A DNA stretch of 64,000 bases, from assembly GCF_964204645.1 (NCBI RefSeq), contig NC_134029.1:14812950-14876949 (forward strand). The letters are read 5' to 3'. Positions 1-64,000 of this stretch are shown here, in pieces; positions within the stretch are counted from its first letter, which is position 1, and each line of letters begins with the position of its first letter. The position numbers and the translations under genes are program-made. The DNA is from Tubulanus polymorphus (Eukaryota; Animalia; Nemertea). The notes under the pieces were generated by a model. The model searched no databases and was not told where the DNA came from. It saw only the letters and a program-made list of their open reading frames with translations.

Positions 1-172
1 TAACTTAGTATTTCTATATTAAATCTGTTCCTGCTGTCTGTGTCAACACACGATTGTACTATGTAAATGATATTGAGCAAGGAGTGTATATTGATAAATA
101 TAACCCACAGATTACATCATTTATAAAAACCAAATCTGACAGGCTGGCCATTGTGCCCCTTGGGGCTCTTGT
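1..172 (+). mobile_element. 3' end of Helentron-like non-autonomous element (HINE family B)
   Basis: Ends CAGGCTGGCC (subTIR) plus hairpin GCCCCTTGGGGC-TCTTG-tt. The same end occurs at 11459-11492 and 29122-29155. Confidence 0.7.
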
Positions 173-896
173 TATCATTTCTTAGATCGATGCAAATCCG
201 TTAAAAAATGGGGTTGGTGGTGAGGATAATAGCATCTTAAGGATAGATTGGTATGACCATAAAAGCGTTTCCAGATCTATTTTTAAATGGGATTATTGTT
301 GTTAGTGGCATGTGTATACTAACAAGGTTTTATCTATCTGTTGCCCTGCCCTGTGTCTGTGGATATATGTATCTATATTATTGATTTTGTACTGAGTGTT
401 GCTCGTGTAGTGCTGAAAAACGGCTTTTGCGGCCCGTTACATGGCGCCGCCTACATTGTTCTCATGCAAATGAATAGATGATGAGCATCTTGACTCATCT
501 TGGAACTAGCAGTATGTTGACGGTAAAACATGATGGACGATGTTGTTTGATTTTCTGAGCGAAATTTCAATGTGAAAACTGCCGTAAAATGATCTAAGAC
601 AATATGAAAAATCTAATTTTTCTGGGAGAAGGGCCCCCAGAAACCCCCCTCATTACTTTGTGCCTTTGGCACTCGCGGCACTGGTGCAGCCAGTAACTTC
701 ATGCGTACGGTGTTCGTTATTTCTAGAATATTACGAGATTTTAAATTTTCTGCCTTTTAAATGAAGGCCTGTTACATCCCTGATCAATAATGAATCAAAA
801 TAGACCTACATTTGAATTGTTGAAACGTCATGCAAAGATGTGTAGTCACATTTAAAATTTTTTTCGTGTAAGCTTAAAAGCCTAAATTCCTTTGCT

Positions 897-1050
897 ATCA
901 GGTTTCTGATTGCCGATTGTCGACTCGAGAAATGGTCGACAATCAGGTTTCTGATTGCCGATTGTCGACCCGAGAAATGGTCGACCATCAGGTTTCTGAT
1001 TGCCAATTGCTGATTGTCGACTCGAGAAATGGTCGACTATCAGTTTTCTG
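897..1050. repeat. 45-bp minisatellite, about 3.3 units
   Basis: Unit ATCAGGTTTCTGATTGCCGATTGTCGACTCGAGAAATGGTCGACA starts at 897, 942, 987 and 1039 (third unit has 7 extra bp). Confidence 0.9.
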
Positions 1051-1379
1051 ACGGCAATTTGAAACCGAACCACTCACCTCATTTAGGAAAACCCTCCATG
1101 ATGGAACTATTTTGACCTATTCTGGAGTTGAACCAACTTGGTTTCATCAGTAACCGGCCGGCCTGGTTTGATATGTACTACCCTGAAATTTGAAAAACAT
1201 CAGCTTCTGACTTTATTACTGTGCCGAATCATAAGTTGTTTCTGCTGATGTTTTATGTTGTTTTATGTCATCGTTTCACAGGAACGAAATTATGAGCATT
1301 TGTCAAGTCCTAAATTCCCATAATCAATCTTAGGTAGAGATCACTCCAGAACTTTCTCTCTTCCACTGGTGAATGTTGA

Positions 1380-2410
1380 TTTTCTGTGCCACTTGGTCAA
1401 TCCTTGGACCAGCTATTAGCCCTCAGGGTACAGCTAGCAGTTGGCTTTAAGGTACAGTCTGTGAACAGCTTCAATATACCCATGCTAAATCATGGATATG
1501 AAGTATGTACCTCATACTGCGTGGCCACTTTCTGACAAATGTGCCTAGAGCAGACTGTATCCAGTGGCCATGGTAAGTATATCTATTGACATTATACCTT
1601 GATAGTATGGATAAAACATGCATCATATCAACACCATTCTTTCCATTCACTTTTCAAAGTCAATATGCCGAAACCCATCATGGAAGGTTTCTTTCTGGTT
1701 TTCCAGGGTATTCATCCAAGTAGGTTCATGTTCATGTTAAGTATGACAACTGTTAATTGGTTATTTCCCCTAAAATTTCTAGGATCGAGTGTAGTCCCTC
1801 CAAAGGATTACATGACAAAACAGAGGATGAAGCTTCACGTGAAGGTTTTTGGTCCAGAGTTAGTACATGGATCTAAGAAAGAGGATGAGAAACCAACATA
1901 TAAAGAGTTATTTGTTCCACCTGAAATAAGCATTATTAACTACTTCATGACAAAGGTAATAAACGTATACTGTCCTATCAGCAGTAGTTATTTGTACCAG
2001 TTGTGTTGTACACAGGTAAACCTATACAGCTTTAGATTTCTTCTAAGGAATATTGTTTTCCTGCTCCACATGGTCAATCATTAGACCAGCTATAGGCCCT
2101 CAGGGTACAGCTAGCAGTTGGCCTTATGGTTCAGTCTGTGAACAGTTTCAAAACACTCGTGTCATCGATCATCGATGTTAAGCTCGTACCCCACGTACTG
2201 CATGGCCAATTTACTTGGCCTATGTCATGGGTTTTTGGCAATTGTGCCGAGAGCAGACTGTATCCAGTGACCATGGTAAGTATACATACTGACGTTTTAC
2301 ATAGATAGTATGGATTAAACACACACGTATCAACACAGTTATTTCCATTCACTTTTCGAGTTCAAAGTCAATACCAAAACTCATCATGTAAAGTTTTTTT
2401 CTGGTTTGAA
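1380..2410 (+). repeat. Diverged direct repeat pair (~1380-1720 and ~2055-2410) flanking the 1783-1955 exon
   Basis: Shared blocks such as CCCTCAGGGTACAGCTAGCAGTTGGC, GAGCAGACTGTATCCAGTG-CCATGGTAAGTATA and TTCCATTCACTTTTC in the same order. Confidence 0.85.
1783..1955 (+). CDS. DMXL2: DmX-like/Rabconnectin-3 alpha exon (first exon identified in window)
   Basis: tttctag|GA...AAG|gtaat. Encodes GSSVVPPKDYMTKQRMKLHVKVFGP...PTYKELFVPPEISIINYFMTK, matching the DMXL motif SYKEKFIPPELSMWDYFVAKP. Ends in phase 0. Confidence 0.9.
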
Positions 2411-3800
2411 TTTAGGAAGATAAGATTCCGTTTCATTTTGGGGTTTACTTTTACTTAGTTGTGTTAGTTGTACGCTAAACATTGTTTAGTACTCTTTGAC
2501 TACCTGCCAAGATATGTGTTTATTATTGTATCTCCCGGTAATTATTATGTCTCCCCAGTGAAGGGGAGACATATTTCACTCATCCCCAGTTGAGGGGAGA
2601 CATTTTTCACTGTGTCGTTGTGTGCCATGAGATGTCCCCTGACACATCATTAGTGTGATACAGGCTGCAATTCTTGATGGATTTTTCTCAATCTTAGTGT
2701 GAGGATTGGGGCAGGTGAGATGTCCACCCCGATTAAAAATAAAGGATATCAGCCATCAAACATGGCCATAAGGGCAGCAATCTTGAATTTCTAGTTAGCA
2801 GAATACACTCTTGAATTATTTATAGTCTTTCATGAAATTTAGTGGGTTGGTTTGGAATTGTAAGATGTGTGGCCACATCGAAAATAAAGATAGTCGGTTA
2901 ACACAATACAGCCTTCAATTCTTTTTAGATCTTCATGAAACTCAGTTCGAGCATTGGGGGAGGTGAACTGCCTTTAAATATGGCTTCCAGCAGCCATCTC
3001 GAATTTCTAGATAGTTTGATACGGCCTATAATTCTCAATGGATTTTCATGAAATGCGCTGAGTAGGATTGGCCAGGTAAGATGTGCGCCCCTTATGATAT
3101 CAACCAAATATGGCTGCCACAGTGGCTATCTTGAATTTTCTTGTTAGGCATTTTTAGGCCAGCCGTAGGCTGAGCCTATTACTATTTAAATGGAGCGAAT
3201 TTAAATGACATGGTTTCCAGAGCAAAGTCTCTTTGTCTGTGCAACTGAGCATATATTCATACAAATCATTCATTACAGCATTATCCATTCTCCAAACTCT
3301 ACGTAGCTGAATTTAAAAAGAGGGCCTTGTTAAGATTTATATGAGCTTTTTTTGCGAATATCTGATCGCAAAAATATTGGTTTTGAAAAGCAAATCAGAA
3401 AACAAAGACTCCTCTATGATTGGCTTAGCCGCAGAAATCAGCAGGGGTTAATGTGTACCTGTTTTGTATTTCCGTCGAGTACTGTACCCTTTCCTATGGT
3501 GTTTGCCAATATTTTCTAAATTTGGATTGATCGCCAATGGTTTTTCTATACGACCCGGCCCTGCGGTATTGCATTTAGCCACCGGCGAAATCCGCCATCT
3601 TTTTTCTTGGCCTTCTCGCAGTAGAACGCGTTGGATTTTTTTTGCTGTAAAAATCTGGGAATAAGGATTTTAGGGAGTTTTCACTCTCATAACGGTGAGT
3701 CCGTTCGGTTTGGGGGTTATCCCTGGTTTCTATTTTTCCGTAAGAATTTTATTTACAAATATAATTTGATTGAATCGATTTGATTTGTAACAGGATAATT

Positions 3801-5996
3801 ATGCCACCCCCTCCTAAGGGTCAACATCGTGGCGGGGAGGGATGCGGGCATTTGTTTGGCGCCTGGGACAACCACGATTCGTGTGCGTCGTGCAGGCGCA
3901 AATCCGGTCAAATATGTGCAAGGAGCAATCCTTGCAAGATTTGCGAGGTGTGGTCCGAGGACCTTTGGCTTCGGGCCGATAAGGCTCTTAAACTAAGAGA
4001 TCGTCGTCGAGTTAGCAGGGATTCGTCGGTTTCGTGCCAACCGACGTTTCTAATCCGGTTTCTTATCGTAAAGCGGAGCGGTCGCCGGTCGTTCAGGTAC
4101 GATCGGCTTCCCAACTCCGTTCACCGGGGAGGAACGCTGGTTCACCGGCACCGGTCTCCGGTCATTCACCGGTCTCTGGTCGTTTGGCCGGTTCAGACTA
4201 CATGTTCGGAACCGAGCGCGCGCCGCGGTAGTAATGAACGGCCCGCACCGGTATGGTTGGTACCGGTCCGGTTCGGGCACCAGTCCGGTCCAGACGTCGT
4301 CCGGTTCAAAACATCCGGTACGTTCATCGTCTGATTCTGATCGTCGCTCTGGGGATAGAGCTCGCTCTCCCACTAGATTTAGACGCCGTGAGCGTAATAA
4401 AGGAGCAAGATCTCCTTCTCACAGATCAAGAGGTTTGATCGCGAGAGGGACTACGATGGTTATTGTCGGAAGTTTCGCCGTCGGTCTTCTCATCGTTCGT
4501 CGACGTCGGTTAGCGATGAAGGCGATTCTTCTGGTAGGTCTCGATCCCATTCGAGGGACCGTCACCGAAGTCGGCATGATCGTCGGGATACTGGAAAATA
4601 CCTGACTCAGGAGGATTTCCATGTATTTGAAGAGAAAATTTTAAACTTGTTATCTTCGTCGCAACAAGTCACTGCAACCTCTACAACAGGTAAGCCTATT
4701 CCTGATTGTCCGGTTAGAAGTTCGCCAGCCCACTCAGTTCTTCGGAATTCTGACTCTGAATTCCTGGATGCTGCGGTAGGGTCTGATTTCAATGAGGATC
4801 CGGTCCCAGAAGCGGCAATTCCTTCTGGGGTCGTTCCTGTCGCGAGCAATTGTGGGTTGCCCCAGACGATGGGGGCTTCCCTGGCTCGCAATGTATCTCC
4901 GTCCCGTTCAGTTTTATCCAAACCAGCGGGGGAAATGCCATTTAGAGCGATGATAAGTGAGTTCTTTGTCAAGCACGGGGCAACTCGCACTAAGCCCACA
5001 GCAGCTCCTCTGGTCGGTGAGTCAATGGAAGCTTATCGCCCTCCGGACTACGATCTTAACGTTTTACGGGAATCCTCAGCGGTTTCGAGAGAATGGGCTC
5101 GATTGGATACGCAATTATGGGGTGAATGTCGGCCTGGAACATTTTCATTTCCCCCTCCAGAATGGGGTATGAAATCTGGGAAATATTTTAGTTCAACCGA
5201 TCCACCTATAGGCGCATTTCGCTCGGCGTATTACGCAACTCCAGGTGCTGTGGATCACAGTCATAACTGCCTGGATGCTGATTATACTTTGATCAGCCCG
5301 GATACTGTTACAGCACAGTCGGGTATTCGTTTGCCTAAGTCCGGTTTGGTCGCCATGACGTCAATCCTGGACAATCTTTCCAGGGTTGGTTCGTTTCAAG
5401 ATATGGCACTTAAGGTGTTGACGGGTGAGCTTCGCGAAACTCACGCCGCCGTTCATGCGGGCTCCGACCCAGAGTCAGTTGCCCTAAAACTGGAGGGAAT
5501 GGACCGGATTATCCAATCTTTGGCTCGGTCTGTTTCGCATGTAATTCCGTTGTCGGTTCGGGGTCAGGCTAATCTTGTGTTAGCCTCCCGTCAGTCAGTG
5601 ATGGACTCCAGTTCCAAAGCTCGTCTACCGGATATGGTGTCCAATGCTTTGCTGAGAGCCCCATTGGGGACGTCTTCACGTCTCTTCTCCGGTTGGTGCG
5701 CTCCGGTTTCCGCAGAGCTGAGGAAGATTCAGGAGGTTCAGGCCAAGTCCAACCCCCGAACTCCGTGGAAAAAGCGTTCTGGTCCGACGCCGGCGGCGCA
5801 AGGTTCGGCACGGACGCAAACAGGACCATCTCAAACTTCAGCGCTTTCTCAGGCGGCTTCGGATGCCGGTTGGAGAACTAGCGCGCAACTTCAACAATCG
5901 TGTCCAGCCTCATCCGGTTGTAACAGTTCCGGTTCGTATCGAGGCAAGGGGAAGGCTCCAAAAAGGGGCTCTTCCTTTTGGAAAAACTCGAAATGA
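3801..5996 (+). pseudogene. DIRS gag-like ORF1 (frameshifted)
   Basis: N-terminal Cys/His cluster CGH..DNHDSCASC..C...PC..C..W, an S/R-rich linker broken by frameshifts, then the 449-aa open segment 4647-5996. Confidence 0.75.
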
Positions 5997-6017
5997 ATTC
6001 TTGGGACCAGTGGGAGG

Positions 6018-7272
6018 TTGTCTGCAGCAGGCAGTGGCAGGTCCGACCTTTTTGGAGACGGTTGGCCCTCCCGGGTCGTCTCTCGTGGCTACCGTCTCCG
6101 TTTCCTAAGGCGACCGCGCCTGATGAGGTCACCTCCCGACATGCGGCCAAAACCAGGTCAGGAGGCCTTAATCTCTCCGGCTCTCAAGGAATTGGCCGAG
6201 AAGGGAGCGATAGAACCAGTTTGCAACGAAACTTTTCCCGGCTTGTTTTCTCGAATATTCATGGTACCAAAGGCCACAGGGGGTCAACGGACAGTGATAG
6301 ATCTGTCATCCCTCAATCGGCACCTAGACATTCCAAGGTTCCGGATGACCAAGCCCAAGGACGTGATTCAAGGGCTCCGTCCGGGTCAATGGGCGGCTTC
6401 ATTGGACCTGAAAGATGCTTACTTTCAGGTTCCAATTCACCCAAAATCTCGGCGATTTCTCATGATAAAGTGGAAAGGCCGCCAGTTCCAATTCAGGTCT
6501 CTTCCATTTGGCCTCAGTACGGCCCCGTGGGTATTCACCAAGTTGGTCAAGTCAGTTCAGAAGGTACTTCAGTCAAGGGGTGTTCGACTGTTCGCTTACC
6601 TCGACGACTGGTAAATAGTCGCGAATTCGGCTCAGGAATTGTCGGGAGGCAATGACCTCAGTCTTGGACTTAGTCCATCAGCTAGGGTTCCGCGTAAACA
6701 GGGAAAAATCTCAGTTGACGCCGGCCCAACAGTTCACTTATCTCGGCATGGACTTCGATCTCCGAATCGGCAAAGTCTTTCCGTCTATGGCTCGAGTAGC
6801 CAAACTTCAAGAAGCTGTAGCGGGAGTGTCCACAACCCCGAGAACAGCTCGTTACTGGTCACGGCTTCTAGGCTCCATCAGCTCCATGGGTCTGGTAGTG
6901 CACTTAGGCCGCCTCAGAAGCAGGCGCTTGCAACAATATTGGTAGGTCTTCTGGTCTCAGTCGAAGGGCAACTGGGAGACCTTGATTCCCGTACCTCCAA
7001 CCGATCTAAGTCCGGATCTTCAGTGGTGGGCGGCAACTACGAATCTTCGGCTCGGGGTGTCACTAGCCCCGTTAGAGGCTCCAGTTCGTGTATTCACGGA
7101 TGCCAGTCACCAAGGATGGGGGGCACATCAAGAGAACCGAGTCAAAGCCGGGAGATGGTCTCGCTACGAGGCCACCAACCACATAAATTTCCTAGAAATG
7201 CTGGCCGTGTGGAAGGCCCTGAAGTTCTTTCACAGGAGAGTGGAGGGCCACCACGTTTGGTTAGCCACAGAC
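6018..7272 (+). pseudogene. DIRS reverse transcriptase/RNase H (disrupted)
   Basis: SLDLKDAYFQVPIHP, LPFGLSTAPWVFTK, YLDDW followed by TAA (6612-6614), a +1 frameshift near 6645 and TAG at 6943-6945. RNase H motifs VFTDASHQGWGA and HINFLEMLAV; truncated after WLATD. Confidence 0.93.
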
Positions 7273-7273
7273 A

Positions 7274-7675
7274 TGTCCTGTGCGGGCGTTGTGTTTCTAT
7301 TTAGATCGCTCTGCTTCACGGAGGGGTTCACGGGAGCGGTTATTTATTCCGCTGCTGGATCACCTAAAGGGTGATATTTCGCGGGACACAGTGGCCCGAT
7401 GGGTCTCTTCACTGATCAAGGGCATTTTATTGAAGGAGAATCTTTCCTCGGAGGGAGTGGTTTCTCATCAAGTGAGGTCTATGGCTACTTCCTGCGCAGC
7501 CTTTTCGGGTGCTCCGTTGGAGGAATTCTGTCGGGCCGCCTTTTGGAATTCTCCATCGACATTCACATCATTTTATTTACAGGATGTTTCAGGCCAGTTA
7601 GGCTCATTAGCTTCACTTGGTCCTGTTGTCATGGCTCAAGGTGTCCGTTCTTTCCGATCGCACCCTTTAGTGTAG
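7274..7675 (+). pseudogene. C-terminal half of DIRS tyrosine recombinase
   Basis: CPVRALCFYLDRS...SHQVRSMATS...AAFWNSPSTFTSFYLQDV (H-x-x-R, W and catalytic Y). The N-terminal half is missing. Confidence 0.9.
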
Positions 7676-9468
7676 AATATTTATGTTGCATTATCAGGAT
7701 CACAGGGGGTGTATCCTTGTACATAGTTTGGGCTCATATCTGCAAGTATTAATTTCGCAATATTCTGGGGGGGCCCTGAGCTTGACGGACTCACTGGGGC
7801 CAACAGGTCTTCCCTGTGCTACAGTGCTCCATTCCGTGCTTGGGTAAGTGCTCTCTTTTTCCGTCTTACCTTGCGTTTGAGCGGTGGTTTTTCTATCTAC
7901 CTTTCCCACCATCCTTGTGCTAGGCTAGTCTAGCAAAAACCATAGGAAAGGGTACAGTACTCGACGGAAATATTACAATTTTTGGAACTAAAATTTGTAT
8001 TTCTGAGTAGTACTAACCCTTTCCTATGGTGGGAATCCCGCCCACCTGCCCCGCATAGCTGTTTTTTTTTGGTCTGCTATGACGTAAAAAGATGGCGGAT
8101 TTCGCCGGTGTCTAAATGCAATACCGCAGGGCCGGGTCGTATAGAAAAACCATTGGGGATCAATCCAAATTTAGAAAATATTGGCAAAAACCATAGGAAA
8201 GGGTAAGTACTACTCGGAAATACAAATTTTAGTTCCAAAAATTGTAATTTCTAGATCTAAAATTGTATTTCAAGATCGATTTCTGTGAAAGCTTTTGTTG
8301 ATTTGGTTTTTGGGAGGAATATTTTTAATAGCACTACAGAAAATATCATTGACCGATGTGCAAAGTCCGGAAAAAATAGCTTTTTCTTAAATCGGATAGA
8401 TGACCTTAATATGCTAATTAGCCATATGCTCAAACTACAAATTCAATCAAATTTTATTCTGCATAGAAATATCAAATCCAATTCAATTTTGTTTTATTGA
8501 GCAAATTTCAGAAAATTCTATTCTATTCCGCATTAAAATCAATAAGACCAAGGGAAAAGATTTATCTGAGGTATTTATTCTTGCCAGATCCAGTCGCTGT
8601 CTGTGCTACTTTTGTATTCTACGATTGTATTGTGTAAATTATTAGGTATTGACTCTCAGCTGGGAGTGTATTTTGACAAATTTAAGAGCTATCAATTGGA
8701 TCTGTTTTCTGTATCTGCACGAAGTAGTTACGCGATCGCGTAATGACGTCTTGCGCGAGTTGTTACTTCGCGCAGAATAAACCTGCACGAGCTGTGATGA
8801 ACAGGTGCGTGATCGCGTATTGATGTACTGTACCGCGCGAGTTGTGATGAACAGATTTGACTTTATTCAATTAATTATGCAGCGAACTGTTAAAACATCA
8901 ATATTAATAAAAATAAGATTTCCACTATTTGAATTCGTCAAGAAGGGATATTTAGAAACGTTGTTATTTGTAAATTATCGCTAAAAAAAGCTAAAGATTT
9001 AATGGTTTTGATTTTATATGCCTAAAGACGATGATTGATTACATTGATGTAGTGTATCAAACTTGTAACTTGTAGTGTATCAAAATAGTGATACGGTACG
9101 TGAAAAGTAGCTTAATTACCTTTATCTATTTATTAATCCTAATGTCATGAAATAATCCTGGTCTTGTTATATGATTATATTAGTGTATTCCAACATGTGC
9201 CTAAGACGATGTCCTAACGTAAACTGACCCGTTCTCTAATATTATATTAATTCTATCGCGCGCGCGAACTTAAAGCCCGACGCACACGAGGCAATTTTAG
9301 TCGTAGTGCTGCGACCGATTTTTATCTCACCGAACGCCGCGCACCTCGTTCAAAAATCTAAAAATATAAACCATTTTTATTTGATAAAGCAAAATATCCA
9401 AAACGAAACTACATCTCCTAAACGTCTTAACAAATAAATGTATCTAGGGCACTTATACTAATATAACG

Positions 9469-10035
9469 TTACTTAATGTGCCAATCGTATGCTGACTGAC
9501 AAATTCCGCGGACGACTTCGGACCACCTACACCCTGCCTTGTTCAGTCTAAAATCCGATCGAGGGTTCTTGGATAGCAGGTCTGCAGGCCACCATGGCAC
9601 TCTTTTGGATTCATCACCCTAGCTCGGACAGTTTTTTCGATGCCTCATCATATTTGAATGAAATATCAGCGTGGCACAGAGCGATCTAACTTCATTACTA
9701 TTCAGATCACGGATCTCCATGTTTTCTTTTCATGGAAATAACTCACTCATTTTCGGCAAATCTCCGTTAGTTTCCTTTGATGCCGCCGTACCCGCTGGTG
9801 CCGAAAGCGCGTGCTCCACAAATTTCTGCCGAATGTCATTCGTTGCACCTTCTGTTACCTTTGTGGAAAATGTGAGGGATTCCAGTTTGTTTTTGTTGTG
9901 TTGGTTCTTTCCTTCCTCTTATCCGCAAAGAATGACCGCATATCATAATTTCTTCGAAAATTTCTCAGCATACTTCGTTGCCATATGCCACGCATGTCGT
10001 AAGTCTGCAGTCATTTTGTTTGAGTCCGTATCCAT
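9469..10035 (-). pseudogene. NRF1/erect wing/P3A2-like DNA-binding-domain gene, intronless, 4 in-frame stops
   Basis: 189 codons without frameshift: ...DLPKMSELFP*KENMEIRDLNSNEVRSLCATLI...PS*GDESKRVPWWPADLLSKNPRSDFR...WSEVVRGICQSAYDWH, versus NRF1 ELPPL...VDKMTQAQLRAFIPEML...PGWGKESCKPIWWPEDIPWANVRSDVR...WTQALRTIVKNCYKQH. Confidence 0.85.
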
Positions 10036-10151
10036 GTTGTTAATTGTTGGTCGTTGAGCGTTGGTCGTTTTCCGTTGTAAATGATGTTGTAAGTGATGTT
10101 AAGTGTTAAAAGAATCAAAGAATACCGTTTAATGTGGTGAGAAATTGCAGA

Positions 10152-10159
10152 TTTTTATA
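10152..10159 (-). promoter_or_regulatory. Candidate TATA box of the NRF1-like gene
   Basis: TATAAAAA on the minus strand, 117 bp upstream of the ATG at 10035. An AATAAA lies on the minus strand near 9376-9381, downstream of the stop. Confidence 0.4.
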
Positions 10160-10267
10160 CGGTTCTTCTATCATTGTCTTCAGAATTTCTAGACCAATTA
10201 TTTTACATAGGTCTTCTAGACACGATAATTATGAAGAAATTAGGGTTCCTGGTACAATTGGCAAACA

Positions 10268-10968
10268 TTGTGCTGGTGTTTTAAAATAAATGGGCGAATG
10301 GGATTGCTAATTATGCACATGCCACAATTTCTGCTTCGTTTTACATTTTGGCTACTTATTGTAAGAAAATTACTCCCATTTGAATCTAATTCTAAAGAAT
10401 TAGGTACCGATTATAATGATTTCATTGTTCGTTTCCTCAGGAGCCAACACTGGACGGGTACATCAGAGTTTAAAAATGCATTTACATAGTAGTTTATGCT
10501 AGACTTAAAATTAGTTAACAGCAGAAATTCATAACAAATGTGTATATTCATAGTAATCAAGTTATAGCCAGACAGGCATATTCCATCCGACAGCGCCAGG
10601 TGCCTTCAGAAAAATGCAAATGATAAATTTCAAATATTTTCATATATATATAATGCAGGAAGGAGATCGAATTTATGGCAAAAAATTAGGGCTTCCATCT
10701 CATGCCGGGTAATTAAGTAAATTCCAAATAGAAATGCTGGCCAACCCATTTTCTTAGCTATCGGGTCTAAAGATTACTTGTTTATAGAATTATTTGAATA
10801 CTTTATAAATAGGTGCCCGGCTATGTGTAAAATTAACTTAGGAAAAATGAGAAAATATCATTTTTGTCTTATATCCCGCAATAAATTGAATCCAACAACT
10901 AAAAAATGCTAACTACAGACCACGAAAAGAGATATTTTTCTCTTCAATCTGTGGGTGTTCAACGTTAA
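10268..10968 (+). pseudogene. Highly decayed Crypton/DUF3504-like tyrosine recombinase relic
   Basis: Collinear motif remnants across frameshifts: FWLLIVRK..FESNS..IVRFLR..SEFK; VYARLK; L*-QTGIFHPTAPGAF; SHAG*L; IELFEYFINRCP; FCL; YFSLQSVGVQR*. The catalytic R and the HxxR/Y region are not visible. Confidence 0.45.
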
Positions 10969-12378
10969 GGTTTAACGTGTTATTTTAATATTTTTTATAT
11001 ATAATGTTCGCGTATAATGTTTATTCAAAGTGTTTACATTTGTATGATTTCATAAGTAATGAACAGAATTGTTATATAATACTCGTCTTTTCTCTTGATC
11101 AGTATACGTGTATTCAATGTTCTCTGCTAAACTGTCGATTTTCTCGTCAGTTTGTCATTGTCGGAAAATCCTTTGAAAAAAGTATCACTTGAAATCCCGC
11201 CCGAAAAATGATCTCGCTAAATAGAGGTAAAATAAAATCCATGCGTCCGCAACAGAAGTCTTTGATAGTACGAAGTACCGGGTCTAATAACCTCGCGCAA
11301 CTGATCATGAAAATATCCTAGCTGCGCGAAGTAACTACTCGCGCAACTGATCATTATGCGATCGCGTAACTGGTTCGCGCAGATCGTCAGTTTCTGACCT
11401 TCATATACCTGAATTTAACCCACAGAATGCATCATCATTTGCCATTTCATGAAAAGCTGACAGGCTGGCCATAGTGCCCCTTGGGGCTCTTGGTTTTTTA
11501 ATTTATTTACTTGACTGTTGATTAACAGAGAGCTGTATATACTTGAGATGAAACTGGAATTCTTAAATGACTGAATTCTTGGCGATCAATCTGAAATCCA
11601 AGTGATTCATGAAAGAGCTCAACGACTTTGGGATCTTAGATTCTTAACTGAAAAATGTCATTTTTTAATTTTTTTGTGGATTCCTTTGAATTCTGCCTAA
11701 AGAAATTTTTTTCATATTTTCCCTTTACCCCACCAAAGATTTTCTCCTAAAATCCCGAAATCCAAGTAATTAAGAAAAAATTGCCTTAGCATGATACATT
11801 CTTGATTGATTTACATGAAACTTGATGTTAGGATTGAGGAAGGTAGGCTGTCCATCATTATCGAAAATGGAGGTCATCCGCCATAACATATGGCTATCCA
11901 TGAAACTCGATGTGAAAGTAAAGACCATGTGTGTTAGACTTGAACCAATAATTCTTACAATCCCAATGAACAATTAAGTAAACCCTCCTGTCAGGAAGTA
12001 TACAATATGTGTGTTAACCTGTCTTCAATTTCTTGCCCTCACACCGTTTGCTTACCCGGGGAAGACATGACGTAGCCTCATTCTAGTTTTGGACTGTATC
12101 AATGTAGTAATTTTTACAGTCATTTTGGCTTGTATCAATGTTCTAATTTTAGGTCGTGGAGTGTACCAAATTTGCTGGGGGACCATTCATTTCTTATGTA
12201 CGCTTTATGGGAGGGGAGGGGTAAGTGCAATGCGTACTGTAATGCCTTAAGTATATGAAGAAATGGTAATTTTGCGTACAGGGGGTACATTTTTTTCAAA
12301 CTCGGTACACAAGCAGGGCATTACTTAAGACAGAACCCTATTCAATTTAGTTGATGTGAATGCAACTGTTGATCAATC

Positions 12379-12995
12379 TTATGCCCCGACTTAACTTTAG
12401 TTGAGAGGGGCATATAGATTTACCCCTGTCTGAATTGTGCGGCGTCCGCCGCCGCAGGTGTCGTTAACAGCCTAGAGACCGCAATTGTTGACCGATTGTT
12501 TTCAAACTTTGTACACAAGTAGGATATCACTTGGGCCAGAACTATCTCTATCTAAAATTGGGTCAATTTGATCCAAATTATGGCTACCGGGGGGCCGACC
12601 TGAAAAACAACGTTAACAGCCTAGAGACCACATTGTTGACCGATTCAAACCATGGCCATCAGGGAAAAACAGCCTAGAGGCTGCAACTGTTGATCAATAT
12701 TTTATACACTTTGTACACATGTTGTCTAATGTCATACTTATAGAAATTATTGTGGCCATGATATTTCTTATGCATTTACCACAAACCCTGTAACTTCACG
12801 TGGCGGTGAAGTTCAGGCTGGGGGCATTCGAGGCTTTGCCTCATTCCAGTTTAAATTCCGTACACATGTTGTCTAATATTATTCTGGTAGAATTATTTAT
12901 GGCCACAATATTTCTAATGCATTTTCAAAAAAACTCAGTTACTTCACATATAGATTTCAGGCTTGGGGGATTCGAGGCTTTGTCTCATTCTAGTT
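12379..12995 (+). mobile_element. HINE-like element with duplicated 3' end
   Basis: 5' hairpin TATGCCCC...GGGGCATA, internal repeats (GTTAACAGCCTAGAGACC), and 3' GGGGCATTC-GAGGCTTTGCCTC hairpin at ~12820-12850 and again at ~12965-12995. Confidence 0.6.
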
Positions 12996-13016
12996 GATAA
13001 TTTCTTTATTTTTCAG

Positions 13017-13117
13017 CCTATTAATCCAATGAACATAAGTGATTATGACTCGGATGCATCTATTGATAGTAGTGAGGATGAATATGAAGAGCACGAGTTT
13101 GTTACAATGCCCAAAAG
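13017..13117 (+). CDS. DMXL2: DmX-like exon
   Basis: tttttcag|CCT...AG|gttggt. PINPMNISDYDSDASIDSSEDEYEEHEFVTMPK(R), with the acidic YDSD segment of DMXL. Phase 0 in, phase 2 out. Confidence 0.88.
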
Positions 13118-13192
13118 GTTGGTTTTAAGATAAATACCTGGCTTAACACATGGCATATATATCATACTACACATGATTGGAAAAGGATAAAT

Positions 13193-16100
13193 ATAGCTGC
13201 AAAGCAGCGATAACGGGTTTGTGCCTTGCCGTGTAAAATGTTGTACAATGATGTGTGCAAAATTTCACCAAAATCAGTTCATGACGTTCTGCTATTTTGA
13301 AGGAGTGCAGGGGGTGTCCCAGGGGTCGGGTACCTGCCCAAAAAAAAATTAGTGCCCTCCTAAAAGTGGGTCCAAAATTTTTTGGTCTGTTGATCTGTGC
13401 AATTCTGTATCCCTATATCATATTTACTGCTGCTTTAGAGTCAATTAATTTGTTCAAAAAATAAGAATATCTTGTATCAAACTACTATTGAGATTAATTT
13501 GGGTCCAAAACTCTCAAGTATCAAATCCTCTATATAATTAGGCTAACCTGAAAATACAGAAGCTGTTATTCTGTGCAACTCAAAATTTATCTGTGCAATT
13601 TCCAGTGATAATGAATTGTTTTGTTTGTAAATGTACTTTCATTTGTAAGTTTTGTAAATATAGTTTGATATGTGCAAGTCTGTATCGCTGTATCATATAT
13701 ACTGCTGCTTTAGAGTCATTTAATTTGTTCAAAACTAAGATTCCTTACATCAAAATACTGTTCAGATTTATTTGGGTCCTCTACATATATGAAATACAGT
13801 AGGCCTACAGGAAACACATTGGAAAGTCTTCAGGTATAAGTGTTCTACATGGTTTCATTTTAGCATAAGAGATGTATTTTGAATAACAATAGGATTAAAC
13901 TGTGAAATACTGTATTATTATTTGTTACTATTTTTCATAATTTCTTGTTTCTCACTCTACCTTACAATAATTGCCCTAAATTTTATCTCTGGACCACGCC
14001 CTTGTAAAATTCCTGGATCCGCCCCTGCAGAGCGCCACCTAGGGGTCACCTCGTATCGTGGATATTTTGACCCACATAGGCTACTACACGCAAAGTACTA
14101 ATGTACCTTGTTTAGGCAAAATAACATCGAGAATAACAAAGATACTACGTTTTTTTTCCATTCCCTAGTGCCTGTTGTATGAACTAATTTTGCTGGATTG
14201 CGTAGAAACCAGGTTTTATGATTTCTTTAACAAAATGATAGAATTACACACTAAAAACGAATGTTTGAATGAGTTTTCATATTTAATGCCCCCTAGTGGT
14301 TAGAATAGGAGCTAATTATGTGAAGGGTCCGTTGTATCTAATAACAAGGTACATGTGTATTGATTCTTATAGAATTCCCTTAATACCCTTACTCAATATA
14401 GATGAAAATGCGTTTTCTAGCGTTTTATAGTTGACTTTTTTAACCTCCGGGCTGTCATGAACAACTTTCATGCTCGCCTGAAGCTGATAAGTCAAACACA
14501 AAAATTTATCTCAGACAGTAACTTTTCGATGTCAGAATTTTTTTTTGTGGTCGGGTTGCGTAGCAAGAAAGAATGAATTTATTTCTGAAAGAAGAAATTG
14601 AAGGAATTCTGTAAAAAAATTATTATTTTCCCGCCTGATGTCATATCGGGATATCCCTTGACTTTTGCGCACCGATATGGCTGTGGTGATTGTTGAGGTG
14701 TGCTGCCTTGTTGTATTGTATATCTTAGGCCTAAAAAACATTTTTTGATGAAATTTTAATTAACGACGTATATTTGGTTATGGTCATGTCTGGGCAGGGA
14801 CATAAAACCATCACTTCTCATGCGCGTAAGCAGCTAAGATTTGTGTGTTCCAAAAACCGGTTCATCGTGTATCACGTGACTATTCCAGTTTTCCGATTCT
14901 GACTTCAAAAGTCAAGAACTAAATGAAATTAATTGTTGTCATCCGATTTACTCTTACTAAAATTCAGAGAAAGATAAGAAAGATAAATAAGCATCTTGCA
15001 CTGTGCTGAAAGTTCCATGTTGATGTGCGGTGTAGTTAGCAATATTTACTGCGGAACTGTGATGATAGCGCCATCGTTTTAGTAACGTGTGTAGCTCACC
15101 AAAATCAACGAAGCCGTTAATCTTGAGAGAAAGATTTGTTTGAAAATATTTGAACTAAAATTATGCATACGCCCGGGGTCGTCTTGACGATAAAATCGTT
15201 TGTATCGATATGCAGATGAATTAAAACAATACTAATTTGCATTAAAAAACACCATACAGGTCGACCAACATTGTGTAGTATATAGTTAAAATCGAACACA
15301 CGTTTCGATGCGGTCTGATCATTACGATCCTGCCTTTGTGCGGGTAACGACTTGTTGACCCTACATTACACTTACATTACAATATGATGATAAGGTATGT
15401 CAATGAGACGATTTTTCAACAGAGTAGCTACGGATTGATGCAGTTACTAGGAGGTAACATAGACTGTGACCTCGTATCGGCGTTCAAGTTTCGTTCTCAC
15501 GTGGCAGGTCTGGTGTTCTTAACTGTCACTGAGCGTCTTCGACTGAAATTGTTTCTAACCCGACCACATATAAAGATTCTTTCTAGTTAAAGGTAAAACA
15601 CCCCCTGGTGGGTGAACTGGGTCCCCAATCAAAGATCCCTTAGACTTACCTCAAGGAACCTGTGTTCCGTACATCTCACGAGAGTTTCAAGTAAATCTGT
15701 TGAGCAATATTCTTGTTACAAGCCAAATTCGAAGTATTAAAGCCTATATATGATGCTCTCTAACCTGTATTGCCGAATTTGAACTATTAAAGCCAGATGC
15801 TCTCTAACTTGTGTATACGGCACAAACAAGGCTATAAAAATTCCTTAGTTGCGTTCACTTGAGAATGTCCTATTTCAACGGCAAAATAATCGACTCGTAG
15901 AGTGATAAAATTACTGTTCTCTATAAATCTAGGACAGGGCTCTATCACTGCAAATATGGATACGCACACAAACACACATACTGCCGCGCGGCGGGAATAA
16001 GACACGTATACAATGCCCATACGTAGATGGATACTGTTTGCATCGGGCGTAAATTTTTATGTTTAGAGGCTCACGTATATGATGTACAGTATCTGTCAAT

Positions 16101-16200
16101 GCAGTGTAGTACTTGTGATACAGAATGGTTTCATCCAACGGTGAATGTAAGTTGTAGTTGTTTATATCCTTTCAGTAAGATCCAGTGTGAAAAAGAATAT
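13193..16200 (+). repeat. Composite dispersed repeat (family C); reverse-orientation relatives at ~56390-56525 and ~58940-60560
   Basis: Start TAGCTGCAAAGCAGCGATAACGGGTTT recurs at ~16220, ~17893 and (reverse) ~56500. 15590-15700 and 15850-16145 match 58940-59500 in reverse complement, and 14150-14530 matches 59510-60540. Confidence 0.6.
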
Positions 16201-18408
16201 AATAATAATAATGTTAAATGTAGCTGCAAAGCCGCGATAACAGGTTTTCTGCAAAGCCGCACCTGCCATTCAGGTTGATAGGAATTATCGAAAATTTAAA
16301 TACCGATACATAGAATATAATGTATTAACAGATTCAAACCTAATATGCAACCACTGTGTAAACGTCCAATGTGATTCAGCTTTGGAACCGAACTAACGTG
16401 GACGTAAAATCAATAAATATGAATTGATTTGACCAAGCATTTATTTGGTATCATCAGGCTTTAAAACTGTTCGATCAAGAAACTCATCTCTAGAATCTGC
16501 TGAGTCGATAGGTGTTGAATACATTTACTGATATAAGAACGCATTAGGATCTAGAATAGATTTCAAGGAATTAATCTTTGTATTGAAATATTTGAATAAA
16601 TACGTATATTGTATTGTTGATTCAACCGATAAATTATGAATTGCTTTGGTCTAGGTATCGGGCCGATGTTGATTTTTGCTTTTATATATTACTTATTCTA
16701 AACTGATAAACAATTTAAACCTGCAACACGTGCGTAAATATCAAATCTATTCCACTAGTTACGTGTGCTTCCTAATAAACGGGACAGTTTCTCTTAGTTA
16801 TTAGAAAAATAATCTTCATTTCGTTAGGCCTATAGAAATTCATTACCTTTTTGGAAATTCTATAATAATATTTGTTCTGTCCTAATCTTATCAACTGCAG
16901 GGTTGATAAATTAATTTACATATATCCTCTCCTAACCCTATCCCTATTCTTTGACACATGCGCTACACGTAGATTATTGAAACATGCGCAGAGAGGGAAC
17001 TCACGTACGGCTACCCTGTGGAAATCACCGCACAGACAGGTACGGGTAACAACTTCATCCTTAAAATGGTATTGGCTACTATAATACCGTAGGCCTATAG
17101 ACAAATGAATACTGGTAGGTTTCTTAGTTTCGCACACACACTTCTCACAGCCGAATCAACTCTGACCAAACATTATATTTCAATTCAAGTACACACCAAA
17201 CGGCACAAGCCTAACACTTTTTGTCAACGGTGTGTTCCGTAGTAGGCTTTCATTAATCACCTGGGGCCGGCTTCACAAAGCGTAATTTACCCTTAATTAT
17301 GATTAAATCACTAATTATGATTAAATTATGATTAAATCAAGTTAGATGTCTCACAAAACGTAATTAACTTAAATTACAATTAAGTTAATTACAAAATTTA
17401 ATTCTCTCGAGTGTAATTAAACCATTTAATCGTCATTAGTTTATTATTAAAAACAAAAAGCTGCAGATATTATTCATGGAATTTGGTGTTTATTTATTGA
17501 CGAAGGCAATTCCTACACTTATTCAGTTTTTCAGATTGTTTGGCTGAATAATTTGGATTTTTTGCCTTTTGTAAAAAAGGAATGTCAATACTCTAAATTC
17601 TATTGTTTATTTTCAAACATCCTATGTTTTTGTCAGCACGACCACCACATACTTGAAGGTGAAAGTCTGTTATATTACTATCAGATTTCAACATTTTGTT
17701 AACAAGCTGTTGTCGAATCTGAGAGCAGATGAATTTTATGTGACGAAAAAAATGTCAAAAATATGTAATAATAATGATAACAATCAACAGAATTACAAGA
17801 GGGTTTTCGACAAAAGTCAGAGAACCCCAATAATCAGTACAATTACAATAGGGTTTCTGCGAAGGCAGCAGAAACCCTAATGATAATAAATATAACTGCA
17901 AGCAGTGAAAACGGGTTTCTGCCATTCTGGATAGTACAGGGATGCGTGCCAAAATTTCACCCGAAATCAGTTCGTAACATTCCCCTTTTTAGCCCACTTG
18001 GGACTTAAGTCCCAGCGGGCTATTGCGTTCACTTTTCGTCCGTCGTCCATCCAACCGTCCGTAGATTGAATCCTGTTATTTTGGGAAGTTTGGAAGACGC
18101 TTCAAGGTAATGTCTTGATATTTGGTGTATACATGTATCTACCCTAGACACATCTTCAGCCCACAAACTGGCCCCCTCTGATTCAAGATGACCGACTGAC
18201 GGATTTACTTAACAGTCTTCATCCAAGATAACTATAGTTATCATGGATGAATATAGTTATATTCTTATGATATGGAATAAGATACATGTATTTTGATATG
18301 CAGCACTATATAAATGTATCGATGAAATTGGCTATCACCAAGGTCCACAACAAAATACTGCCTCATCTATTTCTAATAGTGTCTAATCTCAAATTAATGC
18401 AATTTCAG

Positions 18409-18539
18409 ATCCACACAAAACTGCAATGAACATTTAGATCCTAATTCTTATAGCTGGTGCTTGATGAGGTATGCTGTCATCAAGTTTATAACCAATCAGA
18501 TCAAAAAATTTTTACCAATGATAGGATTTGAAATCGCAG
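18409..18539 (+). CDS. DMXL2: DmX-like exon
   Basis: aatttcag|A...GCAG|gtaagt. STQNCNEHLDPNSYSWCLMRYAVIKFITNQIKKFLPMIGFEIA(D); EHxDPNSYSW is a DMXL hallmark. Phase 2 in, phase 1 out. Confidence 0.95.
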
Positions 18540-18833
18540 GTAAGTAAATCATGCTATCAAGCACAATTACAAATTTTGTAACAATGCTAATTTGCATTAA
18601 ATAACACCATACAGGCGGACCAATATTGTGTAGTATATTCTTCAGTTCAATCCATGTTTTCAATGTAGCTTGCTCGCAATGATCCTTCCTCGGCATGGGT
18701 GTCGACTCCTTGACCTCTGTGTCATGTCAAACATATCGAATATTAAATTGATTGAAAACAGGGCTTTGGGCCACATTTTATAATTTGTGAAGCTGCAGTG
18801 TCATGCCCCATGGGGCTCCACGCCACCCTCTTG

Positions 18834-19106
18834 TTTGAAACTAAAATTTTTCCTAGTAGTACTTACCCATTCCTGTTGTCGTAGTCCCACCACCCTCCTA
18901 CCCCGCTTAGTGGTTACCTTGCAGCTGCATTAGCAGAAAAAAGATGATGAATATCGCCTGTGACTAAATGCAATACCACAGTACCACGGGCTGGTAAAAA
19001 ATCTCTGGTGATCCATCCAAATTGAGAGAATATTAGCAAAAACCACAGGGAATGGTAAATAATACTTGGAAATACAAATTCTAGTTCCAAAAATTGTGAC
19101 ATTTCT
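18834..19106 (+). mobile_element. 3'-terminal fragment (half ICR + right ITR) of a diverged DIRS relative
   Basis: Aligns to 7981-8252: AAACTAAAATTT..AGTAGTACT-ACCC-TTCCT, AAAAAGATG..CTAAATGCAATACC..GGAAATACAAATT-TAGTTCCAAAAATTGT. Confidence 0.85.
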
Positions 19107-19798
19107 GTCTTAATTTTCGATCAAATTATTTTCTCCCATCATTTGAATTCAATCCATTACAGTTTTCACTCTATTTAGCATTGGTTTACATCTATGACGT
19201 CATGCCAATGCTAGTAAAATGGATCGAAAGTTGTAGCCAAAAAAAAAGCGCTGACTCTCCTCGTTTTCATCGTAACTTCAAATTGAAACTCCATTCACGT
19301 TAGACATTAGACACAGCCGAAAATCACTAAACATAGCGTTACCATATTTTAGCTGATGGGTTGTCGTTGTCCGTTCGTTCATTTCTCCATTCGTGCGTCT
19401 GTCAACTTCTTCAAATTGCTACTAGTCGTACAGTTTTAATCGGATCAATTCCAAATTTGGTATGAATGTTCTGTGGACCAAGGCCTATGAAGTAACAGAA
19501 CCATTTTTTAGATTCGTCCCCCAGGGGCGCCCCTGGGGATGGAGTGTCTATTTCTTCAAATTGATACTAGTCCTACAATTTGATTCGGATCAATTCCAAA
19601 TTTGGTAATATGTAATAGATGAAATCTAAGTGAAGAACGTTTCGTCGCAGCATTATTTGATTGTTCATACTAAGAAATTATAGCGATTCGAAAACAACCT
19701 CGTTCACGTACGTGGTGTAACGAAATCACTCAAAATATTTCAGTGACTAGGAACACAGAGAAAATTAATTGTTGTCAATGAAACTGGAAAGAAACTTA

Positions 19799-20379
19799 CC
19801 GTAAAAACCGGCGTATAAGTCGAGTTTTTAACCCTTGATTTTACCACTAAATTATTGACCTCGACTTATACGCCGAGTACAGTTTTCTACGAAGTATTTT
19901 CACGTCACAAGAAATATTGATTCTACCAGACAAAAAAGACTATAACAGTGCTATAACAGTTAGAATAATTATTCATGATAAATAAAGTTATTTAATGAAA
20001 AAAACTTCTTTCATTTTGACACAGCTTCATTTAAAATGATGTATTCATATATGCGCGCTCATAGCAGCGCTTAATACATTAGGCTATATATAGCATGTGA
20101 CTCACACTACTGTATCACTGTATGGTAGTGTATTATACCTGAGTGTGTGTAACAGTCTATTGATTAACACACAGCAGCAATCAGGCTGACGTGTGGCCCC
20201 GTGCGTGAAGGCACACATCTTTATCAAAACAAACTATTCAATATAATGATACTAGTAATTATTCTTCTAAGAGAAGGGACTCGACTTATAAGCCGGATAT
20301 ATGTTAAAATCATAAAATGTAGGTCTAAAAATCGACCTCGACTTATACGCCGCGTAGACTTATACGCCGGTTTTTACGG
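19799..20379. mobile_element. Tc1/mariner-type MITE (CCGTA termini, TA TSD)
   Basis: TA|CCGTAAAAACCGGCGTATAAGTC ... GACTTATACGCCGGTTTTTACGG|TA. Confidence 0.9.
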
Positions 20380-21960
20380 TACATACTCGTAAAGTCTAAT
20401 TCGATTGATGAATTTATTTAAGAAGTTACATCAATTCTTAGTTAAACTTGGAAGAATGGAAAATAATGCCAGAGGGGTGGGGGGGGAAAGAAGATGAAAC
20501 TGAAACTAAGGTTTGATTCATTTCTGGTTATTAAGAATTTGGGCTTATAAGATTAGAAAAATTATAACATCAAATGAAATTAACTTTTCTGTCAGAAAAA
20601 CTTGACCCAATTTCCCAAGTAAATATAACATTGGTCTTTGGTCACCCTGGGTATCATAGGTCTGTTTACCAACGTCTGCTAAAAAGATTACTATTTTGAT
20701 TTAGATTAGTGTATCAAGAATTTTTTAATGGTTTAAACCACTTTGCAAAACCATAATGTAACCGACTTGGATGGTGAAATGAGACCGGTTTTTTGCAAGA
20801 TTGAAGAATTTTGACCTGGTTGATAATTTAGAAATTAGCTCCATTTGAAAATAAAAGGAAGACAAGAAGATTACTACGAATTTTTACCTTTATGATGTAG
20901 GTTATAAGATGGTAGTGAGTCGATGACGTCATTTTCGTGTCGCCACTTATAACTTGTTGGTGGGAGTTCAGAGGAAGATTGTCAAACGAATAAATACTTT
21001 AATCTTATTAATGCAGCGTGTAAAATTTCGCTTTTTAAAAATATTTCCCTAAATTATTAGAAAATGCCGATAGTAAGGCCGTGGGAAAGTTTTTATCGTT
21101 GAATGGGTGAATCACGGCGGCAGAGTGCACCTGTGATAAGGCGGAAATAGTTCCATGTGAAGACAAAGCTTTTAATTGATTAGACAGTTGGAAATGGTTT
21201 ATCAACTTTTTTCAACTATAGTGTTGCTATTTTCCCAATCAAATTGCTAGATTTCGCTCGTTTCTCATAAGTCAACACTTGTAAATCAAGTGTGATTTTG
21301 ATGTGTGTAGAGCTAGCTAGATACATCGTGACTAGCGTATTGAATAGTGGAATTGTAGGGTGGAATTATCTTGATTGTATCCATACAAAGTTTATCAAAG
21401 GTTAGTGTCATCAAATGGTCCATTACAGTCCATCTAATTATGTGGAGAGACACTCTTAACCGGCAAAACCGTAGTCTGTTTCGTTGGCCTACGTGACAGA
21501 CCCTGCTTGAGCGTTCGCTGCCGGGGCGCCGCTTCAAAGTTATGAATAAAGTATTATATTACTGATTGTCAATGACATACAACAAATAAACCTTTAAAGA
21601 AAGGTACCTAGTGTCTGACATTCTACTGCAAAATTCCGGATTGATTCACTGCATAGTTTTTCATAATGAGCATTTTAGTATATGAATCAATGAAGATGAT
21701 TGACAGACGCGGGTGCGGTTGTATCAGCTGTTGAAGACGTTCGATGTAAAAAATAATTTTAACCACGTGCGCGATGAGAACAGGGACATCAAACTAAGAA
21801 GCACTGAATTTTTTAATTACATGTGATTTGAATAGGCATCTGTGCTGGTTTTTCAAAAAGTTGAATCTTAATTGACTCCTATTGCATAGGCCTAAGCCAG
21901 GCCCTCTGGAATTGAATTGAATTCGACACAGTAATTCGCCTGTAATTTGCGATGAATCTT

Positions 21961-23330
21961 TTTAGCCCACTTGGGACTTAAGTCCCAGCGGGCTATTGCG
22001 TTTACTTTTCGTCCGTCGTCCATTCGTCCGTCGTAGCGTCCGTCGTAGCGTCCGTCCGTCCGTAGACGGAATCCAGTTATTTTGGGAAGTTTTATTTTTT
22101 GAAGACGCTTCAAGGTAATGTCTTGATATTTGGTTTATACATGTATCTACCCTAGACACATCTTCAGCCCAAAAACTGGCCCTGTCAGAATCAAGATGGC
22201 TGACTAGCAGCCATTGTTGTTCGTCAAAATCAGCACTTTTTACACTTTTTGAACTTTTTGAGGGAAATTTTGAAGACACTTAAATCAATTACCTTGATCT
22301 TTCGTATATATTTGAATCCCTCAAGGGCCCATCATCATAAGAAAAATTGGGTCGATCGGACTCAAGATGGCCGTCCTATGACATTTTTAGTGCCCAAAAA
22401 TGTCAATTTTGGCCAAATTCTGAGTCCTGTAGCTACCTACTGGTTTGCCATTTCTCATTGCAATTTGTGAACGGTATTCTTTGGAAAGGGATGTTTTCAC
22501 CTGAGCCAGGTATTTTTGATCGGCCAATTATGACGCAATTGGCGGCCATCTTGGTACCATCAGTACTCATTCGTGGGTGGGAAAAAGTTTTTCCACATTA
22601 TATTGACACCTAAGCATATTTTGTTACCACAATCAATTGCAAAGTTGTAGCTCATGACATTGTCTATGATTGTGGTGAGTTTTAAGGACATTAGTTATTC
22701 TATATGGTCACCAGGGGGCGTTGAATAGTAGAATAACTTAGTATTTCCTTATTAGATTGGTACCTAGGCATATTTTGTTACCATGATCAATTGCAAAGTT
22801 GTAGTTTATGCCATGTTCTATGAATGTGGTGAGTTTCAAGGTCATTAGGTTTTGCATATGGTCACCAGGGGGCATTGAATTGTAGAATTACTTAGTATTT
22901 CCATATCAAATTGGTAACGAGGCATATTTTGTTATCACAATCAATTACAATTAGCTGCTGACGTGTTCTATGATTGAAGTGAGTTTCAAGGTCATTGGTT
23001 TTTGTATATGGTCACCATGGGGCGTTGAATATTGAAATTGTTAGATTGTTGAGCATTGGAAACCACTTCCCAAGTGGGCGTGGTGTCCCTGGACCCTTAG
23101 TTTAAAATTGGCTTGAAGATTGGGTCCGGGGAGATGTCCACCCCTATTGAAAAAAATGTCATTGGTGATCAAATATGGTTGCCATTGGGGTGGCCATCTT
23201 GAATTTCTTGTTTGCAGCCCGCAATTCTTGATGGATTTCCACAAAATTTGGCGTTGAATATTGAAATTGTTAGATTGTTGAGCATTTGAAACCACTTCCC
23301 AAGTGGGCGTGGTGTCCCTGGACCCCTAGT
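21961..23330 (+). mobile_element. HINE family A with internal ~154-bp tandem repeats
   Basis: 5' palindrome AGCCCACTTGGGACTTAAGTCCCAGCGGGCT, a (GTCC)-rich microsatellite, 154-bp units starting at 22614, 22768 and 22922, and a 3' CCCAAGTGGGC end at ~23070 repeated at ~23300. Other copies start near 17990, 43168, 52658, 61395 and 63340. Confidence 0.8.
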
Positions 23331-24419
23331 TTACAACATCATTGCGAAACACCGCTGTTGTCTAGATCCACTGTGCTGATCAATAATATATATACATGCA
23401 ATAGTGCTGCGCGGGAAATCTATATTTAGAATCTTCAATTCATCCAACAAAGCATAGCCTACGTGCTCAGTAAAAGTTGTCATTGTTTTAATTCAGGCGC
23501 AATACGCTTGGCTTGAGTGATAGATTGGAAAGTTATAAAGGGGCTCCTCTTGCGACTCTTATTTATTATGAACATGTTCTTGTGATTTGGATACCGTCGG
23601 AGCCATCCTTTTCATGTACTCAAGATATAAACAACAAACGATCAACCGCATGGCAGCAGTCTTATTTTGTCATTGGAAAATGAGCCTCAGATGCGCCAAA
23701 AACTCCTTGAAATTTCAAAATTTTCTTGGGGGAGGTTCCCCAAACCCCCCATTAGGGGCTTAGCACCTTCGGTGCTCGCGGCTGCTAGTTTGCCTCTAAT
23801 ACTTCATTTCAAATTTTTCTGCGTTTTTTAAACGCCTCTGTTTTCATCCTTGTCATCTACTGCATCATAAGGTATAAGGCCCGTGGGCCTCTTGTTTAAT
23901 TACGGTGCCTTACAAGAAAAAAATGGAAGACTCGATGAAATGCCAATCGTAAAATCATTTTCTGCTAGAAAAAAAATTATCAGCAGGAAAATTTAAATGT
24001 CAATACAAAAATATTGTTTCTAATCCTCCTGGAATATTGAGTACCGGGAATCTACGGCCCAATTGCAGCGGTACCGAATTCCTTATTTGGCAAAAGAAGG
24101 GGCGGCGGAGACAAATGTTTTTGCTGACCGCAATGTTGCTGCTACTCGAGCGAGACGTGCCGCACTGCCGTGAAATTTTCAAAAAGTTTTAACCTCGTTC
24201 ACATCCCTGGCATATGGTCACTGGCTTGAAAATAAACTTTTTGAGAAAGTTCCTGCAGTTAAATGGCTGTTAATTTGGCATAACATGGGCTGTGAATGGC
24301 AGTGAATTTAGGTTAACAGCAGAAGAATGAACCCTGATTGTTGCCAATCATATGTTCAATGATTAGTGATAACTATATCTTTCGAATTTGATAGTTTTCT
24401 TTGCCAACTAATTTTTCAG

Positions 24420-24618
24420 ATCTCCCAGTTAGCTCTCCATTGTTACAAGCTGTTGTAAAAACACTTGAAAGATGGGAAGATATTTTGCACCTCAAACTGG
24501 AACTATTTTCTGGACCACCTGATGACTTCATTCCTGGTTGTTTAGTCGACCATGATATTGATGGACCATTTACTGATAAATACAAAACCATGCTTGACCC
24601 TAATCATTCACCATTCAC
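24420..24618 (+). CDS. DMXL2: DmX-like exon
   Basis: tttttcag|AT...AC|gtaagt. DLPVSSPLLQAVVKTLERWEDIL...FSGPPDDFI...KYKTMLDPNHSPF aligns to DMXL ELPVTSPL..VIKNLENWEQIL...FEGPP...KAMLEPENTPF. Confidence 0.95.
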
Positions 24619-24920
24619 GTAAGTATAGTAACTAGAATTTTCACTCGGCTGGGGAACTTGTTCGGCAAAATAATCCCGAGTCATCTCAGCGTTCAATTTG
24701 ATATAATCTCTTTATTATCAGGTCGGCTTCCAACCGAGACAAATGCTCAGTACAAACCACCAACTAAAATTCTATCTAAAAAGTGCTTCTTTGATTCTAT
24801 ATCGACTCTGCATTATATCTTCCTGCATAGTAACAAAAGCTTGGTATGAAAACAAAGGTGACAGACAATGCGTAATTTGAGCAAAACATGATATTTTGGT
24901 TAAAATAAAGAAATATATTT

Positions 24921-26530
24921 TTAGCATTGGTTGACCTCTATGATGTCATGCCAATGCTAGTAATTGGATCGAAAATAGTAGTACGAAAAAATTGCGCCGA
25001 CTCTTCTAATTTTCATAGTAACTTCTAATTGTCACTCCGTTCACGTAAAACATTAGAAACAGCTGAAAATTACTAAAAAAAAATGTTTCAATTATTCCCC
25101 ACAACATAGCGTCGCCAGATTTAATGCTCCAAAAAGTTATTCGATCGCATTTTTCTCGTTCATTATCTGGTTGATGAGAGCGGGTTAAACAATCGCGTAG
25201 CGATATGTCCGCATTGACATTGGCAGTATAGAATGGGGAACAGCCTCTTCTGAATAAAAAAACATAAAATTATGTACCTCCGGTTTATAAATATCACAGT
25301 GTTTGGATATCACTGTTATTCCAACTATCAGTATCCATGCGATTATTTGGGATTAATTCTCAGCGTCAGAACACGTATTTCTTGAGCAGTGGAACGGCAG
25401 CCTACTCGTGACTGAAACCTGTATGTGATCATGCGGGAATGCCTTTACTAAAGTTAAAACCATTTCATGATGACACGAAACATCAAACAGTAAACGGTAG
25501 GCTACCACCATGATACGATATCACCAATAAAGATAGATCATTTTATTCAATTTTACCAGAGTTGTTTATTGGAGGAAAATATCATTGTAAAGTACGCCGA
25601 GAACAACCATGTTGTATCATCAATCAGTTGACTGACATTGTAAAATTCGATTCGGCTATATTCTAATATAAGTTTTCACTTTAGGACGCCCTAAATGCGT
25701 TAAACAACAGTGATTGAATTTACGCGTTGTTTGTCGTAAATTGCAATATTGCGATGGTTATTTGCCGCTGCTGTAGTTTTTTGGAATTGAATCGAGCGGC
25801 CTTGGTAGCTCAGTGAGATAAGGCGTGATGCTGTTGAATCCACTATCTGCTCCCACGAAACATATCATGAGTGACAAGTAGGTTCGAGTCCTGCTGGCTG
25901 CGAACAGTGTGCGGGCAACACTTCAAAGGCCGTACCGTCGTGAGGTTAAATGAACAATCCAATTGGAATAGTCTTGGGAAACCAAGATCCAAACAACGTA
26001 CGTAAAGCCAAACAAACAAAAAGACAAACAAACAATCATCAGCCGGCCTCAGTGACACCAACGCCGGCATCCTTCTCTGCGACGTTTTGCATGCGTACAT
26101 GCATCAGAGCTTGGAGCTCTAAGATCAGAGGGTCTTGCAATTGCATTCAGAAAAATCGTTCTGTTTTAGTTTTCATTATTCAGTGGGGCCTAACAGTTCA
26201 TGCGTAAAAATGGGTTTTTGTATCCAAATCTTGATTGATATAAACATCTTGGCTGGGACAAGATGGAAAACATCAGAATAAACTAGTTTCGTCTTTTTAA
26301 CAGAATCGCATTAATGAGGTTTAACAGTACAAATAGCCTAGGCTAAATCGTTCGGCAGAAAATAAATTCATTTTCAGGAATAAAATTGCACTAGACAAAT
26401 AGACCTTTAAGTCTGTGGTCCTCCCAATCAACATCGTCATAGAAGACTTGCCGGCAGATGTAAAACATTATAACCACTTAATACCACAGTATAATCTACC
26501 AATGCTTCAAGGCCCATGGGCCTCTCGTTT
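24921..26530 (+). mobile_element. HINE-like family E (contains the SINE)
   Basis: 5' hairpin TAGCATTGG...CCAATGCTA and 3' ACCAATGCT + AGGCCCATGGGCCT. Homologous to 43288-47200, with fragments at ~19176 and ~36150. Confidence 0.7.
25794..26033 (+). mobile_element. tRNA-derived SINE
   Basis: A-box-like GGTAGCTCAGTGAG, B-box GGTTCGAGTCC and an (AAAC)n tail. Absent from the paralogous site at ~46720 (GGAATTGAATCATTCATCAG). Confidence 0.85.
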
Positions 26531-27740
26531 CAATTCATTACAAGACAATAATAATTTGATGCAGATAATGCATACTGCAACGGCTCAGCTTCTGGAATGC
26601 AAATGAGTCAGTCCGCGAATCATCAGGTAGTATCTGCTGTCGTACCGCACCATTAAGTTTTTTAAACCCTTTACATGGGGGCCAGTAGCAGAATCTTTCT
26701 TTCTCACTCTCTGCATCAGACCATCGGGACCATCAAATTCGACAATTAAGGAAGCCATGATCTGAAAATGTTTTTAAACAAATCCACGAATTAATGTGTC
26801 TTACGTGTGTTAACCCATTAGCACTCAGGAATTGCACTCAGGAATTGCACTATGTAGTGTCAATAACTCCTCAGAAATGCACTATGTAGTGTCAATAACT
26901 CCTCAGAAAATTTGAGGTAAAATCTAAGTTCATCACGATACCAAATAGCTCATTTGCTGTTTATTTCCATGTACTGCAAGTTAGTTTCATTTTGCAGTAA
27001 ATAGTCAAGCCTTTCATATGATATATGATTTGATGAGGTGGGCCTCCAAAATCATGTCCTTTTGGCCCCCAAAATTCATCCAAACTTACTTGGATTTGAA
27101 AAGAGCGCTCAGATGTGTCATGTTCAAACTCAAAATACTCGAGAAATTGAAATAGGAGGATGTTGATTCCTGTTCGGCATTTCGAGGACTTAGGTGTGTA
27201 ATTTATCCTAAGCTATTGGGCTCGAATCCCACTATAACCATTTTTGTGCAGCATACGAAAAAAAAGTACAAAACAAAATTAATTTTGATGAATTATTTGA
27301 TGCCTGCAAAAAAATGTAGAATTTTTGGGATAGGCTTATGTGGAATTGCAAATTTGAAATCGAAGTTTTAAGAAATTTGGGGAATTATGAGATTTGGCAA
27401 TTGGGTAGGTGATACAGAGTCTTCAACTGCAGTAGTGGTTTAATTTTTTTTTGGAGAATTGTCAATAATTGATAACTTGTCACTTCATTCACTTTTGCCT
27501 AAAAGCTGGTCTGCAACTTCATTTTGCCTCCATGGTTGAGGAAAGCTCTTCTGATGTCTGCTTCATCATGACTTTGGCTGTCACTCGATATCCTCTCAAG
27601 TCTGGATTTAAGTTGACATTGTCATTTAGAATAACTATGTTATTCTGTATGAATTTCGCATGTGTCTTGTATGTTGTATTTTTAGGGTTTTGTGTTACTT
27701 CACAGAAAACCCTATTGAGATTCGCGTGTTTCTTATTATT

Positions 27741-29155
27741 AGGCCAGTCGTAGGCTGAGCCTATTACTATACAAATGGAGCGAATTTAAATGACATGGTT
27801 TCCACACAAAAGGCTCTTTTGCTTGCCAAGTGAGGGCATATTCGAACAAATCACGTATTTAAGCGTAATCCATTCTCGGAATCGTAGCGAGCAGAATTTT
27901 GAAATAGGGTCTCATAAAAATGTTTTCTGCATTTTTCACGAAAGTTAAATCGGGAAAATTTCAATTTTTATCAGCCAATCAGGAAGTTGTGTCTTCCCTG
28001 TGATTGGTTTATCTGAAAATATCAGCAGCTGTTCACGTGAATTATCGCGATTTCATTACTGGCGCTTTTGCGCATGACGTCATGTATCAACACGCGACAA
28101 TACTTCCGCGTTCGCTACGTGTTCGCTGATTGGCCCATTTACTGGGAAATTCCACAGAAGCCTAATGTGGTTTGTTACAAGCGCTGTGATTGGCCCGACC
28201 CGATTCCGGCATGGCTTTAGCTTAGTGGGTTCGAATCCCTTGACGGGTGAAGATGATGGATCCTATCAATATCTATTGAAACAAATAAGTTTCCCGGTTG
28301 GGCAGCCGCGGATATCTACCGGAAGTGTTCCGGTTCGATATTTCGAGGTTTCTTTGAATTTTGGAGTGATATTGAAATCCGGTAAATACCAGCGGTAGAT
28401 TGTGAAAACCCATTGCATGATATTTGTATTACTTAATCAACGAAAAGCGTCGGGGCCGCGCCAGGAGTTTTCGTGATTCAAGTAGCGCAATAGCCTACTT
28501 CTTCGTGTTCGTCCACCTCAATTTTCACTCCGCCGATCTCTGACACGGCTCTGTCCCCGTCGGCGCTGTGATTGCACTTTCGTACCACCAAAATTTTTTA
28601 TTTCTATATCAGGGAGGTCTGGAGAATAAAAAAGTCAAAATTTGGATATCACATAGGCCTGATTTCATCGAATAAGTCGACCATGGTCGTTACGTTTCCG
28701 TGCTTATTACCACCTAAAACCGTCTGAACAATTTTGTCACAACCAACATTTCAACAGAGGGTATTTTTGACCAGGCAATTATGACGCACTTGGCAGCCAT
28801 CTTGGGGTCATCAGTACTCATTCGTAGGTGGAAAAAAAGTTTTTCCACATCATAATTGATACTTAAGCATATTTTGCTACTATAATCAATTGGAAAGTTG
28901 TAGCTCATGACATGTTCTATGATCGAGGTGAGTTTCAAGCTCATTGGTTTTTTTATGGCCACCAGGGGGCGTTGAACAATACAATAACTTAGTATTTCTA
29001 TATTACATTCGTTCCTGCTGTCTGTGTTAACACACGATTTTACTATGTAAATGATATTGAGCAGGGAGTGTATATTGATAAATATAACCCACAGATTACA
29101 TCATTTATAAAAAGCAAATCTGACAGGCTGGCCATTGTGCCCCTTGGGGCTCTTG
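27741..29155 (+). mobile_element. HINE family B, apparently uninterrupted copy
   Basis: Both termini present (AGGCCAGTCGTAGGCTGAGCCT ... CAGGCTGGCCATTGTGCCCCTTGGGGCTCTTG), inserted in a TTATT run. Confidence 0.75.
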
Positions 29156-30039
29156 TTATTACTTTGTCACACTATTTTCACTAAAAGAACATAGGCTTTT
29201 TTACCTTGCCACAGTTGCCAATACAATCTGTATGATATCCTTCAGCTCACTTCGATCTACAAATACTCTGTGCGTATTATCATGAATCAACGTTACAAAA
29301 GCACTTTCGGGCCGTAAACATCAAAAATTGGGCCCTATTCAATGAGACCACATGTTTTTCTGAGTCGTCATCCCGAAATCCAACGTAGGTTGCTCGTCAC
29401 TTCGATTATCAATTCAAGTGTAAATAAACAAATTAATTGCCGCAAGACGTTACATTCAGCCGCGGTCCTCAAACAGTAAATTTTGACAATTAGCCATTTT
29501 CTTCATCAGTACACTTAACCGACCAACAGTATATAATTTACTGCTCTAAATATTATAAGCTTTGTCAAGCTGGAAAGATCGATGAATCAACTTGTGTCTT
29601 TACATCCTCGTTCCGCGGAACCGCTGCGGGGTTCTCTTGCCATGAGAATCAAAGCAAGTACATATAAATTTATTACACAGCCATCTCAAAATGGTCACTT
29701 TTCAATAGTTGACTTTTAGGAACGATGTGTTTTGAGAGTAGCTGCTATGGTAGGAGTTACTATCACAAAGTCACTGTTTACAGACAGGTGGTTTTACAGT
29801 CACCTCTACTGCTAGTGTGCACTATCGAAACCAGATGTTTTAAAATGGTCACTTTTCTATAGTAGACTCTTCGAAACAGCCACTATATAAAACCAACCGA
29901 ATTGAAAGGAATACTATTTCAGAGTGACTGTTTTGAAATGAATACTACTGGAAAAGTAGCCGATATCGTTAATTGCTTATTGTTCTCAAGTGGCTACTAA
30001 GTAGAAGTAGACGTTTGGGCTCAAAAGTGCGATAGACAT

Positions 30040-32238
30040 GTTCTTGGATTCCGCCTTTCATATTATCTGTGCCATCATAACACTGTCCTCTACAGTCAAC
30101 GATCTCAAGATGAAGATTACCAACTGCCTCTTGGAGCAAGTCAGCCAATTGCTTACCAGTTGTACTGCTGCATCTGATGAAACCTATAAACGACTCTTAT
30201 ATTTCCATTTTAGAATCCACGTAGCACAAAATTAAAGCCATTTGTTCTAGGTTACCACAGTCCTGTGTTTCATCAGCAATGATTGAAAAGAAAAGAAACA
30301 CGTATCTCAGTGACAAGCTGGCTCAATCCATTAACGAATACACTCTATTATATCATATTGGATTGTTTTAGAACGATATGAGGCATTCTTTGGGACAACT
30401 TTGAAATGATTGGCAAGTACCTGGTCACCAGCTTCACAATGAAATTCTAACAGCTTTTTGAATCTTAAGATGCTTGGCATCTTCCCGATGACCTCATAGT
30501 GCTATGTATTGTTTTCCACAAAAAACTACAGTTTTCACAAGAGAAACAAGCACTAATCGATTTCTGGCAATGACATGTTGATTCCTCATTTACACTAAAG
30601 GTATGACCAAAGAAAACACATGATCGGCAAAACGCTCCAGATAGTTTTTGAGTGTATGCCAGCCAGGGGTACCGTATTTTCCGGTGTACAAGTCGACCTG
30701 GTGTATAAGTCGAGGTCAAATTTTCAGTTTAAAAAGTTGTGCTAGGGCTATAGTCGGTGTATAAGTCGAGTCGCTTCTTCATGTGTTTACATATGTCACA
30801 TTGAAAACAGTGCCGATGTCATCCTCATAGTAGTTGTGAGTCTTTACCACTGTTTGCATTATTAAATCATTGGGATCTGTTGTTTCTAATACTAAATTAC
30901 CGGATTAGTGCTCATTGTTTGTTTGTATCCACGTGTTGAATGTATAGTGTATACATTGAATGCCGTGCGCCTGTAGTCTAGTATTAGACTGTAGTCTAGT
31001 ATTAGACTGTAGTCTAGTATTAGACTGCTGTGTATTGATTATTGGCACGCTGCCACAGCATCGCGGCTTATATAAACACTGTACAATGAATATACGCGGT
31101 TTTCTTTCTTTTTTGATTTTTAACATTAGTTAATTTTGAAACATTTCCAAACTATAAGAAACTATTTTTATCAACATCCTAAATTCAAATTGGTATATGA
31201 GTGTAGCCTAACATAAATTTATATTCCATTTCATCATGGCGACCTTGAACTCTAAACATCGTCAGTTTAAAACGATATCGAAAGTGTAGCCGGTGTATAA
31301 GTCGACCTACGTTTTTTGGACATGATTTTTGGTCTCAAAAACTCGACTTATACACCTGAAAATACGGTAGTCCTGCAACCACGATTGCCTAAATGACCGC
31401 TTTCCAGTTTTTGGAAAGACATATGTAGCAGGAGGGATCCACAATCTGTTTAAACATACATATTTCTCAGCATCGCTCATCGTGGGCACGGTTTCAATAA
31501 AAAATCCTATGTCGTAAGTAGATATTGTCGGGCATTCTGCTGTGACCAGTTTCCCACTGGTTCCCTGCTCGGCTTCTAGTACAGTTGCCCTGCTATTTTC
31601 ATCATGCGTTTTCGAGCTCGGTTTCGGTATATTTTCTGACGTTTTTGCCATACATGTATCACTATGAACTACAAGTACGAAAAAAAAAGTTTGACTAAGG
31701 CCCTATCTTGTGATATAAACCGAAGGACAGGTTACCTTATGAGTGGACGTGATCGGGGTACACAACTTCTTTAGGTCTCAGATTGTGCCAGGACAAGCCT
31801 GCTTGATGACATTTTAATCCTTTAGGACGCTTTAAGCCTACGAAAGATCAATAACATATTTACCTGCGTCAAAACGCTTTGCCTTGGTGAAAAAACAATC
31901 GATAGTTGCCTGGCATATTGCGGCCACCATGCAGACGATGCGTGCCAACGGACAGACCCACGTGGCAGCTAGAGAGGGGTGTCCAGTAAGCAAAATTCGA
32001 AAACTGAACCAACAACCCATAGTACAAAAGAGGTATTTTTGTTGAACCATTATAGCGTATATAATTAGACAAAAACTACGACCTGAGAGGGTAATTGCGC
32101 ATCTGATATTTGTAGGATCAGTGTAAAGTAAACCTTTGTCTTTTCATATGCTTGTAGTGTTTTGGCAACTTTTTAATTTTTTTAAGCAGCTCTGACTGTC
32201 GCACTTGGGGCAATTGCGACAGCGTGGATCCGCACCTG
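30040..32238 (-). mobile_element. hAT transposon relic (ZnF-TTF + DUF4371, THAP12/ZMYM1-like transposase), 3'-truncated
   Basis: Minus-strand fragments YDIG...YVFPKTGKRSFRQSWLQDYPWLAYTQKLSGAFCRSCVFF, FKKLLEFHCEAGDQVLANHF..NASYRSKTIQ and FSIIADETQDCGNLEQMALIL. Terminus CAGGTGCGGATCC at 32238. Confidence 0.85.
30672..31367. mobile_element. Tc1/mariner-type MITE inserted in the hAT transposase
   Basis: TA|CCGTATTTTCCGGTGTACAAGTCG ... CGACTTATACACCTGAAAATACGG|TA. Confidence 0.9.
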
Positions 32239-32932
32239 CCCCAACCAGCCTGCCAATACAACAACCAGCCGGTTACAAAACCATTGAAAGCATGAAACCT
32301 GATGTGAGAGTAGGTTTATCGGTTTTTACCTAACCAATGATTCTTACAAAGTCGAAGAACAATTAAGTAAACTCACTTTGCTTACCCCAGGGGGACATAC
32401 ATGGCATTGTTGCAAAGATATATTGCAGATATGCAGCCCTTGGAATGAATGATAAGCTCCTGTGCTAATTTTCAAGGTGACATGATTTTAAATTTGGCTT
32501 TCAGGAAGTGCTGAATATATGAAAAAAATCAAACTCAAAAATCAAATGACCAGCGCAAGCTTCCCACAGCAGTCATGCAAAAAACCACAATCTAGAAGCA
32601 CCAACTAATTACCAACAAACCAACAGAAACCCAAACAGAATTGATTAGAGCATGTGTTACCAATTAGTTGTGTATTTCATACAGAATATGCATGAAAAAG
32701 TAGAAACTGAACAATTAGTAACACAAATAATCATAATCAGCAGAATTACTAGAGGGTTTCTGCGACAAAGCAGAAATGCTTACAAGGGGTATTTTCAACT
32801 CCCCCACAAAATTGAAATGCCAGAAAGCTATATTATTATTATTATTATATTATTATTTCTCAAATAAATGATGTCCTATAATTCGATGTAGGACAGTTCA
32901 TAACTTACAATTACTCCACCTATTATTTGTAG

Positions 32933-33044
32933 TACAAGTCACCATACTGCCTTACCAGCAAGACGGCTTTGGCTACATCTTGTGATGCAAAATGAATTAC
33001 AAGATTCATTTATTCGATACATCTTCAAGAAAAGGAAAAACAAT
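32933..33044 (+). CDS. DMXL2: DmX-like exon
   Basis: atttgtag|T...AAT|gtaagt. TSHHTALPARRLWLHLVMQNELQDSFIRYIFKKRKNN, cf. DMXL PVKRLWHFLVKQEVLQETFIRYIFTKKRK. Confidence 0.95.
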
Positions 33045-33558
33045 GTAAGTGAACATTCAGAGAAATGGAAAAAAGGGTGGGGAGATTCGTGGAACCCTTA
33101 ATACTTGAATGAACTGTAGTAAGGGTTTTGTGCTATTCGTAGAAAAGCCTATTGTTATTCCCGTTGTTGACTCATGTTATTTCGATGAACTCTACATAAT
33201 AGTTCTCAGGAGCTGTTCAGAATTAGCTTGCTCCAAAAGGATGTCTATAAATACTAGTCTTCCGGGCTCTATTTCATAAACAGTTTAAGGTAAGTATAGG
33301 TGAAATTTTATGGATAAGTTATCCTGGAGACTGTGGGTAACTGATTAGATTTTAGGTCCTCTAGGTCAAAGGTCAAGGTCACCTGAAGCTGTCTTGTATT
33401 TTTCATTTCCTGCCTTCATAACCAGGTCGACATACATTCAGGGTGCATCCACCTAATATGGGGGCATCAGTCGTCTTCAGCAAAATTCTATTGATTGCTG
33501 TATTAATTTGTCTGGTCCTTGGATCCATAGTTATCTGATAAATCCTTCTTTTTTTCAG

Positions 33559-33669
33559 TCAAATGACTTCATTGATGGAAATGCAGATTTATCAGGCGAA
33601 ACACCAGATGAGCCTGTTAAAATTATCCATAAGGATTTGGATGCCGTTACTGCATTTTGCGTCAATCAG
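33559..33669 (+). CDS. DMXL2: DmX-like exon
   Basis: tttttcag|TCA...CAG|gtactt. SNDFIDGNADLSGETPDEPVKIIHKDLDAVTAFCVNQ, cf. KVIHKESDMIMAFSVNK. Confidence 0.93.
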
Positions 33670-33844
33670 GTACTTGTGAAAGCTTTTAGCATTATCAGGT
33701 ACAAGCACAAACCTGTAGAAACCATTTGCATGTTTAGCCATTGGCTGTGAATATAGTAGCAGCATTTTGAAATGTTAAACATATTGATAGGTATTGACCT
33801 TTAATGCCCATTGAAATTGCTTCATTCACCTGCTGAAGTGTTCT

Positions 33845-35000
33845 CTGTTTTGGTTTACCTTTGTGGAGTTGGATAGTGGAGTGGCTTTAAGCCAATTGTG
33901 TTGAATCACGGTACATTTTTTTATGTGACTATTTTTTTTCATTTGATTCGACCAAAAGACATGTGAAACCTTCGACGGCGACATTGTCAGTTTTATTCAA
34001 ATTTCTTGAAAAACTGTTTTTGGCTGGAAACTTCTGGGCTTTCACATATAAAATTGCAATGACCTTGATTGGGGGTGTCATTTCTTCAAGCGAATGTAAT
34101 TCGCTGCTTTTGGGATGTACAGGGAATTATGGGAATTCGGCGCTACTAATGTAAATATGGGAAAACCTCAGAATGGCCAGCAGTTCATTTGACTAGGTAG
34201 AGACTGTTAACACAGGTTGATTGGCATATCCTTGACGCAATGTTGAATGCTTAGGTTCGCGATTAGATTTGTTCGGAACTATCTATTATTTGAACTGTCT
34301 AGGCCAAGTTGTCTGCAAGTTGTAGTTATATTTTGTTGGTTTACCTTTGTCAGCGATATGATATTGGTATTGAGCCAATTCATGTAAAATCGCGGTACGT
34401 TTTTTTATGTGAGCATTTGTTTCATTGGTTCTCGGCTTAAACGATGTATAATCGATGCGATTGAAGACATGGCGAACCTCCGTCGATGACATGGTCAACT
34501 GAGTTGAAATTCTACGAAAAACTGTTTTTGGCGGGAAAATTCTTAGCTCTGGCGTATAAAATTGCAATGACCTCGATTGGGGGGCGTCGTCTCTACGGGC
34601 GAATGTGATTGGCTGTTTTTGGGATATACGGGGAATTCCGGCGCTACTAAAATAATTATGGGAAAGCCATAGAATGGCGTACGTTTCATTGGACTAGGTG
34701 CTGTATACGTGCGAATTTCAAATGCTCATTGCTGGTGAGTATGTAATTATTTCACACATCCGCCATAGGTATTGTTTCATTTTAATACGCAGAGTGCTAC
34801 ATGACACACACACAAGCTCTTACAGTACACTACTAAAGGTGATGCTGTAACGCGTGCACGTTTGACATGAAAATAGGCTGAATAATCGTAGCAGAAGATG
34901 AGCGCTGTGTTTTCTGTTTGATAGAATTTGTAATAAATTGTAAACTGAAAATATTAAGCAGCAAACTATAAGTATAGGTCGAGGTCTGAATATTGTAGTC
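33845..35000 (+). repeat. Dispersed repeat, two tandem diverged units; close copy at ~51650-52010
   Basis: TTGGTTTACCTTTGT starts near 33850, 34336 and 51654, with extensive identity between 34336-34650 and 51654-51960. Confidence 0.75.
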
Positions 35001-35138
35001 GTAAATTCCAGGATTCAAAACGATCTAATAGCCGATTTCTTCTGTACCGGTATTTTAACTTCCGCGGCCAACATTGGAAGAGGTTTCCAACATCCGAAAT
35101 TCAGCTACCATCTAATATGTGACATCATATGAATTTTA

Positions 35139-35702
35139 GGCCATCCCATATTAATGGTCTGTTTGCCGTAACCCGACCGAACCGACTTCAAAGGTACCGA
35201 GTGAAAACTTTTTTCTGGGATTCATTGAAATAAATTTTATTTTTGATAAAAACGGCCGGCCGACGACCGACCCACTGCCGACGTATGAGCTACGTATGTT
35301 AGAATTCAAGTGTGCATCGTGTGAAAACATGCCTTGACATGTGGCCTAATTTAAGTTTTCCAGAAACTGGCAGTGTTCCAATAAGCTGCCATTCATTCTC
35401 ATAGTGACTATATTAAAGCTAAAAGCGCGCACTATTCAATGTACTGTTTCATTTATAACACAGAGATGATGCTCTGGACGAAGTTATAATTTTAGAATAA
35501 TCCTCGAAATCTATGCTATTAGACAAATTTCCCGTGCACAACGTAGATGATTTTTGCGATATTGTTTCCGTGTAGAAAAGGTGATAAATTTGTTTTTTTT
35601 TTTGCCCAAAAATTTTGCAAAAGAAATTTCTACCTACCTACCTACTCATCCTGAAAAGTTGAGTCGGTGTTACAGCAAACAGACAATTATTTTGGGATGG
35701 CC
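35139..35702. mobile_element. PIF/Harbinger-type MITE
   Basis: TTA|GGCCATCCCA ... TGGGATGGCC|TTA, with a longer imperfect TIR. Confidence 0.85.
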
Positions 35703-36000
35703 TTATTTGAATATTTTTTTCATATTGTGAAACTATTTTTTTTGAAAATATAATAGTTTCCCTGCCGCGCCTACCTGTACCCTACAAAATTTTGGACGTG
35801 GAGAGTAACCAAATGTACATCTTTGGTCTTATTTGACTACAAATTAATATAGGTAATATAGATAAAATACAATATAAACTTGTGGAACTTTGAAGTCACA
35901 AATAAAAAAGATTTTCCTAAAAATGCCCTTATTCCAAACAACCTCTAGCTTTCAAGGTAAACCACACTTTGCCCATGGGCAATTTATTTTTTCTTTTCAG

Positions 36001-36125
36001 GCTAATTTGAACTCTATTGCTTTATCAACTACCAAAGAGCTAATTGAAATGGACATTGGTTTAATTCTCAATCCTCCTGATTGGCTTGAAAATGAAACGG
36101 AATATGACATTGAGAAGATGTTCAA
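36001..36125 (+). CDS. DMXL2: DmX-like exon
   Basis: ttcttttcag|GCT...AA|gtaagt. ANLNSIALSTTKELIEMDIGLILNPPDWLENETEYDIEKMF(N), cf. ANCNEIVLASTHDVQELDV. Confidence 0.92.
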
Positions 36126-36799
36126 GTAAGTCTGAACAGCATAGCTTTTAACATTGCTTAACGTCTATGACATCAAACCTATGCTAGTAAAATGGATCAA
36201 ATGATATAGTGCAAAAATTAGCACCAGGGCTTCTCATTTTCATAGTGAATTCAAATAGAAATATAGCTTCGACACAGCATAACAGATTTTTTGTACAGAT
36301 TTGTTCGTAATCTTGTTCTTGTCTGGATACTGTGTTGACCACGATTGCAGGTATTTCGAAAAAGCATTCGATGAGGTACTTCATCAGCGAAACACCAGAT
36401 GAGCGTGTTAAAATTAACCTAATTGACCTGGACCAATTCGATTCAATATTTAAAACACATACAATACCAATGGTACGAGTTGCGTCATATGGATTCCTAA
36501 CTCCGGAGTTCTCGGAAAACGATTCTGTACGATGAAATGAAAATACAATAACGCTGTTCAGTTATGAAATTACGCCGGATACATTTCTTCAGTTCCTCAG
36601 CTTTCAGTTCCCGGACAGGCCCCAAATTTTTGTTATGGCTTGGACGGGAATGACCAGTAGAGATCCACAGCAAATATACCAAAGACTGAGCAGCAGAGTA
36701 CAGACATTTGCATGCTTTATTCAGCAATTTGAGAACTGAATTTGCGTTACAGTATTTCATATATATACAGGAAGTCACAGTAGATTAAACATAATGGTT

Positions 36800-38960
36800 G
36801 AAGGAACACACCAGTATACCGATTGATAGTTAAAGGGAGTGTGACAAAGAGGCAGAGCTGAAACACCAACAGATCCTACAGGAAGCGCAAGATGAAGCCG
36901 ACATTGCGGTCCTGGAAGCAAAGTTGATGAACGAAGCTGTCTAACTCGAACGAGAACGAAAACACGATTTTGATGATGAATTGGTTCCTGACCCACAAGA
37001 GTTTACACAGCCTCAACAGACACTTTCGGATCTGCCAGTGAATCAACAGCCTCAACGACTGCTACCTGATTATTTATATCGATTACCACAACCTCAGTCA
37101 CCAAGACGTCCGCCAAGATCTCCGTTTCAGGAGTCGCTACTGAAAATAAAGTTGCCGATCTTTAATGGTGATACTGCACGACTGAAATTGAAAAGATGAC
37201 ACACTTGCAGTCAGCAGTCACTGGTCCACCTCATCAGTTGATTTCCGGTATGATGTTTGATGGAAGCCAGTATGATGATGCTTCGAATGCATTAAGAGAT
37301 CGTTATGGAAAGGAAGACGACATCATACGTGCCTGCCTGAAAAAGGTATTCAGTCATCCGTCACCTAGATTACATGATGTCTCATCACTCGAAGGTTTCC
37401 AAGGAGTGGTGAATTCTACAGTCGTCACGCTGAAGAGCCTGAAGATCTTCGCAGCTCTTAGAATCTGCATCGAGTTATACTGAAGCTGCCCTTAGAGATC
37501 AGACTTGAATGGGGAAAACAAGCCATAGATATCGAATCCAAGAACGAACAACTGACTTTACTTCACTTGAACGAATGGTTAGTGTTATAACTCAGAGTGT
37601 CATTAAACTACTGCAAAGCAACAAAGTCAGTAGATGATCGTCAATCCAGTGATAGCAAGCAACATGACAAGCCAAGTACATCAAAACCGGGATCTGTCAT
37701 CTCTACTAATGTCAAAGCTGATGATGAGTGTATCTGCTGTAAAAGTAAACATTCCCTTGCAGAGTGTGACAATACCAATTAACGGTCCAAGTTCGCCGAA
37801 AACTGGAATGCTTGTTCAACTCGATGTCGTCTGTAGATGGATTGAAGATTCCACTCAGTCTAACTCCGATTGAAACCCAGATTGAATTTGTGCCGCATAG
37901 AAGATAAAGACATATCTGTTCCTGATCATGCTGATGTTCAAGTCCTGTTAGGTGCTAATGTCATTGAAGCGTTTATTCAACATGAAAGTAGAATTGGTTA
38001 ACCTAATCAGCCGTAGCCGTTCGAACAGATTTTGGTTATTTTTTACCAGGAGAGCTGGATATTTCTCCTCATTGGAAGGTATGAATCCACATGTCTACTT
38101 TTCTGGAGATGCCACAGATGAGAATCAACAACTGTTTTCATTAGATAAAGATTGGTGGCAAACTGAGTCGTTTGGTATCAAGAACCTGATATTTGAAAAT
38201 CAGTCTACCGAGCAGTTCAGATGCTAGATGCATATACTCGATTGGTCAATTGTCACTACGAGACTGGTTTGCTCTAGAAGAATGATGATATTCAACTGCC
38301 CTGCAACCATCCCATTTGCTATGAAGCGTCTGAAGAATACGGAACATACCTTTAAGAGGGATCCTGACAAGGCTACCCCCTCCCCCAAGACATTCGACGA
38401 TTACCTTAAGAAAGGATATTCTCGAAAACTGAGTGAGACTGAAGCTAATCAACCGAGTCCGAAGAAATGGTACCTTCCACACCCCGCCATTTTTTATCCT
38501 TACACGAAGAAGATAAGAGTGGTTTTTGATGCTGCCGTCTGCTACTCAGGAGTATCACTCAACAACCAGCTGTTTCCGTCAAGAACAAGTTGCTGTGATG
38601 GCTGACATAGAAGCTATGTATCACAGTAAGTACGGATAGCAGAAATGGATCAATCAGCATTGCGTTATTTATGGAGGAATCTAGAAGACCGTCCACCAGA
38701 CGTTTACCAGATGCTAGTCAACATTTTCGGTGCGCGATGATCCGCATCTATCGCGAACAATGCCTTGAAGATGACTGGTTGCGATTTCTATATGGACGAC
38801 TTCCGACAAGTCAAGACAGTTCTTGAAGCCATAGAGATGTTGTCACAGGTCTTTTCTACAGTTGCCATTGGCGGTTTTCGGCTTACAAAATATTTCAGCA
38901 ATAGCCGTGAAGTCCTTGCTGCAATGCCTCTGTCTGATGTTGCCTTTGATGTCCAGAAGT
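36800..38960 (+). mobile_element. BEL/Pao LTR retrotransposon relic (gag + RT), no LTRs recognised
   Basis: LKIKLPIFNGD, DUF1759-like YDDASNALRDRYG, zinc knuckle CICCKSKHSLAEC; RT WYLPH..KKIRVVFDAA..GVSLNNQL, ADIEAMY, DQSALRYLWR, FYMDDF, GGFRLTKYFSNSREVL. Many frameshifts and deletions; boundaries approximate. Confidence 0.9.
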
Positions 38961-40685
38961 TATTAAGGCATCTGACACAGAAAAACTATACAGCATGTTG
39001 TTGATAACTTATGGGCCAACAAAGTAGACATAAATAATGTGGGTATAAGTGAACTTGAGGTCAAGGTCACATACTCCAAGATGGCCGCCATGAAACAAAT
39101 TCACGAAAAAGTTTCAGATAAACTGCTCTGTCTCCCAGCAAAATGCACTGATCTATTCAATTTCAACTGAAATTGTATGCCATATATCCTAATTCTGTAG
39201 TAAAAATTTCAAAGCAATAGCACAACTAAAAAATTTGTTTATTTGTAAGACAAATGTGGTTGAAGACAAGCACAATTTTTAGATTTATGAGGAAGCTTAT
39301 AATTTATGATGATTATATGTATTTCATTTCAAAATCTATTAGGCCTACTTAAAATGTGTTACGTATTTACCTTCTCTTCCTTATAACAACTGATAGAACA
39401 CCTTACTAAACCGATGTATGGTATAGTATGGTGGATGGGATAAACTCCTTCAATTCACCAACTTCTGCGCTGAATCTAACAGTGCCCATCCGCACCTTAT
39501 TTAATGGCATGTCCTGCCCTATTGGATTTCCGGCTACCATCATTTAACGCACACTCGCACCTTTCTCCTATTTTATTAATCTTTCTACAGAGCAAAAGTT
39601 TATTTTTCTTTTATCTTTAAACCAAAACAATTGTGAGGTTGGCTCCATTGTCTGTCACCTAGTTTCTTGCCTTGAAGAAAAACGCAATTACTACTACTCA
39701 CTCCCTAAAGACCGCCTCTGCTCTACTAAACTCTGCATTTATGTATGTACGTGGGCACTGCAGGCCTACACTAACAGTGACACAGTTCCCTGCAGCGATT
39801 CCACCTGCATTTGTTACGGACTTTAGCAAAGTCCAATTTGTTATCGCGTATGAAACTTTCTTCATTTGGTACAAAATAACTTCCAAACGAGGCTTAGTTT
39901 CTCTTCGGTACTTTTGAAACATTCAATGCAGTGAAAAAATCTCGAACCCTATTGAATAATATGGGCATCCATTGCTTATACATTAATTTAGTTATTTATT
40001 TGTTGTTGGCACTACATTTCGTTTCGGAAGAACACATGCCCTGTTACGTATATTCATGTTCACAAATGTGCGTGACACTCGCTACTATATGGTGTATTGA
40101 TCTGTGCATGTATATGGATAATGCGCCTCTCGCGTGTGGCCTAGTTGTTGGAACTGCAAATGATTCAAATACGAGGAGTGTTCTTGGGCGCGGCCGTGAG
40201 AAGCAGTGTATTTTATGGAAGGGCAGAAATTGGGAAAGGGGGAAGTGAATCTTGGAAATTGTTCAATTTATGAAAATAAATTGTCTAACGTTAACAAACT
40301 TACATAGTGTATGAAATAAATGGAATGGTCACACAATGAACGTGAAGTTGTCTATTTGAGTCAGTGGGGAAACCCACTACCATGTATATTCATGATGAAT
40401 CATCATACAGTTGTGTGTGATGGGGACAAATTTTCATGAAAACTTCTTGATTCAATCAAGGGGGACATCTTAGGGTTTTTTTTTATTACTTGGAGCACGG
40501 ATTCCCTGAAATTCTGCCTTAAACTTCTTGCCTTAGATAGGAATGCGTTTCCATTATTTGAAAAAAGACATTTTTTTCTCGAATTTCTGTCTTTATCTTA
40601 AAGTGCTTATCTGTTGAAAGTCTGTTTTCTCCCATCATTTGAATTCAATCCAATAGTTTTCACTCTTTTTCATTTGTTCTGCTTA

Positions 40686-41227
40686 GGCCACACAAAGAAA
40701 TACCCTAGTTTCTCAAAGTCAAATGCCGCCCACATCATGAAAAAAGCCCCTAATAGAAATTAAGGAGAGAAATGCGCTCGCCCCCATCGGCAATGCATCA
40801 ATCGTCTGTTTTCGTATGAAAATTAAAACCCACTCACCCGCAGCATAGTGTAAGACATGGCTTTTTTCTGCGGGCATTCATATGCTCATCCTCAACGTAC
40901 TGGTAATCCACAATTACTGTGACAAAAACAACACCAGGTTCCTTTCTTTTTACTTTCGTTTCGAGGAAGCGTAAAAAAAGCGAATATGATTGTCTCAATT
41001 TCGATTAAATGAGTAGAGGTTTTTGGGAGCTACTTAATTCTAGATAAAGTTTTTTGCAAGTTTTACTTGCATTACTGGTGTTTGTTTGGCATCAGTAGAA
41101 GAAAAGCGCGTCTGTTCTATAAGTCTCAGGTTGAGCTTTTTATTTCAACTTTCTTATTTAAGAAAAGCAATAAGATTAAAATTCGCCCGCCCTCATCACT
41201 TTTCAGAAAAAATTTCTTTGTGTGGCC
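40686..41227. mobile_element. PIF/Harbinger-type MITE
   Basis: TTA|GGCCACACAAAGAAAT ... ATTTCTTTGTGTGGCC|TTA. Confidence 0.88.
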
Positions 41228-41625
41228 TTAAATCTCTAGAGTACCAATGTTAAATTTTGATGCTGATTAAACGTACATACACTCATGTAAATTCAGGAAA
41301 GTCCATATTAAGAAATTCGTTTCTTGTTCACAAATACTGCAGAGGATGCGCACTGCAAACAAAATGGTGGAAACTCTTTTTAAAAAAAATTGCTTCGCCG
41401 GTGCTTGTTAAACAATTGGTCAGACAATTCAATTCAATTCTCTATTGACAGTTACCTAGTAAGTAATTTTAAGTTTCAAATAGGATGGACAGTACATTCA
41501 GACAATCTGCTGGTTGGGAGAGACTGTTATTACAGTATCAATTTATAAATTTCGTTTAGAACCTGTCAGTTGCCAAATCTGAATGAACGTGAATTATATT
41601 TGATGAAAATAGGCGGAAAATGAAT

Positions 41626-41664
<39 letters not shown>
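41626..41664. repeat. (AAT)n microsatellite
   Basis: About 12 perfect AAT units. Confidence 0.95.
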
Positions 41665-42898
41665 CAACGGAATTACAAGAGGGTTTTCGACGAATGTCAG
41701 AAAACTCTAATAAAGATACATATCGCATTACATGAATTCTGATTACTCCTTTCTTTTGACAAAATCATTTTAGGGATATCCGGCATATTTGATGAAAATT
41801 ACTGACAATTTCATGTCATGATATTACAATACTAATGGAACTTTAATGAAATGTGAAGTGAGCCTGTGAAATAGTCCCAGGTCGTCAAAATTGCACAATA
41901 TTACAACCCGAAACCAATTAGAATACTTTCTATATATCATAAATTTTGAGATAATGTTACCTGAGAATCCATTGATTTCATAATACGAGATACGTATATG
42001 ATACAAATTATGCGGTTGTCATGGTTACTGACAACATTCACTGAAATGTCACAATAAACCTTGAAGACCCGACCCCCTGCTTCATTGCAGACATGAATCA
42101 TTCGAAGTATCTGAACATAGAAAGTGACAAGATTGATTCATTCATTGACCTCTTTGAGATTTAAGTGGTAAATAGCTCCACTACCCCAGTTGTAAAGGCA
42201 CCGACAAAATAAAGAAAATAAATGTTACCAAATGAGACCTCATACAAGAAAACCCAAAATTAGTGTGATAGCGGGCTACTAAAGACTATGGTTTAGGAGC
42301 TAAGTACTTTTTAAAGTATTTCTATCTATGAAATTAAATTAGGCATTGGTTGCCTTGGTATCGATTTCCATGGAAATGGATATCGATTCCCCGAAGCCAA
42401 GATGTAAAGCTTTCGATTGATACCAAATTTGCCCATATGGTATCTCTGTTGAACAGAAGGGCCAAAAAACGTTTGGGTATTTCCATTTTCCCTGTCAATG
42501 TACAATCTCGACGATGAGTAATGCTGTAATGTATAAGATCAATATAGTTTATTTATGTTTAGCTGGCCAATAGTTAGTACTAGAAACAACAAATCTCAAT
42601 GATTTTCAACATTGTACGTAAAGAATATAAAGACCCTCAATTACTATGAGAATGACTATGGCACTTTCAAAATGTCTTTATAAAAAACACATGAAGAAAG
42701 GGGTTGACTTACGCAGCTAGTAAAAACTAAAGCACAAATTCTTTGACTGAAAATTTGACTACAACCCTAGGTCGACATGACACTGAAGTGCAGAAATTTC
42801 TTATGACCTAGTCCGCTGAAATACATCTTCTGCGACCTGGGCTGCCTTGTATGGCTGTTTAGCAGGTATGTTAAACTTTTTGTTATTTGCATTTTCAG

Positions 42899-43064
42899 TC
42901 CATTACCAGTGAAAGACCCAGAAGATTTTCTGGTTGTTACCACTCCCCAAGATCGATTAATGATGTCATCACAGAATGGAGCTAATGAACCCACACCTGC
43001 TGCCCCTGGTGTTATACCTGCACCCAACCAACATTTCTCACAAACTGGGCGAGGTGGAACTGTG
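42899..43064 (+). CDS. DMXL2: DmX-like exon
   Basis: attttcag|T...GTG|gtgcgt. PLPVKDPEDFLVVTTPQDRL...HFSQTGRGGTV. Phases 2 in and 0 out fit both neighbours; the QTGRG-TV end resembles DMXL GQTSTGASV. Confidence 0.85.
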
Positions 43065-43899
43065 GTGCGTATCCATTATCATTGTTAGTATAATTCAAAT
43101 ACCCCTATTAACTCAGGCTTCACATTTGTTCATAAAATAGCTTCCAATTTGAACAGTTGTAATTTTAAGCCCACTTGAAACTTAAGTCTGAATTGGCTAT
43201 TGCGTTCACATTCCCGTAGACGGGATCCAGTTATTTTGGTAAGTTTTGAAGACGTTTCAATGGACTGGCTTGACCTTTGGTTTATTAAAATTGGTTGACT
43301 TCTATGACATCATGCCAATGCTAGTAAAATGGAACAGCAGTCATATTCGAAAAAAAGTGCTGACGCTTTCCATTTTCATAGTTTAATTCAAATTGAATCA
43401 CCGTTCACGTAAAACACTAGACACAGTTGAAAATGAATCAAAAATTATGTTTATTCCCTACAACATAGTGTTGCCAGATTTTTGATGGTCCAAAAAGTAA
43501 TTTTATGGTATTTTTGCTTGTTATTTATGTGGTAGATGAAAGGGGGTTAGTGACATGTCCACATTGACATTGACAGCAAAGAATGGAGATTGGTCTCCTG
43601 AATAGGAAAACATGAATTTTGTACCATATTTTCTGGTGAATGGGTGGAATTTTTGAGATAAAAAATCATGTCCAAAAAATGAAGAGTTCAAGGTCGATGT
43701 TTAATAAAATGTTAATTTATGTCAGGCTACATTCATATACCAATTAGAATTTAGGATGACTGATAAATAGTATCTTAAAGTTTGTAAATATTTCAAAATA
43801 AAGTAATGTTAAAAGTCAAGCAAAAAAGAAAACCATGTGTATTCATTGTACACTTTTTTATATTAACTGCACTGATGTGGCAGCCTGCCAATAATCAAC

Positions 43900-45084
43900 G
43901 GTTGTAGGTAAAAATGCCCTGGGTAAAAATCCCCTTTGTAAATATACCCATACTCAAATCAGGTAAAAATCCCTACTGTGATTTTCAAGAACATTTAAAA
44001 GCAAGATGTTTCCAATTTTATTCATTTGCAATGAGACTGAAATACGTTGGGAGAAATTCTTACGTAAATAAACTCTGAATAGAATAAATTGTTAGAATTA
44101 ATAAGAATAATAAACTTTTTACTTGTAATATCTTCAAGTTCGAACTTGAATATTTTTGAACTGTGAACTCTTGTTAACTTGTGGTATATTTGAGCTGTGC
44201 GATGCCATGAATTATTAGAAATAATGAACTTTAAATTTTAAATATTTGAGATTCAAGCTAGTGTTATTATTTGAAATGTGCGATAAACCCTTTCATTAAA
44301 CTATGCGATAACTTTAAGTACTACTCTAGTATTAATAAACTGTTAATTTGTAGTATGTTTTAATTCAAATAGTATATACTATAGTCTGTATGCTCACGCT
44401 ATACTTATGGTGTTCCATAGTTATATATGAATAAATTGGATATATGTATCAATAATATAATTTGATTGACCTTAAGATTGTATCAACTTACTACGGAAGC
44501 CCCTAGGTGACGTACAAGATAATTTTTCTCACAATTTTGACTTATTATCTTGAATTTCGGAAAAGTCAAATTTCGACTTATTATGTGGCGGTATATCGTT
44601 AGTTACTAATATTTCACTATGTTTGACAGGTGCTGCCATCTTTCAAGAGAGATAATTAGTAATTACTTATTAAATCAATATACTTCAGTATGGTGTACTA
44701 GCAAAATCCATCACTGATTCCTACACCGCACTGCGGTGTAAATGCACTGAAAGGGTTAGGTCGATGTTCGACTTATTGTGTCAAATTTTGACTTAAGTCG
44801 AATTTCGACATAAAAATAACTCAGAAATTCAACATAATTAAGTTGTAATTCGAATGAATTAACTTGAAATTCAACTTAATAAGTCGAAATTCGAGATAAT
44901 TAGTCATAATTTGTCATATTAAGTTGAATTTCGACTTCGAAATTGTGAAAAAATTATCTCGTATGTCACCTAGGGGCTTCTGTAACTTACACTACATTCA
45001 GTAGTAGAGGATTTTTACCTACTTTCAAGAATTGGGGGATTTTTCCTGAGGGGATGTTTACCCAGGGGATTTTTTCCGCTAACC
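43900..45084. mobile_element. Mutator-like (MULE) non-autonomous element
   Basis: GGTTGTAGGTAAAAATGCCCTGGGTAAAAATCCCC / GGGGATGTTTACCCAGGGGATTTTTTCCGCTAACC TIRs. 9-bp TSD ATAATCAAC/ATAATCAAT, present once in the paralogous site near 31035-31043. Confidence 0.82.
44492..44984. mobile_element. MITE with TACGG termini and 6-bp TSD (IS3EU-like)
   Basis: ACTTAC|TACGGAAGCCCCTAGGTGAC ... GTCACCTAGGGGCTTCTGTA|ACTTAC. Confidence 0.82.
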
Positions 45085-45906
45085 ATAATCAATACACAGC
45101 AGTCTAATACTAGACTAGAGGTGCCGGCAATCAGTCTATTCACAATACATTCAACATGTGGATACAAACAATGAGCACTAATCTAAAAATTTTAATATTA
45201 ACAATAGATTTCAATGATTAATTGCAAAAAGTGTTAAAGATTCTCGCCTACTATGAGAATCGTCTTAGCCCTGTTTTGAAAGTGACTTACGTAAACACAT
45301 GAGGAAGTGACTCGACTTATACACCGGATCAACTTGTCCACCGCGAAATACGGTACCCAGGTATATAAATATTATTGTTATTCATCCTATCAGAAGCAAT
45401 GATATTAATTGGGATTGATTCTCAGCAGCACAATACATATTTTGAAAGCAGTGGAAGTGTAAGCCAACTCATGACTGAAACCCGTATAGGTTAGTTATGT
45501 AATCACGCAGGAACGCCTTACTTAAGTCATAACCATTTTATGAAGACACGAAACATCAAACATGTTAACGGTCCCAACCAGCCATTGTACGATATCACCA
45601 TTAAAGATAGATTATTTTATTCAATTTTACCAGAGTTTTTCTAAGAGGAAATATCATTAAGTATGCTGAGAACAACTTTGTTGTATCATCAATCAGTTGA
45701 CTGACAGTTTATTGGATGAAAATCTGTGTTAAGAACTGCTTGAATGTATTCGTAATAAAAATCCACTCAGAAGCAACGAAAAGGCACTCGGGGGCTGTAG
45801 TACCCTGAGAAGCTAATTATTAGCCCTTTTTTTCATCACACTATCAGTAGTGTCCATTGGAAGCCAGGATTGATTGGTCAGCAAAATTTCATCGGTTCGG
45901 CTATAT

Positions 45907-46277
45907 CAGGGTTCGAGAACTAAGAAAAAATCCGCTGGTCCAAGGGGCAAGAGGATTTCTAAATTCACTAGTCGGACTAAAAATCCACTAGTCCAATCTG
46001 AAATCAATGAAACTAGGCCTAAATGCAGACTGAACAATAAAAATTCAGAATACATCAACTTCATGACCATTATAAACAGTGGGCAGAGCTTTTGGAATTA
46101 TTAGCGGAGCTTACATCTTTGACAAGACATCTTTAGATGCAGAGACATACAGGCTAGCGGGACACATAGAGATTATAAATGCGCTAGTCCGACAGGCTGG
46201 TTGATTTAAAAATTCATTATTCTGATCGCAAATTCAATAGTCCCGGAATGTCGGATAAGCACTTAGCTCGAACCCTG
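45907..46277. mobile_element. MITE with CAGGGTTCGAG termini
   Basis: CTATAT|CAGGGTTCGAG ... CTCGAACCCTG|CTATAT. Empty site CGGCTATATTCTAA at ~25653. Superfamily uncertain (hAT- or P-like). Confidence 0.75.
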
Positions 46278-49200
46278 CTATATTCTAAGATAAGTTTTCA
46301 TTTTGAAATGCCCTGCCAGCCTTCTGCCCACGCATGAGAAGGTAGTGGCCAAATTCAGTTTTCGTAGCTATTCGACTAGTGGTCGGAACTAATAACCAAA
46401 TGTGCTTGATTTCTTGATTTTCAAACTATTTCCGGAATATAGTTCCGACCAAGGGACATTCGGTTTCGTTTATTTCGACTATAGTCGACTAACTCAGATA
46501 ACCAAAGGTGGCCACGAGGCAGTAGTGGCCCCATACCCACTTGGCAGATAGACACGCTTTGTAAAAAGTGAGCCGGGAAAAATAAACTTTACGAAAACAT
46601 GAAGATATTTTCCATACATTGAACACCACAACAATGATTATGTTTAAACGTTGTTTGTCGTAAATTGGCCCTATGTGCAGTATTGCGATGGTTATTTGCC
46701 ACTGCGGTAGTTTTTTTGGAATTGAATCATTCATCAGGGGGATTTTTCATTAATCAGCAATTCGACCTAATAGTATGAATTCATGCAGGAAAAATGGTAG
46801 TCAGTTGAAATTACCCTCATAGTTGTACATCGTTCATACAAAGCTTGTAGGCGAAAGTGCCAAAATTATTGTATTAAATGTGTTTTGTATTATCCAAATC
46901 TTGATTGATATAAACATGTTAGCCTGGAACATGCTGGAAAACATCACAATAAACAAGTTTTGTGTTAACAAAATCACATTTATGGATTTTTATCAATAAA
47001 ATGGCATTGGCTAAATTGGCAGAACAAATTAAATTCATTTTCAGCATAAATGAAAATTGTACATTAAGAAAAATTAACGTTAAGTCTGTGGTCCTCTCAA
47101 CCAACATTGTCTCTGAACGTTTGCCGGCAGATGTAAAACATTAACCACATACTTAACCACAGTATAATCTACCAATGCTTCAAGGCCCTTGGGTTTCTTG
47201 TATATGTAGTACCCTAGATACATCTTCCAAAAAACTGGTGCAATAAGAATCAAGATGGCCGACTGGCAGCCTTTGTTATTCACCAAAATCAACACTTTAT
47301 GATAACTGTATTTAGTACACGTTGTCCTATCGTTATCATGAAATCCGTCACGTCAAACATTTGATTAAGTTGACTGAACTTCATAACCTCTCCTCAAGTA
47401 AATAGTGACTAAATAAAAATGTTCTTAAAACGTTGGTATGACATTATAACCATGCTGTTCACTTTCATGAGCTTGAATAATTCTTTTTGAGCGAACGTTG
47501 ATATTTGAATAATTTTACCTTACTTTATTTTGTATACTATATATACATGTATAATATCAAAATTATTCTCATGTGAGGCGGTAGTTAGTCCTCCACTGCA
47601 CTCACTTGCTGGCAGCTTTTGTGATTCCTAAAATAAAAAGCAAATATTGAAGAAGCTTTTATTTGCATTGTTCTGTTAAGCCTACAAATTCACTTCGAGC
47701 ATGAGTCCATACATACAGGTTTTGTCATCTATTGTTATTGGAGGAGAATGGTTAACCTGACAGAAGGGTCTCTCGAGTTGTTACATAAAAGATTGTTTCA
47801 AAAAGATGCTATCAGTATTTTCCATATATGAACAGTATCAAAATTTGTGAATTGAACAACATACCTTAGTAAATAAACGATTTTTCTAATCCCTAAAACA
47901 CAATGTATAAAGCCTATCACTGAACAATGACAGACATTTTTTGTTTTATCATGATCTCCGTTGATTTCACATCCCATATCTCTCTTTACTCCAGAAAGTT
48001 TGAATCTTGCTTTCCCATGGTCTTAAAATGTTGGAATCTGCATTGGGGCTTGCTTGAAATATATTGATGATATATGACTTAGCTGCTGCAGACAACGTTT
48101 AGATGTGTTAACTGTGTGCATCTTACATTGTAACTATCAGACAAATGTTGTGCGAACATTGTGTGCTAACTGGGTAAATTGGTACACAGGTTTGATGAAT
48201 AATAAAAATATCTAAAACGTGGTACATATGTTTGACATAGTTAAGGTTCACTCCTTTAAACCAAGTAATATCCATCTAGCTACAATACCCCACTGTTATA
48301 GACATCGTTCCCGATTGTTAATGGAGGAATTGGTCTAGTATAGACATATGGCAAGCAGGAGCATCAGAGGCATACGACTCTTCTAGTTGCTCATGAACTT
48401 CATAATCAACAATCCTCAGTAGCCTTTCAGTGTTTGTATAGTACAAAATTACAAAATGAACCTATTTTGTAGGCCCGATATTATCATCATTAACTCTTGG
48501 CTGTATGGTCTTATAATTGTTACTCTTATGATTACTATACATCCCAATTATTACCTTTTTGTGGTTCAGGTGAAGGCCATTAGTGTCCATGGTATTACCA
48601 ATTCTAATTTTTCTAAGTATGTGATTGATAGAAGTCGACGGCTGTTAAGAATGGTGAGTTATTTGATGTTGTTAAGAGTAATTGTAATGAGTTTTAGTTG
48701 TAATTGCGCACCTCCAAATTATTGGGTTTAATGCATTCTTATTATGTTTGTCATTCAATATATCTCTTTAAGTAGGAAGACCCTGTTCAGCAATAAGGGT
48801 CATGATTGATATTGTAGGTAGTGCTGTAGCTAAGTATCTTGTACCATTTTCGAGCTATAAAATACGGTCCAAATTCACAAGTTACTTGGGGTTACCGGGG
48901 TTGTGTCTGAAAAATATCCGAACCAGTAGGATGGACCCCAAAACCATTCATACGCGAGCTCGACAGCCAGTGTGACGTCTAGGTGGGGTCCGACAGCCAG
49001 TGTGGTATTCAGGTTGAGTTCGGCTGCTAGTGCGACATTAGGTTGCATACATATATGACCTGAAAAACAAAAACGACACAAATGGAAAGTACTCTGTTGA
49101 TTTAAGTAAACGACAACTCTTAGTTGTTAGCCGCTTTGCAGTGGATGGGGGTAGAGAACCATTGATAGGTATATTGACCATTGATAGCTACTACCCGACT

Positions 49201-49629
49201 GTCAGGTGGTGGTGCAGTGTCGCAGAAAATTACATGCCGCTCGACTGAATGCTTGCTTCTTCTGGATTAACTACCTTTTACTCGTCTAATTCGACGGCTT
49301 CCATTTTACTTTCTCAAGGGTTCACGATGATGAGGAAGAAACAACAAATAATTCATTTAATAAAATATGTTTATATACCAAAAATACCTTGAGTATTACA
49401 TATGACTATATACAGTTTTGATCAACCAGTCTTCAAGTATGCGATCAGTTTCTCTAGTGAGCAAGTGCCATCTATCATTATGGAACTATGCAGCTTACTT
49501 AGGGTGAGCACTGTATGCCTACTTGACTGGTGACCTATTCATTTTCAGGGCCCTCGAGATCTCTCTACCCTTCTTAGCAAGAATGGCTTTTGTTTCCGGA
49601 TCCGGTCCCAAGTTACCATCCTGACCTCT

Positions 49630-50640
49630 TGGTTACTGGGAGTCACTGAGCACACAAAGTCCCTCTGCCCTTATTGCAGCTCGAGGTCGGAGTCGTCCCC
49701 TGGCCGGTTGCCCCTCGTCTACCAATTCTCCGTCGGATTCATCTTGTTCTGAGGCAGTTTGCTCAGCGATAGTCAGTGTCTCAGCACGAGCAGGGGTTTC
49801 GGCTTGGTTAATCCTTCCATTCCGAGGGTCCGATTCCACCGGAATTAGCCGATCTCTTTCCTCCTCCGAGCTCGAAGGACAAGAACTATGTTTTTGTGCG
49901 ACTGGGTCATGCTTCATGGTGCCATGCCTAGTGGAGGGAGGTTTGTTCAGGGGGACCTGAGGATTTTCACCATCATCCGACCTTATTATGGCCGGTTTCA
50001 TGCCGTTGAAGTGGACAACTTTGGTCTTGGTCTCTCCTAACTGAGTCTCCACCCGATTATTTACCTCAGTTAGGTGCAGTGTGACCACAAACGGGCCATA
50101 CCACTTCCTATGGAATTTCTGGGCCTCCACAGGCTTGACATAGTGACTGTATAGCCAGATTATATAGTCAGACTGTAGCCATTAAAGGCAGATTCAATTA
50201 GGCCCGCGACACGCCGCACATTCCATTGTGAACTGACTTGGCCATGGACTACTCACCACCATATCAATTGGAAGACTTATTTCTTATGTCCAAACATGAA
50301 AAAGGATGGGGTCTTCTGCGTTGATGACTGGACACTCGATGGGAATGCTATTAAGCATCCACGAGTGGTCATCACAGTCTTTCCCATTCTCATCAACCGT
50401 CAGTCAGCATCGCTTTGATTGATTTTTTGAAGTTTTCAACTTTTCCGTTCCTATGAGGGTGGAAATTGCGTTGGATACAGCATCCGAAATTGAGGATGGG
50501 TCCTCTATCATCAACGACGCCCTGGCTGTGTCCGGGAGATTTACCCCTGCCAGGAACGGTCCCTAGCCAGTTCGTCCTGCACTTCCCATGTGGTAGGGTA
50601 TGTGCATAAGGCCAGTTCTTGTAATTCATCTGCGTAGTGT
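49630..50640 (-). mobile_element. Ty3/Gypsy integrase relic
   Basis: FHPHRNGKVENFKKSIKAML, SVQSSTQKTPSFFMFG..SLPIDMV, and the GPY/F module KFHRKWYGPFVV...VVHFNGMKP. Confidence 0.85.
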
Positions 50641-52535
50641 TCAAGTGACTCCCCTCCGGGCTGAACCCACCCTTTCAGCAACATATTATAGTCCCTCACG
50701 GTACGAGACTATTTAAAACGGTAATGCAGTCGGTTGCAAAAGTCCAAATATGACATATCAACTGGGAGCTATAAATTGGACACTGCTTGATAAGCCTCAC
50801 GATCGAGCCACATTTTAAGGTTTTTCTTCCGAGATGAACCCTGATCCCTGGCAACCTTTCAATTAAATCTCTTAGTCGCAAAGAAGAGATCAGTCTCAAC
50901 GGGCTTCGGGTATATTTGCTACTACCCTATCATTTTTATATGCATAACTTTAGTGATTTCGATTTTCTCTGCAGGTATTGTAGGAAACGATTCGACACCG
51001 CACATCGTTTTATAAAGTGTCGTAGACCCGCCCATATCTCGGTATTGAATTAACTCCATCTCTTCCTAGAAGAAAACGATCTACTTCAATTTCATAAGAA
51101 CCTGAGTATAAAGAACCGGTGTGACTTTCTATCATATGGTCATAGAAATTCAAATTCTGAGTTAAACTACAAGCTTGTCAAGTATACCGCAAGGTTTTTG
51201 ACCAAAAACTACCGTCCTTTATACTAGAAAGTTACACACATATTTATACAAAATTTCTATTGTACCTGTAAATGCAGAATTAAATCAGAACTAAATTTAA
51301 AACTGAGGTATTTAACTAGACTCCAGACAGAACCAGCACGGCAGGCATTTTTTTTTCTATCAAAATGATTACCCTGAAATCATAAGATGGTAGAAGTCAT
51401 CTGTATCTAGATTCTACTTAACTCTTTTCAACCACATGTAATGTCCTTGGACGATTTGTGGATAATTATGTATAAAGAAAATAAAATCTATGGTTAAAAA
51501 AAATGAATTATCAAAATGTCGTCAGAAGTGTATCTATTGTGACTTGTACTTGGTGTTTTGTACATGGAAATAGGATCTAGGAACTCAACCCTATGAACCA
51601 AGTGGTTTTTAAAGCCCTTGGAATTGACTGGTGCATGTCAACGAGGTGATTTTTGGTTTACCTTTGTCAGCGATATTAAGTTGGAATTGAGCCAATTCAT
51701 GTAAAATCGCGGTTCATTTTTTTATGTGAGGATCTGTTCCATTGGTTCTCGGCCTAAACGACGTATAATCGATGCGATTGAAGGCACGACGACCCTCCGT
51801 CGATGACATGGTCAACTTAAAATTCGCCGAAAAAACTGTTTTTGGTGGGAAAATTCTTAGCTCTTGCGTATAAAATTGCAATGACCTCCATTGGGCGCGT
51901 CGTCTCTACGAGTGTAGGTGATTGGCTGTTTTTGGGATATACAGGGAATTCCGGCGCTACCTTTAAATACTAAGCAGCAAACTATAGGTATAGGTCGAGG
52001 TCTGAATATTGTCTATTTCTAGAAAAAGAGCACTTTTTCTCCCTAAAGGGGCAATTTCCTAGTGAATAAGGACAGACGATAGAATTTGTACATTCAAAAG
52101 CGCTTGTTACATTTCTGTGCTGCTTTCAGTTTGGTTCAGATATTCTTGGAATGCTGCTTAGGATGATGATAACTGTCTGGAGCAGTCTTTAGCAACTATC
52201 TAAGGAACATATGAATGACATTTGGAGTAGTCCGGCATGCGCCTAGAACCTTTTGCCAATTCCACTTTGACTTATGGTTTCCAGAGACTTAGTTTTTGAG
52301 CATGATTAATTACCTTCTCTATTGCCTTTGTTTGATGTCTGTGTTATCTAATATGTATGGTAAGGCTTCTGTGTTCTATTTACGTTGTATCTTGTCTTAA
52401 TCAACAAGCAGTTTTTTGTTTTTCCGTATTGAATTAACAATTTTCAGGTAACTTCTTCTAAAATATTTATCGTGAATTTGATAAATATGTGATGTATTAT
52501 AGAAGCAGTAATATAAATAAATATCTCACTTTTAG

Positions 52536-52596
52536 GTGGTTAAGCGTCAAGCACCAGGAATAAGAAGGATGTGTGCTCATCCTAGTCTGCCATACT
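52536..52596 (+). CDS. DMXL2: DmX-like exon, start of C-terminal WD40 region (last exon found in window)
   Basis: cttttag|GTG...TACT|gtaagt. VVKRQAPGIRRMCAHPSLPY, cf. LMKRNLHNVKRMTSHPVHQY. The expected next exon (YLTG.QDGSV) was not found before 64000. Confidence 0.92.
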
Positions 52597-55019
52597 GTAA
52601 GTGAATTACCTCGTATTCCATTGAAAAACTGCCAGTGTATAAATTGCAAGCACTTTTTAGCCCACTTGGCACCTTAAGCTGGCGCTGTTGGGCAACACTC
52701 AATCTGGCTATTGCGTTCACTTTCATCTGTTGACAGATTACACTTATTCAGCCACGTTTTGAATACGCTTCAATGGGTTGTCTTGATATATGGTTGATAC
52801 ATGTATCGACCCTAGAGACATGTATGACCTGATTACTGGCTGATGTCAGCATCAAGATGGCCGTCTGGAAGCCATTTTTGTCAGCAGAGACTCATTTTCA
52901 TGGTAACTTCAAATTGTCACTCCATTCACGCAAAACATGAGAAACAGCTGAAAATGACTCAAAATAATTTTTTAATTATTCCCCACAACACAGCAACGCC
53001 AGATTTCTGATTTAATGGTCCAAAAATTGTTCTGTCGTATTTTTTCATAATGGGTCAGAGACCTTTCCGGAAATAACTAGCTCACAAAATGCAGTGCACG
53101 TAAACTCGTCTTTTTTACCGAACACTTTTGTTATGTGATTAGTGCCATTTAAAACATTACCAAACAAAGATAAAACAGGGTGAAAATGAAACTGTGAAAC
53201 ACTCCAGTTGTGCAGTAATTAGCAGTCAAAGTTTGGTATTTTTTCGCGAATGTATGTTCCATCCGGAAAATTAATGCCTTCATTCTGCAGACGTCATGGT
53301 GAGTAAGCCGCACTCTGATTGGTTGTTGAGGGAATACCAGAGAATACCCTCAGCGGCTGGGGTATTCCCCAAACAACCAGTTCCGCTGAACAAGAAATTG
53401 CACAAGGGATACACTCCATTTTGACGTCTTGGGCAAGTGAAGTTCATCTTTTTTGCTGAATATGAATTATCTGATGTAGTGTAAGAATCCAGTTAAGTAT
53501 GGCAACGCTGTTTCCAATGTTGATGGAATTCCGACTTTGATTTATTCCGTCAATGTCTTAGGCCCTAGCTGGTGTTTTCTGCCGATTTCAAGCGACAAAC
53601 CGTCATTTACCCAGGCTAATGATTAACGGGGCTACATTGACATACTGATTGCATCGATATCAAAGTATGCAGCGTAATTTTTAGTTGCATGTGATTTATT
53701 TTTAACCGCATTTGTGTGCCCTTCTAATAATTTTAATTATCAAATTCAAATTTCAATTCAATTTATTTCGCATGGGAGACGATTTGCTCTCAGCCGCGTA
53801 TGGGCCTATGTATACCATCAAATGAGTAAAATATTTCAATTTTTTCAGATTCATTTTCTCAATGTCTGCTTTAGGTGAGTTTTTTTTTCAGTATTTCTGT
53901 CATTTTAATATGGGATGGGGGCAAGTTATTGTGACAGTTGTCATCGACTTCCATGGGGTTGGGGGATGAATGAAAATGGCTTGGCCGGGTTGGAGCGTCT
54001 GTCCAGATTTTTCTTAGGTCTTGACTTTTTTGCAACCAACGCCAACAGTTTAGTCATGGTTTTTTCCATGGCTGGCCTACTTAGTAAGCCCTGACAGGTG
54101 TATTGAATACTTTTTATTTGTGTTTTGATTAGACAGTAACTAAATTGGTACATTTCTATTGTTTCAGATTTATCAAATGGATGTTGAATGATACGTACAA
54201 TCTCTATCTACACTAGACAGTAGTTTTTATTCATCGATACTTCAGCAAACACCGCTTTCCTCGGAATAGCTTCAAAATCGATACTCCACCGGAGTAAAGG
54301 CATTTCCTATCTGAAACAACCTAGTGGTACCAGCATGTGCAGTAGTGATAGATCGGACATTGAATTTCCCTCAGACCACACATTCAAAAAAAGTTGAAGT
54401 TAATACAATTCAAGTCTCAATGGACTCACTGTTCGTCAACAACTTGTTGGCAATCAAACTGTTGTGCATTTTCAAAAATATCGAGAAGCAGGTCGATTTT
54501 GATCTAACCACATATGTTTCATTCAGCCACCTATCTTCACTTTAAATCCAGAAAATAAAGAGCATGGTTCAATGTTTATTTTGGTGTGACCATAGAATTT
54601 GTTTTTGAAAATGTTTCAATAAGTTGAATAAGTTGGACCACCATTTTTCGTCTTCTCCGTGAAGTTTTTGCTGTGGCTTTTATTCATCTGCTTTTAAGAG
54701 GTATTCACTGATATGCACTTTGAAACTGGAGTGGTTGGATAGAGCATCAAACATAAACCTCAAAAGGAACCAGCGAAAAGTTTCAGCTCATGTGGATCTT
54801 TGAGAAAATAAGCCCAGAAAACAAGCATGTTTTGAAATTAAGACAGTATTGAAATAAATCACATTTCAGCTGTGAAATGTATATTTGTTATACATATAAA
54901 TGTATTTGATATGTTTAAAAACATTGATCCAGCCTGCCCTGCGAGGCGGGACTTGTTCCTTTTCCCAAACTGGAACTTTTGATTAGCTCGACGAAGTCGC
55001 ATGGTCCATGGACCTCTTG

Positions 55020-55212
55020 TTAGGGTTTTCTGTTTCTTCACAGAAATTGATATTCACATGATTATTATTATTATTAGGGTTTTCTGTTACTTCACAGAAA
55101 ACCCTATTGAGATTCGGGTGTTTCTTATTAGGGTTTTCTGTTTCTTCACAGAAAACCCTATTGAGATTCGCGTGATTATTAGGGTTTCTGCTGCCTCGGC
55201 AGAAACCCTATT
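55020..55212 (+). repeat. Stack of HINE-type 5' hairpins
   Basis: TAGGGTTTTCTG..CACAGAAAACCCTA-type unit three times (the first incomplete), then TAGGGTTTCTGCTGCCTCGGCAGAAACCCTA. Confidence 0.75.
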
Positions 55213-57902
55213 GGATTCCTCCTGATTATTATTTTAACATATTTTCCACTGAGTTTCGTCACATAAAAATCATCTTCTATTAGATTTGACTACTAATAAC
55301 TTTGAAACGAGATGTTAAACTCTGATAATGATATAACAGTCTTTTTCTGCGCGTAGTTTCTATGGATGTACTGTGCTTCCTATTTTAAACTTGAAGTTAC
55401 TTAAAGATAACACCGATGGAAATAGCGATCATCAATCATGGTGCGAATCTGAAAGTTTGTGACGTCATTTCATAAATAGATAAAGAAGGAAGGCTCCGAG
55501 AATATCCAAATCACAGGTTACTGTGAATAACTGGGGTTCGACCATTCACAAGTTAAAAATGTACTTCCTTGTTTGTGAAGTAAGTTTATTCATACTGTTA
55601 TTAAAAGCAGTTCCTTTTAAACATTCTATAATAGTATAGTTTTGTTCGTGGATATCAATACTTCGAAAAATCAACAGCGGTTTATTTATTTATTGTACCG
55701 GTACGCATTTTCTTAATTGAATTGAATTGGTCCGGTCCAAAAGGCGGGTCATACTAGTTAGCGTCAGAAAATGTCAGCGTCGGTGATACCTTGTTATCGT
55801 CGATATTAAATGGTCTAAAGTCAGTTTATACATCACATACATTACAAATTGGTGGTCCCTTGTACACGTACATCACATTGTGACGCAGCGGCGATGGTAA
55901 TGTCATAGAAGAACAAAGTCAGTTGAAAATACCTACCCACTGCACCGATAAAGAATGATTGCTATCCAGAGACCAGTGACAGTCAGTAATGGGGAGTGAT
56001 GGTACCGTTCGTGATTATGTTTTAATAATGGTTATTGAACATCAATTTCATAGGCCTATGTGAATTGTAGTCCCCATCTGATGGCCTGACTTGTCAGACT
56101 GACTTATCACTCCTCTATTAATAGTAACACTATGCATAAGGCCTTCCCTCCTGCATAGTTTACCCTATAGGCCAAATTTGTGCTTTGGGCCAAATTCTGT
56201 TTTCTTATCTAGTCGACTTTTTTTCTGAACTGACAATAACCGAATATGCGCTTAAACTGTCACTAGGGAATGGTAAAAACACCGTAGCTTCGTTCTTCTC
56301 GATGTTATTTCCCCCAAAACCCGGCACATTAGTACTTTGCGCATATAGTAGCACATGCCCGTAGTAGCACATGTGGGTCAACATATCCATGTGAGTTGAC
56401 CCCTAGGTGGCACTCTTTCAAAAAACGGAATGTAACGTACTGATTTCGGGTGAAATCTTTGCTCGCATCCCTGAACGACATTCTATCAAGATAGGCAGAA
56501 ACCCGTTATCACTGCTTGCAGCTATATTTATTATTATAATTTTTTTCCACACTTTTTTTGTCAAAAGTACATAGGCTTTTTTACATTACCGCTGTTGCCG
56601 ATACAATCCGTCTAATATTCAGCTCACTTCGATCTACAAATACTCCGTGCGTATTTTGAAGAATCAACGTTACAAAAGCACTGTAGGGCCGTAAACATCG
56701 AAAATTGAGCCCCATTCAAAGAGCCGACATGTTTTTCTAAGTCTTTCCGAAATCTACCGCACGTTTCTTGTCACGTAGATTATCAAATCAAGCATAAATT
56801 AACAATTTTATTACCCAAAGATTGCACATTCAGCCGCGGTTTTTAAAAACTAATTTTAACAATAGTCCATTTTCCTCATCAAATCATATTACCGATACAC
56901 AGGAAATTTACTACTTTAGATTTTAAAAGCACCGTCGAGCCGTAAACATCGACTAATCGACGTGTGTCGCTACATCGTTCCGGGGATCAGCTGCGAGTTT
57001 CTCCTCATCATGAGAATCAAATAGAGTACAAATTAATTTATTACTACCTGTGATTTGGTTGCGGGCTTCAAGCAGTTAGTTTAACAATACCTTTTTTCTT
57101 TACAAAATTAACCGTGTATTTACTAAGATTAGAGTACCTATTAGTCGTAGGCCTAAACTAAACATGCCGAAGAGATATAGCGGAGAAAAGCTCTTGTGTT
57201 GACGAGGTATCAAAATAAAAGAATATATTACTTTATTCGGCCGCGGGCTTCAACCTCTATAACAATACCATCAATACTCTATATTTCCTGCAGTACATAC
57301 CGATCATTTTCAAATGCACAAGGTATTTACTAAATACAAGTATATAACACACTCTTATCTGTATGCTGGACTCACACTTGACATTCGGAGTAAGCGTTCG
57401 CTGTGGGGGAAAAGAGATCGTTCGCTGTGTCGCTTGAAGTGTTTTTCGAGTTTTACGCGACCTTAAGGCTTTAGGCCTACCGGTACTGTGCTTTACTGTC
57501 TCAAACAAACACAGTATAGCCTAATTGTTGCGTTTATTAACGGACTCATTGGATTGAACTTCAAAACAAAATTTACGATATTTAGGAGGGTTGTTATTCA
57601 ATAGGCCTACGACCAATCTGTCCGGATGTTAGGCCTACACATATACATAGGCCTAAATAGGCTAGTAGCATCTACTAGGATAAAGCTAAGTTCACTGTAA
57701 AGGAGGAATCAGATTTATTAAAATGCATGTTAATTAGTGATTAACTGGTTCTGACTTGCAACGATCAATCACAATTTTATTGGCAAAAATGAAGATTTTT
57801 TTTGAAAATTTCGTCTGAGCAGACAGCTTTGTAAGCCAGACTTTTCATTTGAGTTTTTTCATCATAAATGAAACTGGTATTTCATTAATTCCTAATGACT
57901 TA

Positions 57903-58212
57903 AGCCGGGCGTAGGTCGGCTTGCGACTCACTGCGACGCCATTCACTGCGACCGCCAGCGACGATTGTGTCGCAACGACTCATCGACCTACACTCCCTTG
58001 CGACGGGTTGCCACTGTCAGCAACGCCAGTCACGGATAGTCGCATGTGTTCTACTTTTTGCGGGGTGACACGACTGTCACAACGGACCTACGCGCTCTTG
58101 CGACTGGCAGAAACTAGTAGCACAGTCGCTGACAATAATATCGCAACCGACTTGCAATGAAACTTGCGATGCAACGCGTGGATCGCGTCGCAAAGCCGAC
58201 CTACATCCGGCT
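57903..58212. mobile_element. PIF/Harbinger-type MITE
   Basis: TTA|AGCCGGGCGTAGGTCGGCTT ... AAGCCGACCTACATCCGGCT|TTA, with internal TTGCGA/TCGCAA motifs. Confidence 0.85.
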
Positions 58213-58249
58213 TTAAGTTACTGAGGAGCCCCAGAAATATCCTTTTGTT

Positions 58250-58775
58250 TTTCGTTTAAAAGACCTTTGGCTCGAAAATTCTTTCGTCGGAACAAAATTT
58301 GTTTTGTTCGAACCAATAACATTCTGTTCGATTGAACCAATTTGACAAAATAGAACAAAGTTGAATGAATATTTTTTGTCAAAATGAAAGGTGTTTCGTT
58401 CGAACGATTCGAACAGAATTGTTTCAACTTGAACAGAATTTTCTTGTCAGAACATTAGGTTTTTCGTTAGAACTAGTATATTGTAAAAAGTTTTTTCTCT
58501 GAACCAAAAGCATTAAGTATTTTGTTCAATCGAACAGAATGGTTTTCATTCAAACATCCGTTCGAAAGAAATTGTTTCCGCTCAACCAAATTTTTTGGCC
58601 GGGGCAAAAAGTTTTTCATTTCAACAATAACATGTAGCTTTTTATTCGAGCGCATTTTTTGTCAGAATGAAGAAGTTTTGGTTCAAATAAAAAGTGTATT
58701 GTTCGATCAAACAGAATTGTTTTCATTCGAACAAGATTTTCTTGTCGGAACATTAAGTTTTTTGGTCGAACAGCG
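58250..58775 (+). repeat. TTCGAAC-rich degenerate tandem repeat; second patch at ~62580-62945
   Basis: Shared block TATTGTTCGATCAAACAGAATTGTTTTCATT in both patches. Confidence 0.7.
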
Positions 58776-61394
58776 TGTTAAGGTTGTTTTGGAAATTTAC
58801 TCGGTCTGGTACATTTTGGATTACTGTGTATGTCATTTATCAGGACATTAAAGAGAAGACGACTTAGGATACTACCTTGCGTGACTCCATTAGACTGGAT
58901 CTTACTGAAAGGATATAAACAACTGCAACTTATTTTCACTGTCGGTGAAACCATTCTGTATCACAAGTACTACGCTGCATTGACAAATACTGTACGTGAT
59001 ATTAATCAGAATTGCACTGTTTACTCACTCTGAGCCTCTAAACATCGAAATTTAAGCCCGATTCAAACAGTATCCATCTACGTATGTGTATTGCCTACGT
59101 GTCATTCCCACAGCGCGTCACTGCGTCTGTTTGTGTCAGTGTCCCTATAAGCATTGATAGAGCTGGTGTACTAGATCTGTAGTTTTTAGTATTTTTATCT
59201 CTTCTAATATGTATGTGGCGCACTGAATGAGGTCAGTCTCGAGTGAACGCAACTGAGGAATTTTCGTAGCCGCATATACAAGCAATAGCACACTGGCAGT
59301 ATCTTCCCTGTATAGAGCTAATTAATGCAGCTATCTATACGGGAGAGCCTGGATGATTATATTCTGCTAGCATCACAATATTCCTTGACGGATTTACTTG
59401 AAACTTTCGTGAGATGTACGGAACACAGGTACCTTGAGGTAAGTCGAAGGGATCTTTGATTGGGACCCCGTTCACCCACCAGGGGGTGTTTTACATTTGA
59501 AAATTCTGACATCGAAAAGTTACTGTGTGAGATAATTCTTTGTCTTAGACTTTTCAGCTTCGGGCGAGCACGAAAGTTGTTCAAAACAGCCCGGAGGTTA
59601 AAAAAGTGAATGGCACGCCCTATCTGCGATTAACCGTTTGGACTCTACGGGCTCGAAAATGGGCCCCCAAATTTTTTAATGAGATTTTTGCTCCTAGCTC
59701 CTTAACCGTTGGAGATAGAATGGTGGTGGCAATGAGTGATCAGTACCCCTTGTGAAGACGCTTTTATTGATGTATGGTATAACTATGTAACTCATATGGT
59801 TCTCCAGTAGCGCCACCTATAAGAAGCTGGAATACGCATTTTCATCTATATCGAGTAAGGGTATCAATGGATTTCTATAAAAATTGATACACATGTAACT
59901 GGTTACTAAACGAAACGAACCCCTCATATGATTAGTTCCCATTTTAACCACTAGGGGGCGTAAATTTTGAAAAATCGATTTCAGCATCCATTTTTGCATT
60001 TAATGCGGTCTAATATGAAAATCACAAAACTTGGTATGAGTACAAAGACGTGTGTAATATGCCATCCTGCATGATTAGTTCATACAACTGCCACCAGGGG
60101 ACTGTGAAAACAACGATTTTTGCTCCTAGTTCCATAACCGTTGGCGATAGAATCGAGGTTGCAATGTGTGGTTAGTAGCCCTTTTCAAGATACTTGTATT
60201 TATGTATGGTTTAAGTAGGTAACTTATATATGGTTCTCCAGGAGCGCCACCGACATTTTGCTTGAAATGCATTTTCATTGATAGCTACTAAGCGGATAAA
60301 GGGATTTCTATGAAAATTGATATACATGTACCTGGATATAAGATACAACGAATCCCTAACATAATTAGTTCCTATTCTAACCACTAGGGGCGTTAATGTT
60401 GAAAACTCATTCTAGCATCAGTTTTTTCGATTGTAATTCAGTAGTATGCTAACCGGCAAATTACCAGCCACTTGGGCATGGTAAAAGTACCATATCTTCG
60501 TTATTCTCGGTGTCATTTACCCTAACCTTGGTACATTAGAACTTTTTGCGTAGTATACCATGTGAATAAACAGATTTTGAATTGATCAAGTTTAAATCAA
60601 GGTCGTTGAGTCGCGGAGGGCTACTAGAATTACGTTCGTCTCAGAGAGAAAACAAACGACAGAAAAGTATCAGGTGATTATCGATAGCCTACTACGGTAC
60701 ACACAGTTGACAAACAGTGTTATAGGCCTGTGCCGGTTGGTGTGTACTGGGAATAAATATTCTGGTTGGTCAGTTGGTTCGGTTGTGAAGTGTGGAAGCT
60801 AAGAAAGCCTACCGGTATTTATTTGTCTATATATAGGCCTATTATATAGTACCCAATAGCATTTTAAGTACGAAGTTGTTACCCGTACGTGACTGTACGG
60901 TGATATCCACAGGTTAACCGTACGTGAGTTCCCTAAAAATGCTGTACGTGAGTTCCTATAATCTGCATACACGCGTGCGTAAAAGAATAGAGATTGGGTT
61001 GGGTGAGGCTAGGCTATTTATAAATCAAATTTCATCTAACCTGCAGTTACGTTCTGTGGCACAGTGGGTAAATCACTGGACTACTACTGGATTTTTTTTT
61101 TTTCGTTTGGTTTCGAATCCCAATATTGCATGTCTGAGCGTCAACGTACTCACGTATGGCTAACCTGTAGTAATCGCCGAACAGTCACGTACAGGTAACA
61201 ACAGCTTTTTAAGTATTAAGTGAGTGCGACAAGCCTACCATGCCTATGTGCTACAAACACAACTTTTTCCCCTCTCGTCAGCCCTACAGTGATGTTACTA
61301 ATAACTGGTGCCATTATAACATGGATAGGATTTGGTCAGGACTAGCCTAAAGTCTAATTCAGTCTATGTACTAATTCACTCGATAGGCCTATTT

Positions 61395-62575
61395 TTAGCC
61401 CACTTTTTAGCCCAGCGGGCTATTGCGTTCACTTTTCGTCTGTCGTCCGTCCGTCCGTAGACGGAATCCAGTTATTTTGGGAAGTTTTGAAGACGCTTCA
61501 ATGTAATGTCTTGATATTTGGGTTACACATGTATCTACCCTAGACACATCTTCAGCCCAAAAACTGGCCCTGTCAGAATCAAGATGGCCGACTGGCAGCC
61601 ATTGTTGTTCACCAAAATCAACACTTTTTACACATTTTTGAACTTTTTGAGGGAAATTTTGAAGACGCTTTGATCAATTACCTTGATCTTTTGGATGTAT
61701 GTGAATCCCCCCAGGGCCCATCAGCATAACAAAAATTGGGTCAATCGGACACAAGATGACCGTCCTATGACCTTTTTAGTGCCCAAAAATGTCAATTTTG
61801 GCCCGAATTCTGAGTGCTGTAGCTCCCTACTGGTTTGCCATTTCTCATTGCAATTTGTGATGGGTATTCTTTGAAAAGGGATGTTTTATACCTGAGACAG
61901 GTATTTTTGATCAGCCAATTATGACGCAATTGGCGACCATCTTGGTGTCATAAGCACTCATTCGTAGGTGGGAAAAAGTTTTTCCACATTATATTGTTGA
62001 TATTTAAGCATATTTTCTTACCACAATCAATTGGAAAGTTGTAGCTCATGACGTGGTTTATGATTGTGGTGAGTTTGAAGGTCATTGGATTTTGTATATG
62101 GCCACCAGGGGGCGTTGAATAATACAATATCTCAGCATTTCTTTATTATATTAGACCTATGCATATTTTGCAACCACAATCAATTGGAAAGTTGTAGCTC
62201 ATGACATCATCTATGATTGTTGCGAGGTTTTAAGGACATTAGTTATTCTATATGGTCACCAGGCGTTGGATAGTAGAATAACTTAGTATTTCCTTATTAT
62301 ATTGGTACCTGGGCATATTTTGTTACCATGATCAATTGCAAAGTTGTAGTTCATGACATGTTCAATGATTGTGGTGAGTTTCGAGGTCATTAGGGTTTTG
62401 AATATTGTCACCAGGGGGGCGTTGAATAGTAGAATAACTTAGTATTTCAATATCAAATTGGTAACGAGGCATATTTTGTTATCACAATCAATTACAAAAT
62501 CGTAGCTGCTGACATGTTCTATGATTGTGGTGAGTTTCAAGGTCATTGGTTTTTGTATATGGTCACCACGGGGCG
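61395..62575 (+). mobile_element. HINE family A copy with ~154-bp tandem units, 3'-truncated
   Basis: High similarity to 21990-23030 with one additional tandem unit. Confidence 0.8.
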
Positions 62576-64000
62576 TAAGGTTTAACGAAAGGTTTTTCCC
62601 TCGAACAATCGTTTATTCGATTAGAGTTGTTTCAATTTGAACAAAATTTTCTCAGGACAAAAAGTTTTTCATTTCAACAATAATATAGCTTTATTCGAAC
62701 ACATTTTCTTGTCAGAGCGAAGAAAAGTTTTCGTTCGCACAAAAAGCGTATTGTTCGATCAAACAGAATTGTTTTCATTTGAACAAAATTTCAGAGCATT
62801 AAGTATTTATTTGTTCGAGCAGGTACATTGTTTCATCGAAGCATTTTTCGTTCCGAAAAGCAAAATTTTGGTGAAACTAAATAGCCTTTTCATTATAATA
62901 ATGAGTAATCTTTATTCAAACAAAATAAACTTCTCATTCGAACATAAATAATAATATGAATCTGGGTTTACTTTGTATCCAATATCCATATCATGCCTTT
63001 TAGGTTGAAGCCCATCATCCATGTTTCCGGCCATGTACGGCACACAGCTTGTTTAGGTCGTTTTTGAGCCGATTAATAGACAAATGGAGCAAATGACATG
63101 GTTTGCAGATGAATGGCTGCAACTGATTATATTCATGCAAATCATGCATCTATGGGTTCATTCTCCAATTCCGACAAAATTTTGAAAAAGGTCCTCATTA
63201 GAATATATAGAATGTTTTTTGCGATAATCTGAACACATCAGTATTGGTTTTCAAACCCCGATCAAAAAGCAATCTCCTTTTCGATTGGCTTAGGCACACC
63301 AAGCAGCAGGTGTTCATGTGGACGCATGGTATTGTCTACTCAAGTCCCAGTGGGCTATTGTGTTCACTTTTTATCTGTTGCCCGTCTGTTTGTCCATTCC
63401 TCTGTCGATAGATGGAAACCAGTTATTTTTTAAAGTTTTGAAGACGTTTCAATGGATTGTCTTGATTTTTCGTTTAGAGCTATATCTACACTAGATACAT
63501 CTTCTGCCTAAAAACTGGCCTGATCCGAATCAAGATGGCCGACTGGCAGCCATTATTGTTTGCCAAACAGACAGTGGTTTCTATTTGTCTACACTAGAGC
63601 AAACACCGCTATCCTCAGATAGTGTTAAAATCAATACTCCACCAGAGTAAAGGCATTTCCTATCTGTAACAACCTTGTGGTACCAACACGCGCAGTAGTG
63701 ATATATCGTATGTTATATACATTGAATTTCTCTTGGACCGCACATTTAAAAAAAGTTGAAGTTAATACAATTCAAGACTCAGCGAATTTCTTCTGTTCGT
63801 CAACAACTTGTTGGCAATCAAACTGTTGTGTGCTTTCAAAAATTATCGAGAATTTTATTTAATCATATATTTTTTATTCAGCCACCTATCTTCACTTTAT
63901 AAGCCTAGCTGTGAATTGTGCAGTTACAAATTGATATACACTACTGAATCCAAAAAGGGCCTACACGTAATCAATTGAATAACAGGCTATAGGATAAGTC

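Follow-up and report, generated by a model that had tools for sequence, protein, structure and literature searches.

A decayed DNA transposon of Tubulanus polymorphus with an NRF1-type gene and a likely Kyakuja affinity

The insertion and its family

The window, i.e., the whole 64,000-nucleotide stretch of Tubulanus polymorphus DNA that was analysed, contains an element of 2,726 bp at 8686..11411 (no strand assigned), which is decayed, probably internally deleted, and one of a multi-copy DNA transposon family. Within it lie a broken NRF1-type gene on the minus strand and a coding-like relic on the plus strand, with an array of short repeated units near each end. The element interrupts a host repeat, and the heptamer AATTTAA is found on both flanks, at 8679..8685 and 11412..11418 (both plus strand); 7 matching bases would be expected at a fixed boundary with a probability of about 9e-5. 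The left part of the host repeat is high-copy (8253..8685, plus strand; read depth about 2,100, with 1,937 loose ends before 8253) and aligns with two paralogs found near 97 and 29081 of the window, while the right part (11412..11492, plus strand; 1,794 loose ends behind 11492) has 78-79% identity to the same paralogs at 97-171 and 29081-29165. The two paralogs carry one AATATAA at the insertion site. The empty site was also seen directly in the reads, as 8678 joined to 11412 with 7 letters shared, in 413 reads with 164 start places (run X5). A discrete 2,726-bp insertion flanked by AATTTAA had been described in the first-pass annotation, and the empty-site reads and single-copy window paralogs bear this out. 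The insertion is real; chance or an assembly artefact as its source was ruled out by the empty sites together with the family reads. No further copy of the element was found within the 64-kb window.

The reads document that the element is one of a family with diverged copies. Read depth was 20-85 inside the element and 127 near its right end, and the window letter was in the minority at 39 of the 39 sites tallied. Of the identical boundaries expected of other copies in the earlier annotation, the right end at 11411 is indeed common, but AATTTAA does not stand at the right flank of these copies: 36 reads stop exactly at 11411 and pass into mixed flanks (agreement 0.53), the printed majority of which has a start other than AATTTAA. 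Since these flanks differ, AATTTAA behaves as a target duplication and not as a recombination core carried by the element. In 5 reads, 11411 was joined to 11251 on the opposite strand, i.e., the right end abuts another copy. The left end is common to other copies at least to 8703, and neither an exact left boundary nor 7-bp duplications of their own were seen among the 6 of 75 loose-end rows listed.

Other copies also vary internally. Joints of 11308 to 11271 (31 reads) and of 11401 to 11293 (7 reads) indicate tandem duplication of right-array units, and joints of 8830 to 10173 and of 9378 to 9918 or 9921 mark copies without the NRF1-type gene. A short piece at 9273..9323 (no strand assigned; depth 124-137, loose ends on both sides) is common to the end of another repeat family. 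The region of the plus-strand relic is deeper in the reads (up to 85), and from 10367 on, 203 letters of one contig depart from the sequence of the window. An end-to-end (circle) joint was absent among the 15 of 17 joints listed; it is to be noted that such joints are not to be expected of a dead family in any case.

The NRF1-type gene and the subterminal arrays

The broken gene at 9469..10035 (minus strand, 4 stops) encodes a 188-aa NRF1-type dimerisation/DNA-binding protein. Its frame, read from 10035 to 9469, matched the Pfam family Nrf1_DNA-bind (PF10491) with E 4.5e-7 and 30.3 bits, over the gathering cut-off of 23.5, and the same translation matched human NRF1 in PDB (8k4l) with E 6.7e-5, which together confirm the NRF1-like DNA-binding domain that had been proposed for this strand. 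According to PMC10810270, NRF1 reads the bases of TGCGC through R206, N242 and R244. In the 8k4l alignment, these residues fall on R117, N157 and R159 of the element protein, and they are also kept in P0005, an intact short NRF1-type protein that is not host NRF1. An exhaustive search of 1.84 billion proteins with the NRF1-type reading gave two matches, of which P0005 was the best (E 1e-12; 31% identity to the element protein; 54.9 bits to PF10491, spanning positions 34-207 in P0005 and 72-203 in the element protein); the second, an LRR/NACHT protein, was discarded as a repeat artefact. By word-based protein search, the NRF1-type reading had 0 matches among 57 candidates, and P0005 matched only itself among 84. 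P0005 was modelled only poorly (pLDDT 52), and the top fold match of the model, NRF1 8k4l at E 0.013, was not weighed as evidence.

Read depth across the gene was 27-53. At one of the 4 stops, 54 of 74 reads have a sense codon instead, and small insertions at 9631 (14/34 reads) and 9646 (12/31 reads) sum to one codon. The gene belongs to the element family; a recent pseudogene of host NRF1 was ruled out, as the exhaustive search retrieved no host NRF1 at E<=0.001 and the gene is multi-copy. A string H-S-L-R, found on the minus strand in another frame of the gene, was taken as chance. Host NRF1 is about 500 aa in size; in contrast, the element protein has 188 aa in one frame without the activation half, is highly diverged and multi-copy, and lies within a mobile element. 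Its dimerisation and DNA-binding layout and its base-reading residues are nonetheless those of host NRF1/Erect wing/P3A2 (PF10491; PDB 8k4l, 8k3d).

The left subterminal array (8713..8840), made of T-R-C-G-C-G-A units, and the right one (11293..11384), neither assigned to a strand, contain the two arms of a 63-bp inverted repeat (8713-8775 and 11322-11384), which are 86% complementary and lie 27 bp inside the respective element ends. The left outer end (8686..8712, plus strand) starts with GAGC and the right one (11385..11411, plus strand) ends with CCTG, or CAGG when read inward; the two match at 8 of 27 places. The annotated 63-bp repeats, 27 bp inside differing outer ends, were thus recovered as described. 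That the 63-bp repeat is a true terminal repeat was ruled out, since other copies reach 11411.

In 307 bp of end sequence there are 6 TGCGC half-sites against 0.24 expected, a comparison in which the windows were picked post hoc and the repeated units are non-independent. The majority read letters create three more half-sites in the left array, at 8719 (32/38), 8787 (29/37) and 8810 (19/24). No complete 12-bp NRF1 site with 0-1 mismatches was found in the element, and its best palindrome has ACGC halves; a half-site change of the ACGC type is bound weakly by human NRF1, as reported in PMC10810270. The NRF1-like sites annotated at both ends therefore hold as enriched half-sites, but not as complete sites. 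Binding of GCGCATGCGC as a dimer characterises the NRF1/EWG domain family; for the element protein, binding to the TGCGC arrays is predicted. It is rather likely, in our estimate, that this protein binds the element's own arrays.

It is also conceivable, though doubtful, that the NRF1-type gene travels as passive cargo, the arrays being bound by the transposase or host factors and the half-site likeness being due to chance, which would be compatible with the Kyakuja class discussed below. Copies without the gene favour this, as does the array unit, which is T-R-C-G-C-G-A rather than the NRF1 12-mer. Moreover, fungal Kyakuja elements carry TET/JBP and not NRF1 as cargo in the portion of PMC12730594 consulted, and the 5' ends available for them are rich in short GC palindromes (GGGCCC, GGCCGG), as judged by eye and uncounted. 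However, the three base-reading residues are kept in a protein that is otherwise far from host NRF1, its best relative among the 1.84 billion proteins is P0005 and not host NRF1, and clusters of NRF1-like look-alikes of about 210 aa, a lead only, occur in molluscs and arthropods; all three argue against passive cargo.

The plus-strand relic and the class of the element

The plus-strand relic (10110..10960, limits approximate) is decayed, frameshifted and coding-like, and likely stems from the front end of a KDZ-type transposase, to which it bears a putative resemblance. The three plus frames of 10160-10962 had no Pfam family at E<=5. Neither had 19 sub-frames at E<=10, CxC5, CxC6, KDZ (PF18758) and DUF3504 included, where single frames of a frameshifted sequence were compared. 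No NCBIfam family matched the relic, two of its frames had no match in PDB, and one frame had 0 homologs among 349 longer candidates by word-based search. Patterns built on KDZ-style motifs either retrieved nothing or had 4 and 40 chance matches, which tblastn did not relate to the relic (best E 0.48), and codon-position bias of the read variants singled out no frame. The H-x-x-R...H...Y recombinase tail was absent in all six frames of the element, a test limited by the decay.

These results bear on the first-pass reading of the relic as recombinase-like and of the element as a Crypton-type tyrosine-recombinase element, excised as a circle and recombining at a 7-bp core. A plus frame reads G-S-K-D, and 18 of 20 reads have the letter for G-S-K-N, a motif of DUF3504; however, in 20 of 27 reads R-W-P stands in place of the R-C-P near this motif. 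Further likenesses, from PMC3212892 and PMC13465315, are that Cryptons have short direct repeats and no terminal inverted repeats (PMC3212892), and that the GCR1_C DNA-binding domain of CryptonF occurs in host genes as well. Absence of terminal inverted repeats is common to Cryptons and Kyakuja elements, and therefore does not discriminate between them. The direct repeats of Cryptons are 4-6 bp and none was found in animal Cryptons (PMC3212892 and PMC13465315), whereas the repeat here is 7 bp, and past 11411 the sequences flanking other copies are dissimilar from their first base on, i.e., these copies share no 7-bp core. Given no DUF3504 match and no catalytic tail in any frame, the Crypton reading is very improbable, and the recombinase-like relic, with no Pfam, NCBIfam or PDB match, was not upheld.

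The Kyakuja group of KDZ elements provides a closer comparison. In Kyakuja elements, the ends are CA..TG, 7 bp of the target are duplicated and terminal inverted repeats are lacking (PMC12730594). In Table S1 of that paper, all 29 rows listed of about 38 start with C/G-A-C/G (CAC 17, GAG 7, GAC 3, CAG 2), and 7 of the 29 start with GAGC as the element does; this comparison is with fungal elements and covers their starts, the other end being compared by the CA..TG statement alone. The element has a 7-bp duplication, seen at one insertion with an empty site, the flanks of other copies being variable. It has the ends GAG...CTG, which read inward as GAG and CAG (chance for both about 0.002), and no terminal inverted repeat, its outer ends being dissimilar and its 63-bp repeat subterminal. 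Extra genes beside the transposase are a further likeness. On this basis, Kyakuja/KDZ is the likely class of the element. Described Kyakuja members are fungal and algal, and the tabulated fungal ones are 9-33 kb with TET/JBP genes (PMC12730594); the present element, in contrast, is from an animal, 2.7 kb, dead, and has a 63-bp subterminal inverted repeat, an NRF1-type gene and no recognised transposase. Zisupton and Dileera belong to the same proposed KDZ group, in which accessory domains or genes are common; their duplications are 8 bp (4-8 bp in two Cryptococcus elements) versus 7 bp here, and Zisupton and the Cryptococcus KDZ elements have true terminal inverted repeats, unlike our element (PMC12730594 and PMC12810828).

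A relic without a family match leaves room for another cut-and-paste group that makes 7-bp duplications, has weak or lost terminal repeats and carries the same NRF1-type gene. Such duplications are made by non-TIR Mutator-like, Dada-like and P elements. The hAT7 families likewise make them. At the outermost 7 positions, the two ends have 5 bases in common, conceivably a terminal repeat that has eroded; over the full outer 27 bp, however, they agree at no more than 8 places although both ends are common to copies, and terminal repeats were therefore probably never present. Dada elements target small-RNA genes, whereas the target here is an ordinary repeat, and the C/G-A-C/G ends suit Kyakuja. 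We regard such a group as unlikely. Overall, the balance tips toward a dead, non-autonomous, likely cut-and-paste Kyakuja-type copy, with an NRF1-type protein predicted to bind TGCGC arrays at both ends.

Proposed mechanism and significance

In the proposed mechanism, a longer relative would supply the transposase; cutting would take place at the GAG and CTG termini, and insertion would involve a stagger of 7 bases. The relic on the plus strand may be the front part of the transposase gene, its catalytic part having been lost. By analogy with Harbinger Myb/SANT proteins, the NRF1-type dimer might serve in place of long terminal repeats as a mark on both ends, and perhaps as a bridge between them; alternatively, it could switch on the head-to-head genes of the element. 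Of the earlier two-gene proposal of an NRF1-fold protein acting at CGCG arrays with a 7-bp core, the arrays survive as half-site arrays, with the base-reading residues kept in the protein, but the recombination core does not. PIF/Harbinger and Nuwa elements, in the passage of PMC12730594 on them, pair a transposase with a separate DNA-binding protein, as does the model proposed here.

Searches for an intact relative with both genes found none in the metagenome, viral and prokaryote contigs covered: the inverted-repeat pattern had 0 metagenome loci, neither P0005 nor a two-protein alignment retrieved any relative from viral or prokaryote contigs, and the NRF1 motif pattern had no match in viral contigs. 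Three features of PIF/Harbinger and Nuwa elements do not apply to the present element, namely terminal inverted repeats, the Myb/SANT fold and duplications of 3 bp. A pairing of an NRF1-type gene with Kyakuja-type ends was not found in print, Repbase and Dfam lying outside that search.

As the copy is dead, its value is that of a pointer to a family. We tentatively suggest a widespread, undescribed animal Kyakuja lineage, in which a KDZ transposase would work with a small NRF1-type dimer that reads TGCGC arrays inside both ends and takes the place of terminal repeats in end recognition. The mollusc and arthropod proteins of about 210 aa may be such partners, and host NRF1/Erect wing could share their origin. 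For KDZ elements without terminal repeats, no settled account of end recognition was found in the literature as available; a partner protein of known fold and known base-reading residues, with matching end arrays, would make end recognition directly testable. If this is true, orphan short NRF1-like proteins would gain a function, and the NRF1 domain, a conserved host regulator, would join the DNA-binding domains that are common to transposons and transcription factors.

A host-repeat insertion carrying an NRF1-type gene

The element (8686-11411; 2,726 bp) interrupts a host repeat, 7 bp of which were duplicated on insertion. It represents a family whose right boundary is fixed, with an internal NRF1-type gene and half-site arrays at both ends. 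The window is eukaryote DNA rich in repeats, with no host gene evident in its 64 kb. AATTTAA flanks both element ends (8679-8685 and 11412-11418); when the flanks were rejoined, they formed one host repeat (8253-8685 plus 11412-11492), two further copies of which in the window each carry a single AATATAA. Among raw DNA reads bearing the same species label, 413 contained the empty site, i.e., 8678 joined to 11412 with seven shared letters, at a host repeat depth of ~2,100. The discrete insertion described in the first-pass annotation was thus confirmed. In five host-repeat reads, eight different letters stand at the centre of the target site (8681-11416), seven more than in the empty site; they mark either an excision scar or a variant of the repeat.

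The annotation had also taken the 7-mer for a recombination core. In X5, a run of raw reads of the same species, 36 reads left the element exactly behind 11411 and ran into mixed flanks (agreement 0.53); the majority flank, among the 6 of 75 loose-end rows listed, starts differently from AATTTAA. Since a carried core should recur in these flanks and does not, AATTTAA behaves as a target duplication. The left end was common to other copies at least to 8703, the two flanks of a single copy not being pairable in short reads. Another five reads ran from 11411 into 11251 of the opposite strand, a joint that would arise from insertion of one copy into another.

Read depth (X5 on 8664-11433) was 20-85 across the whole interior. 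The window letter was in the minority at all 39 sites tallied, among 40 of 382 sites listed (9280 was left out, being overlapped by another repeat), and at six of the 39 it occurred in only one or two reads. We infer a family of some ten copies up to a few tens, a rough figure uncalibrated against single-copy depth. Internal deletion joints ran from 8830 to 10173 (3 reads) and from 9378 to 9918/9921 (12 reads), some such deletions removing the NRF1-type gene, and subterminal units were tandemly duplicated in some copies. Because depth near the right end (11268-11411) was 127, about four times that of the left end (33), shorter derivatives with the same right end probably exist. A 50-bp piece at 9273-9323 (depth 124-137, mixed flanks before 9273) also occurs at the end of a different repeat of higher abundance; it begins after TAA and resembles a Harbinger-type end.

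The window holds other elements. Directly left of the host repeat is an inverted-repeat element (7933-8252) whose 31-bp arms lie at 8000-8030 and 8190-8220; related sequences are present at 3463-3604 and 18834-19097. A GC-rich retroelement (3774-7900) encodes, in overlapping frames, reverse transcriptase at 5997-6611 (E 7.5e-12) and RNase H at 6946-7371 (E 1.9e-6); its last frame (7265-7672) had no Pfam match, but this frame and the layout look DIRS-like, with a recombinase tail. An LTR-retrotransposon integrase tail fragment lies at 49636-50181 on the minus strand (Integrase_p58_C, E 5.6e-5, below cut-off).

The NRF1-type gene and the end arrays

The minus-strand frame 10035-9469 (188 codons, 4 stops) scored 30.3 bits against Pfam Nrf1_DNA-bind (cut-off 23.5) and matched human NRF1 in PDB (E 6.7e-5), which upheld the NRF1-like DNA-binding domain proposed for it. 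As 54 of 74 X5 reads have a sense codon in place of its first stop, and small insertions at 9631 and 9646 in other copies sum to one codon, the gene was more complete in the ancestor of the family. According to excerpts of PMC10810270, R206, N242 and R244 of NRF1 read TGCGC half-sites, the isolated domain binds half-sites, and NRF1 tolerates spacers of 0-7 bp. All three residues have aligned counterparts in the element's gene (R117, N157 and R159) and are also kept in P0005, an intact protein (211 aa, 31% identity) encoded on a 1,184-base contig, the sole real relative among 1.84 billion proteins. The Atlas clusters nearest to P0005 comprise ~210-aa proteins (101 members, mostly Mollusca, score 0.89; 96 members, mostly Arthropoda, score 0.87) and are leads only.

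As had been described, 63-bp inverted repeats (8713-8775 and 11322-11384; 86% match) each begin 27 bp inside an element end, and the outermost 27 bp of the two ends match at 8 positions. Exact T-R-C-G-C-G-A units numbered 10 in the 307 bp of end sequence, 1 in the interior and 6 in the other 61 kb. The suggested NRF1-like sites at both ends held as half-sites: TGCGC occurred 6 times vs 0.24 expected, in windows picked after looking and with repeat units that are not independent, and majority letters of other copies (X5) completed three more. No full 12-bp NRF1 site with 0-1 mismatches was found in the element. The central palindrome of the arrays has ACGC halves, which human NRF1 binds weakly (excerpts of PMC10810270). 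The arrays are predicted to be bound by the NRF1-type protein.

Class of the element and possible roles of its genes

The decayed plus-strand relic (~10110-10960) had been called recombinase-like. It matched no Pfam family (3 frames, 19 sub-frames), no NCBIfam family and no PDB entry (two frames searched), had no homolog among 349 longer candidates, and no frame of the element contained a recombinase tail; the assignment was not supported in this decayed sequence. By eye, the relic contains, in order and across frameshifts, a cysteine pair, W-x-N-G-I-x-N-Y and, in most reads, G-V-F-H, a series resembling the front part of animal KDZ (Kyakuja, Zisupton, Dileera) transposases. One relic frame has G-S-K-N in 18 of 20 reads, which favors the Crypton originally proposed, but an R-C-P close by reads R-W-P in 20 of 27. 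Moreover, Cryptons have 4-6-bp repeats, and animal ones none (PMC3212892 and PMC13465315, in the text available), whereas this animal element has a 7-bp target duplication, with no core recurring in the flanks listed behind 11411. Together with the missing recombinase tail, this makes a Crypton improbable.

Kyakuja elements duplicate 7 bp on insertion, are bounded by CA..TG and lack terminal inverted repeats, while Zisupton and Dileera duplicate 8 bp (Kojima 2025, PMC12730594, main text in part). In Table S1 of that paper, all 29 Kyakuja rows seen of ~38 start C/G-A-C/G (CAC 17, GAG 7, GAC 3, CAG 2), and all seven GAG rows read GAGC; the rows were compared over their first 400 bases, i.e., as 5' starts, the 3' side resting on the CA..TG statement. 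The present element begins GAGC and ends CCTG (chance of a matching triplet at both ends, ~0.002), and shares with Kyakuja the 7-bp duplication, the C/G-A-C/G start, the TG end and the absence of terminal inverted repeats. Three of four testable Kyakuja features were thus found, the fourth, a transposase, giving no family match in the frames of the decayed relic. The element therefore works like a Kyakuja element and is a candidate member; another cut-and-paste group is unlikely.

For such a Kyakuja-like element, the KDZ transposase of a longer relative would have cleaved the DNA at the element's GAG and CTG ends, and the relic would be the front of its gene. By binding the arrays, the small NRF1-type dimer may have aided the recognition or pairing of ends that have no terminal repeats; alternatively, it may have driven the two head-to-head genes. 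That the NRF1-type gene is passive cargo, which is compatible with the Kyakuja class, seems possible although rather doubtful. No pairing of an NRF1-type gene with a transposon was found in the literature searched, as far as the accessible text goes (including PMC12810828, PMC9297572, PMC7641404 and PMC8226300). A Repbase or Dfam entry may exist; on the literature searched, the element is a known kind of transposon in an apparently new combination with an NRF1-type gene, here in a dead copy.

Follow-up and report, generated by a model that had tools for sequence, protein, structure and literature searches.

Does a mobile element that encodes a relative of the transcription factor NRF1 also carry, at its own ends, the sites that this protein would read? 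The question is raised by an insertion in the genome of the nemertean Tubulanus polymorphus, which lies in a 64,000-nucleotide stretch of contig NC_134029.1 (referred to throughout as the window, with positions counted from its first letter). An earlier note had described arrays of a TRCGCGA half-site near both ends of the element and had proposed that they are cognate sites for the element-encoded protein, such that host methylation could switch the element off directly. The window is AT-rich and repeat-rich, and its CpG depletion is patchy (observed/expected 0.3-1.4 per kb). Evidence on other copies comes from reads and contigs of four public runs (X1, X2, X3 and X5) compared with the window.

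A non-autonomous transposon in a high-copy repeat

The left half of a high-copy host repeat (8563-8685, + strand) is interrupted at position 8685 and resumes at 11412-11492, and X5 read depth is about 1000-2900 in these flanks compared with 20-106 in the intervening DNA. Uninterrupted copies of the repeat are present at 1-175 and 28985-29159. An empty-site joint from 8678 to 11412, in which seven letters are shared by both sides, is found in 495 reads of X5, whose source is the host repeat in its numerous other copies, not necessarily this locus, and also in contigs of X1 and X3. The unbroken repeat copies and the X5 joints together define the insertion as 8686-11411 (2,726 bp), flanked by a target-site duplication AATTTAA (8679-8685 and 11412-11418, + strand). 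A duplication of 8 bp or 9 bp would need one or two mismatches, respectively. Sola3 elements have a TTAA target and GAG..CTC ends, and a Sola3-type assignment was rejected because the right end does not fit.

The interior of the element is fully covered by reads and contig pieces diverge from the window by 0-9%, and the element therefore belongs to a multi-copy family. No transposase was detected in the element by a six-frame Pfam scan with stops read as X, in which PF10491 was the sole match above cut-off. The copy is a dead, non-autonomous DNA transposon in which no transposase is detected and the NRF1-like gene is broken.

Several other repeats are seen in the window. The very high-copy repeat that hosts the insertion occupies 8300-8685, 11412-11492, 1-175 and 28985-29159, and its reads contain tandem units of 32-42 bp near 8463-8507; Rfam gave two weak matches in it, far under cut-off, so that it is not a known RNA gene. 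A GC-rich retroelement lies about 400 bp to the left of the transposon (3463-8267), with a second end fragment at 18834-19109, and we take it to be DIRS-type from its gag-like, RT/RNase H and tyrosine-recombinase frames and its inverted end repeats. Copies of a dispersed element, within which units of about 150 bp are tandemly repeated, lie at 22049-23031 and 61444-62576, with further pieces at 28749-29017. Open frames at 31307-31702 and 49633-50181 (both - strand) presumably resemble a hAT-type N-terminal fragment and a Gypsy-type integrase end, respectively.

Organization of the element ends

The left terminus (8686-8712, + strand) starts GAGCTAT, and the right terminus (11385-11411, - strand) starts CAGGTAT when read inward, such that in this one copy the right end begins with CA and the left end with GA. 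The terminal 27 nt of the two ends agree at only seven positions, five of them in the first seven. There is no true terminal inverted repeat in the present copy, and decay of an old copy is possible. Immediately inside are two subterminal inverted arms, 63 nt at the left (8713-8775, + strand) and its counterpart at the right (11322-11384, - strand), which are 86% complementary and contain five sites each. The first site is positioned exactly 30 bp inside each end, though the terminal 27 nt are unrelated.

In X5, X2 and X3 the read depth over 11225-11360 exceeds that of the interior, and the right arm is common to shorter or related elements. An X2 contig of depth 292 contains the right arm minus four single nucleotides, each of them missing from a spacer, and most X2 interior bins are below 20. 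A commoner relative thus bears the right array with shorter spacing. This variant fits a loose-geometry reading of the half-sites, and it equally fits transposase sites.

Two arrays of TRCGCGA sites

A motif scan allowing up to one mismatch shows exactly nine sites at the left (8716-8840) and six at the right (11293-11381), in agreement with the approximate counts of the earlier note for 8713-8855 and 11293-11384. The left-array sites start at 8716+, 8729+, 8736-, 8752+, 8768-, 8784+, 8806+, 8813- and 8834+, with gaps of 6, 0, 9, 9, 9, 15, 0 and 14 bp, and the right-array sites at 11293-, 11323+, 11339-, 11355+, 11362- and 11375-, with gaps of 23, 9, 9, 0 and 6 bp. Each array has five exact TRCGCGA matches, compared with means of 0.31 (left) and 0.26 (right) in 1000 local dinucleotide shuffles per array, in which the maximum was 3 and none reached 5. 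With one mismatch allowed, the nine left sites compare with a shuffle mean of 3.0 (0/1000) and the six right sites with 2.3 (10/1000). The whole window contains 17 exact matches against 5.55 expected, ten of which are inside the two arrays, and no further 143-bp stretch in it has more than three sites.

The inverted-pair geometry that had been reported is present: positions 8728-8743 form a 16-bp palindrome, three inward pairs abut without a gap, and two further inward pairs are 9 bp apart. The 9-bp gap occurs five times with differing sequence, so that the spacer length is kept and the spacer sequence is not. Every TRCGCGA-type site has two CpGs.

Some sister copies have an additional site-bearing unit in the right array, evident from a joint of 11308 to 11271 in 31 X5 reads and two X1 contigs. 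In the window, 11268-11274 is a degenerate seventh right-hand site with three changes, two of them CpG-type, and at the equivalent point of their extra unit the sister copies have a complete site. A lone perfect TACGCGA site (11008-11014, - strand) lies just 5' of the TATATAAA stretch and, at a distance of about 1 kb, upstream of the start codon of the NRF1-like gene, where it may possibly serve in self-regulation of that gene.

The NRF1-like pseudogene and its relatives

The pseudogene (9436-10035, - strand, ATG at 10035) consists of about 190-200 codons in a single frame. It contains stops at codons 31, 39, 102, 139 and 189 (five in 200 codons) and no frameshift; the stop at codon 189 may be the natural end. 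The translation matches Pfam PF10491 with an E value of 2.9e-7 (30.9 bits, cut-off 23.5, model positions 72-205 of 213) and the NRF1 crystal structures 8K4L and 8K3D at about 4e-5, which improves to 1.4e-10 with a two-sequence profile; the element does, as had been claimed, encode an NRF1-like protein. Its layout is probably a dimerisation domain and, after it, a DNA-binding domain, with no activation tail. The base-reading residues R206, N242 and R244 of NRF1 are kept as R117, N157 and R159, and S245, D246, K253 and W258 are identical in the alignment. K221, G220 and G223 are changed, and the position of W224 is a stop in the window copy and TGG in 17 of 30 reads. Downstream of the gene, the stretch 9236-9352 includes six CG units (9256-9267), the read depth of the bin approximately doubles, and the stretch may be common to another repeat.

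Sister copies provide information on how the gene has changed within the family. Among the 24 contig pieces shown of 2391, 16 are inside the element and 12 of these are gapped. The six that are more than 90% within the gene have gap totals of 27, 12, 21, 12, 27 and 3, all divisible by three and reflecting about 3-4 distinct events, and the six that are mostly outside it have totals of 2, 2, 1, 8, 10 and 7, none divisible by three. Because the listed in-gene totals are all divisible by three, the sequences are suggestive, not strongly, of selection on the gene within the family.

A search of 1.84 billion protein representatives returned an intact 211-residue relative, P0002 (31% identity, E value 5e-13), which derives from one 1,184-bp contig, keeps the equivalents of R206, N242 and R244, and matches PF10491 with 54.9 bits (model positions 34-207). 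The other of the two representative matches, P0003, is a long leucine-rich-repeat protein in which 32 residues are matched, and is spurious. Word-based protein searches gave nothing past P0002 (0 of 71 candidates with P0001, 1 of 84 with P0002, this being P0002 itself, and 0 of 5953 longer candidates), which argues weakly against fused forms of the NRF1-like protein. The sole metagenome locus, L001 (75 stretches), was discarded, as it consists of GC-rich bacterial DNA in which a short peptide matches by chance. Look-alike clusters in the ESM Atlas, with 96 and 101 members of about 210 residues from arthropods and molluscs (score 0.89), are leads only. A structural model of P0002, of low confidence (mean pLDDT 46, about 60 over residues 1-69), predicts a helix-strand-strand-helix N-terminus, at most a hint of the MADS-like dimerisation domain of NRF1; a Foldseek search with this low-confidence model ranks 8K4L first at an E value of 0.04, and the VIA comparison of its residues 1-72 with NRF1 101-171 (Z 4.8, rmsd 4.0, 69 aligned) is level with unrelated folds.

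Correspondence between the sites and NRF1 binding

NRF1 reads the half-site TGCGC with R206, N242 and R244, and its DNA-binding domain alone binds a half-site (PMC10810270). The TRCGC core of the array motif is either this TGCGC or the tolerated variant TACGC, a coincidence that chance would give in 1.1% of 7-mers overall and in 6.6% of the 7-mers with two CpGs. With TACGC in both halves NRF1 binds at 1.31 uM compared with 0.31, the mildest of seven symmetric double changes in Table 2 of the same source. The double mutants TGCAC and TGCGT are weakly bound and TATGC binds at 4.4 uM, and it is to these three that the decayed array sites correspond.

The geometry is different. The canonical palindrome GCGC-NN-GCGC has no match anywhere in the window, arrays included, and the comparison with the palindrome bound by NRF1 needs correcting in orientation as well: in the NRF1 target GCGCA/TGCGC the T's are central, whereas the close pairs of the arrays face inward (TRCGC-GATC-GCGYA), the opposite way. 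Pairs in the NRF1 orientation do occur, with 9, 9, 14, 23 and 9 extra bases, and human NRF1 affinity drops 3- to 14-fold with spacers of 3-7 bp (PMC10810270). Known NRF1 contacts do not account for the motif's 3' GA, which is conserved. A reading with C and G swapped, in which CGCGA/TCGCG mimics GCGCA/TGCGC, is ranked lower, since the retained R206 requires a purine following the T. The view of the arrays as cognate to the element protein is thus favored by the conserved base readers and by the match of TRCGC to the NRF1 half-site or its tolerated variant, but not by the pair geometry, which is unlike that of NRF1.

CpG decay and methylation

The imperfect sites had been ascribed to CpG transitions, and this is the case for four of the five; the fifth, a T>C change at 8834, had been overlooked and is not of this type. 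Four in five is by itself not significant (p 0.05-0.13 at assumed rates of 0.35-0.45), and 56 of the 60 CpG positions within sites are intact, with four mutated. At two of the four CpG-type sites sister copies restore the consensus, with a G at 8719 in 32 out of 38 reads and a C at 11357 in 117 out of 135, which shows that both changes are derived in the window copy. The other two transitions are not among the best 40 of 606 variant positions by support.

Decay of this kind is more widespread than the sites. Among the best 40 of 606 variant positions by support, 39 are within the element; at 20 of these most reads differ from the window, and eight of the 20 are CpG losses. Outside the arrays, six of 18 such majority variants in the same best 40 of 606 are CpG losses (p 0.0002-0.002 relative to the CpG share of positions). 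In nineteen pairs of window-internal repeats, CG>TG/CA changes (83/273) exceed GC>AC/GT changes (57/335) about twofold, and the CpG observed/expected ratio of the element is 1.34. CpG decay is therefore not a mark of the sites, as had been supposed, since it runs throughout the element and in the window repeats. The CpG hypermutability of this dead copy is real and general, and fits some past methylation. Because the loss is element-wide, it provides no evidence of a methylation switch.

The switch itself, as originally proposed, is nonetheless plausible by analogy, since in the mouse NRF1 occupies retrotransposons that lack methylation and loses the competition where they are methylated (PMC12420836). 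With two CpGs per site and a methylation-sensitive host NRF1, the putative binding should become weaker on methylated ends.

What reads the arrays?

The most likely scenario, to which we assign a probability of about 0.55, is that the arrays are putative binding sites for the NRF1-like accessory protein of the element itself, which would act in a manner similar to TnpA of Spm. Each DNA-binding domain would read one TRCGC half-site, and the probable N-terminal dimerisation domain would allow the protein to coat and bridge the arrays. It could then be an accessory factor for a transposase provided by a larger relative, organizing the ends and/or holding the ends and the gene promoter in an open state, in the way that TnpA acts on Spm. 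The parent may, more tentatively, have been an animal Kyakuja/KDZ-type element.

Transposase sites are usually located in subterminal mirror arrays near element ends, and the main alternative is that the arrays here are sites for the family transposase of an autonomous relative, with the NRF1-like gene being captured cargo with another job or none. The constant distance of 30 bp between each mirror array and its end is consistent with this, as are the sharing of the right arm with the commoner relative, the departure of the pair geometry from that of NRF1, and the frequency of repeated short subterminal motifs in DNA transposons without a known NRF1-like gene; by our reading of PMC12730594, the 5' ends of hAT7 and Kyakuja carry such motifs. 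This would leave unexplained why the motif contains an NRF1 half-site with its tolerated purine variation (1-7% by chance) and why the frame and base-reading residues of the gene are kept, and we consider it rather unlikely, although the two roles can be compatible if the protein recruits the transposase.

Host NRF1/EWG/P3A2 could read the arrays instead and activate the unmethylated element, as for IAP in mouse, the element's own gene then being incidental or a competitor. In the germline of the mouse, unmethylated retrotransposons are bound and activated by NRF1 (PMC12420836), and its DNA-binding domain by itself binds a half-site (PMC10810270); however, the canonical palindrome is absent from the window, the nearest same-orientation pairs have an 11-bp spacer where human NRF1 is weakened already at 3-7 bp (PMC10810270), and the arrays are at both ends rather than at the promoter end alone, all of which make this improbable. 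We regard as very improbable that the arrays have no protein partner and arose neutrally, through duplication in place together with gene conversion between the ends. The tandem-duplication joint in sister copies and the 86% likeness of the arms are in keeping with such a history, but the sites alternate in orientation, the spacers hold their length and not their sequence, the indels among those listed fall in spacers and not in sites, and the first site is 30 bp from both ends despite the unrelated terminal 27 nt.

If the arrays are indeed read by the element's own protein, this would represent an animal equivalent, built on NRF1, of the helper proteins by which plant transposons regulate themselves. 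It would provide a testable link between transposon activity and host CpG methylation through NRF1, a textbook methylation-sensitive factor, and would give a role to many unannotated short NRF1-like proteins, with a bearing on the origin of NRF1. As this copy is dead, its value rests with the family. A broader scenario, possible if doubtful, is that an animal KDZ/Kyakuja-type lineage encodes a minimal NRF1-type factor that binds end arrays of CpG half-sites as a methylation sensor or for anti-silencing. The many stand-alone NRF1-like proteins of arthropods and molluscs, about 210 residues long, would then be proteins of transposons of this kind, and an exchange of NRF1/EWG itself with these elements, or even its derivation from them, is conceivable.

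Relationship to known systems

The element protein resembles NRF1/EWG/P3A2 (PF10491; 8K4L, 8K3D; PMC10810270) in its linker and DNA-binding domain match, in R206, N242 and R244, in the TGCGC half-site and, as predicted for P0002, in a helix-strand-strand-helix N-terminus. It differs in its size (about 190-200 residues, no activation tail), in being encoded by one unbroken frame in a mobile element, in the changes at K221, G220 and G223, and in the sites, which lack the GCGCATGCGC palindrome and form pairs that are inverted or 9 bp further apart. Among the literature matches listed, no paper describes an NRF1-like gene in a DNA transposon; families of this sort may already have entries in Repbase, Dfam, subscription journals or bioRxiv supplements.

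P and Galileo elements have 7-bp duplications, CA-type ends and subterminal repeats, and they and hAT7 normally have real terminal inverted repeats. The present copy differs in this, with 7 of 27 terminal positions matching, and decay of an old copy is possible. The hAT7 group shares with it the 7-bp duplications, CA-type ends and subterminal repeats (PMC12730594). Cryptococcus KDZ1 has 8-bp duplications and long terminal inverted repeats (10.1101/2024.08.15.608186).

The ends are compatible with the fungal Kyakuja elements of the KDZ group. In PMC12730594 these have 7-bp duplications, CA..TG ends and no terminal inverted repeats, and among the six rows listed the 5' starts are four CAC, one CAG and one GAG. 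The element here has the 7-bp duplication that Kyakuja calls for, as judged from one insertion only, no true terminal inverted repeat, a CA-type end at the right (and one listed Kyakuja family starts GAG), and a second, non-transposase gene tied to methylation, which in the fungi is TET/JBP. Described Kyakuja elements are fungal, 16-23 kb among the rows listed, and have a KDZ transposase; this one is from an animal, is 2.7 kb, lacks a transposase and bears an NRF1-like gene. No KDZ transposase with CxC domains was detected in this copy, as expected of a non-autonomous element. Membership of Kyakuja/KDZ, judged from the ends of one copy, has in our view a little less than an even chance.

In plants it is well established that an element can encode a regulator of its own which reads motif clusters at the element ends (TnpA, VANC). 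EnSpm elements have CAC..GTG termini and a 3-bp duplication (PMC12730594), and with its 7-bp duplication and its GAG and CAG ends the present element is not a member of Spm/CACTA, and is at most TnpA-like in its working. Arabidopsis TnpA binds clustered CpG-containing motifs at Spm ends, leading to local demethylation and activation (10.64898/2026.08.24.746577). With TnpA of Spm/CACTA and VANC of VANDAL, as described there, the element has in common a candidate accessory factor of its own and dense clusters of short CpG motifs at both ends. TnpA is of plant origin and transposase-derived, whereas the protein here belongs to a host transcription-factor family. TnpA also strips methylation from its targets, which is the reverse of a simple switching-off by methylation, and by this precedent the arrow between binding and methylation can run the opposite way.

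Follow-up and report, generated by a model that had tools for sequence, protein, structure and literature searches.

Architecture of the insertion

The window, meaning the whole 64-kb stretch of DNA that was analysed, comes from a repeat-rich eukaryotic genome and contains a 2726-bp insertion that is embedded in a high-copy host repeat. On its minus strand, the insertion carries a broken, intronless reading frame related to the DNA-binding part of NRF1. The insertion and its direct surroundings are composed of the following features:

8253..8678, no strand, left flank, part of the high-copy host repeat (read depth about 1670–2330, loose ends at 8253)
8679..8685, no strand, left copy of the target-site duplication AATTTAA
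8686..11411, no strand, insertion of 2726 bp that contains the frame, defined by read joints and empty paralogous sites
8713..8775, no strand, left subterminal inverted-repeat arm, 63 nt, 86% complementary to the right arm
11322..11384, no strand, right subterminal inverted-repeat arm, 63 nt
11412..11418, no strand, right copy of the target-site duplication AATTTAA
11419..11492, no strand, right flank, continuation of the host repeat (read depth about 740, loose ends at 11492)

The borders of the insertion were determined with whole-genome reads (run X5, same species label) that were mapped on positions 3001–13000 of the window, with the two strand columns summed. Position 8678 is joined to position 11412 in 495 of the X5 reads and in four X1 contigs, with 2733 bp being skipped and seven letters being shared at the joint. 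In addition, two empty paralogous sites are present within the window itself (at about 64–136 and about 29048–29120), and each of them has the 7-mer once. The duplication is perfect over 7 bp, and extending it to 8 bp needs one mismatch. Between each end of the insertion and its arm lie 27 nt. The outermost 27 nt are barely inverted repeats, with about 7 of 14 positions pairing by eye, and match only as [G/C]AG[C/G]TAT. No run of A or T is found at either insertion end. Taken together, the target-site duplication, the inverted arms, the empty sites, and the lack of an A or T run constitute the anatomy of a cut-and-paste DNA transposon and not that of a retrocopy.

When all six frames of 8686–11411 are compared with Pfam, the NRF1 domain PF10491 is the only match, with no remnant of a transposase. 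Elsewhere in the window, no DNA transposase was detected in 112 open frames of at least 70 aa (26 frames starting in 3400–8300 were left out of this set, and six frames of the retroelement region were scanned separately). The KDZ transposase (PF18758) is found neither in the insertion nor in the 112 scanned open frames, and searches of the window and of the host repeat with Rfam and ARAGORN gave no match. Since the transposase is absent, the copy is non-autonomous or internally deleted. Hence, the insertion is best explained as a cut-and-paste DNA transposon that has decayed and lacks a transposase. Target duplications of 7 bp are made by P elements. The same size fits hAT7- and Dada-like duplications, as given in the portions of PMC12730594 and PMC3706591 that are cited here.

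The NRF1-like frame

The frame lies in the interior of the insertion and is described by the following features:

9376..9381, minus strand, candidate polyadenylation signal AATAAA, 88 nt downstream of the stop
9472..10035, minus strand, NRF1-like frame of 188 codons, read from the translation, with the terminal TAA at 9469–9471
9472..9729, minus strand, residues 103–188, best-conserved part by alignment, corresponding to an NRF1-type DNA-binding domain (44% identity to the relative P0002)
9619..9621, minus strand, in-frame TAG (X139), located by alignment at the Trp of PGWG (human W224)
9730..9732, minus strand, in-frame TGA (X102), from the translation
9919..9921, minus strand, in-frame TAA (X39), from the translation
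9943..9945, minus strand, in-frame TGA (X31), from the translation
9662..10057, plus strand, antisense open frame of 131 codons, a shadow of the NRF1-like frame
10154..10159, minus strand, candidate TATAAA, 124 nt upstream of the ATG

An earlier note on this DNA had proposed a hidden NRF1-like frame of 188 residues, interrupted by TGA, TAA, TGA, and TAG in this order. The read-through translation of 9469–10035 agrees with it, showing four in-frame stops, zero frameshifts, and no intron. Four stops compare with a mean of 11.5 in base shuffles, and four or fewer are reached in 0.86% of 5000 shuffles (P = 0.009). The plus-strand frame at 9662–10057 has no Pfam match, in line with its former description as an antisense shadow. 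A TATA box and a polyadenylation signal had been suggested as well. Both words are present at the positions listed above, but on the minus strand of the window TATAAA occurs 0.5 times and AATAAA 1.25 times per kb, so that their frequency is no greater than expected by chance in AT-rich DNA.

A retroelement near the insertion has a frame of 531 codons that is open in the standard code. A variant genetic code was considered for the stops of the NRF1-like frame and rejected, since it needs TAG to encode Trp and the adjacent retroelement frame is open under the standard code. We know of no genetic code in which TAG is reassigned to Trp.

Homology to NRF1

With X placed at the stops, the frame matches the Pfam family PF10491 (Nrf1_DNA-bind) with an E value of 4.5e-7 and 30.3 bits, compared with a curated gathering cut-off of 23.5. 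This is the HMMER comparison that had been suggested for the frame, and its outcome is significant. The alignment places frame residues 55–186 on profile positions 72–203 of 213, and scanning the insertion's entire frame of 908 residues still gives 26.6 bits. A match to Pfam DUF2129 was rejected, as its 17.8 bits are below the cut-off of 22. Among structures, chains of human NRF1 are matched by HMMER (8k4l_A with E 6.7e-5 and 8k3d_A with E 1.2e-4), and human NRF1 scores 25.9 bits against the frame. Identity to human NRF1 amounts to about 20 of 64 aligned columns, or about 31% over the DNA-binding domain by hand count. NRF1 orthologues are far more identical to each other than this.

Human NRF1 is described in the cited part of PMC10810270 as consisting of a MADS-like dimerisation domain (residues 54–172) and a DNA-binding domain (residues 201–284). 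In the same part of this source, the half-site TGCGC is read by R206, N242, and R244, and binding to a half-site does not require more than the DNA-binding domain. W224 of the PGWG loop contacts the DNA backbone. In the alignment with 8k4l and 8k3d, residues R116, N156, and R158 of the frame fall on R206, N242, and R244, and human S245, D246, K253, and W258 are likewise matched. The alignment with human NRF1 also places the TAG at the Trp of PGWG and retains the motifs WWP, N-P-R-S-D-F-R, and W...VR.I....Y..H, all as read earlier from the letters alone. Only two residues of the frame follow the last column that aligns with the DNA-binding domain. A C-terminal activation domain is absent, as had been claimed, and the six-frame Pfam scan of the insertion gives nothing beyond PF10491. 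An AlphaFold2 model of the frame alone has a mean pLDDT of 35.7, too low for the model to be used.

The Pfam and PDB matches and the small number of stops indicate that the observation is real, and translation and matches together bear out the intronless, stop-bearing frame of NRF1 type. On the strength of these alignments, the frame is considered a real NRF1-type homologue.

Relatives of the frame

When 1.84 billion representative proteins were searched exhaustively with HMMER, only two of them, P0002 and P0003, reached the threshold of E 0.001. P0003, a NACHT-LRR protein, was rejected; its eight matching stretches all lie on frame residues 93–124 and represent a leucine-rich-repeat look-alike. 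No canonical NRF1 is found at E ≤0.001 among the 1.84 billion representatives. P0002 is an intact NRF1-like protein of 211 aa that is collinear with frame residues 14–186 (E 1e-12, 64.5 bits). By BLASTP, the frame and P0002 match with E 2e-19 and 56 of 181 positions identical. This resemblance is concentrated in the C-terminal 86 residues of the frame (residues 103–188), which are 44% identical to P0002 over 79 aa with E 1.6e-19. The N-terminal 100 residues have no collinear BLAST match to P0002 and reach a marginal shuffle P of 0.03. As judged from these comparisons, homology of the frame can be assigned securely to the C-terminal 86 residues only.

P0002 itself matches PF10491 with E 1.3e-14 over profile positions 34–207, including the dimerisation part, and NRF1 8k3d with E 3.3e-11. 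It ends about 25 residues past the DNA-binding domain and contains no activation domain. Its source is a single contig of 1184 bp, and nothing marks P0002 as transposon-borne. An AlphaFold2 model made from a two-row alignment has a mean pLDDT of 52, and herein the N-terminal 73 residues are modelled as helix–strand–strand–helix with a pLDDT of 64–78. When the model was compared with known structures by VIA-align wide, the top row was 8k4l_B with the NRF1 dimerisation residues 103–172 (Z 4.8, rmsd 3.7, 70 aligned), a weak match that lies within 1 Z of unrelated rows. Foldseek against the PDB likewise places NRF1 8k4l_B in the top row, with an E value of 0.013 that is not significant.

The read-through frame had no match in word-index searches of proteins of near, longer, or shorter length. 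Metagenome contigs, probed with the protein and with a 21-nt pattern from the ends, were likewise negative, as were viral contigs, searched by protein and by two-sequence alignment. In the ESM Atlas, an open 49-aa piece gave scores of at most 0.85, which serve as leads only. The rows include an 83-aa PF10491 cluster with a score of 0.80 and 52 members, with Mollusca given for one member, as well as Basidiomycota clusters with no assigned family.

With P0002 as the closest relative and no canonical NRF1 being significant, the frame appears to belong to a separate lineage of small NRF1-like proteins, composed of a dimeriser and a DNA-binding domain without an activation domain, and not to be a retrocopy of host NRF1. 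The earlier description of this lineage as consisting of the DNA-binding domain only is not supported: the profile match of intact P0002 (positions 34–207) extends over the dimerisation part, and homology is uncertain for the first 100 residues of the frame.

Copy number and a sister sequence

The insertion is present once in the window. Read depth is 32–79 in all eight bins of 8679–11350, compared with about 1000–2300 over the neighbouring repeats at 3001–8678. To the right, depth is about 740 in 11351–11684 and 55 in 11685–12018, the latter being the single low-depth bin outside the insertion. Since the depth of the insertion equals that of this lone flanking bin, the insertion is probably present at one or two copies. 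The earlier idea of a mobile lineage is thus borne out in that the frame lies within an insertion bounded by a target-site duplication and inverted repeats and with empty paralogous sites; it is not supported as regards many copies, given one copy in the window, a depth of 32–79, and no transposase found.

The reads also reveal a second version of the frame. At position 9620, 17 of 30 X5 reads, the whole X1 contig depth, and 4 of 7.75 of the X2 depth have C instead of T, which converts the TAG into TGG (Trp). Among the differences listed in the read comparison, three are coding (9616, 9620, and 9694), and those at 9616 and 9694 are synonymous third-position changes. Reads with the variant letters carry at least five further differences, so that their source is either an allele that has diverged or a second copy. 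The window copy is dead, and the sister sequence has Trp at one of the four stops.

Motifs in the element ends

The half-site of NRF1, TGCGC, recurs in the ends of the insertion. In the left arm, TTGCGCGAGT is found at 8751 and TGCGC at 8752 (plus strand) and 8770 (minus strand). In the right arm, TGCGC is found at 11323 (plus strand), 11341 (minus strand), and 11377 (minus strand), with a further site at 11295 (minus strand) just inside the arm. TTGCGCGAGT is inverted between the ends, being located at 8751 on the plus strand and at 11337 on the minus strand, and further at 11291 on the minus strand with one mismatch and at 8833 on the plus strand with two. In total, six of the seven TGCGC sites of the element lie in its ends, and the 64-kb window has 54 sites.

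The right end has four TGCGC sites, where shuffles that preserve dinucleotides give 0.79 (P = 0.006). In the left end, two sites stand against 1.1 expected, which is not significant (P = 0.31) given its CpG-rich composition; the CpG observed/expected ratio is 1.6–1.8 in the ends versus 0.84 for the window. The excess is thus significant in the right end only. The idea of a TGCGC motif was conceived after the data had been seen, and the motif is therefore suggestive only. A second motif is palindromic:

8728..8743, no strand, perfect 16-bp palindrome TTACGCGATCGCGTAA in the left arm
11354..11369, no strand, the TTACGCGATCGCGTAA palindrome with one mismatch in the right arm

At up to three mismatches, the window has two matches to this palindrome versus 0.09 expected, once per arm and nowhere else. 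Candidate probes for putative binding of an NRF1-like protein to the ends are TTGCGCGAGT, TTACGCGATCGCGTAA, and GCGCATGCGC.

Proposed role and alternative origins

It is rather likely that the NRF1-like gene belonged to the transposon family, that is, was transposon-borne. In the scheme proposed here, the gene would be native to this family, with no capture from a host. Its product, probably a dimer, would recognise the TGCGC-containing TTGCGCGAGT and the GCGATCGC palindrome, which are inverted in both ends. The bound product would then recruit the transposase of an autonomous partner element outside the window, which would parallel the Myb/SANT protein of PIF/Harbinger elements. The predicted binding of the product to the ends of its own element is put forward tentatively and is, on the present evidence, unlikely. 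Even more tentative is the broadest version of the scheme: a cut-and-paste transposon lineage may carry an NRF1-type protein (a MADS-like dimeriser plus a TGCGC reader, without an activation domain) that binds subterminal repeats and that shares its origin with NRF1/EWG/P3A2, one being derived from the other.

Other origins of the frame can be weighed against a transposon-borne gene. That the frame is open by chance, with no gene behind it, is extremely improbable: four stops and AT-rich surroundings would suit a chance frame, but PF10491 is matched above its curated cut-off, the PDB match is separate from it, BLASTP reaches P0002 with E 2e-19, and 4 stops stand against 11.5 expected. Hardly more credible is an ordinary processed pseudogene, i.e., a retrocopy of the canonical NRF1 of the host. 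A retrocopy would be intronless and stop-riddled like the frame. The score of the frame against human NRF1 is, however, 25.9 bits versus 64.5 for P0002, with about 20 of 64 columns identical and no canonical NRF1 at E 0.001, in agreement with the earlier statement that the frame is no recent retrocopy of host NRF1. Moreover, neither insertion end has a poly(A) or poly(T) run, the two arms form inverted repeats of 63 nt, and 1.4 kb of the inserted DNA lie upstream of the ATG.

The sister sequence allows for a reading in which a host gene is alive in the other allele or copy and the window represents the null allele of a small regulator of NRF1 type that may have competed with NRF1 in a dominant-negative manner. 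Such a gene would have been domesticated from the element or would merely have landed with it. TGG at 9620 (in 17 of 30 X5 reads, all of the X1 depth, and about half of the X2 depth), the synonymous nature of the two other listed coding differences, and the existence of the intact relative P0002 speak for it. Against it, only three coding differences are visible among those listed, and one of the four stops is readable in the variant. A living host gene is considered improbable. A more serious competitor is capture, in which a non-autonomous transposon took up an intronless, small NRF1-like host gene by Pack-type transduplication, and this passenger then decayed with no role in transposition. 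Ends and a target duplication without a transposase are what capture would leave behind, and the gene forms a complete small unit collinear with intact P0002, which is from another source and not known as transposon-borne; the enrichment of the end motifs is also weak. Contrary to capture, the frame runs from start to stop with its own flanks and is no fragment, and TGCGC-type motifs are repeated in inverted orientation in both ends. On balance, capture is regarded as unlikely, though clearly less so than a living host gene, and a gene native to the transposon family is the preferred reading.

Comparison with known systems

Compared with NRF1/EWG/P3A2, the frame described here shares the DNA-binding domain by profile and pairwise scores and keeps the base-reading residues and several of the residues that contact the backbone; P0002 additionally matches the dimerisation part of the profile. 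Differences are the length of about 190–210 aa and the lack of a C-terminal activation domain. Furthermore, the frame in the window is intronless, broken, situated inside a transposon-like insertion, and nearer to P0002 than to any canonical NRF1.

Paralogues that do not belong to the orthologue group of NRF1/EWG can have NRF1-type domains as well. An example is Ovaries absent (Ova, CG5694) of Drosophila, a protein other than NRF1 that contains an NRF-1-like domain and acts in heterochromatic and transposon silencing, according to the cited part of PMC6335052. Set apart by this description, Ova has 623 aa with the domain at residues 15–105, is a host gene, and is not reported there to lie inside a transposon. 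With the PIF/Harbinger elements (Nuwa) and their Myb/SANT protein, as covered by the cited part of PMC12730594, the insertion would have in common a small, element-encoded DNA-binding protein and repeated candidate subterminal sites. In contrast, the fold here is of NRF1 type with a 7-bp duplication, whereas PIF/Harbinger has Myb/SANT with 3 bp, and a two-gene arrangement can only be inferred here.

For the KDZ (Kyakuja-Dileera-Zisupton) element Zisupton, an 8-bp target-site duplication is given in the same portion of PMC12730594, in contrast to the perfect 7 bp and the lack of a KDZ transposase in the window scans. Dada elements come closer in several respects: duplications of 6–7 bp, subterminal rather than true terminal inverted repeats, and insertion into multicopy sequence (PMC3706591, cited in part). 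Dada targets small-RNA genes and has subterminal repeats of 7–9 nt in this part of the source, whereas the repeats here are 63 nt and a Dada transposase is absent. A small-RNA target in the manner of Dada is not supported, since the host repeat matches neither Rfam families nor tRNAs.

Implications

NRF1/EWG, which regulates housekeeping and mitochondrial genes, is treated as deeply conserved and present in a single copy. DNA-binding domains that are common to transposons and host factors include THAP, BED, and Myb/SANT. To our knowledge, the origin of the unusual DNA-binding domain of NRF1 is unknown. A literature search returned nothing published that ties the NRF1 domain to transposons (the supplement of PMC12062965, on domains co-occurring with transposon domains, was outside this search).

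The locus is a decayed, apparently low-copy DNA transposon that lacks a transposase and carries a pseudogene; small NRF1-like proteins, the lineage to which this pseudogene belongs, are little known. As it is a single decayed, low-copy element with no transposase, the case is a lead and no demonstration. If the proposed scheme is true, the NRF1 fold would be added to those DNA-binding domains that transposons and host factors have in common, and there would be a concrete, testable route for the spread or recruitment of the NRF1 domain. Natural competitors for GCGC-type promoter sites would be predicted, and an end-binding protein of NRF1 type would represent an undescribed kind of transposon helper.

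Nested insertions in the host repeat

The retroelement beside the NRF1-bearing element (a 2726-bp transposon-like insertion) is nested in a host repeat that also holds the latter. This high-copy host repeat has received two nested insertions, and its segments, its paralogues and the retroelement are arranged in the window as follows.

3150-3450, 8253-8678 and 11412-11492: host repeat
50-171, 27735-28039, 29060-29165 and 63065-63323: host repeat paralogues
3450-8253: retroelement, high-copy and about 4.85 kb long, with + strand ORFs and reverse transcriptase and RNase H matches
4401-5993, 5997-6611, 6946-7371 and 7265-7672 (+): retroelement ORFs

The nesting of the retroelement is seen in contigs that contain the joints 3365->8253 and 3445->8297. 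Read depth is about 1000-1450 over the retroelement and reaches about 2300 over the host repeat, for which Rfam, tRNA and Pfam searches returned zero matches. The Pfam matches of the retroelement are PF00078, a reverse transcriptase (E 7.5e-12), and PF17917, an RNase H. Judged by motifs, the frame at its C-terminal end resembles a tyrosine recombinase, and on that reading the retroelement would be DIRS-like.

Other features of the window

No ordinary host genes were recognised across the whole 64 kb, and three further transposon relics are present.

29972-30196 (-): DUF4371, weak match
37172-37480 (+): DUF1759, E 8.2e-11
49636-50181 (-): integrase C-terminal piece PF22938, score under the family cut-off

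At 12462-12630, reads (153 of the whole-genome run X5) and contigs go back 149 (12610->12462); this looks like a 149-bp unit of which other individuals or copies carry a tandem duplication.

In the representative protein search with the stop-bearing NRF1-like frame, eight repeats of the 1835-aa NACHT-LRR protein P0003 matched frame residues 93-124 (E 1.3e-5). P0003 was rejected as a relative, as these residues mimic a leucine-rich-repeat unit; single-sequence HMMER matches to repeat proteins can thus be spurious.

Differences between reads and window

The sequenced individual(s) depart from the window at many sites (9616-9694, 8719, 10108, 10126, 10520, 11040 and 11840), among which belongs the TAG/TGG change at 9620. 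Reads with the non-window letter at such sites carry 1-6 additional differences. These departures suggest that the species is very polymorphic or else that a second, diverged copy exists.
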